Below, one piece after another: positions 1-64,000 of a DNA stretch of 64,000 bases. Source of the stretch: Eledone cirrhosa. Lineage: Eukaryota. The position numbers and the translations under genes are program-made. The notes beneath the pieces are model-generated. The model ran no database searches. It saw only the letters and a program-made list of their open reading frames with translations, and was not told where the DNA came from. Each line of letters opens with the position of its first letter. Positions within the stretch are counted from its first letter, which is position 1. The stretch covers positions 211,730,001-211,794,000 of the forward strand of contig OZ024742.1 of assembly GCA_964016885.1 (NCBI GenBank), written 5' to 3'.

Positions 1-1272
1 GTTGTTGTCATCATTGTCATGGTGGTGGTGGTGGTGGTGGTGGTAGTGGTTGTTGTTGTTATCAGTCATGGTGGTGGTGGTAGTGGTTGTTGTTGTCATT
101 GTCATGGTGGTGGTGGTAGTGGTTGTTGTTGTCATTGACATAGTGGTGGTGGTAGTGGTTGTTGTTGTCATCATTGTCATGGTGGTAGTGGTTGTTGTTG
201 TCATTGACATAGTGGTGGTGGTAGTGGTTGTTGTTGTCATCATTGTCATGGTGGTGGTGGTAGTGGTTGTTGTTGTCATTGTCATGGTGGTGGTGGTAGT
301 GGTTGTTGTTGTCATTGTCATGGTGGTGGTGGTAGTGGTTGTTGTTGTCATCATTGTCATGGTGGTGGTGGTAGTGGTTGTTGTTGTCATTGTCATGGTG
401 GTGGTGGTAGTGGTTGTTGTTGTCATTGTCATGGTGGTGGTGGTAGTGGTTGTTGTTGTCATTGTCATGGTGGTGGTGGTAGTGGTTGTTGTTGTCATTG
501 TCATGGTGGTGGTGGTAGTGGTTGTTGTTGTCATTGTCATGGTGGTGGTGGTAGTGGTTGTTGTTGTCATTGTCATGGTGGTGGTGGTAGTGGTTGTTGT
601 TGTCATTGTCATGGTGGTGGTGGTAGTGGTTGTTGTTGTCATTGTCATGGTGGTGGTGGTAGTGGTTGTTGTTGTCATTGTCATGGTGGTGGTGGTAATG
701 GTTGTTGTTGTCATCATTGTCGTGGTGGTGGTGATGGTGGTGGTAGTGGTTGTTGTTGTCATCATTGTCATGGTGGTGGTGATGGTGGTGATGGTGGTGG
801 TGGTGGTAGTGGTTGTTGTTGTCATCATTGTCATGGTGGTGGTGATGGTGGTGATGGTGGTGGTAGTGGTTGTTGTTGTCATCATTGTCATGGTGGTGGT
901 GGTAGTGGTTGTTGTTATCATTGTCATGGTGGTGGTAGTAGTGGTTGTTGTTATCATTGTCATGGTGGTTGTCTATATTGTAGTCATAGTGGTGAGGGTG
1001 GTTGTAGTTGTAGTCATTGTCATTGTTGTCATGCTGGTGGTGGTGGTGGTGGTGGTGGCAGTCATTGTCTTGTCATCATCAGGGTGGTGGTAGTTGTAGT
1101 CATTGTCATTGTTGTCAACATAATCATGGTGATGGTGGTGGGTGTCATTGTAGTCATGGTGATGGTGGTGGTGGTCATTGTATCATCATAGTCATTGTGG
1201 TGAGGGTCGTGGAGGTGGTGGTGGTCATAGTCATTTGTCATTGTTGTCATCATCATCATCAACACCACCACT
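1..1272. repeat. Compound trinucleotide minisatellite (GTG/GTT/GTC/ATT) with ~36-bp higher-order unit
   Basis: Unit gtcatggtggtggtggtagtggttgttgttgtcatt repeated nearly perfectly ~350-700 and degenerating at the ends; the poly-Val ORF is an artefact of it. Confidence 0.95.
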
Positions 1273-1429
1273 TTAACCTTTGTGTGCTAATAGGTGTTGG
1301 AAGGGACTGTCTAACAATATATCAACATTTATCTCATATTTAGTGATCTCATCTTTGAATTTCCCCAAAATGTCAAGATCTAACATAGCTACACCTTCCT
1401 CAGCTTTTCTCTTTTATATGTAACCTCTA

Positions 1430-1576
1430 CTGACAACATAGAGCAATCGTTCACCAACCACTTATTATCTGTGCCCCAACCCTAACCCCAACCAATAATC
1501 CTAATTCTAACCTAACCTTAACCCTAGCCTCAGCTGACAACACAGAGCAATCTTTCACCAAGCACTCATTATCTGT
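1430..1576. repeat. 43-bp imperfect direct repeats flanking a 61-bp telomere-like (CCCTAA-type) tract
   Basis: ctgacaaca(t/c)agagcaatc...ttatctgt at 1430-1472 and 1534-1576; between them cccaaccctaaccccaacc...ctaacctaaccttaaccctagcc. Confidence 0.75.
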
Positions 1577-1665
1577 ACCACTGTAGTCACCTTTCCTAAA
1601 CATATAGGCTGATGCTTGTTAATTCCTAGTCATTCTTTAGCTCATTTGTACTCTGCTTTTCAAGC

Positions 1666-1743
1666 AAGTTAACAGCAAACAGACCATGGTCAGTTGTTAG
1701 GGTTAACCCTAACAACTGACCATGGTCTGTTTGCTGTTAACTT
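1666..1743. repeat. Perfect 78-bp spacerless palindrome centred on TTAGGGTT|AACCCTAA
   Basis: Arms 1666-1704 and 1705-1743 are exact reverse complements. Confidence 0.95.
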
Positions 1744-2119
1744 TAACCCTAACACCTAACCCCAATCTTAAATTCATTTCTCTCCATCGACCTCAGGCTG
1801 TTCTTATCTTACTGCTAGGCTGCATCACATTTCTTACACACACCTTATACAGCCTGTCTTTTGCAAGGAGGACATTTTCTTCAGACTGATTTTTTTAAAC
1901 ATGATAGTGAAGGTAACAATTAACTAAACATTAAAATATAAAATGCCACACTGTCTTTAATATGTAATTTTCTCTCATTTTTTAAATTTACCTTTTTAAA
2001 TAAAAATTTAGATTTTTTAAATAAATTAACATGGATGGTGGATTTAGGGAGAACACAGAATCTGATATTGGAACTTGAACTTAAATAAAAGTTTAATATA
2101 AAACTCTTCTTTGCCCACA

Positions 2120-2460
2120 TATTCCTGAGAGGGTTATGGGGGAAGAGTCCTCAAACACTCCTTCCAGTAGCTCCTGTCAGAAGCAACCGTCTCCAACTGA
2201 TCTAGCTGGATTCCCAAGTGAAACCAGTCAAATTTATGGATGTTATCCAACCATCTTGCTTATGGTCTACCCCTGGGTCTCCTGCTGGTTAGTTTTGCCC
2301 ATAGAATCTGTCCAACGATTCTTTCTTGAAACATTCTATCCATATTCCCATAGTATCAGAGCCGTGATCTTTCAATTCAGAGAAGAAGCAGCTCTACCTG
2401 GAGTGACTCTCTGATCTCCGAGCTACACACTCTACCCATTTCAGCCACTTGGGTAATGAC
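2120..2460 (-). mobile_element. Decayed RTE LINE 3' portion, inverted relative to the adjacent RT fragment
   Basis: Minus-strand translation resembles the RTE C-terminus (...RRPRGRP*ARWLDNI...ASDRSYWK). Confidence 0.7.
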
Positions 2461-3372
2461 TGAAAGAATATTATCACAAATACAAGATTCATGACTATAG
2501 GTAAGGGTTGGCATGAATCCTGAATTGAATGACAATCAAGAGTAATAATCCCAGTTTCCAAAAAAGGAGACAAGAGAGATCGTTCCAATTACAGAGGGAT
2601 CTCCTTTGTTAAGCCTCCCCAGTAAAGTCTATGCTAAGTGTCTGGCAAAGAGATGTATGGAGATTGTCAAGTCTAAGCTGGCTGATGAACAGTGCAGTTT
2701 TTACCCCAGACACAGCACAGCCAACCAGATATTCACACTGTGGCAGGTATTTGAGAAATCGTGGGAGTATTGCCAAGATGTATATTCTTGTTTTGTCAAC
2801 CTTGAAAAGGCATATGACCGCTTTTCTCGGGACATGCTGTAGAAGGTTCTGCAAGAGTATGGGATCGATGGTCAGCTTCTTGCTGCCCTGATGTTCCTAT
2901 AAGAATGCCTGAGTATTTGTGTTTGGATAAATGATGCTAAATCAAAACCATTCAATGTGGAAGTTGGACTCTGCTAAGGGTCGGTACTGTCACTTTTGTT
3001 CATTATTTACATGAACAGGATTGACATGTGCAGCTGGGTTGGAAGTGGTATGATGACAGGCGGGTGTAAAATCAGTCGGCTGGAATTTGCAGATGATATG
3101 GTGTTACTTAACACAACAGAAGGTGATCTCCGACTTGTACTTGATAGGTCTGATGCCAAGTGCTGCATGGCTGGAATGAAAACTGAGACACTTGTCCTCT
3201 CAAGGAAGCCTGTGCAGTGCACTCTACATGTGAATGGAGTTCTACTGAAGCAGGTAGAGAAATTCAAGTATCTTGGGGCCGTGTTCATGAGTGATGGAAG
3301 GCAGGAGGCTGAATTAAGTGCAAGAATTGCAGAAGCTGGTGCAGTAATGCCCCAGCTTCAGCATTCAGAAAT
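2461..3372 (+). mobile_element. Decayed RTE LINE reverse-transcriptase fragment
   Basis: KKGDKRDRSNYRGISL, FVNLEKAYDR, FADDMVL and FKYLG motifs with stops and frameshifts. Confidence 0.9.
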
Positions 3373-4430
3373 ATAAAACAAATTTATTTTCAGCCAAATT
3401 TTATTTTCAGAATCGAATTTTCTTTTTCAGCTTAAAAAATGTTTCCAATTTGACTTTTCCCAAATCAATTTTAGTTTATGAAACATTTTAATTTTATGAA
3501 TTTCAATGATCCTCCTCTTGAAGAACAAAATATTGAATTAAAACCCTCCTTCATGGTTTATATAAATAAAAGACAACAATAAAAACAAAACAAAAAAATA
3601 AGCAAAATGTATAAGAATTAATCTTTTTCATTAAGAAATGTCATTTAAATTTATTAGTTTTATTCATTTCAATATATACTACTCTCCATGATGTAGCAGT
3701 ATCAACAAAGACTTAGAATTTGCTTTAGAGCCAGGAAATATTTTAACCCCTATCAGTTGCTTACCCTTTACAAACCTCGAGTAAAATGCACATTAGAGCA
3801 CTACTCACATCAATGATTGTAATATTTTTCCTTGAACTACCAGACTTTGAATCTCTCTTCAATCTCATTGTTTTCCACTCTGAACTCTTTCAAGTCTAAA
3901 GTAAAATCATTCTTTCATCTTAAATTGTCCTTTTTCATAGTCCCTTACACTAAGTAGCTTCACACCTTGTTTGGGACATTAAAGGAAAAAGACAAGGATG
4001 CTACATCTAAAAGGCCAATCAACTGATTGACGAAGATTAAATTATCAATATGTACAATCTACTGCTGGTTCATGAATGTGCTGTTTCTTCTGTCTGAATC
4101 TTAATTTTATTACAGTGATCTCTGTGCTTCTAACTTCGTTATCTGCATACACTATCCAGCAGTTGCCTCTACCGTATCTCACTCTCCAGACCCCACACTC
4201 AATACTTTGCTCAATCTTTACATCCCCACCTCTAAACTATAACTCCCTGGAGTTCTCTTCCTACATTTTCTCTACAAATGTAAATGTTTCTACAGATCTT
4301 CAAGCTGAAGATCAGCCATATCAATGTCACCAATCTAGCAAATCCTGCAAAGCTCATAGGCTAGCCATTTCTCCTCTGACATCTCTTTAAAAAGCATAAT
4401 ATAAGAAATAGAATCCAAGATTTTACTTAC

Positions 4431-4589
4431 CCACAGTTGCAAAAATGCCAACAGAGGACCAAATGCCTCAAGGATATAAGTGTAATCCCCTCCAGATTTT
4501 GTAATTGTTGTTCCAAGTTCAGCATAACATATTGCTCCAACCATTGACAAAATACCACAAATTCCCCATATTATGAGAGAAAAGCCAAC
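4431..4589 (-). CDS. Internal exon (53 aa, phase 0/0) of an SLC7 / LAT-family amino-acid transporter light chain
   Basis: [53 protein letters not shown] matches the SLC7A5-8 YAELGT..KSGGDY signature; acceptor ttttcacag|GTT with pyrimidine tract and donor TGG|gtaagt. Confidence 0.93.
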
Positions 4590-4624
4590 CTGTGAAAACA
4601 ATGAAAAAATATGAGAAAACTCGC

Positions 4625-4830
4625 CATCATCATCATCATTTAACATTCTTTCTCTTTGCCAGCAAGGGTTTGACAGGTTGTCACAGGCCAAGACGGGTTG
4701 TCACTGGCTCAAGCAGAGCTACTGACTTTTCAAATGGGACAAGGGCCTGCATTTCATTTACATATGTCCTTCCTATTACCAACCACTTTACAGAGTGTAC
4801 TGGGTCTGTTTATCATGTAGATAACTTATA
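4625..4830 (-). mobile_element. Old RTE-derived bipartite SINE tail
   Basis: Reverse complement of the cccagtacactctgtaaagtggttggtaataggaagg motif plus a (GAT)n tail. Confidence 0.65.
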
Positions 4831-6235
4831 CTAGGGAGGTTCTCTTATGTAAAAGTTGACTCTAGTTCCTCATGATAACAGATCAACATTTGTGAATGAA
4901 GGTATTATCCTGAACGTAAATCATATGACAAGGGAATTAATTTTTCTATGCTATTACATTCTGATGTACTTATCAAAACATATATCTTACTAAATACAGC
5001 CAGGACATCATACTTATCTCCTCCTCAAGCTATCCTGAATAGTAGCGAGAGCCCTTCAGTTGAGGCAATAATTAACAACCTCTCTAGTGTTGGTGCAAAA
5101 AACACAGTGCACCCTGTAAGTTGGTTGGGGATAGGAAAGGCAACCCACTGTAAAAACCATGTGAGAAAAGGGTCAAGAGAATTCTTCCGTTCTATCAAGT
5201 GCATGACAACCTCTCTAGTGTTGGTGATCTACATGATAAACATACCCAATATGTGCTGTAAATCGGTTGGTAATAGGGAGGGCATCTAGTCATAGAAAAC
5301 CTGCCAAACAAAGGGTTGGAGGGACTTTTCAATTGTGTTAAAGACATGACAACCTTCCTAGAAAAGGTGCAATGATAAAATGCACTCAGTAAAACAGAAA
5401 TGTTTATAAGCAAAATTTAGGACTCCAGATCATCTGAGAGGTCAGTAGTTCCGATTAAGTATTGACTTAGTCTGTGATGACTCATCCAACCCTTGTTAGC
5501 AGGGAAACAGACATTAAAAGATGATGATGTTGATGTTTTATATATATATATATGTAATAGAAAAAAATGAGAAGTTTCATTTACATATGAAAAATATTTA
5601 TTGTGTATTGCACTGTTTTGTGTGTTTCTGTACTACACACACTATCTATCTATCTATCTAAGATTAAGTGAACAGTTATTGTTTATTCATAGGTGAGCCC
5701 TGATCTAGCAGATCTATCATTAAAGCATTCCAGAGCTATAAATATCCAGTCATTTTTTCCAAAGACCAGTCTAAAAAGAACATTATTCAATGTATGCTGT
5801 CTTTCATGTGATGGCAGCATGCCACTTCAGGATATTTGGTTGCTATTTCAAGTTGATCAAACAACCAACCAGTGGCTCTATTGTTGACCCTTATGTTATA
5901 TTCGCTCAGGTACCAAATAATAGGGGTGGAGGTGGTGGACATTTACTTAAATTCTTATAAGTGGGTGGTGGAATAAACAGCGGTGGTTGGGAAATCGGTA
6001 ATTGTATAGTGAACGTTCATAAGTATGGGAGTAGGGTCGAAAAAATCTGAAAAATTAATTAGGGGTTGGGGTGGGATTATTCAAGGCTTGAAAGTAGTTA
6101 GAGAAAGTGATAGGAAACTGAATTAAATGTCTAAACGTATTTATTTGTGTTTTCCTATCTCAGTTAAGATTCCACCATTGTCTATTCCTGCCTTTTCTCC
6201 CTTCAGGATTTGTAGTATAAATACCAATAATATAA

Positions 6236-6420
6236 TTGTTTCTACTTTAGGCACAAGGCCAGCAATTACCCAGTGCATTACTGGTACTTTATTTTATCGA
6301 CCCCGTAAGGATGAAAGGCAAAGTCAACCTCGGCGGGATTTGAACTCAGATCGTAAAGGGACATAACTATGCTGGAAAGCATGGCGTCCGATCCTCTACC
6401 GATACTGTCAATCCACCAAT
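6236..6420 (-). mobile_element. tRNA-derived SINE with Nin/Deu-like central domain
   Basis: B-box gagttcaaatcc followed by gactttgcctttcatccttacggggtcgataaaataaagtaccagt, shared with copies at 25336, 25531 and 38297. Confidence 0.85.
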
Positions 6421-6670
6421 AATATAATAAAACGTGTGCATGTGAGACATGGCTCCTAGTCAGTCTAAGAGGACAGTTAGCTCTGATTAAATACTGACTT
6501 GGTCTGTAATGACCCACCCACTCCATGCTAGCAGCGAAAAAACAGATGTAAATGATGGTTATGATGACATTGGTGTTGTTGAAATTAACTATTCCTATTG
6601 AGTAAAAAAATATTGACTTCTAATTTAGGCACAAAGCTAGCAAATTTGAGGCAAGGAGAAAGTTGATTAA

Positions 6671-6870
6671 CCCTTTAACATTACGCTATTTACTATTATA
6701 TTTTCATGGTAAAGACTTAATCTTACATAATATTGAATCTATGAAATTTTGATATTATTTATTTTCAGAACAATACCTTAACATCAGTATGAGTGGCCAG
6801 TTACAGCTGGTTTGAACTAAAAAAGGTGAGAGAATTCTAGCCAGATACAACCAATTTAAATGCTAAAGGA
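6671..6870. mobile_element. piggyBac-like MITE
   Basis: TTAA at 6667-6670 and 6871-6874; termini ccctttaacatt ... aatgctaaagga; second family member at 8976-9236. Confidence 0.8.
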
Positions 6871-6981
6871 TTAAATCAACTCCAGTACTTGACTGGTACT
6901 TTATTTTATCAACCCCAGAAGGATGAAAGGCAAAGTTGACCATGGCAGGATATAAACTCAGAATGTAAAGAACCAGAACAG

Positions 6982-7216
6982 ATACCACAATGGCATTTTA
7001 CCTGACACTCTACCAATTCAACCAACCCATACCACAATGGCATTTTACCTGACACTCTACCAATTCAACCAACCCATACCACAATGGCATTTTACCTGAC
7101 ACTCTACCAATTCAACCAACCCATACCACAATGGCATTTTACCTGACACTCTACCAATTCAACCAACCCATACCACAATGGCATTTTACCTGACACTCTA
7201 CCAATTCAACCAATCC
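6982..7216. repeat. 47-bp tandem repeat x5 derived from the SINE head
   Basis: ataccacaatggcattttacctgacactctaccaattcaaccaaccc at 6982, 7029, 7076, 7123 and 7170. Confidence 0.95.
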
Positions 7217-7664
7217 ACCAACTTTCAATTGACTCAAAAAATATTAATCCATTCTCTCATTGAAAGAAATCTACAAAGTAAGACTGATATCGTTTGTGTT
7301 GTTTTCCTTGTATATTTTTATTTTAATGTTTTCTCTTTGTTTCTTTCTTTCTTCCAACTTATTAACTATATTCCAGTTTTATACTTGTTGTGTATATAAA
7401 AACAACAACAACATAAACAAAAATGGAAGCAGAAACTAGAACAGCTACAACAACAGACAATAATCTTACATTCTATTGTTCTAACAGTTTAGTTCTGCAG
7501 CTGTGATGCATTAAAGAATATTATCAGGACTTTGTTAATCCTGAAATGTCTCATTATCAGCTTAAAGTAGCTCACATGACAACTTTATAAAGAAAACACA
7601 TATATGCTTGTCCACACACACACACGCGTGTGCGTGTGCGTGTGTGCGTGTGTGTGTGTGTGTA

Positions 7665-7889
7665 AGGTGGTCATTTTGGTGTCACAATAAAAGGCACCCA
7701 GTACACACAATAAATGTGGTTGGCATCATTAGGAAGGGCATGCAGCTGTAGAAACCAAGCCCAAATCAGTTCTGTATGAGCAAGAAGCAGTCATTTTATC
7801 TGGCTTGTTTCACAATGAGATAACTTAACTTGTCTAGCATGAGCTAGACAAGTTATCGGAAAAATGGATGTTAAAACATGATGATGATA
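7665..7889 (+). mobile_element. RTE-derived bipartite module
   Basis: gcacccagtacac...ttaggaagggcatgcagctgtagaaacc ... ggatgttaaaacatgatgatga. Confidence 0.7.
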
Positions 7890-8029
7890 TAAATATATAA
7901 CTTCAGAAAGCCTAACAACCGCTAACTTCGAAAAACCTGACAACCTATAGATCAGGTGAACACACCAACTAAATTAATTTCATCCTCACCAGAAACCAAG
8001 ATAGAGTGATGGTCGTAAACACAAAGCCC

Positions 8030-10665
8030 CTCCTTGGTAAGGAATGCACCTCTCAACATAACCAAGTAGTCAGTGACTTGCTAATTAAAGCTGGATGAAG
8101 TCGGAGACAGACAGAGGGCAGCATGGAGAAGAAGAAGCCCTCAGCCTGTAACAAATTTAGGGATCTCTTACTTGATGCTTTTGACAAGAAGGAAGAAGAA
8201 ATAGTAACGTTCAATATAGAGAAGCAGTGGGAGTTCCCAAGAGAAAATCTACTGAAGGCCACAAATGAGGTATGTGGCTAGAGCAGAGGTCCATGGAGTA
8301 GAAGAGTGACTTGGTGGTGGAATAGTAGGATGGACCAAACAATTAAGGTAAAAAGATAAGCATGGAAGAATTGGCAAAATGGGAGTTGCAGAGAGCTTTA
8401 CCAAGTATACTTTGCAAAGAGGGCAGCGGAAAGTAAAAATTTATGTGTGTTTTGCGGCATGAGGACCAAAGATGTGAGGTGTTCAGGATCACAAGGCAGT
8501 GTGTCAGGGAAAATAGTGATGTGTGAGAGAAGTGTGTCTGAGATTACAATGGTGCACTTGCCCTCACTGAAACCGAACAGAAGGCAGCATGGAAGTGTCT
8601 GAGAGACTGATGAATGTGGAGAATGTGTGGGAGGAAGATAGCCTGCCCTAGGTGGAGCCTACAGTGGTACTAGTGGTAGAAGTCAGCAGCAGTGTAGTAA
8701 GTAAGGCAATTAAGGACATGAAAAGAGGCAAAGCAGCGGGGCCATCGGGAATAGTTGCTGAAACGATCTAGATTGGTAGGACACACCATTATTATCTATA
8801 TTGTTAACCAAGTAATACAAAATAGCACCATACCTGATGACTGGCATAGCAGCAGCATCGTCAACTGCTACATGGGCAAGGTGATGTGCTAGACAGAGGG
8901 AACTATCGTGGCATCAAACTGATGGACCATGTCATAAAAATTAGTCATTGTACAACTGATTAAGGATTGAATTAACCTTTTAGCATTTAAACCAGCCATA
9001 TCTGGCCAGCATTGTCTCACCTCTTTCTGTTCAAACCAGTCATAACGATCCACTTATACTGATGTTAAGGTATTGTTCTCAAAATCTCAGATTCGATATT
9101 ATGTGAGATAAAGCCTTTAACTGTGAGAATACAATAGTAAATATAGAATAATTGTTTCTACTTTTGGCACAAGGCCAGCAATTACCCAGTGTATTACTGG
9201 TACTTTATTTTATCGACCCCGTAAAATGCTAAAGGGTTAACCTAGATGCGATGCAGTTCAGATTTGTGCCTGGAAAAAGTTCCACGGATGCCCTCTTCCT
9301 TGTGAGGCAACAGCAGAAGTATCTACCTAAAAGCAAATCCCTCTTCTTAGCAGTTGTTGACCTAGAGAAAGCTTTTGACATGGTCCCTCATACTGTAATC
9401 TTGTGGGTACTTAGGAAACTAGGAGTCGAAGAGTGGTTGGTGAGGGCAGTACAAGCCATGTACAGAGGTGCTGTTAGCAAGGTTAAAATTAATAATGACT
9501 ATAGCGAGGAGTTTAGTGTGCAAGTTGGGGTCCACCAAATCTCCATCCTTAACCCTTTCCTGTTTATTATCTTACTATTGGCTATAACAGAAGTGTTTAA
9601 AATAGGTTGTCCTTGGGAACTCCTGTATGCTGATGATCTAACTCTCATAGCTGAATCTATGGCAGAACAAGAGAAAAAATTCCTGACCTGGAAGCATAAC
9701 CTGGAATCAAAAGGTCTTAAAGTCAATCTGACAAAGACTAAAGTCCAAGTAAATAGAAAGGAAAACAAGGCCCAGCCCCCCTCAGGGAAATGTGCCTGCT
9801 CAGTGGGTAGGAGGTTGTGGGTAGAAATTCCATCCTCTGTCCTAAATGCAAACTATGGGTACACAAGAGATGTGATGGGATCTCATGTAGGTTAGCTAAG
9901 AATGTAGGTTTTACATGTGGCCTTAAGTAACAAACGCTCACAGGAAACATGCTATCAAATTCTGGGATGGCTCGGTAGAAGCAGTAGACAGTTTCTGATA
10001 CCAGAGTGATCAAATTAACAGTGGAGGTGGGTGTTTCCAAAAATACAGTAGCCCGACCATGGGATGGAAAAAGTTCAGGGAGCTTCTACCACTGCTAGCT
10101 ATAAAGGTTTTTTTCCCTCAAAATAAAGGGCAGACTGTATGATGCATGTATACAAACAGCAATGTTGCATGGTAGCAAGATCTGGGCTCTGTAGGCAGGG
10201 GACCTGTGAAGATTGGAAAGAAATGAAGCTTGCATGCTTTGATGGATATGTAATAGGAATATACATGAATGGTAAAGCATAAATGAACTGGGAGAGAAAC
10301 TGGGCATAAGAGGGATCAGATCCTTACACCTCTCACAGCCTAACACTCCACCCTTCATCTATGTCCCTATACTCCCACCCTTCACCAGATAAGTGCCCCA
10401 TCCTAGATCCACCTCTCCAATCCCCATGCATTCCCTCATCCTCCAAACCACACTGTAATGTGGTCGTTTTGGTGTCGCAATAAAAAGCACCTAGTCTACA
10501 CTGTAAATGTAGTTGGTGTTAGGAAGGGCATCCAGCCATATAAACCAAACCAGAAAGAGTTCTGTATGAACAAGACATGGTCATTTGATCTAGCTTGTCT
10601 CTCAACAGGACAACTCATCTACCCTATTTTAGCATGGAGAAATGAACGTTAAACAGTGATGCTGA
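8030..10665 (+). mobile_element. Decayed RTE LINE (linker, RT, 3' module)
   Basis: VTWWWN, DLEKAFD and LLYADDL motifs; multiple stops; 3' module at 10455-10665. Confidence 0.9.
8976..9236. mobile_element. piggyBac-like MITE inserted in the RTE ORF, itself carrying a SINE fragment
   Basis: TTAA at 8972-8975 and 9237-9240; termini ccttttagcattt ... aaatgctaaaggg; SINE piece ~9150-9222. Confidence 0.8.
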
Positions 10666-10775
10666 TATATATAAATATATACATACAAAACATATATATA
10701 TATATATATATCTATATACAAAACATATATATTATCATCATCATCATCATCATTATCATGATTTTTATGTCCATA

Positions 10776-12345
10776 AATGTAATTTGGTTGGTTATAAATG
10801 TCACGTGAACAAGTATATTAAATAATGGAATAGAAAGGGCTAAAGCAATAGGCATTGATGAGTTACGAAAACAGAAACAAATTCAAGGTACGTCCTATAT
10901 TCTATCATATATCTCAACACACAACCCAAGAAATGCGGAAGCTTACAACATTATTCACAAGACCATCCCACTATTGAAACAAGACCCAAGAATGAAAAAA
11001 GCCCTTGAAACACACAAAATAATCAAAAGCAAAAGACAACCGAAATCACTAAAAACATTACTCACCAATGCCAAATTACCTACCACAAACCCACAACCAA
11101 CTGTCAAAAAATGTGGTCGCTCTAATTGTGGACACCTGCACTCACCTCATTGAAGGCAACATGTATACATTTCAATCAGGAAACAGAATGACAATTCATC
11201 ACCAACAATTACGAGACCCTACCACAAGACAGATACCACTCAGTGCACATCTAGACATATGCGCAAGTAATAAGACACCCAAATTTCAATCTTCCCATTT
11301 TATCTTTGCGCTGACAATAAAACAGAACAAATACGAATAAATAAGGAAAATATGTTTATTCAAAAATATAGACCAGCATTAAATATAGTTTAATATACAT
11401 TATGTTAACATCATAATATGCTAACCATCCAAACAGACACATATACTCTAACACCTTAACATGCTAACCATTCCCCCCCCACATAACTTCTTCCCCCACT
11501 TCTACTAATGGAATCATTTTCCTACACACACACACACACACACAAATATATATTCTCTCCATCTTAAGATGCTAACCATACTCCCACACACACACACACA
11601 CATAACTCCCTCCCCCATTTCTACTAATAGAATCATCTCCCCCACACACCAACACACAAATAAAAATACATATCTCTACTTTATTTTAATAGAAAGTCTG
11701 AATTTTGACACCCCAGCACATCAGCCATACTCACTGAACCAGAACAATTCTTCCCATCCCTTTTTTCTTGACCATTATCTTTTGTTTGGCACAAAATTCT
11801 CTAAATGGCTACAAAAAATTTCCAAATACGGGTGCGAAATTTAATGTACTTGTTCACGCGACAGTCATAATTTCATTTATAACCAATCAAATTACATTTA
11901 TAAAAAAAACTTTCTTGAGCCACTTTTTTTAAGTAAAAGGAAATTCAAACACAAACTGGTGCGAAAGTTGATGTGCTTATTCACGTGACTGCATCAACCA
12001 ACCAAATTTCACTCATATATGAAAAAACAATCTGAGCCCTCCCCCTTTTTAAAGGCAAATATAATAAGAACTTTGTAACGCGAACTGGTGCGAAATTTAT
12101 TATACTTATTCACATGACAGTCATCAACCAACCAAATTACTTCTCTAAAATCCTAGCATTTCGAGCCAATTTTTTCCATATAAAATAGAAGTAACATTCA
12201 AACACCAACCAGATGCGAGAAAAACTACAAACCCTCCATTCAATTCTACTTTTGAAAAGCACAAGATCTGCGAAACTAGTAAAGGAACCAAATAAACTAT
12301 TTTAAAAAAGACTCCAGTTGCATTTTCGATTTCATCTTTAGTGCA
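10776..12345 (+). mobile_element. 5'-truncated, decayed Penelope-like element (GIY-YIG end, 3' UTR, short inverted 5' arm)
   Basis: IIKSKRQPKSLKTLLTNAK...KKCGRSNCG..C and FIQKYRPALN remnants; 10776-10823 is an inverted copy of ~11839-11900. Confidence 0.75.
11815..12220. repeat. Diverged ~127-bp tandem repeat (3+ units) in the PLE 3' UTR
   Basis: ggtgcgaaa...ttcac(g/a)(c/t)gac...aaccaa.caaatt recurring at ~11832, 11958 and 12087. Confidence 0.8.
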
Positions 12346-12384
12346 GAACTAAATGATAAAGTAGAAAATCAAACTTTCCAGTTG

Positions 12385-12772
12385 TTGTCTTCCTGTTTCT
12401 TCTACAACAACTACAATGGTACGCGATGGGGCCCACCCACAGCCCTGGCAGACAGAATGGAGAAGGCGTTTCCCTGGAGGACGGCAAGGGAGACGCGCTG
12501 GAAAAGCCACTCCAACTCGCGGAGCGAGCACCTGTGGCTGGCCAGCTCAGCGCCTATGGTGGTGAGTAAGGAGGAAGCCCTGGGGCCGAGGACACCAGAA
12601 GTCTCCACTGCCAGGAGTACGACTGCAAACCTGTGGGAGAGTGACCGGTATTTGAGGATTTGGCCCCCTCAGCCCGACGTGCAGCAGAACCTGGGTCAGT
12701 AGTAGACTGCACCAGGTTGCGTCTGCAGAAAGTGTTGGTGCAAGTGGCATATACTTTCACTCGTGCAGGACA
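12385..12772 (-). mobile_element. 3' fragment of a CRE-like (restriction-like endonuclease) non-LTR retrotransposon
   Basis: GC-rich island; ATCTNTF...AARRAEGAKSS...AMETSGVLGP...WLFQRVSLAVLQGNA resembles the CRE RLE C-terminus. Confidence 0.75.
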
Positions 12773-12806
12773 TCTCATTTTTTATTTCATTTTGTAAAAA
12801 AACCTC

Positions 12807-12844
<38 letters not shown>

Positions 12845-12845
<1 letters not shown>

Positions 12846-15800
12846 ATCATCATCATCATTTTACGTCCACTTTTCCCTGTTTGCAAGGGTGGGACGGGTC
12901 TTATTCAGCACAGCATCTCTCCACTTGTCACGGTCCTTCGACATCTCCACTGTGAGCTTCAACGATCTAAGGCCTGTTCTCACCACCTCTGCCCATGTTT
13001 TTCGTGGTCTACCTCTACCACGTCTTCCTTCAACTGGCATTTCCTGGCACTTTTTCACCCAGCGGTCATCCTCCATGCGCATCACATGTCCATACCACCT
13101 CAGTCTCCTCTCCTGTACACTACATTCTATCCCTCTCAGACACAGTTTCTCTCTCAACAGATTCATGCTGGGTTGTTCACGCACATTGACATGGCACATC
13201 CAACAGAGCATGCTTGCCTCATTTCTCTCCAGCCGTCGCATATCCTCTGCAGTTTCTGCCCATGCCTCACTACCATGCAGCATCGCGCTCCTCACACAGG
13301 CATCATATAACCGGCCTTTCGTACGCAGGGAGAAACCCTTCTTCGTCAGTAGCTCACTAAACTTCTTCCAACCCATCCTTATTCTAGATACTATGGCCTC
13401 GGAACACCTCCCTCCCATGCTAATCTGATCCCCTAGTTACTGGAAGCTATCCACCACTTCTATAGCACCCGCCTGCATTTGAAAAATGTGTCTATCAATG
13501 CGACTTCTACTGTCTAATTTCCCTGCACATCTACTGCATACATATTTTTCCCTACCTTTTAGTTTGCCTGCTCTCCCGCTACATCTCTTGTGTACCCAGG
13601 ATCTGCATTGTGTGCATTTTATAGAATTTATGCCAGTTCCTTTTCTGCATATCGAACATGGCCATTTCCCTGATGAAATCAGAGTTTTGTCCTCTTTTCT
13701 ATTCATCAACACTTTTGTCTTAGCTAGGTTCACTCTCAGTCCTCTTGCTTCTAACTGCTGTTTCCATAGCCAGAATTTATTCTCTAGCTCCTCTACTGAT
13801 TCTGCTATAAGAACCAGATCGTCAGCATAGAGAAGTTCCCATGGGCAGCCAGTCTTAAACTCCTCTGTTATGGCTTGGAGGACTATAATGAACAAGAGCG
13901 GGCTGAGGACCGAACCTTGATGCACTCCTACTTGTACCTGGAATTCCTCACTAAACTCCATTGCTACTCTGACTTTACTGATAGTACCCCTGTACAAAGT
14001 TTGCACTGTCCTCACAAGCCATTCCTCAACATCTAGTTTCCTTAGGGACCACCAGATGACAGATTGGGGTACCCTATCAAAGGCCTTCTCTAGGTCAACA
14101 AAGGCTAAGTATAGTAGCTTATTTTTCTCTAAGAACCTTTCTTGTAATTGTCTCACCAAGAAGAGGGCATTTGTTGTACTCTTCCCAGGCACAAAAGCAA
14201 ACTGCATCTTATCTAGTTTGACCCTTTCTCTAATTAGTTGTGCTAATATCCTTTTTGCCACTTTCATAACCTGATCCATTAGTTTTATACCCCTATAATT
14301 GCTCCTCTCCAGCACATCCCCTTTACCTTTGTAGCAATTTATGAGAATACTGCTGCACCAGTCTTTGGGTATGACACAACCATATATAGCCTGATTGATG
14401 ATGCGTGCAACCAGTTTAGTGCCTACGTCCCCTGATGCCTTCAGCATCTCAGCAACTATCTCTGATGGTCCAGCAGCCTTACTATTTTTCATTTCCTTAA
14501 TTGCCTCTTGGACCCTATATTCGTCAATCTCAATAGCTGGTCCCTCTGTCAGGTCTACTGAGGGTAATTTCTCTCTCTCCCATTCGTTCTCCACATTCAT
14601 CAGTCTCTCATAATGACATTTCCAGGCCTCCTTTTCCTGATCATTCGTGACACTAAGTACACCAGCATCATTCCGGACACATTTATCTCCAACAACATCC
14701 TGATTTGCATTGACACACTGCCTTGCAATGTGGAACACTGCACGCCTCTGATCTTCCCATCGCAGAACATTGGTAAACCTCCTACTCTCAGCCTCCCTGC
14801 GTGCTAAGTACACCCGACGTCTAACTTCTCTCTTAGCGGCTGTATATCCTTCCCTACTCCCACCCTTTTTTCCAAGCCTTCCATGCTAGTCTGTCTCTAA
14901 TGGCCTTATCCACTGTGCTGTTCCACCACCAGGTGACCCTCTGTCTGGTTGGAGCTGTGCTCCAGCCACAAGTTTCATCAGTAGCCTGCAGCAAGTTGTC
15001 ACGTAAGAAATTCCAGTTATTATCTATGTCATACGTCTCTAAATCGTCTTCTTTTTCGTCATACACATCTTGAAGGGCTTTCATAAATTTGTATTTTAGT
15101 GAAAGGTCTTTTAGCTTCCAGACCTTTCTTCTCCACACCTTCCTGTATGTCTCATTCCATCTCTTGCTTACGGAGATATCACTAACGACTAACCTATGCT
15201 GTGGGGTACATTCTTCCCCAGGGTATGCCTTGATATTAGACACTATCTGCCTGTCCCTCTGCCTAACTAGTAAGAAGTCAATCTGGCTTATGTGCCCGCC
15301 AGATTTGTAGGTTATTAGGTGGTTGGCAGGTTTCTGGAAGTTAGTGTTGCAAATAGTCAGTGTACTTGCATCACAAAATTCAAGAAGTCTCACTCCTTCT
15401 TCATTTCTTGAGCCGTAACCATGCCCACCATGTACCCCAGTGTAACCATCCTGGAGCTGTCCAACATGACCATTGAAGTCCCCTGCTAGCATAACGATGT
15501 CTCCGTCCTCTGTCATTGCGGTTGTTTGTAAAAGTTTCTCGTAAAAGCAGTCTTTCTCTTCTTTGCCTAGGCAGAGATGATTGTCATTACTCTCGTGCCT
15601 ACAACTAACCTAAGCTTAATTATTCGATCACTAACTCGAACTACCTCTATTGTCTTATCGATCCATCTCTCAGTCAGGAAAATGCCTACTTCCCCTAACC
15701 CATCATCCTTACCTACCCAGAAAAGCTTATAGCTAAGATGTTTGCTTATGACTAGTCTTGCAGAGGCACCTCTCCATCTCACCTCTTGCACGTAGCACAC

Positions 15801-16050
15801 ATCCACATGCTTTCTCTCCAGCATCTCCACTATTTCAGCAGATCTACCTTTGAGAGTGCCAACATTAAGTGTTGCAACTCTGAGATGTGATGTCTTCATA
15901 TTTTGTTGTTCCTATCTTACTTGTTGCTGTGTTGATAAATTGTTTTGGCATTGATACACTGGTTGGATGCCCTTCCTAACACCAGCGCCACTTTACAGTA
16001 TGGACTGGGTGCTTTTATTTGTGCCACCAGCACTAGAGAGGATGTCTTAC
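12845..16050 (-). mobile_element. Near full-length RTE LINE (APE+RT), several stops/frameshifts
   Basis: ORF pieces 15567-15899, 14854-15516, 13437-14813 and 12861-13418 (TLNVGTL, QEVRW, GDFNGH, YADD); (GAT)n tail. Confidence 0.95.
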
Positions 16051-16209
16051 TAGACTCAAGGGCCCTCTCTACCCCTCCCTTTTACAGCATGGTCATAACC
16101 CCCCCCCCACTTATTGACACTCACGGCACACACACACTCATGCATACAAACTACAAACACACACGTCACTCACACACCAACATTCATGTATACAAATACT
16201 CACACCACT

Positions 16210-16240
<31 letters not shown>

Positions 16241-16241
<1 letters not shown>

Positions 16242-19200
16242 GTTTAGCAAGGTTTTTTATATGAAATCGTGTGTCGAAACAGATATTGTTATACTTGGGG
16301 AGGGTCATATTTGCGTAATATTGCCAGAATTAATAACAGAACACACTCACTGTTTGGTTGGTTTTCGCTTCTCGCTGTCTTTTATATCTGCGATCTAACT
16401 TACTCGGTCCTCAATGTTGCCATTGACTGACCGGCTAATAATAGAAACGTTAACCACAGACACAGCAACAGTGACCACAGTAGTAATAACGGTAACAATA
16501 CGAACAACAACAACAATAACCACAGTGGTAATAATGGAAATAGTACATGTAGCAACATCAACAAAAACAAGAAACATAATAATAGTAACAACCACAATGG
16601 TAGAAATAACAGTAACAACAACAACAATAACGGTGAAGTAAACAACAATACATCTAGCAACCATAACAATAATAATAATGCTAATGATAGAAACAACAAC
16701 AACCACCATGATAACAATAATAGCAACACACACAACTATGACGATAGAAATAACGACAACCCCTTAGAGAAACTATTTTTCAACCCAGCTGACAAAACAT
16801 ATAAGATGGGTAATATCTATCCTACTAGGTTACCCTTTAATAAAAGAGTTTGCATACCACAGCAAATAGATGACGAGACGGAGGCACAGTTCACCATAGC
16901 TAGAAATAAGATTAGACAGGTATACTATGAGACAGAGCAGACCAGAGGCCCAACAACTTGGGAGAAAACCTGTAGAAGGCTTGGTTAGCCTCAAGCAGCG
17001 CACAAGGGATGGTGAGGTAGTGTGTCTACCCACAGATAAGTCTGGTAGGATGTCAATAGATAGCATGCCGAACTACATCGAGGCAATGCAACCCCACATC
17101 ACCAACACGAGCGAAGTTGCACAACTAACACACGATGGGAGAGAAAAAATCCTCAACGCTCACATGATGATGTGGACTGACATCCTAAAGCCAAGCAGAC
17201 GCACTGCCAACAACTTCCAGGCGTCTAACAATGGCATACCGCCCTTGTATGGGCTCCGCAAAGACCACAAGACAGTCGACGACCCGACAACAGGACCACC
17301 AACAAGACCCGTATGCGGAGCTAATATAGCTAGCAACTACAGGATCCCCTACTTCCTCTCAATGGTTATACGCCCCATAATCAAGATGTCCCCAGATGTA
17401 TGTGAAAGTACAGAGGACCTCCTCAGCAGAATCAGTGAGTGCAACAAAAACAGGAGCCTATCCAACTGCATAATAGGCAGCATGGATGTGGTGTCACTGT
17501 ACCCATCCATTAACATTGATTTTGCTGTGAAAAGATGTGTGGAGATGATCATTGAGAGTGAGGTGGAGTTCTGCGACGTCGACACAGACGAACTGGGCCT
17601 CCTACTTAGACTTACCTACGACACTGACTACCTAGACAGCCATGACCTTAGATGTTTCTGCCCTAGTAGACCTATAAGAGGTAGACCCCCCACCATAACC
17701 TCAATGGCTAAAAAGACTCCCATAGGAAGGTGGATTGGGTGGACCAAAGCTATACGGACCCCCCAAAACACTGATCAGGTAAGAAAAATGGTCGCACATG
17801 CAATAGGGGCTAGTATCAAAACTACCCTAAAGGGCCACATATTTAAGTTCAATGAGAAAATCTACACCCAAAATGAGGGAGCAGCCATCGGCGTCAGCAT
17901 AGCTGGTGATGTTGCCAACCTTTTCATGGTATGGTGGGAAAGGAGACTTAAAGATCTCCTGAATGAAAGCTCCATAGACCTCATCATGTACTCTCGTTAT
18001 GTAGACGATATCAATATAGTTATAAGAACACCCCCACTAGAGAGCACTAACAAGTTTGATTTAGAACGTAGCACGATGGAAAGCATCCAGCAGATAGCTA
18101 ATTCCATACACCAGAGTATAACTGTAACTATCGACTTCCCTTCCAAACACCCTAACAATAGACTACCTGTATTAGACACAGAACTCTGGATTAACACTAT
18201 AGACGAGAGAGCCCAAATTCTCCACTCACACTATGCTAAACCCATGGCCTCCAAATACCTGATACTCAAAAACTCAGCAATGTCCAGTAGTGCTAAGTTT
18301 AATATTCTGATCGCAGATTTGGTACGAGTGATGAAGAATGTGTCCAGCATGTGCGACCCAACAGAAATGGAAGGACACATCCAACACTTCATCAACCGCA
18401 TGCAGTTCTCTGGCTACAACCAAAGAGACAGAGTCAGAGTATACGAAGGAGCCATGGAAAAGTATAAGACCCTCATAGAACTGGACATGAAAGAAATTTG
18501 CCCACTATACAGGAGCAAATGATGGAATAGCTTAGATAGGGCTAGACATAAGATAGGGAAGGCCACATCATGGTACGACAACCAGAGATATCAGAGTGTC
18601 ATGTTTGTGGACGCCACCCCTGGAGGAAATTAGCTAACCAGTGTAGAAAGGCCCTGAGAAAGACCCACTTAAAAATAAAGGTGGTAGAAAAGCCAGGAAC
18701 CACCATAAAATCCCTGATCAGCAAAACCTACCCTTTTAAGAAAACCCACTGTACCAATAGGAAATGTATCATATGTAAGGTGAACCCCCGGATAAACTGT
18801 AAAACTAGAAACGTAGTCTATAGCATAAGATGTACAGAGGGTACTTGCAGAAACATGACAACAACATACATAGGTGAGACAGCTCGTAGCATAGGTGAAA
18901 GGATAGACCAACACTGGGGGGAACTAAAAGGACGAAAAAACGGGTCAGTACTATACGAACATGCTAGACAACAACATGACGGTAACATAGACAACATAGA
19001 AATTAGAATAATATCTAAACATAGGAATGACCCAGCAGATAGGCAAATCAGAGAGGCCAGTGAAATAGAAATTAGAAGACCAAAGCTAAACAGAAAGAAT
19101 GAGTGGAACAACAACAACACCCAAACAAACAACACTGACCTAAGAGAAGTATAAATAAGTAAATAAAATAAAATAAAATAAAATAAGATAAATAAATACA

Positions 19201-19673
19201 TACACAAGCACAATAACAACAAGCACATAAACACACACTAGTCACCCAGCAGACACAACACTATACACACTAGTCACACAGCAAACGCAACACTATACAC
19301 ACACGCAAACGCATGCGCAAAGAAGACAAAATAAAATAAACAAACAAGAAAATAAATAAATAAATATATAGACAGACTGAATAAAAAATGGCGTAGACAT
19401 ACAACACAACAGGAGGAAAAAATATAACACCACTGACGATGTTGCAGATGTGCAACGAAAGATTTATGTAAATTATGTAAACTATATATATGTGTTTGTG
19501 TCTATATTGTATCTGTATTATTTTTGACCGCCGGTCAGTCAATGGCAACATTGAGGACCGAGTAAGTTAGATCGCAGATATAAAAGACAGCGAGAAGCGA
19601 AAACCAACCAAACAGTGAGTGTGTTCTGTTATTAATTCTGGCAATATTACGCAAATATGACCCTCCCCAAGTA

Positions 19674-19677
<4 letters not shown>
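16241..19677 (+). mobile_element. Penelope-like element 1 (C-terminal GIY-YIG, Neptune-like Cys linker), 5'-truncated with inverted pLTR, disrupted ORF
   Basis: TDKSG, SMDVVSLYPSI, RYVDDI, CTNRKCIIC and VVY...YIGETAR motifs; ~148-bp inverted repeat 16288-16435 / 19530-19677; flanked by (TA)n. Confidence 0.92.
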
Positions 19678-19740
<63 letters not shown>

Positions 19741-19772
19741 AGATCAAAAGATGGTTAAAGGAGTTCCATATA

Positions 19773-19839
19773 TTTTATTATGCGCATTTCAAAAACAAAC
19801 ATCATCAAACAATAATATTTGCGTTTTCATCAGATAAAA
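19773..19839 (-). ncRNA. Type-I hammerhead ribozyme (pLTR, inverted arm of PLE2)
   Basis: Exact reverse complement of the motif at 21023-21089. Confidence 0.88.
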
Positions 19840-21022
19840 CAGGAGAACATGATATGAAGGCTAAAAAAACACTTGTTGATAGTGCAGTTTTAAATCAACA
19901 TATGAAAAGTGGTTTTAGATTGATGTGTGATATTGGGAAAAATATTTTATTTAGAGAGGGGGGGGAAGAAAAGGATGAAAAGGGAAGGAGATGAGAGGGA
20001 GAGATGGGTGATAGAGAGAAAGAGATAGTTTTTATAACTGAGAGGAGATATATTTTATATAGAGGGGTTGAAAACCGTTGGAAGATACTGTATAAATTAA
20101 AAATTTTGAAAATTAACGAAGGGAGGATATGTGCGAGGAAAATATATTTTATTTAGGGAGGGGGGGGGGTGGAAAGGATGAAAGAAAGGGGAGGAGATGA
20201 GAGTGAAGGTGGAAAGGGAGAGATGGGTGATAGAGAGAAAGAGATAGTTTTTATAACTGAGAAAAAGATATAATGTTTTAATATAGAGAGGTTGGGAACC
20301 GTTGGAAGATAATGTATAAATTAAAGGAATTTGAAAATTAACGAAGGGAAATTATGTATGAAGATAGAGAGAAAAAAATAATAATTGTGGGTGAATATTC
20401 TAACGTCAATTTCAAAATTAGCAAAGAGAAAAAAAGTTTATGTGTAGAAGGATTTGAGAAAAATAATGTGAAGTTAAAGTTTGTATATTGAATTCATATG
20501 TATTAATAATGAGTTCGTTGATGGGGAGAAAAAAATAATAAATTAAGGATGAAATTGAGATTAAAAAGATTTATGATAGAGAGAAAATAATAATGATTGC
20601 GGATGAATACTCAAAATGTCAAAAACAAATGTTATTGTTTTACGAGAAGATAGAATGAGGGTAATGAGTAAACGAGTATTATAGAGTGTATAATGCCCTT
20701 TAAAGTAAGGTAGATGGGTATATATCGCACATATCCTCCCTTCGTTAATTTTCAAAATTTTTAATTTATACAGCATCTTCCAACGGTTTTCAACCCCTCT
20801 ATATAAAATATATCTCCTCTCAGTTATAAAAACTATCTCTTTCTCTCTATCACCCATCTCTCCCTCTCATCTCCTTCCCTTTTCATCCTTTTCTCCCCCC
20901 CCCCTCTCTAAATAAAATATTTTTCCCAATATCACACATCAATCTAAAACCACTTTTCATATGTTGATTTAAAACTGCACTATCAACAAGTGTTTTTTTA
21001 GCCTTCATATCATGTTCTCCTG

Positions 21023-21089
21023 TTTTATCTGATGAAAACGCAAATATTATTGTTTGATGATGTTTGTTTTTGAAATGCGCATAATAAAA
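21023..21089 (+). ncRNA. Type-I hammerhead ribozyme (5' pLTR of PLE2)
   Basis: TTTTAT-CTGATGA-stem II-GAAA-TGCGCA-TA^-ATAAAA; predicted cleavage after 21083. Confidence 0.9.
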
Positions 21090-21295
21090 TATATGGAACT
21101 CCTTTAACCATCTTTTGATCTTATATTATGCATACTCTAGTCCCACAAACTGTAGAGTGCTTCTTATCCGATATCTGCATTGCTTTATTGTACTACAATA
21201 AAACTCACCTCCTACATTAACTTGCTCCTTAACGGTTGAGCGCTTACTCTCATATTGGATACCTTTTGATGGTCCTTCACCTCTTCTTCTACAAC

Positions 21296-23698
21296 ATGGA
21301 TTATTACAACATAACCAATTCAACTAAAGACATTCCTATACCTGGTAAATCTGAATTCACCAAACTTCTTATTGAAAAAACAGACTCCTTCGTAAGAAGA
21401 CTTAGATGGACAGCCTATTTCTATGACCAGCGCCTAAAAGGGAACTTTCATACCAAAGAACACAATTTCCTCGATCATCTTTTTAATTCTAGACGAAATC
21501 CTCCTTCCAACAAAAATCTAGCACAATTCGAGGAAGAATTAACTAAAATTATAAAAAATCTTAAATTCAAGAGATACCCTTACAAAGGACAAGAGCACCT
21601 TGTAAATCTCAAGAACACAATCTCTAACCTAAATTCCTCAAAAAATGTTTTAGTCCACTCTGACAAAACCAATAACCTATATGGTATTTCCAAAGATAAT
21701 TATAACAACCTTATCCTAAAGGAACTTAGGAAAAAGTATCGTAAAACCAACCATGAAAATTTAGAATGCATAAACCTTGAAGCCTATGAGATTATGTCAA
21801 AACTTGGCATTGAAAAAAAGACAGAACCATTCCTCCCAAGAACTCCGAGGATAAATCTCAAGGATCACAAAAACAATTTTCGCACTGAACTACCTGTTAG
21901 ATTAATCGCCCCCTCTAAATCTGATCTGGGGGTTGTTAGTAAAGCCATCTTGGATAGGATTATCCCACAGGTTAGTTCTAATTGCTCTTCTTTAAACCTA
22001 AATTTATGGTTTGGTACTTCTGAAGTGATTGGCTGGTTCAACAAATTGGATAATAAAAACAAACTAAAATTTATTCAATTCGATATTGCCAGCTACTATT
22101 CCTCCATTTCGCCTTCACTTCTCAATAATGCTCTATCTTTCGCACTTAAATATTCTGACATCACCACAGATGAACTTCACATCATCCTCACCGCACGTAA
22201 AACCATCCTAGAGTTCAACAACGAATATTGGACCAGAGCCGATACCTCTAACAACTTCGACATCACAATGGGAGCATCCGATTCATCCCAATTGACTGAT
22301 TTAATTGGTATCTTCATTTTGAACTCTTTGAGTCGGAAAATTCCTCAACTTCGCGGTGGAATTTATCGTGACGATGGACTCTTTACTATCCTAAATTGCA
22401 ATATAGTTAAACTTAATATTATTAAGAACAATATACGTAATCTCTTTAACCAACATAACCTAAAAATTGAATTTGATAATAGTATCAAACTAGCTAATTT
22501 CTTGGATGTATCTCTTAATCTTGACACTGGCCTATATTACCCTTACCATAAAAACAATGAGAATCTTAATTATGTTAACTTTAAATCTAACCATCCTACC
22601 AATATCAAGAATGCTATAGTTAATAATATTGGAAATAGAATATCTAACATATCTTCTAATAAAAACATCTTTGATGCTAACGCCAATTACTATAATAACG
22701 CACTTTCTAAAGCCGGCTATCCAGATAAAATCAAATATAATAAAGAAACAAATTCTAGGAAAACTTACAGTAGAATATTTAATCATAACCATTCCAATAA
22801 TTTTAATAAAAGACCTAGATACAAAAACATAATCTGGTATAATGCTCCTTTCTCCATCTCTATTAATAACAATATTCCTAAATTATTTTTTAGTGCCTTA
22901 AATAAATGCTTCCCTCCCTCACATATCTATAGTAAAATATTTAACAAACACACCATCAAATTTTCGTATTCTACATCCTCCAATATTTCCAACATCATCT
23001 CTAAACACAACAACAAAATATTAAATACTAAATCTCTTCATTCCAATATTGAATTTCATAATAACAGTATTAGTACTCCCGACGTCATTGTAAACCCTAG
23101 GCTAACTTCTGTAAACCCAAATGCAACGTCAAACACAACTTCGCTAAATGTTCATAATCCAACTCTAAATCAAGAAACTATTATTCCTATTATTCCTATC
23201 GCAAACAACTTCTCCAATCCAATTCCTTCTATAGATAACACTAGATCACTCATTAATAATCTCTCTAATTGCAACTGCCGCATTAAAAATAAATGTCCTC
23301 TCAACAACCATTGCCTCGATAAAAACTTAATTTATGAATGTAAAATTATAACTAGCACCAATTCCTTCACCTATTTTGGCTCCACTTCCACCTCTTTTAA
23401 AGCTCGTCTCTATAATCATCATTCATCTTTCAAATACAAACTTAAAAGAACTAACACTGCTCTCTCAGAACTCATATGGTCCTTAAAAGACAAAAACATT
23501 AAATATAACATCTTTTGGAAAAAGATTTCTTCTGCATCCTCATACTTGAACAGCTCTCTATCTAAAATCTGTAATCTCTGCCTAAATGAAAAATTTACCA
23601 TTATCTCTAACCTAGAATCCATAATAAATAGACGCTCAGATTTGTTTTCTATCTGCCTGCATAAATTCCATAGAACTTTTCACAAAGTATACAGTTAA
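21296..23698 (+). CDS. Intact PLE RT + GIY-YIG endonuclease polyprotein (~800 aa)
   Basis: Uninterrupted ORF; KDIPIP, SDKT, FDIASYYSSI, TMGA, YRDDGL, CNCRIKNKC, LIYEC...YFGST...RLYNH and CNLCLNE...CLH motifs. Confidence 0.93.
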   Translation: MDYYNITNSTKDIPIPGKSEFTKLLIEKTDSFVRRLRWTAYFYDQRLKGNFHTKEHNFLDHLFNSRRNPPSNKNLAQFEEELTKIIKNLKFKRYPYKGQEHLVNLKNTISNLNSSKNVLVHSDKTNNLYGISKDNYNNLILKELRKKYRKTNHENLECINLEAYEIMSKLGIEKKTEPFLPRTPRINLKDHKNNFRTELPVRLIAPSKSDLGVVSKAILDRIIPQVSSNCSSLNLNLWFGTSEVIGWFNKLDNKNKLKFIQFDIASYYSSISPSLLNNALSFALKYSDITTDELHIILTARKTILEFNNEYWTRADTSNNFDITMGASDSSQLTDLIGIFILNSLSRKIPQLRGGIYRDDGLFTILNCNIVKLNIIKNNIRNLFNQHNLKIEFDNSIKLANFLDVSLNLDTGLYYPYHKNNENLNYVNFKSNHPTNIKNAIVNNIGNRISNISSNKNIFDANANYYNNALSKAGYPDKIKYNKETNSRKTYSRIFNHNHSNNFNKRPRYKNIIWYNAPFSISINNNIPKLFFSALNKCFPPSHIYSKIFNKHTIKFSYSTSSNISNIISKHNNKILNTKSLHSNIEFHNNSISTPDVIVNPRLTSVNPNATSNTTSLNVHNPTLNQETIIPIIPIANNFSNPIPSIDNTRSLINNLSNCNCRIKNKCPLNNHCLDKNLIYECKIITSTNSFTYFGSTSTSFKARLYNHHSSFKYKLKRTNTALSELIWSLKDKNIKYNIFWKKISSASSYLNSSLSKICNLCLNEKFTIISNLESIINRRSDLFSICLHKFHRTFHKVYS

Positions 23699-24874
23699 TA
23701 TTCAATTCTTTATCAATTTAGAATCTTTTCTCAAAGGCACATATACATACACCTCTTTAAAATATACCCATCTACCTTACTTTAAAGGGCATTATACACT
23801 CTATAATACTCGTTTACTCATTACCCTCATTCTATCTTCTCGTAAAACAATAACATTTGTTTTTGACACTTTGAATATTCATCCGCAATCATTATTATTT
23901 TTTCTCTCTATCATAAATCTTTTTAATCTCAATTTCATCCTTAATTTATTATTATATTTTTTTTAATATATACTCATATATTCTTTAAAATATACCCATC
24001 TACCTTACTTTAAAGGGCATTATACACTCTATAATACTCGTTTACTCATTACCCTCATTCTATCTTCTCGTAAAACAATAACATTTGTTTTTGACATTTT
24101 GAGTATTCATCCGCAATCATTATTATTTTCTCTCTATCATAAATCTTTTTAATCTCAATTTCATCCTTAATTTATTATTATTTTTTTCTCCCCATCAACG
24201 AACTCATTATTAATACATATGAATTCAATATACAAACTTTAACTTCACATTATTTTTCTCAAATCCTTCTACACATAAACTTTTTTTCTCTTTGCTAATT
24301 TTGAAATTGACGTTAGAATATTCACCCACAATTATTATTTTTTTCTCTCTATCTTCATACATAATTTCCCTTCGTTAATTTTCAAATTCCTTTAATTTAT
24401 ACATTATCTTCCAACGGTTCCCAACCTCTCTATATTAAAACATTATATCTTTTTCTCAGTTATAAAAACTATCTCTTTCTCTCTATCACCCATCTCTCCC
24501 TTTCCACCTTCACTCTCATCTCCTCCCCTTTCTTTCATCCTTTCCACCCCCCCCTCCCTAAATAAAATATTTTTTTCCTCGCACATATCCTCCCTTCGTT
24601 AATTTTCAAAATTTTTAATTTATACAGTATCTTCCAACGGTTTTCAACCCCTCTATATAAAATATATCTCCTCTCAGTTATAAAAACTATCTCTTTCTCT
24701 CTATCACCCATCTCTCCCTCTCATCTCCTTCCCTTTTCATCCTTTTCTCCCCCCCCTCTCTAAATAAAATATTTTTCCCAATATCACACATCAATCTAAA
24801 ACCACTTTTCATATGTTGATTTAAAACTGCACTATCAACAAGTGTTTTTTTAGCCTTCATATCATGTTCTCCTG

Positions 24875-24941
24875 TTTTATCTGATGAAAACGCAAATATT
24901 ATTGTTTGATGATGTTTGTTTTTGAAATGCGCATAATAAAA
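24875..24941 (+). ncRNA. Type-I hammerhead ribozyme (3' pLTR of PLE2)
   Basis: Identical to 21023-21089. Confidence 0.9.
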
Positions 24942-25065
24942 TATATGGAACTCCTTTAACCATCTTTTGATCTTATATTATGCATACTCCAGTCCCACAA
25001 ACTGTAGAGTGCTTCTTATCCGATATCTGCATTGCTTTATTGTACTACAATAAAACTCACCTCCT

Positions 25066-25124
<59 letters not shown>

Positions 25125-25335
25125 GTCAGAACTGATACAAAATCAAAATCATGTCAACTGTTGACTTTTCCAGTTCAGTTTTTACATAACAATAATAATA
25201 ATTGTTTGCTTTACAACAAAGAGCAACGGCTCTCCACTCTACAGGCCCCCAAAAGACAAGGCACCAGCAATGCGCTGGGACAATCGCTGCCCCGTGCCAA
25301 GAACAGAATAGTTATTTAGTATTATTATTGTCAAC

Positions 25336-25712
25336 GGCGGTAAATTGGCAGTATCGGTAGAGGGTTGGACGCCATGCTTTCTAGCACAGTTACATCCCTT
25401 TACAGTCTGAGTTCAAATCCCGCCAAGGTTAACTTTGCCTTTCATCCTTACGGGGTCGATAAAATAAAGTACCAGTAATGTACTGGGTAATTGCTGGCCT
25501 TGTGCCTAAAGTAGAAACAATTATTGTTATTGGCAGTATCAGTAGAGAGTCGGACGCCATGCTTTGACGCATAGAGTTACGGCCCTTGCCATTCTGAGTT
25601 CAAATCCCGCCGAGGTTAACTTTGCCTTTCATCCTTACGGGGTCGATAAAATAAAGTACCAGTAATCCACTGGTGTAATTGTTGGCCTTGTGCCAAAGGT
25701 ACAAACAATTAT
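25336..25712 (+). mobile_element. Two tandem tRNA/Nin-like SINEs
   Basis: A-box tggcagtatcgg, B-box gagttcaaatcc and central gcctttcatccttacggggtcgataaa in both copies (25336-25522, 25531-25712). Confidence 0.88.
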
Positions 25713-25741
25713 TATTATAGTTGTTTTTAAGGCCTGATCGC

Positions 25742-26260
25742 TGGTGATGGTGGTGGATTGTGTCAGTGATGGTGGTGGATGGTGTCAGTGATTGTGATGG
25801 AGGTGGATGGTGCCAGTGATGGTGGTGTTGGTGGTGAATGGTGGTGGATGGTGTGAGTGATGGTGAAGGTGGTGATGGTGGTGGATGGTGTCAGTGATGG
25901 TGATGGTGGTGGTAGTGGGAAAGGTGGTGGATGGTGTCAGTGATGGTGGAGGATGGTGAGTGATGGTGGTAGTAAAGGTGGGGGATGGTATCAGTGATGG
26001 TGATGGTGGTGGATGATGACAGTGATGGTGGTGATGGTGGATGGTGCCAGTAATGGTGGTGAAGGTGGTGGATGGTGTCAGTGATGGTGTCAGTGATGGT
26101 GGTGGTGGATGATGTCAGTGATGGTGGTGGTGGTGAGGGTGTTGGATGGTGTCAGTATGGTGGTGGTGGTGGATGGTGTCACTGATGGTGGTGGCAGTTG
26201 TTGTTGCCGTTGTTGTTCATTTCACTGCTGCTGCCGACAATGGTTGTTGTTGTTGTAGTT
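25742..26260. repeat. (GGT/GAT)-rich degenerate minisatellite
   Basis: ggatggtgtcagtgatggtggt-like units. Confidence 0.9.
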
Positions 26261-26355
26261 GCTGGGTTGAAAATTTGAAATTTGTTCGCTTCGCGCGTGA
26301 TATATACACATACATATAATATAAGATCAAAAGATGGTTAAAAGAGTTCCAAGTA

Positions 26356-26420
26356 TTTTATTATGCGCATTTCAAAAACATATCATCATGGGATGATATC
26401 TGCGTTCTCATCAGATAAAA
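26356..26420 (-). ncRNA. Type-I hammerhead ribozyme
   Basis: Reverse complement reads TTTTAT-CTGATGA-GAACGCAGATATCATCCCATGATGATATGTTTTT-GAAA-TGCGCA-TA-ATAAAA. Confidence 0.85.
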
Positions 26421-26837
26421 TAGGGAGATATGATATGAAGCTTAAAAAACACTTGTATGAAGCTTAAAAAACACTTGTAAAAGGTAAGGAAGAGGAAGAA
26501 ATGAGAGTAAAGGATGGTGGGGGAGGAGTATAAGAAGGAAGGAATTATCTATTATCTTCCAACGGCTTTTTAATTTCTCTTTGAGACAATATATATATTT
26601 TTTCTCAGTTGTAAAGGCTATATCTCTCTCTCTCTATCACCCATCTCTCCCCCTCTCTCATCCTTCCTTCTTATACTCCTACCCCACCATCCTTTACTCT
26701 CATTTCTTCCTCTTCCTTAACTTTTCCAACCCCCGCCTCACTTTTTCCCAATCTCATACATCAATCTTAATTTATTTTTCATATGTTGATTTAAATCTTC
26801 ACTATTCACAAGTGTTTTTTAAGCTTCATATGTCTCC

Positions 26838-27201
26838 ATGAGATGGACTTCATAACAACACATCACCTGCTATTTCTTCCTTGCTGCGCCAACAGTGGCC
26901 AGCAAATCTGAGTCTCTGTCCGCGTATTGACCTGCTGATAGGTGGTATATTGCCATAGAGATCCTTATTTGCTCGGTGTTCCCTCCAAGACATGTTTAAA
27001 ACAGCGCGGAGCCCCGTCTAGCTTTTTCTCCAGTTTCGACGTGGAGCAAGAAACGCTGGTCGTCCCAAGAAGACATACGTCAAGCAACTCGAGGACGATA
27101 CTGGATGCACTGCGGAAGAACTGGCAAACGCTATGAGAGACAGAGATGGATGGAGGAAGCGTGTCGTAGAAAACCGAGCAAGCTCGACCTGATGATGATG
27201 A
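26838..27201 (+). mobile_element. RTE 3'-end fragment nested in the pLTR
   Basis: GRPKKTYVKQLEDDTG...AMRDRDGWRKRV*, (TGA)n tail, atgtctcc repeated on both sides as a probable TSD. Confidence 0.85.
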
Positions 27202-27216
27202 TATCATGTCTCCCTA

Positions 27217-27283
27217 TTTTATCTGATGAGAACGCAGATATCATCCCATGATGATATCTGTTTTTGAAATGCGCATAATAAAA
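27217..27283 (+). ncRNA. Type-I hammerhead ribozyme
   Basis: TTTTAT-CTGATGA-...CAGATATCATC ccat GATGATATCTG...-GAAA-TGCGCA-TA-ATAAAA. Confidence 0.9.
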
Positions 27284-27407
27284 TACTTGGAACTCTTTTA
27301 ACCATCTTTTGATCTTATATTATTTATACTCCAGTCCTACAAACTGTAGAGTGCTACTTATCCGATATTTGCATTGCTTTATTGTGCTACAATAAAACTC
27401 ACCTCCT

Positions 27408-27449
<42 letters not shown>

Positions 27450-27450
<1 letters not shown>

Positions 27451-30350
27451 AAATATTACTAAAACCATATTTATTTCATTATACATATTTCAAGGACACC
27501 AAAACAAATTATGGTGCGCTTTCATCAGATAAAATATAATATAGATCAGTTTTATAAACAAATATTGACATACCCTTAAAAGAATGCGACCATGTCTGTT
27601 GGAAGCTCCCGGATAGTGGGGTTACTAATTTTATTATTGGTCTATTATGCAAATTAGTGTCGGAGAGGTTTAAATCCCATACATTTAAATTAAACCGTTG
27701 GAATAAGGAGAAAAAGGAGAAAGAAAGAAAGAGAAAACCTAAAGAAGGAAAAGAAAAGAAAAGGAAAAGAAATAGGAAAAAAACAAAAGAGAGAAAACCC
27801 TAAGTATTAACGTAGTTTTATGAAATGATGAAGCGAAAAGATAAATATATAGTTGGATGAGTTAGCGTGAATAGATAAATAAATAAATAGCAGTAACCGG
27901 AGAAATTTATCTATTGTTTAAATTTGATTAAATTATTGAGATCTATAAAAGTTAAAATTAAAAATTGAGATCTATATTTTATTAAAAGTATACACACACA
28001 CATATATATATACACCAGCAAAAAATATTATTAAAATATATGTTATTATTACATAACCTTACATAAATTTATTATTAATCATCAACCAACAATTTATTAT
28101 TAAATTTTTAATTAACAATAAAACTTATAAGAAATGACAAAAATGTTTAAAATGTAGGAATGTTCAGAGATTTTTTGAAGAAAAACTCTTCTTAGTAATA
28201 GCAATACAGCGTGAGGGGAAATTAATTGATTTATTTGTAATTTAGATAGTTCTAATGATTAAATGTTATAAAAGTTAAGATGATAAAAAAATTAAGATTA
28301 TAAGAGAACCTTATATTATTTTATAGTAAGTTATAAAATTTATATATTTTATAGATCCACCTGTTATATAGTTGTGACTGTTAAAATATGAGTTTGTTTA
28401 CTATAACGTCTTAATATTTAAAGTTTTTCTTAAGAATATATCTAAAGCATAAACCGTAAAAAAACTTTTTTACACGAGTTCATTCATAGAATGCATTCAA
28501 AATTATACATTTCGATATATATAGACCCACATATACATAGACATACATGGATACGCACATATTCACGCACATATATATACATACATATACACACATACAT
28601 ATACATATATATATATATATACAAAATACATACTATAAAATAAAATAAAATAAAAATGTGAGTTATAATTTTAAAAGGAATTATATTTTTAAGCAATGTA
28701 ATTTTTAAGCAATGCAATTCCAAAATATATAGCTTTTTAAAAAATATATAAGAATACATAGAAAAAACACAGTATAAAATATGGATTATAACTTTTTATG
28801 TATCCATCAGAGGAATTAACCAAAAAAACCCTTTTTTAAAAAACTTTTAGTATGTTTATCTTAATTTTTTATATATCCATTTAAAATAAAAAAAATTTAA
28901 GTATGTCTATCTAGAAGAATTTTCAAGGAAAATGTTTTCCTCATTTAAGAGAGTTTTTGGCAGTCGTACGGAGGAATCTAGTGATTTATCGATAGGTGTA
29001 ATAAGATGAGTTATATATTACATTTTAAATTTATATTTAAACGTTGAATTCAATCTATGTTTGCAGCAACTGAAAAGATTGTTTCTTAGATTCACAGAAT
29101 TTTTGCCCTTTAATATAAAGAACATTTCCTCTATACAAAGAGCGCAATTTTCGGAAGTGGAATTGCATGGAGGAGCTTTGGAGATAATATTCCAAAGTAA
29201 AGAATAGTTAATGTTCTTTGATTTTAGATCCTATAGTAAGCTAGATAGAGAAGTTGAAGATTTTTTATTTATATTCGTAAAAGAGCATTTATGGTTATTA
29301 AAACGAGATTTGAAGTCTGTGGAAGTAGAACCTACATAATTAAATGAATTTAAATTAGTTTTTACATTACAATTATATACTATATTTTTAGCTAAACAAT
29401 TGTTATTTAACGGACAATTATATTTGTTTCTACAGTTACATTTATCAAAATTCAAGTTACTAGGAGCCGTGTTATTAAATTGGATATTGCTGGTGTTGTT
29501 AATGGTATTCTGGTTAGGTTTTAAGTTTCTATTATTAATTCTATTAATATTCTGCGCTAAATTACTGGTGGTTGAATAAGTTAATTTTATAGTATGTCTA
29601 TTAAATATTGAGTAATATCTGTGTTCTAGGGAAGCATTTGTCAAGAGCTTTAAAGAATAGTTTAGCTATAGGAGTTTTAATATTTAATGAGAAAGGAGGA
29701 GCGAACCATAATATATTCCTAGTTCTATTTCTTTTTTTGTTTATCGAATTATTATAAGGTTTTCTATTATAGTTGTTAAAATTATGGTTAGTTGTTATAT
29801 TATTATTATCATCAATGTATTTAATTTTATTACTATATCCAGCTCTACCCCACGCTTCGTTGTAATATTGCGCTTTATCATAAAAAATATTCTTATTAGC
29901 TGAAATTCTAGAAATGCGTTGCTGTACAGAATTTACTATAGTATTTTTAACGGATCTGGGGTGATTGGAGTTAAAATTAAGGTAGTTTAAGTTCTCGTTT
30001 AATTTGAGAAATGGATAATGAAGACATGTGTTAAGGTTTAAGGTTACATCTAGAAAGTTAAAGAAAAGAAATTATACAATTTTTTAATTACCTTAATTTT
30101 AAAGTAGAAATAGAGAATAATTATAAAATTCTCTATTTCTACTTTAAGATTAAGGTAATTAAAAAATTGTATAATTTCTTTTCTTTTCCTATTTAATTCA
30201 CAGTTATTATTTTCGATAAGTAAAAGCATATCGTCGCGATATAAACCTCCGGTCATCTCCGGTATTTTTCTGTGTAGAGTATTATTTATAAAAAGCCCCA
30301 CAAGATCCGTTACCTGGGCGGAATCCAATGATCCCATAGTGACATCGAAA
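27450..30350 (-). mobile_element. Decayed 5'-truncated PLE (paralogous to PLE2)
   Basis: FDVTMGSLDS, GGLYRDD, CNCRNKYNCPL and IVYNC...YVGST...RFNNH in ORFs 30050-30373 and 29231-29644; pLTR with hammerhead at the left end. Confidence 0.9.
27474..27534 (-). ncRNA. Type-I hammerhead ribozyme
   Basis: Reverse complement reads TTTTAT-CTGATGA-AAGCGCACCA..TGGTGTCCTT-GAAA-TATGTA-TA-ATGAAA. Confidence 0.8.
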
Positions 30351-30966
30351 TATATATATACATACATACACATCTATATATACATACATACACACACATT
30401 CAACACAGACAATGGTGTTGTTGCTGTTGTTGTTGTCGCTGTTGTTGCTGGTGTTGCTATTGTTGTTGTAGTTGTTGCTGTGTTGAAATCTGGTCGCATC
30501 CACTGAGATATATATATACACATACATATATATAAATATATATATACACATACATACATCAAAGGAGTTAGCAGTTTGTCAACAGGACAGCCACCTTAGA
30601 TAGGGTAATAAGTTATGTAGTAGTGGTGGGGAGCGAGTGTAGACCTTATTGTGGTGGAGGGGGGGGGGGGGGGGGGGGCAGTGAGATGTACAAGTTCACT
30701 TGTCCCTTTTTTTCCCTTCAAAATTTGAATTTATGGCCTTTTGCAATGGCGGACAAGCGAGCGTAAAATGTAAAATTTTTTAAATAGAGATTGCTCTGGA
30801 AGAATATATGGAATATTTCTGTAGCTTCCACAGCTTTTGTCAGAACATTCCCGGCGTCCAATGAGCAAAAATATTTGTTGTATTTTGGTCTTTCAGAATA
30901 CGAAAATTAGTAAAAACTTACCCCCCACGAAAAACCGTGTGTTGTCCTATCTATGAGCTCCCTCTG

Positions 30967-31090
30967 GTGTGCCAACATTAAGTGTTGCAACTCTGAGATG
31001 CGACGTCTTCATATTTTGTTGTTCCTATCTTACTTGTTGCTGTGCTGATAAATCGTTTTGGCATTGATACACTCTGTTTGATGCCCTCCC
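30967..31090 (-). mobile_element. Isolated 5' fragment of the RTE family at 12845-16050
   Basis: Near-identical to ~15856-15975 (5' UTR + MKTSHLRVATLNVGT). Confidence 0.85.
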
Positions 31091-31657
31091 TCTGTGTATA
31101 TATTTTTTCCTCATTTCGTGGGTTGTCTCCCCTTCCCGCTTCGTGTCGCTATGATAATTCCTCAGTCAAAAACTGCTGGAATTTCAAATTTAGCGGTCAT
31201 TCGAGGTGAGAGAGACCAACTTTACGGACATGATTTTTGACAGCGGTAAGCAATTGTTTTCTTATATCAATGTTTAATGGGCTTCCACTGACGATTTATA
31301 AGTGCCCACCTAAATATATTCTTACATGAATATATATTAGGCTTCTACATAAACTGGAAACATTCTCTCAAACTTGTAGAAAACTTATAATGAAACAATT
31401 GTTTGGAAAGAGAGATATACTTTAACTTTAATTATATCTCATAAAATAATACAACTGGTTTTTCCACATTATACATATTGTTAGCACCCCAAACACTTAA
31501 ATTGGGTTTATATTTTTATATAACCTAATGTTTGTTGAGTGAGATGGTTACCAGTCAGAGTTTAGCTTTAAACTATCTCTGTTATTGTATTAAATATATA
31601 TATATATATATATACGATATTAAATAAATGGAAACTATATTTATAAAACCATATTTA

Positions 31658-31719
31658 TTTCATTATATATATTTCAGGGATATCATATTAACAACATGCT
31701 ATGCCTTCCTCAGACAAAA
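31658..31719 (-). ncRNA. Type-I hammerhead ribozyme
   Basis: Reverse complement of 32940-33001 with one stem-II change. Confidence 0.78.
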
Positions 31720-32939
31720 TACAATATAGACAGTTTTATAGATAAATAGATTTGACATACCGTACAACATCGACTTGTATTTGAAAAGTTGAATTGGCAG
31801 TGAAAAAATTGTAAACAGAAAGAAAGAAAGAGAGAAAAAAGGAAAGAAAGACAGAAAACGAAGAAAAAGAAGATAAATAATTTTTAGCTTTATCTGTTTT
31901 CGACTCTGATGCTTGTGGTGAACTTGGCAATGTATTGTCAATTAATTTTGAAGGGTTGATCTTTGTGGTTTATTTTTATTATTGTAGTATTTTCTAATAT
32001 TTTTATTTTTAATATGTAATATTTTTAATATGTAATATTTTTTCGTAATATTTTTTAGTTTTCTATTTTATTATTATTTATTATTATTATTATTGTTATT
32101 TTTTTGGTTTTTGTTTTTGATATATTTTTTTATTAATATATTGAAATCTGCTCTCTATTTCTGCTTGATAGATAATCATGTAGAGTAAAGACAAGAATAG
32201 TAGTAATATAGACTCTATATATATATGTGTATATATATACACATATATGTATACTTAAATTTTTATAGCACAATGAGAATGTTTTCCGTGTGAACTTAGG
32301 GTTTGCAGAGTTGATCATGTAAATTCACATCGATGTTTGTAGTTATCATATAAACATATGAATTTTAAAACTAAACATAAGATCATTACTTTTCACACAT
32401 TATGGATACGTGTCTCATTCAGGAATACTGATATTTACAATATAGTGCCTGATTTTTATACATACTAATACTTCTACATTAAAACATAGGGTTTTTATGC
32501 CTCGCCTATGTCTGGTTACTTTTCATTTTTCTCTCTATATAACAGCTGGTTTCTCTCCTAACCACATATATCTCCCTTACATTAATACTAGAGCTAAATA
32601 AATAAATAAATAAATAAATGTATCATTGATACGTTTACTCAACGGATGTCCAACTACCTATTTCTCTCTATATATATCTATCTCTATCTATTTCCTCTCT
32701 CTATATATATCTCTCTCTGTTTCTTTACATGAAGTTCTTCTCTTTATCTATCTTTCCATCTCTCTATTTTGTTCCATGCATTTCTTCTTTTTTTTTTTTT
32801 TTTCTGTCTTTCTTTCCTTTTTTCTCTCTTTCTTTCTTTCTGTTTACAATTTTTTTCACTGCCAATTCAACTTTTCAAATACAAGTCGATGTTGTACAGT
32901 ATGTCAAATCTATTTATCTATAAAACTGTCTATATTGTA

Positions 32940-33001
32940 TTTTGTCTGAGGAAGGCATAGCATATTGTTAATATGATATCCCTGAAATATATATAATGAA
33001 A
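32940..33001 (+). ncRNA. Type-I hammerhead ribozyme
   Basis: TTTTGT-CTGAGGA-AGG..CATATT gtt AATATG..CCT-GAAA-TATATA-TA-ATGAAA. Confidence 0.8.
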
Positions 33002-33130
33002 TAAATATGGTTTTATAAATATAGTTTCCATTTATTTAATATCGTATATATACTCCAAATACTTGTCGAGTGTTTTTATATCAGTTATAAATATTTACTA
33101 GTTGTAACCCAACAATTTAAATATAACTTT

Positions 33131-33185
<55 letters not shown>

Positions 33186-33691
33186 CATTGTTGCAGATTC
33201 CACCACCTTCTCCACTAATTTATTTGACAGGTGTCAATGACCCATTGATACAAACAATTCTTTGGCCAGCGCCTGACAATACAGCCACTCAATGAAACCT
33301 CTTTATTTACTTATAATAAATAGACTTTAAAAGGATTATGTGGGTGTTTGTATATATGAGTGTCTATAGGTATTTAAGTATGAATGTGAATATTGCCTTT
33401 TACTGTGTCATTGTATTAAAGTGTATATTTCTAAAAATAGTTTTTCAAAGAACCCCCGTTCTTTAAAATCCCCCAGCCAATGACCTCTAACCATCCTCAC
33501 AATCACCACCTTCCTCAACCACCAGAAAACATACAAATACCACCTTATTACAATGACAGTTGGCTTTCCTGATGTTTTCCTTCAAATGAAACAGTTGTAG
33601 TCCTGTAGAAGCCATTTCTATATTAAATTTATTGTTTACACTCTACTATGTATTGAGTACCTTACTTACTGTGGTTACACCCCATTGGACT

Positions 33692-33733
<42 letters not shown>

Positions 33734-34487
33734 TGAAGATATTATAGAGCAAACAAATATATTATTTACAATGAAAATTAGAAACAATTGACTAGACTAT
33801 ATTGCTTTATATTTTTTTGAATAAACAAAATCATCATCAACAACAACAAGTTTTAACATCTGTTTTTCCATGCTTTCATGGGTTGGATGGGTCTTTTCAA
33901 CACAGTATTTTTTCAAATATATAAAAAAATGCAAAAAATCCTACATTCCATTCATTTAATTTCTCTTATTAGATCCATTGAGACAGGTAAGGTTTTTAAT
34001 GTTATTTGGCATGTGTGTGTAACATTGTGAGAGTAATCTCTCTCTCATTCACATACACACACTCACAGACACACATACACACACATACACACACACACAC
34101 ACACATACACACTCACACATACATACACATTCACACAGATGCACAAAGATAGTAAAATATACTGACAAGTTTTCTTTCATTGTCAGAATATATAAAAAAA
34201 AATAAAGTAAAATAAATGAGTGAGCATTTTTCAACATAAACACACACTTACTCATACACACTTACACACATGCACACACACATTCGCACACACACATGTA
34301 CACAAAGTCTCAAACACTCACACTAAAAAATAAATGAAAATGATAATGAATTGCTATATGTTCATTAAGTTGTGATGTGTATTGCAAAGGAACGTGTTGG
34401 TCTTTGTACAAAAACACAATAACCATAACATATGCACACATAAACACACACATTCACCACCAGAAAACATACAAATACCACCTTAAT

Positions 34488-34876
34488 GGAGGCACATGGC
34501 TTAGTGGTTAGAGCATTGGCCTTGCAATCGAAAGGTTGTGAGTTCAATTCTCAGACCGGGTGATGTGTTGTTTCCTTGAGCAAGACACTTTATTTCACAT
34601 TGCTCCAGTTTACTCAGCTGTATAAATGAGATGATAGGACTGGGGTCCTTATCATTCCACTGCAAAGTGGTCGTGGAGGTTCCACGGCAAAAAAACACCC
34701 AGCACTCACTGTAAAGTGGTCGTGGGGGTGCGATGGCAAAAAAGCACCCAGCACTCACTGTAAATGAGGTTGGTGTTAGGAAGGGCATCCAGCTGTAGAA
34801 ATCAAGCCAGAATCAGTTCCCGTCCCACCCTTGCAAGCAGGGAAAAGCGGACGTAAAATGATGATGATGATGATGA
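34488..34876 (+). mobile_element. tRNA-headed SINE with RTE-derived bipartite tail
   Basis: A-box TGGCTTAGTGG, B-box GAGTTCAATTC, central ccttgagcaagacacttt domain, ttaggaagggcatccagc motif; 3' end matches RTE at 12845. Confidence 0.88.
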
Positions 34877-35234
34877 TTCACACACATAAACAGACACTCA
34901 GGCACACATTTACACCTGCAAACAGACACACACATATTCATACACATGTACACACACCCACATTCAAACTTACACATACACACACATGGGTTTATGTTAG
35001 CAAGTATATTTTCTTGCAATATACCTTTAGAATAACGACAAATTAACACCTAAAAGGCTCCCCTCTGAGGCATAAGCCTGACCCAAGTAATTTTGTGGAA
35101 GACCATGCATACCAGTCTCTCCTCTCCACAATGATGTTGTCCAAGAGAAAGGCAAACATTGAGACAACTTGGCATCAGTGACATTGTAACTCATTTTACA
35201 GTTGAGTGAACTGGAGCAACATGAAATAAGTTTC

Positions 35235-37140
35235 AAGGACGGCAAGGAATTGCCCAGAGATCCGAAGGAAATCCTGATCAGGTGGCATGAAGCTGGCAAT
35301 GGCTGATCATCCTTCATTTAATGAGGTGGCGAAGGCCATTGCCAAATTAAACAGTGGCATATCACCTGGAATGGATGAACTGAGTGCTGAGATCTTCAAG
35401 TGTGCTGGTGATAACTTCTTAAACTGCCTCACTGATCTCTTTGTGAATGTTTGGAATGAAGAAGATGTACCACAGGACTGGAAAGATGCATTGATGGTGG
35501 TACTTTACAAAGGAATGGGAGCCAAAGATGACTGTGGTAACTACAGAGGTATTTCACTGCTATCTGTGGCTGGGAAGATCTTGTGCAGGATTTTGTTGGA
35601 CAGATTGATACAGCACATTGTTGTTGAGGTACTTCCTGAGTCCCAATGTGGCTTTAGGAATGGCAGAGGCACTGTTGACATGATCTTCTCGGCCAAACAA
35701 CTTCAAGAGAAATGCATTGAACAGCACATGGACTTATAACAAGTTTTTGTCGATCTGACCAAGGCATTTGACACCGTAAATCGGAAGGCTTTGTGGGTTA
35801 TTTTGGAGACATTGGGCCATCCTGAAAAGTTTGTGAACATACTGAAGCTGTTCCATGATGACATGCAGGCATGGGTAAATATTGGAGGTAAACTGTCAAT
35901 CTTGGTTGAAAATGGTGTCAAGAAAGGTGATATACTTGCCTTGTATTTCGCAATGGTGTTCTTCGTGGCCTTCACGGATTGTCAACATGGGATCTATCTC
36001 AGATATCGCACTTCCAGCAAGCTGTTTAATGTCTCACTGCCAACACTAAGGTACTGAGTAGTACCTTGATCAGAAAATTTCTGTATGCAGATGATTGTGA
36101 TTTCTTGGCATACTCCCAGAGTGACATGCAGTACGTTAAGGATTCTTTTTCCAATGCGTGCAGTGCTTTGGGACTAACAATCAGTCTGAGGAACACTGTC
36201 GTCATGTACCAACCTGCTACGGATAAAGTTTTCAATGAATCCTCCATATATGTATACGTTCAAAAGTTGAAGGTTGTTGACAGATTTGTGTATTTGGGAA
36301 GTACTCTGAATGTGAACTGCAGAATTTGGTCTACATGTTAGTAAGGCAAGTGAGTCATTTGGAAGGCTCAGTGACCATCCTTGGTGCAGGCGAGGAATCA
36401 CAATGAAGACCAAGGTGAGAGTGTATGCTGCATGTGTACTGTCAGCTTTGCTGTATGCATGTGAGACATGGGTTGCCTACAAATGGCATATTCAAAGACT
36501 GGACCGATTTCACCAGTAGTGTCTCAGAAAGATGATTGGTATCAAGTGACAGATGCATGTGAGTGATGTTGAGGTCCTTGAGAGAAGTGAATGTCGGAGC
36601 ATTGAGAGTATCATCCACCAACAGCATTTGCGATGGACCGGACACCTCTGCAGAATGGAGGATGATCGAATACCAAAACAACTCTTGTATGGCAAGCTTT
36701 GTAAGGATAAGAGACCACCTCACAAGCCAAGGCTCCAATTCAAGGATTGTGTAAAGGACTTATTGAAAAAAACTGGTTTGATGATGGCTGACTGGGACAT
36801 AGAGGGTCTTGAAAGAGAAACTTAGCATGCAATGGTGAATGATGGGGATCCATAATTTAGCGAACAGACGCATAGAACACGAGAAAATCAAACGGGATGT
36901 GTGTAAGCAATGCCCTGGTGTATCTCTCGAAACGATCAATGTCTCCATTGAATTGAAGTGCCCAGAATGTAGAAAAATTTGCTTGAGCAAATCTGGTCGC
37001 TGGAGCCACAGTCGCAGCCATGTTCAAAGTGAACCAGTGAACTATCATCTCCATTGTATTATGAAGATTCACAGGCAACCTGATGTAAGATCTGAGGCCA
37101 GAGAGATCCATAGTTGTCGTCAATGTGAGAAGGAGTGCAA
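35235..37140 (+). mobile_element. Decayed BovB-like RTE LINE with C-terminal C2H2 finger(s)
   Basis: NYRGISLLSVAGKIL, LPESQCGFR, YADDCD, LRWTGHLCRMEDDRIPKQLLYG and CPECRKICLSKSGRWSHSRSH. Confidence 0.92.
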
Positions 37141-37425
37141 GCTATATCTGAGCGTCATACATCTGAATCTGACAAGCGATTGCAATACTCTTAGCAGAGT
37201 TTGCAGCCTCCATATATTATATATATATATATAAAACAGAGTTTTGTAGCTTGCTTGAAGCATTGTTGAATAGGAAACACAAATTTAAATAATTTTGAAA
37301 ACCAAACAATGCATTAGAAAGAAATTAAATCGCTAAATTTGCTAAAGTAAGACTCTTTTGTTATCTTAGTAATTTAATTTTCTTTCTAATGGTTTTCAAA
37401 ATTATGTAAATATATATATATATAT

Positions 37426-37541
37426 ATAGGAAAATATTCAAGACCCCGACGGCAGAGCTCAAGCCGTTTCGACGGCTATTTCTGAAATAGTCATCAAAAC
37501 AGCTTGAGCTCTGCCGTCGAGGGTCTTGAACATTTTCCTAT
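37426..37541. repeat. 116-nt near-perfect GC-rich hairpin
   Basis: ataggaaaatattcaagacccc...ctatttc / gaaatag...gggtcttgaacattttcctat with about 6 differences. Confidence 0.9.
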
Positions 37542-37666
37542 TACCCACTCTACTACCCTAAGTATTGAGTACTCTGGTGCGTTATGGTCCACCTGGTTCC
37601 TTACCACACTTCCTCGATTTTCAGCCCCATGGATTTTATCTATTACATTCACGTATTATATTTCGA

Positions 37667-37724
37667 ATACCTGATGATATCACCGGGTTCATACGGAACC
37701 CGGTCATTGAAATGATCATAGTAT
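37667..37724 (+). ncRNA. Type-I hammerhead ribozyme in a ~350-bp non-coding insert
   Basis: ATAC-CTGATGA-..ACCGGGTTC atacg GAACCCGGT..-GAAA-TGATCA-TA-GTAT. Confidence 0.88.
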
Positions 37725-38062
37725 AATAAACATTTCAAGGATTTACACAAATCCAGCCTCCTGTCATTTCATTATATTATATATATATATATATATATAC
37801 CGTTTGATGAGAATACTAAAGAAATTACTAAGGCACTTAGAGTTTCAAAACACTTCAGATTTTGAAAGGTGTTTTGACATATATAGTTTGGTCGCAGAAC
37901 TCTAATGCCTCTTGTTGTGACATGTTGATTGTGTGTGAGGGTCTCCCCCACACCTTTTTTTTTCTTTTATCATTTCTCCCATCCATTCCTATTTTTTTGA
38001 AAGTATATATATATATCTGTGACAAAATGTATTATATATAACTTGTTTAGTCATAGTATTTT

Positions 38063-38119
<57 letters not shown>

Positions 38120-38296
38120 TAGTGAATGGAATCAAACTGACTTGATGTTGTGTTCCCCTGTTGAATACACATGTGACCACACATGCTGACCTTTTGGCTT
38201 CATAGATATTTAGTTGCTTTGTTTGGGGATTAGTGTTACCGGATTATCTGGAGGAATGGTTAACTAGAGGCCATCTACAGATTGTCAAGAGATAAT

Positions 38297-38480
38297 TCTT
38301 TCTACTTTTGGCACAAGGCCAGCAATTATTCCAGTACATTACTGGTACTTTATTTTATCGACCACGTAAGGATGAAAGGCAAAGTTAACCTCGGCGGGAT
38401 TTGAACTCAGATCGTAAAGGGACGTAACTATGCTGGAAAGCATGTCCGACACACTACCGATACTACCAACTGACCGCCCT
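38297..38480 (-). mobile_element. tRNA/Nin-like SINE with probable TSD
   Basis: Same family as 6236; gtca(a)gagataat flanks both sides. Confidence 0.85.
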
Positions 38481-41134
38481 GTCAGAGATAATGACCACCC
38501 CATTGTCAAGAGATAATGCTAACCTCCCTTGGCTCTCCAGGTAGGCAGTACAGTTCAGTTTGTTCCAGCGACCAGAACAATGTAGTTATCCATAGATTGA
38601 TAGCCAATTTGCAAAGATGGATAGTGGTGTTGTGTATGTACACACATGTGAATTGCTGAGTGGTGTCGTCACTGCTGTGTAGAGTGTAGGCAAAGGAAGA
38701 TTGATGTGCCTGACACAGTGTGACCAGAGACTGCGGATGTGTAAGTAACAGTGTTCATTATGATGATGATGATGTGATGATTCATTGGGTAAATGATTTA
38801 CCCTGATCATGTAGGAAATAAAATATATAAAACACAATAACATAAATTTATTAAATATAGCTTTCGTTGAAGTTATACAACAATACATGAAGAAGAAATA
38901 ACCACAGATGAATTGTGTGATGTTTTGTATCAAGTATGATGTGTATATATGTTTGATGGGATAAATTTTGCTGGCCTATCTTGGTGGCTACTTGATAGTG
39001 TGAAAAAAACTCTATTGAGGAGAACATCAAATTACTGCTACAGATTCACTCTGACCCATTGCAGTCTTGACCTTTAGGCCAATGAGCTTTATCAACAAAG
39101 GTTAGTTATATACAATTTTTAACACATTTACTACAAACATCTACACCAAACTCTCACGCAATTTTACTGTGAATATCTTTGTTTTCCTATATTGTCACAA
39201 TAACTTCAAAGCAAGTTATTAATTAATAAAATTAAGTAGCACCTATTGTTATTCGTTCATTCAATACTGGCTATGGGAAACATCTCAACTCATTGAGACA
39301 TTCACAGCACTTTATATGGGACAGATCAACTTACACATTCACCCATCAAACAACATTTACTGTTACAAAATTCTTGCCCCAACCACAACGAATCACTGAC
39401 CAATTCAGACAACACAAATAACATCCAAATTCACATACCCACTACATGTGGTGGTGACCCTGACAAACGCACAACTTTCTGGTGTATTTGCTAATTCAGC
39501 ATTCGAATAATATAGGAAAACTACGATAGGGATATCATTCACCTCACAACAGTTAGTGACCTCCGATTTACTAACAAAGTCTGAATAACAACGAAAACGA
39601 TAACTTTTGAAAATGAAACTAACTTTCGAATTAGGAAACAGACTTACTTAAAAAAAAAACCCAAAACAAAGACAAAAAAAAACACGCTATGTAAGTAATC
39701 GCATCACTACAACAACTTATGTAGCAAACAGCATCGATGGCAACAACATGTCCGTGTGAAGTTGGAGTAATGTGTGGTCATTGTAGAATTTCTTTTCTCG
39801 ACTAGTTTTGAAGTTACAGAAAAAGCTGTTACCCCTTAATCTCCTAACACATGCATGCAAAGCTACCTGCAGTTGCACACACATACTCTATAGCTCAATT
39901 TCAATCTAGTTTGAGCTTCCCAGCTCACTGAGGACCGCTATTTCGGCTTAACATACAATGAGCAACTCACAGCTCCGTATACTAGCAGCCTTAATGGCGA
40001 TCTCGATCCCACGTTTCAAAACTTCGGTGTTTCATGCATGTAGATTTTTTTACACACAGCACAGGATCTATGTAATTGATTTACGTGGAATTTCACGAGA
40101 TAATTTTTCTTCTCTCATCTATCTCCACTAGTTTTGAAGTTACGGAAAAAAGCTATTGACACACTCGCCTCAAACATGGCAAATCTGCACCTTTTTGCAT
40201 TTGTTACATGCAACTACAAAGAAATAGCCATAGCTTTTACTTCAAAATTTAGTCTCCGCTTCCTTGCAGATTGTCAGGAGATAATGCTATTCTCACCCGA
40301 CTGTCTAAGTAAGCAGCACACTTCAGTTTGTTCCAGCAACCAGAACAATGTAGTTGTCCATAGATTCACTCCAACCCTTTGTAGTCTCGGCCTTTAAGCC
40401 AACGAGCTTAATCAACGAAGGTTAGTTATATATTCAAATGTTAACTCATTTGCTACAAACATCCACGCCAAACCATCACACAAACACTCACAATGAACCA
40501 CTGAACAATTCAGACAACACAAACAACATCTAAATTCATCATACCCACTACCCATGCACGTATACATGCACGCTCAGACACATTCATACTTGTACATATA
40601 AACATGCACACACATATACATACAAACAAACACACATACATGCATATATTTATATATGACGGTTTCTGCATTCCAGCTGTGTTTTGAAATCGATTCCATA
40701 CTGAAATCCAGACAATCATTTAAATCCAACTTAATTAAACCTAAAATTAGTCATTATCCAATATTAATGGTTCCCATAATCGTTTCCTACCATACTGGTA
40801 AATATACAAATGCAACTCTGGTGTATTTAAACAAGAAAAACAAAATCTTGCTGTTTTGAATATACATACACGTATGTAGTAAGTTAGTTTCTGTTATTTT
40901 GTTTTCATTACTATATACAACCATTCCAATGATGTCATCACGGACTAAGTTGGCAGCCCTCCTCTAATACCTTTTGAGGCAAGCCAACACACTGACAGCA
41001 TTACCGCGGGTGAGAGTGAGGCTAAGGCACTGGAACAACCAAACACCCTCATAGACATCACCTGACACATCAGTAAGAGGAGCCGCCAACGATGACAAGA
41101 ACTTTGTTGTCAGAGGCCCAATTCCTCCAATTGA

Positions 41135-41640
41135 AAGCAGTGAATTAACAGAGTTATTAGAATGTTGGATAGAATGCTTTGCAGTATTCGTTTTGACTCT
41201 TTGCAGTATTCGAGTTCAAACCTCGCTGAGGTCAACTTTGCCTTTCATCCATTCAAGATCGATAAAAAATGTACCAGTCTGGTACTGGGGTCGATTCTTC
41301 CTCTATATCTTTCTCATTTCCATTTTCTCACTCTCTCTCTCTCTCTCCTTTACTGGAAGAAATCTGCTGTATTCAAGCCTGGAGAGGAGATGGACTCCGC
41401 GAGGTTTTAAAAATACCCTAGAAACTCTGTATGTGAATATGGCGTCTTTATCACTTCCTCAGGAGTACATACACATATTATTCGAAGGTGTCAAATTGGA
41501 ACATAGGATAGAATGCTTTGCGGTATTCGCTCTAACTATCTGCAGTATATGAGTTCAAATCCCACCAAGGTCAACTCTACCTTTCACCATTTCGAGGTCA
41601 ATAAAAAAAAGTGCCAGTCCAATACTGGGGTCGATTCTTC
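41135..41640 (+). mobile_element. Two older Nin-like SINE copies
   Basis: gagttcaaa...gtcaact(t/c)t(g/a)cctttca...at ~41211-41290 and ~41551-41635. Confidence 0.7.
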
Positions 41641-41879
41641 CTCTATACCAGTTTTTGTTTTCACTCACTCTCCTTCTCTGGTAGAAAATGGCTATGTTCA
41701 GACATGGAGAGAGGATTGGCTGGGCCAAGTTTAAAAGTGTCCAAGATACGCCGTATGTCACGATGGTGTCCTTAGGACTTAACAAGCAAATATGGGTTCA
41801 TACATACATAGATACTAGTTGTCTGCTCAATACAAAGCTTGACCACTCCAGTGTACATGATGCTCAGTTCTGACATGAG

Positions 41880-43340
41880 ATCTTATGTGGCTTTTTAGAC
41901 CAGACATACTTTTAAAAAGCCATCCACAGATTGCATATTAATTTTGGTGCAGCTTGGACTGCTTGTGTATCTTGAACCTTGAAATGTCTCTTTAGACCTC
42001 CTTGAGATTTACAGATTTTGTGCCATTCATAAGGGTGAAGTGGTTTGAATGTTCTATAGTCAGTAGAGAGTGCCCTATTGTGTGCTCTTATATGAGATTG
42101 AAGTCAACCTGACAGGCAGATTCTGCCCCAGACTTTACATTAGAGAAAGTTCCATTAATTTCATATTTCTTTACTGGCTATTTTTTCTTACATTCATCTT
42201 GATATTTACTTGCAGGAAACCTGTTTTTCTCAAAGGTTTTCGCACCATCCCATCTATTTTAGAACGCCAGGTAGAGCGATCCACTACAAGACTTTCCAGG
42301 TTTCAGGGGTCAATTTCTACATTCTTCAAGTTCTCCTTCAATGCATCCTTGAACTTTTTCTTTGACTTCCTTTGTTTTCTTTTTCCCCAAGCAAGTTCCC
42401 CATTAGGGATACTTTTGTCAACTACAGGGACAATGTCCAAACCACCGCAGTGGTTTTTCAAAATTATTGCCTGGATGGGACAAATACCAGATGCAACTAG
42501 AATGTCAGGAGTGAATGAATTCCATTTGGTTTTCAGAGTGTTATAAGCATTTTTGATGGAATCGTTCCAGGAGACAAAAGTAATATTTGTAACATGTCCA
42601 AGTTTCGGAAGAGATGTTAACATAAAGGAACTATAAATGGATATTTCTGTTTCATTCTTGATATGTCTTTGTGACCAAACCCAAGACTCTAAACTACCAA
42701 AATATTTCGCTGCCATTTCAATCCTTATGCTATTTCTGAATCCAATGTTCCATCTTATTCACTGCAGTCCTAAGGTATATGAAGGATTCAACAACCTTAA
42801 GATTACCTTTCACATATATTTTAGACTGTTGCACTTGTCCAGGTGCAGGTTGACATAAAACTACTGGTTTCTTTAAATTTATAGTCAAACCAAAGATATC
42901 ACATGTCGAATGAATCAAATACAGAAATCAACAATTACAATCAATGCTTAGTGTGGCTGACAAGATGACAATCATCAGCTTACAGTAGATTAGTGATGGG
43001 AATACTTTGCTCTTAAATTTCATCCTTGCTAAATTAAAGACATTTCCTGTGGTATGATATCTTACATATTCTTCTTCATTGTTGTTTTGGAAATCATGAT
43101 AGAAAATAGCAGCAAAATATATTGCATCAAGGTTTCCCTGATTCACACAAAATTCTACTACAAAAGACTCAGAGAGTGTGCCTCCAAAATTAACTCAGGC
43201 TTTCATACCCTTATGAAGAGCTTTCAATATATTTACAAGCTTTTGAGAGTATCAACATTTAGACAAAACCAACTATAAGACAGTATTGAATGTCTTACTG
43301 AGATTAACAAAACAATGGTAGAGAGTGAGGTTCTGTTCAA
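41880..43340 (-). mobile_element. Highly decayed BovB-like RTE fragment
   Basis: VRYHTTGNVFNLAR, FGLTINLKKPVVL, GELAWGKRKQRKSKKKFKDALK. Confidence 0.8.
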
Positions 43341-43344
43341 TACA

Positions 43345-45381
43345 CAAATGAGGAGAATGCATGGGAAGAAGAGACCCTACCCCAAGTAGACCCTATTGAG
43401 GGGCCAGCAATACAAGTCAGCAGCAGTGTAGTAAGTAAGGCAATCAAAGATATGAAGATAGGGAAGGCAACCGGTCCATCGGGTATAGCTGCCGAGATGC
43501 TGAAGGCATCTGGGTCTGTAGGTCACACTATAACCACACGTATTGTTAACCAGGTAATACTAGAAGGTGTCATACCAAAAGATTGGTGCAGTAGCATCAT
43601 TGTCAACTGCTACAAAGGTAAAGGTGATGCACTCGATAGAGGAAACTATAGAGGTATAAAGCTGATGGACCAGGTCATGAAAGTAACAGAAAGAGTTATA
43701 GCACAGTTGATTAGGGACCAGGTGAAACTAGATGAGATGCAATTTGGGTTTGTACCAGGAAGAGGCACCACTGATGCCTTCTTTCTTGTGAGGCAGTTAC
43801 AGGAAAAGTACCTAGCAACAAGTAAGCCACTCTACCTGGCATTCGTCGATCTCGAGAAAGCCTTTGACAGAGTTCCATGTGCTATAATCTGGTGGGCACT
43901 TAAAAAACTAGGAGTAGATGAATGGCTTGTGAAAGCTGTACAAGCCATGTATAGGGGAGCAGTCAGCAAAGTTAGGATTAGCAATGAGTATAGCGAGGAA
44001 TTTAGCATACAGGTTGGTGTCCACCAGGGCTCTGTTCTTAGCCCTCTCCTGTTCATCATAGTCCTGCAGACAATAACGGAGGAGTTTAAGACCGGATGCC
44101 CATGGGAACTCCTGATGCAGATGACCTCGCACTTATAGCTGAATCTATGGTAGAACTAGAGAAGAAATTCCAAACTTGGAAGCAGGGACTAGAAAGAAAG
44201 GGTCTCAAAGTCAACATGACAAAGACTAAGGTCCTTGTAAGTAGATGAGAAAACAGAACCCAGATCCACTCAGGGAAATGGCCTTGCTCAGTATGTAGGA
44301 AAGGTGTAGGTAGGAACTCCATTCTCTGCCCCAAATGCAAACAATGGGTACACAAGAGATGTAGCGGGATCTCAGGAAGCTTAATTAAGAATGTAGGCTT
44401 CACATGTAGCAGCTGTGCCGGGACAGCAAGCAGCAAACAGCCACAAGAAACAAGTACCACCAATCTCTGGGAGGGCCCTGTAGAAACAGTAGACAGCTCC
44501 TGCTACCTAGGTGACCGAATTAGCAGCAGAGGTGGGTGTTCGGAAAGTACAATAACTAGGGTAAGAACGGGATGGAAGAAGTTCAGGGAACTACTACCAC
44601 TGCTAGCTGCAAAAGGCTTCTCCCTCAGAATGAAAGGCAGACTGTATGATCCGTGTATCTGAACAGCAATGTTACATGGTAGTGAGACCTGGGCGCTGAA
44701 GGTGGAAGACTTACGTAAATTAGAAAGAAACGAAACCTGCATGCTCCGATGGATGTGTAATAGTAATATATGCGAACGGCAAAGCATAAATGAATTGAGA
44801 GAGAGACTGAGCATAAGAGGAATTAAATGCTGCGTGCAGGAGAAGCGGTTGCGTTGGTATGGACATGTGATGCGTATGAAGGATGACAGCTGCATAAAAA
44901 TGTGCAGGGCACTAGAAGTTAATGGAAACCGCGGAGTGGGGAGACCCAAGAAGACCTGGGATGAAGTGTTAGGGTCCGACCTTACCCAGTTGCACCTCTC
45001 AAAGGCGATGACACACGACCGTAACCTCTGGCGTCACGCAGTAATACAGAGTACCCGACATCCCATGGGTACAAGCTAAAGCATATAGACAATATGCCCC
45101 CACATCCTCCCACTGGAAAGTGGTCGTGGAGGTGCCACAGCAAAAAAGCGCCCAGCCCACACTGTAAAGTGGACGTGTAGGCGCCACGGAAAAAAGGACC
45201 CAGCACTCACTGTAAATAAGGTTGGTGTTAGGAAGGGCATCCAGCTGTAGAAATCAAGCCAAAATCAGTTCCTGTATGAGCAAGACATGGTCAGCCGACC
45301 AGACACTGCCCACAACAGGACAACCCGTCTAACCCATGCTAGCATGGAAGAACGGACGTAAAACGGTGATGATGATGATGA
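43345..45381 (+). mobile_element. 5'-truncated RTE LINE with 3' module and (GAT)n tail
   Basis: ORFs 43452-44138 and 44669-45079 (NYRGIKLM, DLEKAFDRV, LRWYGHVMRM). Confidence 0.95.
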
Positions 45382-45639
45382 TATATATATATATACATAC
45401 ACATACATATATATATAAATATATATATATATATGATGGCTGCCCCCTCGTTATCGAGTATGGCCATTGCACGAGGAGAAAGAAAAAAAAAATAATAATA
45501 AATAAATAAAAAGAAATATATATATATATATATACATACACATATATACACACACACACATATAGACACACACATACATTAATAACAATAATAATAATAA
45601 TAATAACAATAACAACAACAATATATATACATACATATA

Positions 45640-45675
<36 letters not shown>

Positions 45676-45707
45676 CATACATATATATATATATAAATAC
45701 ATATATG

Positions 45708-46245
45708 GTGGCTGCCAACTCGTTTTCGAGTACGGCCACTACTCTATATCCATGTAGGAGAACCCCTACCGATGCGCTGAACGAGTGTGACTTTTTAGTC
45801 CAGCCAGCGACTTGAAAACTCTGGTACAAACACCATACTTGTGACAATTATTGGCACATAGTGCTGGGCCCATGGTATCATGTGACGACAAGTGCAGAGA
45901 GATCTCCAGATATAAAGCAATGCCTGTGCCGTGAAGCTTTTATAGTGAGCAAAGGCACTGCACAAAGCCAGTCCCACTCTCTTAACCAAGATGATATTTA
46001 CCAAAAAGAAGAACAAGTCAACATCATTGGATACCATCAGGGTTGCAGGTGTTATATCAGTTTTCCTTCTCCTAGAATTCTGCCTTGACAAAGGCTAAGG
46101 GGTCATCTCTCCCGGTGATTTTGGATGGCCATTGACTCTTAAGAGCTCCTTTGCTCTTTGACAGGTTTTGTTTTTAGTCCTGTAGGATGTCCAAAGTCAC
46201 CCTCGCCAGTTTAGTCGCCAACGACCCGACCATGAGACAGGTTGT
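45708..46245 (-). mobile_element. Short non-coding insert resembling a LINE 5' UTR / non-autonomous element
   Basis: Bounded by microsatellites; minus strand has ggcgactaaac and ctaggagaaggaaaact motifs that I recall from RTE-like 5' UTRs; end motif repeated at ~45437-45480. Confidence 0.4.
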
Positions 46246-46355
46246 ACATATATACATATATATATACATACATATATATATATACATATATACATACATA
46301 TATACATATATATACATACATATATATACATATATACACATACATATATACATAC

Positions 46356-46385
<30 letters not shown>

Positions 46386-46387
<2 letters not shown>

Positions 46388-48378
46388 CATCATCATTATC
46401 ATCATCATCGTTTAACGTCCATCTTCCATGCTTGCATGGGTTTGGACGGAAGTTTTCCCACTTGAGGTAAGAGTGGTTGTCTTGCTCGCATAGGACTGTC
46501 TGGCGGGTTTTCTACGGCTGGATGCCTTTCCTAACACCAACCACGTTTACAGTGTGGACTGGGAGGTTTTTACCGTGTTACCTACATGGCCACATTACAG
46601 CATGGACTGTGTGTTTTTTTGTCGTGACACCTACACGACCTCATTTGTTTCGGGCTGGATGTTGTGGTACCAACATAACTTTACATTGAAAGGGGTGGTG
46701 TGGATGGGGTGGGGGTAGTGGGACGGGGGTGTATTTTGTTAGAGGTGCCTACTGACTGTAGTAGGTTTCACTTTGTTCTTAGGTAAGGCGGGTCTTCTCT
46801 ATTACTGTGTAGCGCCAAAGATCTCGGTCCAGTGACATTGTCTTGGAGAGGTGTAAGTGTGTGAGGTCGAAAATTATCAAGTCGTCCCAAGTTTTTCTGG
46901 GTCTGCCTACTCCGTGGCTACCATCTATTTTTATTGCCCTGCACTTTTTTATACAGCTGTCATCTTTCATGCGCATCACGTGACCATACCAACGTAGTCT
47001 TCTCTCGAGTAAACAACATCTGATCCCTCTTATTTCTAATTTTTCCCTTAGTTCGTTTATGCTTTGCCGTTCACGTATATTACTATTACACATCCAGCGG
47101 AGCATGCAAGCTTCGTTCCTCTGCAGTCTGCATATATCCTCTGCACACAATGCCCAGGTCTCACTGCCATGTAACATTGCTGTTTGTATGCAGGCATCAT
47201 ACAACCTGCCTTTCATTTTTAGAGAGCACCCTTTAGCGGCTAATAGTGGTATAAGCTCTCTGAACTTTTTCCATCCAGTTCTGACTCTAGCTACTGTACT
47301 TTCAGAGCACCCTCCACCACTGCTGATTTTGTCACCCATAAACCATCTGTGCAATGGAATGAGCTAGAATTCTGTGGGAACTTGCTGCTACTTATTGCAC
47401 CAGAGCACCGGCCACATATAAAATCTATATTCTTAGTTAGCTTATCTGTGATCCCACTACATCTTTTATGCACCCATACTTTGCATTTGGGACATAAAAT
47501 GGAGTTTCTGCCTACTCCTTTCCTACACACTGAGCATGGCCATTTCCCGGATGGGACCGGTGCCCTATTTTCCTTCCTACAAACTAGAACTTTAGTCTGA
47601 GACAGGTTAATTTTAAGGCCTTTTGATTCTAGGCCATGCTTCCATGTTTGGAATTTCTTCTCTAGTTCAGCCATTGATTCAGCTATGAGCGTTAGATCAT
47701 CTGCGTATAGGAGTTCCCATGAGCAGCCGGTCTTGAACTCTACTGTTATAGCCTGAAAGGCAATAATAAATAGGAGGGGGCTAAGAACGGAGCCCTGATG
47801 AACACCAACTTTTACGCTAAACTCTTCACTATATTCGTTGTTAATTCTAACCTTGCTGACTGTTTCTTTATACATGGCTTGTATAGCTCTCACAAGCCAT
47901 TCATCAACACCTAGTTTTCTAAGAGCCCACCAGATAATGGAACAGAGGACTGTCAAAGGCTTTCTCCAAGTCGACAAAAGCTAAGTATAGGGGTTTACTT
48001 TTAGCTAGGTACTTCTCCTGTAGTTGTCGTACGATGAAAAGAGCGTCTGTGGTACTTTTACCTGACACAAACCCGAACTGCATTTCATCTAGATCAATTC
48101 GCTCTCTGATTAGTTGCGCAATTACTTTTTCTGTGACCTTCATGACCTGGTCGATTAATTTAATGCCTCTATAGTTTCCTCTATCTAGGGCATCTCCTTT
48201 TCCCCTGTAGCAGTTAGTGATGATGCTGCTACGCCAGTCCTTCGGAACAACCCCATTCTGTATGACTTGGTTTACTATCCGGGTGACCATGGTGTATCCC
48301 ACCGTTCCAGAAGCTTTCAGCATTTCAGCAACTATTTCCGAAGGCCCAGCCGCCTTACCCGTCTTCATATCTTTGATA
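46386..48378 (-). mobile_element. 5'-truncated RTE LINE
   Basis: RT from [10 protein letters not shown] to C-terminus, with small deletions; same family as 49686-53420. Confidence 0.95.
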
Positions 48379-49685
<1,307 letters not shown>

Positions 49686-52600
49686 CATCATCATCATCAT
49701 CAACGTTTAACGTCCGTGTTCCACGCTTGCATGGGTTTGGACGGGGGTAGTCCCACTTGAGGCAAGAGTGATTGTCTTGCTCGCATAGGACTGTCTGGCA
49801 GGTTTTCTACAGTTGGATGCCCTTCCTAACACCAACCACATTTACAGTGTGGGTCTGGGAGGTTTTTACCGTGTTGCCTACACGGCCACATTACAGCGTG
49901 GACTGTGTGTTTTTTTGTCGTGACACCTACACGATCTCATTTGTTTCGGCCTGGATGGCGCGGCACCAACATAACTTTACATAGAACGGGGTGGTGTGGA
50001 TGGGGTGGGGGTGGCGGCGGGAGGGGTGTATTTTGTTAGAGATGCCTACTGGCAAGGCGGGTCTTCTCTGTTACTGAGTACCGCCAAAGGTCACGGTCCA
50101 GTGACATTGTCTTGGAGAGGTGTAAGTGTGTGAGGTCGGAGTTTATCAGCTCATCCCATGTTTTTCTAGGTCTGCCTATTCCGTGGCTACCGTCTATCTT
50201 TATTGCCCTGCACTTTGTAATACAGCTATCGACTTTCATGCGCATCACGTGTCCATACCAACGCAGCCTTCTCTCGAGTAAACAACATCTGATCCCTCTT
50301 ATCTCTAATTTTTTCCTTAGTTCGTTTATGCTTTGCCGTTCACGTATATTACTGTTACACATCCAGCGGAGCATGCAAGCTTCGTTCCTCTCTAGTCTGC
50401 GTATATCCTCTGCACACAATGCCCAGGTCTCACTACCATGCAACATTGCTGTTCGTATGCAGGCATCGTACAACCTGCCTTTCATTTTTAGGGAGAACCC
50501 TTTAGCAGCTAATAGTGGTATAAGCTCTCTGAACTTTTTCCAACCAGTTCTGACTCTAGCTACAGTACTTTCAGAGCACCCTCCCCCACTGCTGATTTTA
50601 TCGCCCAGGTAACGGAAGCTGTCCACTATTTCTATAGAACCCTCTGCGCAATTGAAAGAGCTAGTATTTTGTGGGCACTTGCTGCTACTTATTGCACCAG
50701 AACACCGGCCACATGTAAAGTCTATGTTCTTAGTTAGCTTACCTGTGATCCCACTACATCTTTTATGCACCCATACTTTGCATTTAGGACATAAGATGGA
50801 GTTTCTACCTACGCCTTTCCTACATACCGAGCACGACCATTTCCCAGAAGGGACCGCCGCCTTGTTTTCTTTCCTACAAACTAGAACTTTGGTCTTAGCC
50901 AGGTTAATTTTAAGTCCTTTTGACTCTAGGCCGTGCTTCCATGTTTGGAATTTCTTCTCTAGCTCGGCCATTGATTCCGCTATGAGTGTCAGGTCGTCTG
51001 CGTATAGGAGTTCCCATGGGCAGCCTGTCTTGAACTCCTCTGTTATAGCCTGAGGGCAATAATAAATAGTAGGGGGCTGAGAACAGAGCCCTGATGGACG
51101 CCAACTTTTACGCTAAACTCTTCACTATATTCGTTGTTAATTCTAACCTTGCTGACTGTTTCTTTATACATGGCTTGTATAGCCCTCACAAGCCATTCGT
51201 CAACGCCTAGTTTTCTAAGAGCCCACCAGATAATGGAGCGGGGGACTCTGTCGAAGGCTTTCTCCAGGTCGACAAAAGCTAAGTAGAGGGGTTTACCTTT
51301 AGCTAGGTACTTCTCCTGTAGTTGTCGTACTATGAAAAGAGCGTCTGTGGTGCTTTTGCCTGACACAAACCCGAACTGCATTTCATCTAGATCAATTCTC
51401 TCTCTGATTAGTTGCGCTATTACTTTTTCCGTGACCTTCATGACCTGGTCGATTAATTTAATGCCTCTATAGTTACTCCTATCTAGGGCGTCTCCTTTAC
51501 CCTTATAACAGTTAACGATGATGCTGCTATGCCAGTCCTTCGGAACAACCCCATTCTGTACGACTTGGTTAACTATGCGGGTGACCATGGTGTGTCCCAC
51601 CGTGCCAGATGCCTTCAGCATCTCAGCAACTATTTCCGAAGGCCCAGCCGCCTTACCAGTCTTCATATCCTTGATTGCCTTACTTATTATACTCCCCTCG
51701 ACTAACACTGCTGGTCCCTCTATCGGGTCGATAAGGGGGAGACTGTCTTTCTCCCATTTATTCTCCTCATTTAGTAGCCTTTCATAGTGACACTTCCAAG
51801 CTACCTTCTTATCAGTGTCGGTGATGGCAAGTATGCCATCATCGTTAAGTACACACTTCTCCCCGACAATATCACGGTTTTCCTTGACGCATTGCCTGGC
51901 AATCCTGAACACCTCACGTTTTTGGTCATCGCGTTGTAGAACATGCTTGAACTTTCTTTCCTCAGCTTCCCTTCTTGCTAAGTACACTTCTCTCCTAGCT
52001 TCCCTCCTGGCCACTTGATAGTCTACTCTACTTCCCCCATCCCGCCATACTTTCCAAGCCTGCTTTTTGGCCTTAATTGACCCCTCCACCTTACTGTTCC
52101 ACCACCATGTTACTCTCCTCCTGCCTACAGGCCTGCTCCAGCCACAGACTTCGTCTGTCGCCAACAGCAGGTTTGCTTTCAGAAATTTCCACTGTCCCTC
52201 TATATTGTCCGATTCTAGATGCTCTTCCTTACTGTCGAAAGCATCAAGTAATATGCTTTGAAATTTATTTCTGGCTGTGGGGTCCTTTAGTTTCCATATT
52301 TTCCTCCTGAGGATAGTCCTCTTCTGCTGTCGGGTGCGTCTCGTCCTGACTATGAGGTCGCTAATTATCAGTCTATGTTGGGAGGTGCATTCTTCATGGG
52401 GGAGGGATTTAGTGTTTACAACAGACACTCTGTCACGTCTTCTGGTAAGGATATAATCTACCTGGCTTGTGTGTTCCCCGGATCTATAGGTAATCAGGTG
52501 ATTGTCACGTTTTTTGAAGTTAGTGTTACAGATAGTTAGGTTATTTGCATCACAGTATTCCAGAATTCTGGAGCCTTCCTCATTTCTAGTACCAAACCCA

Positions 52601-53420
52601 TAGCCTCCATGGATTTCGTCATAGCCGTCACAATGTTGTCCAACGTGACCATTTAGGTCGCCTGCAATAATTATATAGTCACTGTCAGATATTTGGGAGG
52701 TAGTTAGCAACAGTGTCTCATAGAATCTGTCTTTTATAGTGCCGGGCAGTCCGGATTGGGGTGCGTACGCAGATATTACTGTCACCGTAGTTCTATTGAG
52801 GACAAGTCTTATTTTAATTTTTTTTATTCTGTCGTTCACTCTATTTACGTCTATTATCTTATCTGCCCACTTTTCTGCTACCATGATTCCTACTCCACCC
52901 AGCCCATCGTCGTTTCCCACCCAGAAAAGCTTATAACATCGTTTTTTACCCTCAATGAATCTAGCAGACCCACCCCTCCACCTGGTCTCTTGAATACAAC
53001 AAACATCGACCTCCTTACGTTCAAGCATTTCTACAACCTCGTTAGCGCGACCCTTTAGGGTGCCTACATTTATGGTACCAACTCTGAAGTTTTGGATTGC
53101 GTTTGGAGGGTGGGGGTGGTGGGGGGCGGGAGGAGATAGGGTTATGTTAGCCATCCGCGGACGAAACAAAGAGGAGTGCTCGCATTGTCGTCCACGAGGT
53201 GAATTTGACTTTAACTTTGGCATTTTCGCTCTGGGCGTCCAGATTTTTCTCTCCCTTCCACTCTCCAGGATTCCGCAGTCCGTCCGTCCATCCATCCATG
53301 CATCATATATCGAAGGCAACCGGGCAAGCGATAGTATAGGCCTCTGGCTTATGATTTGGTCCGCGTAATAATAATAATGGTGATGCGTGGGGGTGGGGGT
53401 GGGGGGCTCTGGCTTATAAT
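49686..53420 (-). mobile_element. Near-intact full-length RTE LINE (one frameshift at ~51050)
   Basis: ORF 51043-53319 (APE to RT) continues in the frame ending at 50036; IIALRL* versus expected IIA.QAITEEF. Confidence 0.95.
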
Positions 53421-53526
53421 AATGGTGGTGATGCGGGGGGGGGGGGGGCTCAGGCTTATGATTGGTCCACGTATTAAGTATGGTGGCGTGTGGGTGCGGG
53501 AGGGAGGGGTGTGGGGTAGCTAGCTG

Positions 53527-53792
53527 GAAGGTTATGAATGTTTAACAAGCGATTTAACAAAAAGCAAAACTGCAAGATTTGTTCTGTTCAATACGACAAA
53601 AACACCGTATTTGAACCTTAAATAGATAACAAAAAAATACAGATTTCGGATTTTGCGAGATTGGATGTTTGTTTGGACTATGTACGGAATTGAGCGTGGA
53701 AATGGAGAGAAGGATTGTACTTTACGATTTACATGAGTCCATCATAGAAATAATTGAAGCAAAAGTGGATAAACATGAAGGAGAACTTATCT

Positions 53793-53823
<31 letters not shown>

Positions 53824-54328
53824 AGCTAAGCGAGAGATAGAGGGGAAGAAAGAGAGGGGGGGGGGAGATAGTGGCTGACCGCAGCCCCCTCGTGGAGAAG
53901 CAAGGAGGGTGAAGGGGTGGATCGGATTTTTGACTTTCAAGTAGCATACTATATATATTTAAAGTAATTTATAAGTAGAATGGGGAGGATTTTGTTGTTT
54001 TTTTGTTTGTTTGAGAATACGATAGAATTAAGGAATTGGACGAATACGATAGAATTAAGATAGAAGGTTATGAATGTTTAACAAGCGATTTAACAAAAAG
54101 CAAAACTGCAAGATTTGTTCTGTTCAATACGACAAAAACACCGTATTTGAACCTTAAATAGATAACAAAAAAATACAGATTTCGGATTTTGCGAGATTGG
54201 ATGTTTGTTTGGACTATGTACGGAATTGAGCGTGGAAATGGAGAGAAGGATTGTACTTTACGATTTACATGAGTCCATCATAGAAATAATTGAAGCAAAA
54301 GTGGATAAACATGAAGGAGAACTTATCT

Positions 54329-54359
<31 letters not shown>

Positions 54360-54424
54360 AGCTAAGCGAGAGATAGAGGGGAAGAAAGAGAGGGGGGGGG
54401 GGAGATAGTGGCTGACCGCAGCCC
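53527..54424. repeat. Near-identical ~360-bp direct repeats upstream of the RTE
   Basis: gaaggttatgaatg...gaccgcagccc at 53527-53887 and 54064-54424. Confidence 0.93.
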
Positions 54425-54458
<34 letters not shown>

Positions 54459-54591
54459 ATATACATACATATATATATATATATACATACATATATATAT
54501 ATATATACATACGTATATATATATATATATATACATACATATATATATATATATATATACATACATATATATATATATATACATACGTATA

Positions 54592-54623
<32 letters not shown>

Positions 54624-54633
54624 CATACGTATA

Positions 54634-54665
<32 letters not shown>

Positions 54666-54673
54666 CATACGTA

Positions 54674-54705
<32 letters not shown>

Positions 54706-54713
54706 CATACATA

Positions 54714-54745
<32 letters not shown>

Positions 54746-54750
54746 CATAC

Positions 54751-54781
<31 letters not shown>

Positions 54782-54787
54782 CATACA

Positions 54788-54819
<32 letters not shown>

Positions 54820-54827
54820 CATACATA

Positions 54828-54907
<80 letters not shown>

Positions 54908-54930
54908 CATACATATATATATATACATAC

Positions 54931-54981
<51 letters not shown>

Positions 54982-55040
54982 CATACATATATATATATAC
55001 ATATATACATATATATATATACATACATATATATATATAC

Positions 55041-55074
<34 letters not shown>

Positions 55075-55099
55075 ATACATATATATATATACATACATA

Positions 55100-55131
<32 letters not shown>

Positions 55132-55135
55132 CATA

Positions 55136-55170
<35 letters not shown>
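54425..55170. repeat. Compound (TA)n/(TACA)n microsatellite
   Basis: Direct inspection. Confidence 0.98.
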
Positions 55171-55172
<2 letters not shown>

Positions 55173-58100
55173 CTATCTATCTATCTAAGGCGGGTAAAAT
55201 TCCCGAGATCCATGGACGAGTTCTCTCCAGCGGTCTCTGTCCCTCATTATCGCTGCCATGTCCTGCGTCTCCAACAGACCAGTGTCTGTCCTTAGGGCAT
55301 CAACATATGTTAACCTTGGTCTTCCTCTTCCAGTGTGTCCATGTAGGGGCTCCCAAAGGAGCACGGAGTGCAATGTCAACTCTGGATGTCGGTGAGCATG
55401 TCCAGCCAACCTCAGTCTCCTCTGTGTCACTTTTGAGCTGACTTTTGGGAGGCTCCCATACAGCTCTGAGTTTTTCATCCTCAGTGTATACTGATTAATG
55501 TTCAGAGCCATCCTCAGCATTCTCGTGTAGCACCCATCCACCATCTGAGTGAGTCTCTTGGTCAGTGTCCAAGTCTCAGACCCACACAGCAGCACAGACT
55601 CCACTACAGCAATGAAGAGGCGGATTTTCAGGTCTCTACGAAGGTCCGACTTCCACACCGATCTCAAGCTGTGGCACGCCGCCCAGGCCTTGCTCTTCCT
55701 CTCAACCACATCATCTTCCGTATTCTCAATCTTTGCTCCCAAATACAGGAAGTCCTCAACCAATTCCAGCGGCTTCCCGCCTACATTAGTGATCCCCTCT
55801 GGCTTCTCAACATTCTCTACCAGATATTTTGTTTTAGTCTCATTCATTCTCAGCCCCACACTCATCGACACAGTCTCAACCTCCCGCATCAAATCCTCTG
55901 CCTCCTTCACTGTATTTGTCACCAAAACTATGTCGTCGGCAAATTCAGCATCCGATACCTTTTTCGCCCCAACTCTCCTGCTCTGAGCCGGTGCTACAGT
56001 AAAGCCAGAGTCCTGGTGTTTCTCCAGTGCAAGGCGCATACAATAGTCCACTACGATGATAAAAAGGTAGGGAGCCAATGTATCTCCCTGGAGCACTCCA
56101 GCCAGTATCTCAAAGAACTCTGTCATCCCATCAGGTATAATGACTTGGGCTTTGGTGTTGGTGTAGAGCAGTGATATCAGGTCCACTATCCTCTTGGGGA
56201 TTCCATAAGCCCGCAAGATCTTCATCAGGCAGTAACGGTCCACAGAATCAAAGGCCTTCCTAAAGTCAATGAAAACCATGACCGCAGGAAGGCACTTTGC
56301 TCTAGCTCCCTCTAATATCCTCCTCAGCATCAGGATGTGACTGGTGGTTGATCTACCCTCTCTGAAGCCGTTCTGGTTGTCCCTGAGCTTCTTCTCCATC
56401 TCAGGCTGGATCCTGTTAAGAATCATCCTGTTGAGGGTCTTTGCCACAAGTGACGTCAGTGAGATCCCCCGGTAGTTGTTGGTGTTAGAGAGATCTCCCT
56501 TCTTTGGCACTGGGACGATGTTACTGATCCTCCACTGATTCGGGGCAACTCCTTTCTCCAGTGCCCTGTTACAGAACCCCAGGATGATATCATCAAAATC
56601 ACACCACTTCATCACCTCTGATGCTACTCCATCTTCTCCATGAGCCTTGCCCTCCTTGATCTTCTTCTTGGCTCTCTGAAGCTCCTCTCTGGTGAAGGGC
56701 TCTGTCTCAACATCCAGTTCCTCAAACAGCCGCCTGATCTCCCCAGTGCTCTGGGCTGTGGAGGGTGGCTCTCCTAGTAGGGTCCTAAAATGGTCCAGCC
56801 ATTTCCTCTTCCTATCCTCGGGCCCCGTTCCCTGGATCTGACTCGAACACCTTTTCTTCCTCCCTGTGATCTCGTTGATGATCATCCAGCTCTCCTTACA
56901 TCCAGATCTGTCAACCGCTCTCTCCACACTTCTGATCTTCTCTATCAGTGCCTCCTCTCTGACCTCAGTGTAAGCGGTACAGAGCTCTTCCCTCATCACC
57001 TCCACAGTCTCCATCCTCTCCTCCGTAGGATCAGCATAGAATTGGTCCCTGGCAGCTTTCAGGTGTTCTCTGGCTGCACACACTTTTGGGTCTGCAGAGC
57101 TGACGTGCTTCCCTTTGTTCTTTTTCCTCGGCACCAGGGTTTCACTTGCTTTCGCCACTGCATTGGTGAAGTGCCCGTACCTCCTCGTCACACTCTCCTC
57201 AGTCCATCCAATCTCTCTCTCCTCTGACTCTCCACACAGAGCACTAAACCTGTTTCTCACTTCCACTGTGAACCTCTCCTGTAGCTTATCATCTTCCTTG
57301 AAAGCTCCCCAGTCATAGATTGTTCTCCGGGGCTGAGCCTTGCTCTTTCTTAAGCTCACGCGGACCTCACTCATAACAAGCCGGTGGTCACTACCCAGTG
57401 TACTGAAATAGCTGTATGGTTCCGTGTTCAGAACACTATTCCGCCACTTTTTCCTCACCAGAATGAAATCAATCTGGGACTTGGACAGGTGCATATCTGA
57501 GATGTAGGTCCACATCTTCCCCAGATTCTTCCTAAACCTTAGGTTGGTCGCCATCAAGTTCGCCTCCAGCAGGGTGTCTCTCAGTAGTCTTCCATTTCGG
57601 TTGGTGTTGTTATGGAAGTACCAGCAAGGATCTTCACTGCCCTCCTTACTCAGATGTGCATTGAAGTCCCCAAAACAAGCAGGATATTGTGTGCCTGAGT
57701 GGTGTTGACAGCTCTACACACTTCCTCATGGAACTCCTCGGCATTCACATCACTGTCCCCCTCGGTTGGACTATAGGCTGAGATGACTGTCAGTCTTGGG
57801 TTTCCATTGAAGGTCACCCTCAACACTCGCGGGGAGATAGGCATTATTTCCCTCACCAACAGATTGGTTTTTGCACTGAACACAAAACCCACTCCTCCTA
57901 CTGCAGCATTTGTTGTGTTCTTCACTGCCGATGTAGTGATGAGCTGGCTCTTCCTCCCGATCATCACACTCCTCACGGGCTCATCGTGTAGAATCCTGTG
58001 TTCTTGGATCGCAAGTATCTGTATACCACTCTCCTCGAACAGATGTCCCAACTCCTCTCTCTTCTCCAGCGTTCGAATAGTCCTCACATTCAAAGTGCCC

Positions 58101-58492
58101 ATTTTGATGGCTCCTCTGCAGGACAAAACTGCATTCTTTATATTTGTCTCAGAGACAGCTGATCCATCATCCACTGGCCCTCTCTGTGGCTCTAAGCCAG
58201 CAGAGTCATAACGACCAGGATGCTCCTTGACAGTGTCATTAGGGGCTCTAACCCTAGTGCTGTTAGATCGACTCTCCATATTTCTTTTCAATGGCTGACA
58301 ATACCTTACCGGCGCCACTCGAATAAGGTATTTATTTAACCCATAAATGGAGCCCTAACAGGTACTACCACCCCGGGCCAGGGCAGACCTGGGAGTCATG
58401 ACAACTAAGGGGTAACTCCATATTCCCCACATCTCCTGAACTCCCGAACTGGAGCCTTGCCACTGGATGTAGTTTAATGTCATACCCAAGAC
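55171..58492 (-). mobile_element. Near-intact full-length RTE-group LINE, second family (~1030 aa if one frameshift is corrected)
   Basis: ORFs 57650-58318 and 55185-57557 joined at a G-run (LG|DFNAH); APE and RT motifs (FADD); stop codon merges into a (TAGA)n tail. Confidence 0.93.
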
Positions 58493-58726
58493 ATATATAT
58501 ATATATACATATATATATATACATACATATATATATATACATACATACATATATATACATACATATATACATATATACATATATATACATACATACATAT
58601 ATATACATATATATATATATACATATATATATATACATACATATATACATATATATACATACATACATATATATACATATACATACATACATATACATAC
58701 ATACATACATATATATACATACATAC

Positions 58727-58803
<77 letters not shown>

Positions 58804-58848
58804 CATATATATATATACATACATATATATATATACATACATATATAC

Positions 58849-58911
<63 letters not shown>

Positions 58912-59033
58912 CATATATATATATACATATATATATATACATACATATATATATATACATACATATATATATATACATATATACATATATATATATATAC
59001 ATATATATATACATATATATATATACATACATA

Positions 59034-59099
<66 letters not shown>

Positions 59100-59127
59100 T
59101 ATATACATATATATATATACATACATA

Positions 59128-59220
<93 letters not shown>

Positions 59221-59297
59221 ACATACATATACATACATATATATATATACATACATATATATATATACATACATACATATATATACATACATACATA

Positions 59298-59329
<32 letters not shown>

Positions 59330-59500
59330 CATATATATATATACATACATACATATATATACATACATACATATATATATATACATACATATATATATAT
59401 ACATACATATATATATATACATACATATATATATATACATACATATATATATATACATACATATATATATATACATACATACATACATACATATATATAC

Positions 59501-59579
<79 letters not shown>

Positions 59580-59627
59580 CATATATATATATACATACAT
59601 ATATATACATATATATATATATACATA

Positions 59628-59668
<41 letters not shown>
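58493..59668. repeat. Compound (TA)n/(TACA)n microsatellite
   Basis: Direct inspection. Confidence 0.98.
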
Positions 59669-59754
59669 AACTTTGAATAACTTTGAAATGTTTTGGCCAG
59701 TATTGGCCCAGGCCATGTCTAACTTAATAGCACCACCTGGCGAAGTCTTTCAAT

Positions 59755-62700
59755 TCAGGATTTGGGCACCATGGCCCATTCGAGAAGAGAATTACTGTTT
59801 GCGGAGACATATCCGGGTGTGGGTGGTTTGTCCGGGATTACTTGGAGGAATTTGTCCAAAGACTTCTTGAATTTTGTGTGGTCAGTTTCTGTTTTGACGT
59901 GTCCTGGTGTGATGTTGAAGAGAGCAGGGCCGATTGAGGTGAAATAATTGTGCCGTATTGTTGTTATGAGTTGCGATTTAGATTTTTGAATGGGACGGAT
60001 AGCACGGGGCCCAAGCCTTGGGTGTATCTTGAAGGCGATGCCAACATCATTTGGGCAGTGATGATGGAACATTTTCCACATCATGCAGATAATATAACGC
60101 TCACGGCGACGTTGGAGTGAGTAAAGTTTCAGGTTTTCCAATCGACCCCAGTAGTCAAGGTCTGACATGCCATCTATCTTTTTCGTGATTGCCCTTTGAG
60201 GAGCTTCAAGTTTCATGATACTTTGTTTCGTGTGGGGAGACCACAGTGGACAACAGTATTCAAGGTGTGGTCGGGCGAAAGTAGAGAAGAGAAGGATAAT
60301 GGTGCGGGAATCTCTCGACTGGAAGGTTCTGAGGATCCAGGAACACATTCTGCGGGCCATGTCAACTTTGCTGCTTATATGCGTGGTCCAGCTTATATTG
60401 CTGTCCACGGTTACTCCCAAGTCTCTGATGTTGTTAGATGCCACGAGAGTTTCCCCGGAGGGAAGGGAGTACGGGAGTTTCAGAGCCTCCTCTTTTCCAA
60501 AGTGGATCAGTTCGAATTTGTCTTTGTTCAGTAACATGTTGTTCTTTTCTGCCCATTGGGTAACAGCCAGTAGGTCTGACTGAAGGCTTATCCGGTCATC
60601 CACGCCATTGATGACCTTTTGGAGCTTGGAATCATCAGCGAAAATTTTAATGTTGCTGTGTTTGATGATGTCAGTGATGTCATTAATATAGATGATGAAG
60701 AGAAGTGGGCCCAGCACAGTGCCTTGTGGGACTCCACTACTGACTTTGGCTGGGCTTGATTTGACTCCCTCAACTACAATATGTTGGGTTCTGTTTGACA
60801 GGAAGCTCTTGATCCACTGCAGCAGCTTTCCAGTGACACCAATATTGGACAGCTTTCTCAGTAGAATGTTATGATCAACCCTGTCAAAGGCCTTGCTGAA
60901 ATCAAGGTAGATAACATCAGTGTTGGAACCCTCTCCCAAGGCTCTCAAAATGTCATCAAAGTGATGCAGTAGTTGCGTCAGGCAATCCCTTCCATTACGG
61001 AATCCATGCTGGTTGGAGTTCAGCATATTGTTACTCTCAAGGAAGTGGGTCATTCGCGATCTCACCACTCGCTCAAATACCTTAATGATATGAGAGGTGA
61101 GTGAGATTGGACGGTAATTCACGGCAAGGGATTTGTTTCCCTTTTTGAAAACTGGGACAACAGACTGGGATAGAAGGTTTTCTGGCACATATCCAGCATC
61201 CAGTGAGTTCCGCCACAGATTGGCAAGAGGAGAAGCAAGTTGGTGTTGACACGCCTTCAAGACACAAGCAGGGAACCTATCGGGACCTACTGCTGAATTA
61301 TGCTTGATTTCCTTTATTGCCGCCAAGACATCAGGGGCGCCAAACGTTATGTCCGATAAGGTGTAATGGGGAGTAACATCGCCGATACAGCCCAGATCGG
61401 CCATATCAGGATTGCTGAAAACAGAGCAGTATTGTTTCTGCAGTATCTCACCCATGGTTTTAGCATTGTCTTGAAGAGTGCCATTTTCATCAATTAGAGG
61501 GCCAACAGTAGAGCCAGTGATTTTGTGTTTTTTTGCAAATGAAAAGAACACTTTGGGATTGAGTTTGATCTTCTCAATGGCCCAGGCCTCTTCAGCTCTT
61601 CTCTGATTGTTGATGAGGGACATTATGTTGTTTTGGAGGTTATGTTTTTTAATCTCTAGTGATGAAATGGCAGTCAAGTTGATGTGTTGCTGCTGACAGT
61701 ATTTCAGCTTGTTGATTTTTTTGTTCGTTCTCTTAATTTTTCTGATGAGCGTTTTTCTATTTCTAGGGATTCTGCTCTTAGATTTGTTTATAGTTCTTAA
61801 TGGGGTGTGTTTAGCACATATGTTTGTAACAGTGTCCACAAATGTCTGCCAGGACTTTTTGATGTTAGTGGGTGTATGAGTGTGCGTGAAGGACCAGTCG
61901 ACATGTGCAAGATCATGACTGATCGCTTCCCAGTTTGCATTGTGGAAATCCATAGCGTCAAACGGATGGACAGGAGAGATGACATTGGGTTTGTATATTG
62001 GACGGTGGAATCTCAGATCACAGAGAACCATGTCATGATCAGAGAGTAGAGTTTTCTCCACTGCAATATTGTGGATATTGTCAGTGTGATTGCTGAAAAT
62101 TAAGTCTAGGACGTTTTTGTGGCACCTCGTTGGTTCGAGCACTAGTTGGGATAGGAAGAAATCATCCATGAAGTCAAGAAGCGATTCCACAGCTTCCCTG
62201 TCAGAGGTTGAGGCAGAAGAACCTGGTGGCAGGGTGTTTGTGGACCAGTCAACTCCGGGGAGGTTGAAGTCCCCCATCATTAAGATGTTGTCAGGGTGAC
62301 ACTCTTGGATGAAACACTTTATGCTGTTGAGGCATTCCTTGAAGCATGGTACAGGCGTTTGGGGTGGCCTATAGAGCCCAACTACTAATAGGTTGTTGGT
62401 TTGACTGAATACAGTGACTGCCTCACAGTATCCATTAGTGAATATGTTCATAGCCTCTGTTGAGAAAGAATTATGGACATAAATGGCAGTTCCGCCCTTT
62501 CTTCTGCCAGCGCGATCAGCACGGATGGCTTTGAAATTTTTCACTTTCACCTCGGCTTCCAAGTGGAGGTTACTGAGATGGGTTTCAGTGAGGACGAAGA
62601 AAGGGATGTGGTTTGGATGGACATCAATCCAGTCCTCCAGGAATTTGATCTTCCATTTTTGAGTATTGGTGGAAGGGCTGATGCCTTGGGCGTTAAGCAA

Positions 62701-62874
62701 AAATGTAGAGGCGAGAGTGGATGGTTTTAATTGTTTTGGTGTGTTGTTAATTTGTTTGTTTGTTAATGGCAGCAATGGGAGTTTGTGCAGTGGGGTGATA
62801 GTGGAGGGTGGTGCTGGGTGATAGCTCGAATGTTTTTTTCCAGTTCTTTTGCCAGATTCATTATGGCTAAAAAA
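59755..62874 (-). CDS. LINE ORF2: APE endonuclease + reverse transcriptase, intact, no upstream AUG
   Basis: Open from 62892 to stop at 59755; [41 protein letters not shown] and [10 protein letters not shown] motifs. Confidence 0.93.
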
Positions 62875-63895
62875 GAGGAAGAAGTTTCCTGTTTAGAAGA
62901 CTGTTGGTGACTGTGGTAGTGGTTATTTTTATGTAGGTTATGGTTTTTGTTTTTGCTTTTATTTTTAATTTTATTTTCATTTATCCGACGGGTCCCCGGG
63001 AGATGGGTAAAGAGACAATCCCGGTCTAAACACAATCTGTCTCGCAGGGAAAAACGGCAGATTTGTGGATTCCTTGTTTGGTGTTAAATTAGAGTATGTA
63101 TTATGGTGGTGGCTGTTTGTGGGGATAGATCGTTTTGTCCTAGGTAAATGGGTGAATTTGCAGCCACTATCCGTACATATTCTATAGCGTAGAGAGTAGC
63201 GGCAAATGATGGGGTTTCGAGTGGGTGGGTATGTGGGTGTGGGTGTTGTGAGAGGTGTAGATGATGGTTTGGGTAGGATTTGACGACCTTTGTGGACTGT
63301 GGGAGGGAGTGTTCTTGTTCTGGTATTAGAAGGTAAATTCCTTGACATAGCAGTAGACAAAAATGTTGTAGTAGTAGTAGTAGGCAGAGATGTTGGCAGT
63401 GGTGATGATTGGACTGCTGGGCCAGAGAAAGGATGTGGCGTTTCATGCTGTGAGACAGAGGCTACTGGGGGGATCAATAGTTTCATTTAGTAGATCGGCC
63501 ATTGTTGATGAATCAAGGAGTGGTTCACACTGTTGTTGTCGTTGTTGTTGTTGTTGCTGTAGCTGTTGTTGTTGTTGTTGTTGTAGCTGTTGTTGTTGTT
63601 GCTGTTGTAGCTGCTGTTGTTGTTGTTGCTGCTGCTGGACAGCATTCGAAGAGAAAACACACCGTAGTTTATCCAAATGTTTATTGATTAATTTAAAAGC
63701 AATTTCGATTTGCTTTAATTTATTTTGAATCTGTTGTTCAGATCGAGTTTTCAAAAATTGAACTGTACGTTTAGCAATGTCGTTCAGAGATGAAGCATCT
63801 ATATTTTCTGTTTGGAAAAGGCAATGCCATGTGTTTATTAGAATGTCGATTTCATTATCAGACCAGTTCTGTTTGGATTTTTGCTGGTTAGCCAT
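62763..63895 (-). CDS. LINE ORF1 (~376 aa after correcting two +1 homopolymer indels): Myb/SANT-like, poly-Q, two CCCH fingers
   Basis: Three consecutive ORF pieces join at a C6 run (~63470) and an A3 run (~63078); duplicated TRNPxICRxSLRxRxCxDxxCxFTHLPxT motif. Confidence 0.75.
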
Positions 63896-63940
63896 TCTAG
63901 TTTTGAGTGTGTGTGTGTTTTAGTTATTTATATATATATG

Positions 63941-64000
<60 letters not shown>

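Follow-up and report, generated by a model that had tools for sequence, protein, structure and literature searches.

An intact Hydra-clade Penelope-like element of Eledone cirrhosa, with paired ends that suggest twin priming and a possible ribozyme-made circular template

The reverse transcriptases (RTs) of Penelope-like elements (PLEs) are the closest relatives of telomerase. The function of the hammerhead ribozymes carried by PLEs has been called unclear (PMC8557442), and a circular template was proposed by Cervera and de la Pena (2014, PMC4209133) as the source of tandem copies exceeding one unit. In animal retrozymes the monomers are circularised by RtcB (PMC7229834). For the PLE of Anolis, it is reported that hammerhead mutants were without effect and cleavage was dispensable for insertion in vitro, that no reads start or end at the hammerhead cut site, and that the later steps of insertion were left unvalidated (PMC11167929). 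We found no biochemistry of the Hydra clade of PLEs in the literature.

Here we describe a PLE in a 64,000-nt window, the whole stretch of Eledone cirrhosa DNA that was analysed (assembly GCA_964016885.1, contig OZ024742.1, 211,730,001-211,794,000, forward strand). Positions are those of the window, and the coordinate c gives the distance in nucleotides from the hammerhead cut site. The insertion comprises the following features:

19678-19732, no strand: left (TA)n target, read from the sequence, with a boundary uncertain by 1-3 nt
19733-20723, minus: inverted arm, truncated 5', running from its outer (short) end at c=+46 to an inner end at c=-945
19773-19839, minus: hammerhead copy 1 (type I), whose minus-strand cut site follows 19779
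20725-21215, plus: partial repeat upstream (5' pLTR), spanning c=-356 to +132 and joined seamlessly to the unit
20959, plus: putative capped start of transcription at c=-124, with its twin at 24811, suggested by a stub pile-up with untemplated G
21023-21089, plus: hammerhead copy 2, cut site 21083/21084, palindromic stem III
21133-21160, plus: hairpin A of the leader, set 4 nt behind the +46 end, with a private C>T at c=+55 in the window copy
21223-21243, plus: hairpin B, set 8 nt behind the +132 end, in the leader only and absent from the 3' pLTR
21296-23698, plus: 800-aa ORF with N-terminal region, RT (YRDD at 357), thumb, CxCx5C linker, GIY-YIG endonuclease (EN), CxxC and CxH
23036-23263, plus: Asn-rich insert, residues 581-656, predicted disordered (pLDDT under 50)
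23699-24874, plus: long 3' UTR that contains two duplications
23754-23961/23982-24187 and 24359-24574/24583-24776, plus: the 3' UTR internal duplications
24875-24941, plus: hammerhead copy 3, cut site 24935/24936
24982-25067, plus: 86-nt tail, the long end of the insertion, c=+47 to +132, containing hairpin A at 24985-25012
25070-25122, no strand: right (TA)n target, read from the sequence

The inverted and partially tandem architecture, near-identical pLTRs and (TA)n flanks noted in a preliminary description of this DNA are all borne out. The pLTR repeats (20725-21215 and 24579-25067) differ by 2 substitutions and 1 gap over 491 positions, the inverted arm (19733-20723) differs from 23990-24981 by 1 substitution and 4 gaps over 995, and (TA)n sequence is found on both sides. 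A private 26-nt deletion at c=-628 occurs in both arms of the insertion, namely within the 3' UTR and also within the inverted arm, and in none of the other fetched loci.

The ORF is intact, as previously claimed: a single stop-to-stop frame (21233-23698) with an ATG at 21296 encodes 800 aa without an internal stop. The KxIPxP, CxCx5C and CxxCxxE..CxH motifs, earlier matched to the Hydra clade, are all located in it (KDIPIP at 11, CNCRIKNKC at 659, CNLCLNE at 759 and CLH at 787). Judged by motif, the GIY-YIG domain is C-terminal (IYE..TYFG at 679-695) with no N-terminal EN, so that a single ORF combines RT and C-terminal EN as in the Hydra clade. Other characters of that clade are likewise found, namely DKT at 123 in place of DKG, the CxCx5C linker, CxxC and CxH around E and N with no CCHH in the EN, the hammerhead and insertion into (TA)n. 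Its RWK motif appears as a variant, RLRWT at 35-39, which retains RW and changes K to T; the published Hydra-1_Crog carries RWR at this position (PMC8557442). A length generally below 3 kb is descriptive of the clade rather than defining, and the window family departs from it with units of 3638-3930 nt because of its 1.2-kb 3' UTR. In a quick RT tree the element sits in a DKT/YRDD group of 42 rows, separate from 21 rows related to the neighbouring PLE (SH-aLRT 100), the group having been collected by similarity to the query, with 5 rows lacking YxDD dropped and published references not among the rows. Fold comparison of the predicted structure recovers an RT fold with TERTs among the top matches. 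Pfam returned 0 families for the ORF, a PDB sequence search with it gave nothing significant, and five short motifs of published Hydra proteins had 0 matches among 168 retrieved proteins; a homodimer prediction of residues 1-495, with the alignment not used, gave no answer (score 0.00). A Naiad or Chlamys affiliation (N-terminal GIY-YIG, DKA, IFD) was rejected given the C-terminal EN and the DKT. The motifs thus support the earlier assignment to the Hydra clade.

The family is young, again in agreement with the preliminary description, and abundant. All 40 of 40 scored matches are full length and about 99% identical, ORFs are open in 33 of 39 fetched stretches with a mean divergence of 0.66%, and 8 fetched stretches are identical. 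Synonymous and non-synonymous changes among copies (19/12 shared, 41/58 singleton, p 0.06) indicate purifying selection as a trend only. No GT-AG deletion suggestive of an intron is common to the long census arms, whose recurring indels are a 226-nt duplication and 26/28-nt blocks. Contigs and RAD reads gave neither empty sites nor evidence spanning the flanks, the TA tracts being skipped. Close relatives are also present in sequencing runs labelled as several organisms, whose codes give no ground for claiming a transfer. A sister family (53% aa identity) has ORFs of 738-750 aa.

The three hammerheads are identical, as claimed. They are 67-nt type I motifs in which the CUGANGA and GAAA cores are accompanied by stems I and II, a NUH site and a palindromic stem III. 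Stem III is the 8-nt palindrome AUGCGCAU, with A15.1/U16.1 counted in, and an A-U or no pair occupies the position where G10.1-C11.1 is typical. In an older relative at 27223 the changes in stem II preserve pairing by eye. An Rfam scan did not match the hammerheads and gave only weak miRNA-type chance matches. The predicted plus-strand cut sites, 21083 and 24935, are 3852 nt apart, so that the previously proposed 3852-nt unit holds for the window copy; it does not hold for the family, in which 30 same-strand hammerhead spacings at other loci span 3638-3930 nt. Folding energies support a stem III of the dimer type (pair probability 0.1% in the monomer, -10.5 kcal/mol for the palindrome duplex), but describing dimer-dependent cleavage as established was an overstatement because PLE minimal hammerheads cleave weakly even as dimers (PMC4209133).

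The ends of the insertions follow a simple rule: of 81 insertions with two arms, 78 have one end at +46 and the opposite end at +132. The count combines typed pairs (70 of 72, binomial p 1e-18) with 3 overlapping loci read by hand and 6 further pairs. The same 86-nt offset recurs in the sister family, in which all 32 typed insertions of 33 fetched have one of each end. The three exceptions are L083; L098, the sole case with the long end on both sides, whose arms are of discordant haplotype; and L054, a perfect 4.5-kb palindrome that is perhaps a fold-back or assembly artefact. In 55 of 57 pairs the two arms of an insertion carry one haplotype (permutation gives a mean of 19% and at most 39%), a match that does not separate one RNA from two RNAs of one locus. 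Within single arms, the 5' pLTR agrees with the 3' pLTR in 27 of 28 cases. The near-constant pairing of one short and one long end suggests that the enzyme likely copies one RNA into both sides of the cut target. A similar hairpin lies behind each end position in both families. The leader folds no better than its shuffles (hairpin B folding z -0.17), and the support for the hairpins is therefore positional and comparative. Since hairpin B is confined to the leader, long +132-ended arms require sequence upstream of the leader, which a typical linear transcript lacks.

The arms fall into distinct classes. Short stubs accumulate at c=-124, often with an untemplated G, and there is no accumulation at the cut site. 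Among genome-wide matches the base before -124 is G in 1682 and A/T in 1608, i.e. 51% G versus 23% expected. The G was rejected as an allele, as read-through arms have C at -125 in 125 of 125 and the 8 non-C bases at -125 in continuous context include 0 G. It is likely a trace of the cap, and the large stub class, unforeseen in the preliminary description, likely derives from capped, uncut RNA. The linear released unit was rejected as template because copies end 46 or 132 nt past the cut site and almost none start there: only 36 genome-wide matches have a non-A base before +1, a count that leaves out truncations preceded by A, and of the 12 inspected 2 are point changes and 1 is an internal deletion. 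The stubs are inverted pairs with junctions differing at each locus. Their origin as a self-amplifying MITE was rejected on these locus-specific junctions and on arms that follow the full-length haplotypes; a non-LTR retrozyme with short non-coding tandem units was rejected, as the unit carries an 800-aa ORF and the stubs are inverted pairs. Among 50 pairs, excluding the diverged, complex L090 and L106, 30 are short-short, 17 long-long and only 3 mixed, against 23.5 mixed pairs expected (0 of 200,000 permutations as low). Of 72 first passes 35 end at -124, against 1 of 31 second passes (p 3e-6), the second-pass set coming mostly from loci chosen for a full ORF and the first-pass set being a different sample.

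On the balance of these patterns we consider it probable that this intact, young element forms its +46/+132 pairs by twin priming on one RNA, and its full copies through a ribozyme-made circle. Pol II would start at c=-124 (20959) and yield a capped RNA with, in order, hammerhead, hairpins A and B, ORF, 3' UTR and second hammerhead. The RT-EN would cut (TA)n and use both 3' ends as primers within the leader, at positions +46 (21129) and +132 (21215). On uncut RNA both cDNAs would run off the cap, a probable cause of the observed 170/256-nt fold-back stubs. Alternatively the two hammerheads would pair through their palindromic stem III and cut (21083), the unit being ligated into a circle with its joint at 24935-21084. 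On this circle the two starts would cross the joint into the 3' UTR and ORF and then go round again, giving seamless more-than-unit arms like those of the window copy. The observed junctions join the two cDNA ends head to head. The long copies are well accounted for by a circularised unit, a template jump being the alternative for full copies.

Such jumps do occur, as L088 has one from a G-marked -124 end into the ORF, and they underlie the rival that survives best, though we think it unlikely: twin priming on one capped linear RNA, with strand transfer out of the leader into the homologous 3' pLTR as the source of long arms, and with hammerheads that merely hold the ends together or do nothing. 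Terminal redundancy from c=-124 to +46/+132 is indeed present, and the dispensability of cleavage in vitro for the Anolis element is in its favour. However, a jump at each pass predicts many mixed insertions, second-pass stops at -124 and the occasional G at -125 where the context is continuous, against the 3 of 50, 1 of 31 and zero observed. Less probable still, long arms could be read-through transcripts of multi-unit tandem master loci with an upstream start, without circle or jump. Arrays of at least 2 units exist (L051/L052, L053) and make up 2 of the 7 loci of the youngest identical-ORF cluster, but they are just 2 among about 37 full-length loci, the long copies show several pLTR haplotypes, and linear copying can only shorten arrays, so that something must regenerate them. 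Finally, it is very improbable that the two ends reflect two RNAs of one locus (e.g. a stem III-linked dimer) or EN trimming rather than two starts: co-transcribed RNAs also predict haplotype agreement, PMC8557442 attributes the tail to EN-mediated resolution and PMC3846280 proposed self-priming, but a symmetric dimer gives no reason for one of each end in 78 of 81, hairpins lie behind both ends in two families, and two RT starts were shown in vitro to define the tail (PMC11167929).

With thousands of near-identical ends, the copies of the family record the reaction itself. Under twin priming with a circle, the record reads as two fixed starts, one used for each end, with a single template for each event, a start site that is capped, and a further class of template without a 5' end. 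This gives the circle idea of 2014 population-level support, short of direct proof, and reduces it to exact, testable positions on an intact ORF. More tentatively, and with slightly less conviction than doubt, the hammerhead may be the switch of the PLE cycle, with a single RNP priming both sides of a cut on one RNA at the two leader hairpins, uncut capped RNA giving only dead fold-back stubs and only the dimer-cut, ligated 3.6-3.9-kb circle giving full copies of more than one unit. If so, an autonomous animal retrotransposon would replicate through an RNA circle that codes for protein and is made by a ribozyme, and the window family would be an intact reagent for showing such replication.

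Among known systems, the animal retrozymes are non-coding units of 170-400 nt (PMC7229834), in contrast to the autonomous 3.85-kb unit of the window. The minimal hammerheads of PLEs likewise place a type I motif with palindromic stem III in both pLTRs (PMC4209133, by Cervera and de la Pena, 2014). In the Poseidon element PAc of Anolis carolinensis (Frangieh et al. 2024, PMC11167929), two internal RT starts downstream of the hammerhead likewise define the tail, and both strands of an AT-rich target are cut and extended; the one-of-each rule, the cap signature and the template classes were not found in the parts of that account consulted. PAc belongs to another clade, with neighbouring starts that lie within the ORF and give a tail of 30-40 bp, whereas those of the window family lie 86 nt apart in the 5' leader. 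The Hydra clade (PMC8557442) shares with our element the single ORF with C-terminal EN, DKT, the RW-type N-terminal motif, the CxCx5C linker, CxxC/CxH without CCHH, the hammerhead and the (TA)n target, and differs in being generally under 3 kb, against units of 3.6-3.9 kb. Hydra-1_Obim of Octopus bimaculoides (Craig et al. 2021, PMC8557442) is by eye colinear with our protein over its printed first ~400 aa. It has RWK rather than RWT, 709 aa rather than 800 aa with an Asn-rich insert, a listing as 'no pLTR' against a clear pLTR and inverted structure, and, in the comparison, a tail of 30-40 bp against 86 nt, and the hammerhead of the window family differs from its own in a long stem II and an even 8-nt palindrome. 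Judged by these sequence characters, the element is a family distinct from Hydra-1_Obim.

The ORF, the three identical hammerheads, the inverted plus partial-tandem layout and the (TA)n flanks attributed to this Penelope-like element (PLE) in the preliminary description are all present in the sequence. The hammerheads are type I copies of 67 nt; a spacing of 3852 nt separates the two plus-strand copies, and the third lies in the inverted arm. Tracts of (TA)n flank both sides of the insertion, which comprises:

19733-20723, inverted: arm of 991 nt, joined head to head to the long arm
20725-25067, plus strand: long arm of 4343 nt, equal to one unit plus 491 nt
21296-23698, plus strand: ORF of 800 aa in a single reading frame

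The ends of such insertions were typed in 39 stretches around full-length matches and in the loci on contig C1 that hold the first 100 of the listed matches to a 35-mer, with positions (c) counted from the hammerhead cut site (24935, or 21083 for the upstream copy). Among 80 head-to-head pairs both outer ends could be typed in 72, and 70 of these combined one end at +46 with one at +132, rising to 78/81 with three overlapping hand-read loci and six further pairs. The longer arm may carry either end (39 versus 26, with 5 equal). A sister Hydra family in the same genome has one end of each kind in all 32 typed pairs (33 fetched), with an identical offset of 86 nt. A one-sided tail was already described in section 6 of PMC8557442, and two reverse transcriptase starts account for it in vitro (PMC11167929). 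The loci L054 and L198 form a perfect palindrome of 4.5 kb, both ends of which lie at +46; it may be a fold-back duplication or an assembly artefact.

Several haplotypes of the terminal repeat (pLTR) segregate in the family, and both arms carry the same haplotype in 55 of 57 informative pairs, versus 19% on permutation; within single arms the 5' and 3' pLTRs agree in 27/28. Moreover, both arms of the studied insertion share a 26-nt deletion absent from every other fetched locus. Rare variants are mostly confined to one copy within an insertion (84/92), as expected if mutation came later. We regard twin priming on one RNA as probable.

Short arms accumulate at c=-122 to -129. Genome-wide, 3290 matches, related subfamilies included, start at -124 after a non-reference base, which is G in 1682, and a G before -124 was never found in continuous context. 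Only 36 matches start at +1 after a non-A base. An extra G is the mark of a copied cap, as known from L1. The pile-up with G, its absence from continuous context and the few +1 starts thus suggest that the short arms were read from capped RNA whose ribozyme stayed uncut. A few arms terminate at -171/-172, perhaps a minor start or microhomology. The presumably capped leader (20959-21295) holds nine upstream ATGs, three of them past the cut site, such that translation of the ORF might change upon hammerhead cleavage or circle formation.

In 47 of 50 census pairs the arms are both short or both long, and among arms reaching -124 a stop there was seen in 35/72 first passes versus 1/31 second passes. 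The studied family has hairpins of the form TRCTCY-N-GAGYGC at +50 and +140, and its sister has them at +56 and +146. The second hairpin is confined to the leader ahead of the ORF. If it marks the +132 start, a 4.3-kb arm ending at +132, such as that of the studied copy, needs a template in which a complete unit precedes the leader and no cap intervenes. A circle closed at the cut site would provide this, and we lean slightly toward long arms having been copied from such an RNA circle. Alternatively, long arms could arise by strand transfer without a circle, which has some support from locus L088, where a jump of template at the presumed cap has fused a G-marked -124 end to ORF sequence (position 2342) and deleted 1.3 kb. 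Copying from multi-unit master loci likewise has some support, from L051/L052 and L053. The mechanism as a whole, namely twin priming on one RNA, capped templates for short arms and circle-derived long arms, appears moderately probable.

By folding energies, stem III is unfavorable as a monomer (pair probability 0.1%) and its palindromic duplex reaches -10.5 kcal/mol. These predicted values agree with the dimer model put forward in PMC4209133, which also reports weak hammerhead cleavage; retrozyme monomers are circularized by RtcB (PMC7229834).

The youth claimed for the element is upheld, as all 40 own-genome candidates scored out of 3199, the studied copy included, are full-length ORFs at ~99% identity. 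ORFs are open in 17 of the first 20 candidates and in 33 of 39 wider stretches (mean divergence 0.66%), two partly overlapping sets, and eight stretches representing seven loci are identical. A ribozyme-spanning 35-mer has 2339 exact matches, a count of arms rather than insertions and of one haplotype. The studied copy falls outside the youngest cluster; its paired sites differ by 3 substitutions in 1486, giving a loose age of ~0.3 My, reverse transcription errors counted too, at the rate of 0.0036 per My quoted in PMC13282606. Runs X4, X5 and X7, labelled as other organisms, contain the ORF at ~99% in pieces of 200-660 nt, fitting either close species or transfer.

Several related elements lie nearby. 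The studied element was inserted in (TA)n just downstream of a different, broken PLE (16900-19154) with DKSG, YVDD and a C-terminal endonuclease; the protein of the neighboring PLE shares 71% identity with one from Octopus vulgaris, which suggests that the host is an octopus. An older relative at 26315-27410, 86-89% identical to the studied family, is an inverted pair with a left +46 end, a right +132 end and other DNA at its center, and its stem II changes retain pairing. A degenerate Hydra-like element (27480-30345, minus strand) has its own hammerhead at 27528. The sister family (31616-33131; L132-L194) has ORFs of 738-750 aa, many open, a ribozyme 35-mer with 3475 exact matches, the same two-end rule and short arms that stop at about c=-133 to -144.

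The 800-aa ORF has no match in Pfam or PDB sequence searches. Its predicted structure is confident (pLDDT 86.6) and matches reverse transcriptases in fold comparison, with several telomerases in the top ten. Residues 581-656 form an Asn-rich insert of low confidence in the model; N-rich inserts are also known from Adineta PLEs (PMC3846280). Two residues private to the studied copy sit in unconserved columns. The proposed match to Hydra-clade motifs holds when judged by the defining features in section 11 of PMC8557442: DKT, RW(T), CxCx5C, CxxC and CxH are present and CCHH is absent. The closest database relatives are 35-43% identical, and a tree built without published reference sequences places the element within the DKT/YRDD group beside the sister family. 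It is very probably a new, young family within a known clade.

In the PLE literature covered, which took in few subscription papers, we found no one-of-each rule, same-template arms, cap G or two template classes; older work on Drosophila Penelope may hold parts of these results. The exact coordinates make the question of PLE replication and the hammerhead testable. The protein is colinear with Hydra-1_Obim yet distinct from it, as judged by eye on the ~400 aa printed. A relative of the family may also be among the 31 recently active PLE families listed by a 2026 annotation of O. vulgaris (bioRxiv 10.64898/2026.07.22.740005).

Follow-up and report, generated by a model that had tools for sequence, protein, structure and literature searches.

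A LINE of Eledone cirrhosa whose ORF1 combines a Myb/SANT-like head with two CCCH fingers and is predicted to join ORF2 by -1 frameshifting

Can the first protein of a LINE carry a DNA-binding head that takes part in choosing where the element inserts? The question is raised by a locus in Eledone cirrhosa (contig OZ024742.1, assembly GCA_964016885.1), analysed here as a window of 64,000 nucleotides to which all positions refer. On the minus strand, the region from 63895 to 62763 consists of three frame segments upstream of an open frame of 1045 codons. An earlier note, made from the letters alone, had read these segments as one broken ORF1 with a Myb/SANT-like N-terminal domain, a glutamine tract and tandem CCCH zinc fingers, and had proposed that fusion to ORF2 by frameshift could tether the endonuclease to targets such as TA repeats.

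The element lies on the minus strand between a TA/TACA microsatellite at its 3′ junction, the target array (58480..59669, from reading the sequence), and another at its 5′ junction (63931..64000) that extends at least 1.4 kb past the window. This copy is 5′-truncated, with about 35 nt of the 5′ UTR left (63896..63930); in full-length copies the 5′ UTR measures about 420-940 nt and contains tandem units. ORF1 (62763..63895) begins with an ATG at 63895 and ends with a stop at 62763-62765. ORF2 (59755..62892, 1045 codons, in the -1 frame relative to ORF1) encodes an APE endonuclease and a reverse transcriptase (Pfam E 6.7e-14 and 2.8e-31, respectively; PF14529, PF03372 and PF00078 are matched above cut-off), and its first methionine is residue 148, within the endonuclease. 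The 3′ UTR (59670..59754) terminates in a short tandem decamer tail ending in TA, with no poly(A). This tail is present in all 20 full-length copies, and truncated 5′ ends are seen among copies. LINEs of the CR1 lineage have short-tandem-repeat 3′ ends, lack poly(A) and are frequently 5′-truncated. We therefore take the element to be CR1-type, an assignment that draws on familiar ORF2 motifs and the tail rather than on placement against named references. In the window, this copy and an RTE-like LINE are nested in one TA-array run (54420-59670 and 63931 onward). A third LINE lies at 51043-53541, and the same run splits its duplicated 5′ unit (53520-53880 and 54060-54420).

The window copy belongs to a family, hereafter family A, that is young and abundant. 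A genome search returned 2026 candidates, of which the 40 scored are 94-100% identical; with the 84 N-terminal residues as the query there are 908, of which all 150 scored are at least 96% identical. Thirty ORF1 loci were fetched, one being the window copy itself; ORF1 is intact in 28 of the other 29 and encodes 382-389 aa, so the corrected protein of 376 aa expected in the earlier note does not correspond to natural copies. Among 20 full-length copies, ORF1 is open in 20, ORF2 in 18 and both in 18, counts that lean towards intact copies as these were taken from the top hits. The two breaks in the window copy differ in kind. Break 1 (63467..63472) is, as had been noted, a single surplus base in a homopolymer, a G6 run, and the surplus is visible too against the contigs of sequencing run X1. 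Break 2 (63075..63085, position approximate), for which the same had been claimed, is instead a 20-nt deletion relative to the natural copy L034. This deletion rules out sequencing error as the source of the ORF1 breaks, and the window therefore holds a decayed copy rather than unpolished sequence. The summed contig depth of run X1 is about 10,000 over 62829-63063, compared with 200-400 for the remaining ORF1. A high-copy derivative of the finger-2 region finds no support in the assembly, where that region returns 777 candidates and the head 908.

The start codon and the N-terminal segment agree with the earlier reading, and the resemblance of that segment to Myb/SANT-like domains is above chance. 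The trihelix-type three-helix domain occupies 63674..63871 (minus strand; ORF1 residues 9-74), its extended helix continuing to about residue 84. Queried alone, the window domain matches the Pfam profile PF13837 with E 2.5e-5 and 25.0 bits, just under the curated cut-off of 27; with a 150-aa segment as the query, E is 2e-4. The profile is found at E<=1 in 15 of 18 aligned head domains, and 7 of 13 relatives scanned exceed the 27-bit cut-off. An AlphaFold model built from a single sequence is poor (pLDDT 70, pTM 0.39), and a fold search with it matched nothing HTH-like. The model built from 18 sequences reaches pLDDT 83.7 and pTM 0.69, with helices at residues 10-26, 31-42 and 50-69. With this model, Foldseek returns no match at E<=0.001, homeodomains filling eight of the top nine rows, and the seven best VIA-align matches are homeodomain HTHs (Z 6.9-7.7; the best at Z 7.7, rmsd 2.1, 64 residues aligned), followed at lower ranks by the GT-1 trihelix (Z 5.9) and Zeste (Z 5.4), none attaining Z 8. 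The structural check that the earlier note had suggested thus gives a predicted three-helix HTH with HTH proteins at the top ranks, at Z under 8. A sequence-profile search of the PDB with the head gave 13 matches at E<=10, no Myb protein among them; it also matched helix 3-4 weakly to coiled coils (E 0.1-0.2).

The segment is not peculiar to the window copy. It is found in young copies and in older subfamilies of the genome, which retain the head at 50-60% identity, and the head is under purifying selection (dN/dS 0.16 between the young and an older subfamily, over 73 of 77 codons); the endonuclease gives 0.11 in this comparison. Outside this genome, scanning 1.84 billion representative sequences for the head by HMMER gave three matches, unnamed and without context, in which the head is retained. 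A word-based homologue search with residues 1-90 gave no match among 10 candidates, and a metagenome scan gave one locus that, at 23% identity, is uninformative. Profile, fold and selection agree, and the head is therefore very probably, as far as a predicted model can tell, a true three-helix HTH of the Myb/SANT type, from which we infer DNA binding.

The host genome itself has five loci with PF13837 over cut-off (L276-L280), and a profile of the ORF1 head, searched against a small six-frame set, matches three of the five weakly (E 3e-4 to 2e-3). The start of the domain at L278 is much like that of the ORF1 head, making this locus a possible relative of the donor. The ORF1 head shares its profile match with host proteins of PF13837 such as trihelix GT-1 and Zeste. 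It differs from them in that the tryptophan of helix 3 is replaced by leucine or arginine, and in being carried by a retrotransposon.

Behind the head, the glutamine tract put at about 35 residues is found to have 36, of which 32 are Gln (63530..63637, minus strand; residues 87-122). Its length differs between copies, and a related family described below (family B) has an E/K-rich tract in its place; it is therefore probably a spacer. The P/T/S linker and two C-x8-C-x4-C-x3-H motifs are likewise present in the window sequence. Finger 1 lies at 63148..63204 and its duplicate, finger 2, which shares about 66% identity with it, at 63003..63059, both on the minus strand. Pfam matches of the fingers fall under cut-off (zf-C3H1 E 0.001, zf-CCCH_2 E 0.006), and a word-based search with the finger region found a single match (P0005) among seven candidates. 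Both motifs are nonetheless retained in older subfamilies; dN/dS for finger 1 is 0.08 between the young and an older subfamily, the synonymous sites of finger 2 being saturated. CCCH proteins have a known role in RNA binding, and by analogy the ORF1 fingers probably bind RNA as well. Against Pfam at E<=10, ORF1 has no RRM, CCHC, Tnp22, PHD or esterase match; the N-terminal domain is all-helical and the remainder is of low complexity. The C-terminal end of ORF1 carries a His-Cys-Cys-His arrangement in family A and Cys-Cys-Cys in family B.

The combination of a Myb-like domain and two CCCH fingers was not found described as an ORF1 in the literature searched, of which Repbase reports and most subscription journals formed no part. 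In the portion available of a survey of 448 Jockey-group elements (Metcalfe & Casane, 2014; PMC4120745), the tabled ORF1 modules are RRM, CCHC, PHD, Tnp22, esterase and zf/lz, with neither Myb nor CCCH, in keeping with the earlier claim of an architecture beyond the five published types. The accessible parts of PMC13343379, PMC5203782, PMC9115989, PMC11203168, PMC6859323 and PMC13282606 make no mention of it either. Judging by what is given in PMC4120745, the present element shares with CR1/L2 ORF1 types I-V the two-ORF APE-RT plan and a modular ORF1 with a swappable N-terminal chromatin module. The window ORF1 differs in having no RRM or CCHC by Pfam and would fall into type V (unclassified). 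That source also records a chromatin-type head (PHD) in CR1 ORF1s, and notes that its function has not been studied.

Related elements in the same genome carry either kind of head. Two further families were found with a distant ORF2 relative (P0021) as the query, which yielded 20 loci. Family B (L208-L219) is young and CR1-type, and its ORF1 has a Myb-like head, a charged tract and one CCCH finger; its tail consists of 8-nt tandem units. The head of family B matches PF13837 below the 27-bit cut-off (E 0.004-0.015, 16-18 bits), and the heads of A and B are homologous (HHalign 95.8%, E 8e-9, 32% identity over 71 columns). The survey of related elements proposed in the earlier note thus finds the Myb-like head in older A subfamilies and in family B. 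Family C (L200-L207 and L220-L249) is equally young, with copies 99% identical, and has a pentamer tail. Its head is PHD-like (E 0.021, under cut-off) and resembles the PHD heads reported for subgroups CR1_2/4/6 in the part of PMC4120745 at hand. Three CCCH fingers are recognizable by eye in family C, the third spaced like the pair of family A; one open ORF1 was seen (L204). Two further queries for CR1 families in the genome returned family A alone, so the sample stays at three.

The ORF2s do not follow the heads. ORF2 identity is 37% for A-B, 39% for A-C and 41% for B-C, and that of the endonuclease is 32% for A-B and 38% for B-C. ORF2 trees (21 rows) place A separately from B and C. Monophyly of A and B is rejected on ORF2 (p-AU 7e-71; 16 rows, with two long branches and three near-duplicates dropped) and likewise when the endonuclease is analysed by itself (p-AU 1.3e-6). 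As the heads of A and B are homologous while their ORF2s are not sisters, the head was either swapped, or ancestral and then replaced in C.

Insertion targets were scored on the first 50 nt beyond the tail, and the background was taken from 19,900 windows in 20 evenly spread stretches of 10 kb. The 3′ flank is TA-rich in 19 of 20 copies of family A, compared with 6.1% of the background, in all 12 copies of family B, and in 3 of 30 copies of the PHD-headed family C, two of which share one flank. By eye, a TA run follows 13 of the 14 older A copies for which a 3′ end was found among 20 fetched, and TA repeats lie directly 5′ of 7 of 8 A copies with a 5′ terminal motif. Young copies (L031-L050) sit in kilobase-long compound TA/TACA arrays and older ones (L256-L275) mostly in short pure TA runs; the arrays may expand when the element inserts and contract afterwards. 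Among the three CR1 families, TA preference tracks the head and not the endonuclease tree, a correlation whose effective sample is three families. Together with that correlation stands a control, the neighbouring LINE at 55170-58470, which we take from familiar motifs to be RTE-like. In its window copy the endonuclease ORF is preceded by just about 190 nt, with no such ORF1, yet 21 of 30 copies have a TA flank (Fisher p 0.037 against A). A Myb head is therefore unnecessary for TA preference. Tethering to TA repeats, as originally proposed, is thus plausible and gains a real correlation across three families that does not follow endonuclease phylogeny. TA is favoured, however, even by a LINE lacking this ORF1, and microhomology of the 3′ tail would account for the pattern too. 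That the Myb head contributes to TA targeting can be held only tentatively, at a little less than an even chance.

The strongest alternative accepts the architecture and the frameshift as real and derives TA targeting from the endonuclease together with pairing of a TA-ending tail to the nicked target, the head being otherwise employed. The tails of A, B and the control LINE end in or run into TA, unlike that of C, so the same pattern is expected from tail-target pairing, which looks an equal rival. The control LINE favours TA without any such ORF1, and in the part of PMC4494074 available, target choice is set mainly by the endonuclease. The Tx1-clade elements Kibi and Koshi treated there are also APE-type LINEs inserting in simple repeats; unlike the present element they belong to another clade, and their (TC)n/(TTC)n targets are credited to the endonuclease. 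The head might instead dock on chromatin in place of a PHD finger, bind the TA-containing 5′ UTR of the element itself, or oligomerize through its long third helix. The second of these agrees with the internal TA runs in the 5′ UTR of family A, and the third with the weak coiled-coil matches of helix 3-4. The 5′ UTR tandem unit, seen upstream of ORF1 in L009, L017, L022 and L030, is about 250 nt long, and the truncation point of many copies falls at its TA runs or close to them. Against this alternative, the endonucleases of the TA-targeting families A and B are not sisters, which requires TA specificity to have arisen twice, each time with the same head, and both families are stricter for TA than the control LINE. 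On this evidence the alternative is possible but somewhat doubtful.

The ORF1-ORF2 joint offers a way in which the head could be attached to the endonuclease. In families A, B and C alike, ORF2 lies in the -1 frame and has no AUG ahead of the endonuclease; in family A about 130 nt are shared with ORF1, although the -1 frame is kept in only 26 of 35 mostly decayed copies having both anchors. The overlap of each family contains an in-frame U_UUU_UUA heptamer in a like position, followed by G. In the window it lies at 62868..62874 on the minus strand, six codons past the stop that opens the ORF2 frame, and is the predicted -1 frameshift site. The HIV shift site is given as the same heptamer in the available part of PMC5009743. 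All 29 young copies of family A carry the heptamer, as do 34 of the 40 older copies in which the junction could be located, out of 55 inspected. Given Phe-Leu, the chance of these heptamer codons is 0.35-0.7% per family under ORF2 codon use. Against the site speaks that each of these ORF1s has one to four further canonical heptamers in frame at other places. A second in-frame heptamer, A_AAA_AAC (62832..62838, minus strand), is absent from most older copies. Between A subfamilies, synonymous differences (pS) amount to 0.63-0.85 outside the overlap and 0.41 over 21 overlap codons. As the families share ancestry, the argument from the heptamer rests on its retention across saturated synonymous sites. 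With the in-frame heptamer conserved in three families whose ORF2s are 37-41% identical, and ORF2 lacking an AUG, fusion of ORF1 to ORF2 by a predicted -1 frameshift, as suggested in the earlier note, is likely. The literature searched holds nothing on a slippery sequence in CR1 ORF2, nor on CR1 at TA repeats.

Alternatively, ORF2 could be made separately after the ORF1 stop, by AUG-independent re-initiation or from a near-cognate start, in which case the head would never be joined to the endonuclease and the heptamer would be kept for some other reason. Human L1 translates its ORF2 independently of AUG, and several database relatives of ORF2 are annotated with a methionine just ahead of the endonuclease, although these are predicted starts. 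A search for a 3′ stimulatory RNA structure downstream of the heptamer, covering simple pseudoknot-free folds, also found none above shuffles in four of four sequences (z 0.63, 0.19, -0.17 and -0.68). However, separate translation does not account for the retention of the exact synonymous heptamer codons despite saturated divergence. Nor does it explain why the -1 frame, closed 2-26 codons before the heptamer, is open from there to the endonuclease in A, B and C, where the overlaps span 25-72 codons, or why length differences of the overlap between A subfamilies are mostly frame-keeping. Separate synthesis of ORF2 is accordingly unlikely.

Two further observations concern the joint. A hairpin enclosing the slippery heptamer (window 62850-62880) is predicted in young and older A copies, with raw folding energies of -13.5 and -14.4 kcal/mol, and not clearly in B or C. 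Six copies with long frames were inspected for in-frame fusion: four lack the junction motif, one is normal, and one has an extra base in an A-run. In this last copy, L255, the extra base in the overlap gives an in-frame ORF1-endonuclease reading of 736 codons, a lone case that is not counted as evidence.

A last account attributes the TA flanks to survival, to seeding by the tail or to a bias of the assembly instead of targeting. It is very improbable, for although TA-like DNA makes up 6% of the genome sample and copies were picked as top hits, TA occurs on both sides of the element, lying 5′ in 7 of the 8 copies that have the terminal motif, and the equally young family C lies mostly outside TA.

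The explanation that we provisionally prefer, while granting it slightly less than half of our confidence, is that a Myb-like head is joined to the endonuclease by frameshifting and helps to steer the element to TA repeats. Most ribosomes would then produce ORF1p alone, consisting of head, spacer, fingers and a short tail, which likely packages the element RNA via its CCCH fingers. A minority would likely shift to the -1 frame and yield an ORF1-EN-RT fusion, whose head would dock on TA-rich DNA. The endonuclease would then cut close by, and reverse transcription would be primed by the TA-ending tail at the nicked target.

Parallels to this proposal exist in other elements. According to the parts of PMC7998251 that were available, R2 and R4/Dong also have a Myb/SANT-like domain ahead of the reverse transcriptase, and the Dong target (TAA)n is likewise a microsatellite. 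In contrast, they have a single ORF and a restriction-like endonuclease, whereas the element described here has an APE endonuclease and two ORFs, and its head would be joined through the frameshift alone. In Dictyostelium TRE5-A and TRE3-A, as far as PMC5911963 could be consulted, a -1 frameshift leads into ORF2 and ORF1 is implicated in targeting, both as proposed here; however, these elements belong to the L1 group, their ORF1 binds TFIIIB near tRNA genes rather than repeat DNA, and no Myb or CCCH domain is reported in that portion. More speculatively, and with clear reservations, APE-type LINEs may have rebuilt, out of two genes, an R2-like targeting machine of Myb domain, nuclease and reverse transcriptase. 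An exchangeable head on ORF1, of either Myb/SANT or PHD type, would be welded to ORF2 by a conserved -1 frameshift, and its replacement would retarget the element between TA microsatellites and dispersed chromatin with the endonuclease unchanged.

If true, these findings would add an ORF1 type to the classification of LINEs and give the PHD and Myb heads of CR1 ORF1s a testable function. An exchange of heads between families with opposite target habits, combined with a joint of seven bases, makes both the translation of an AUG-less ORF2 and the role of ORF1 in the targeting of APE-type LINEs open to experiment. For Eledone cirrhosa itself, family A is young and present in hundreds of near-identical copies, and as such it shapes the microsatellite landscape of the genome.
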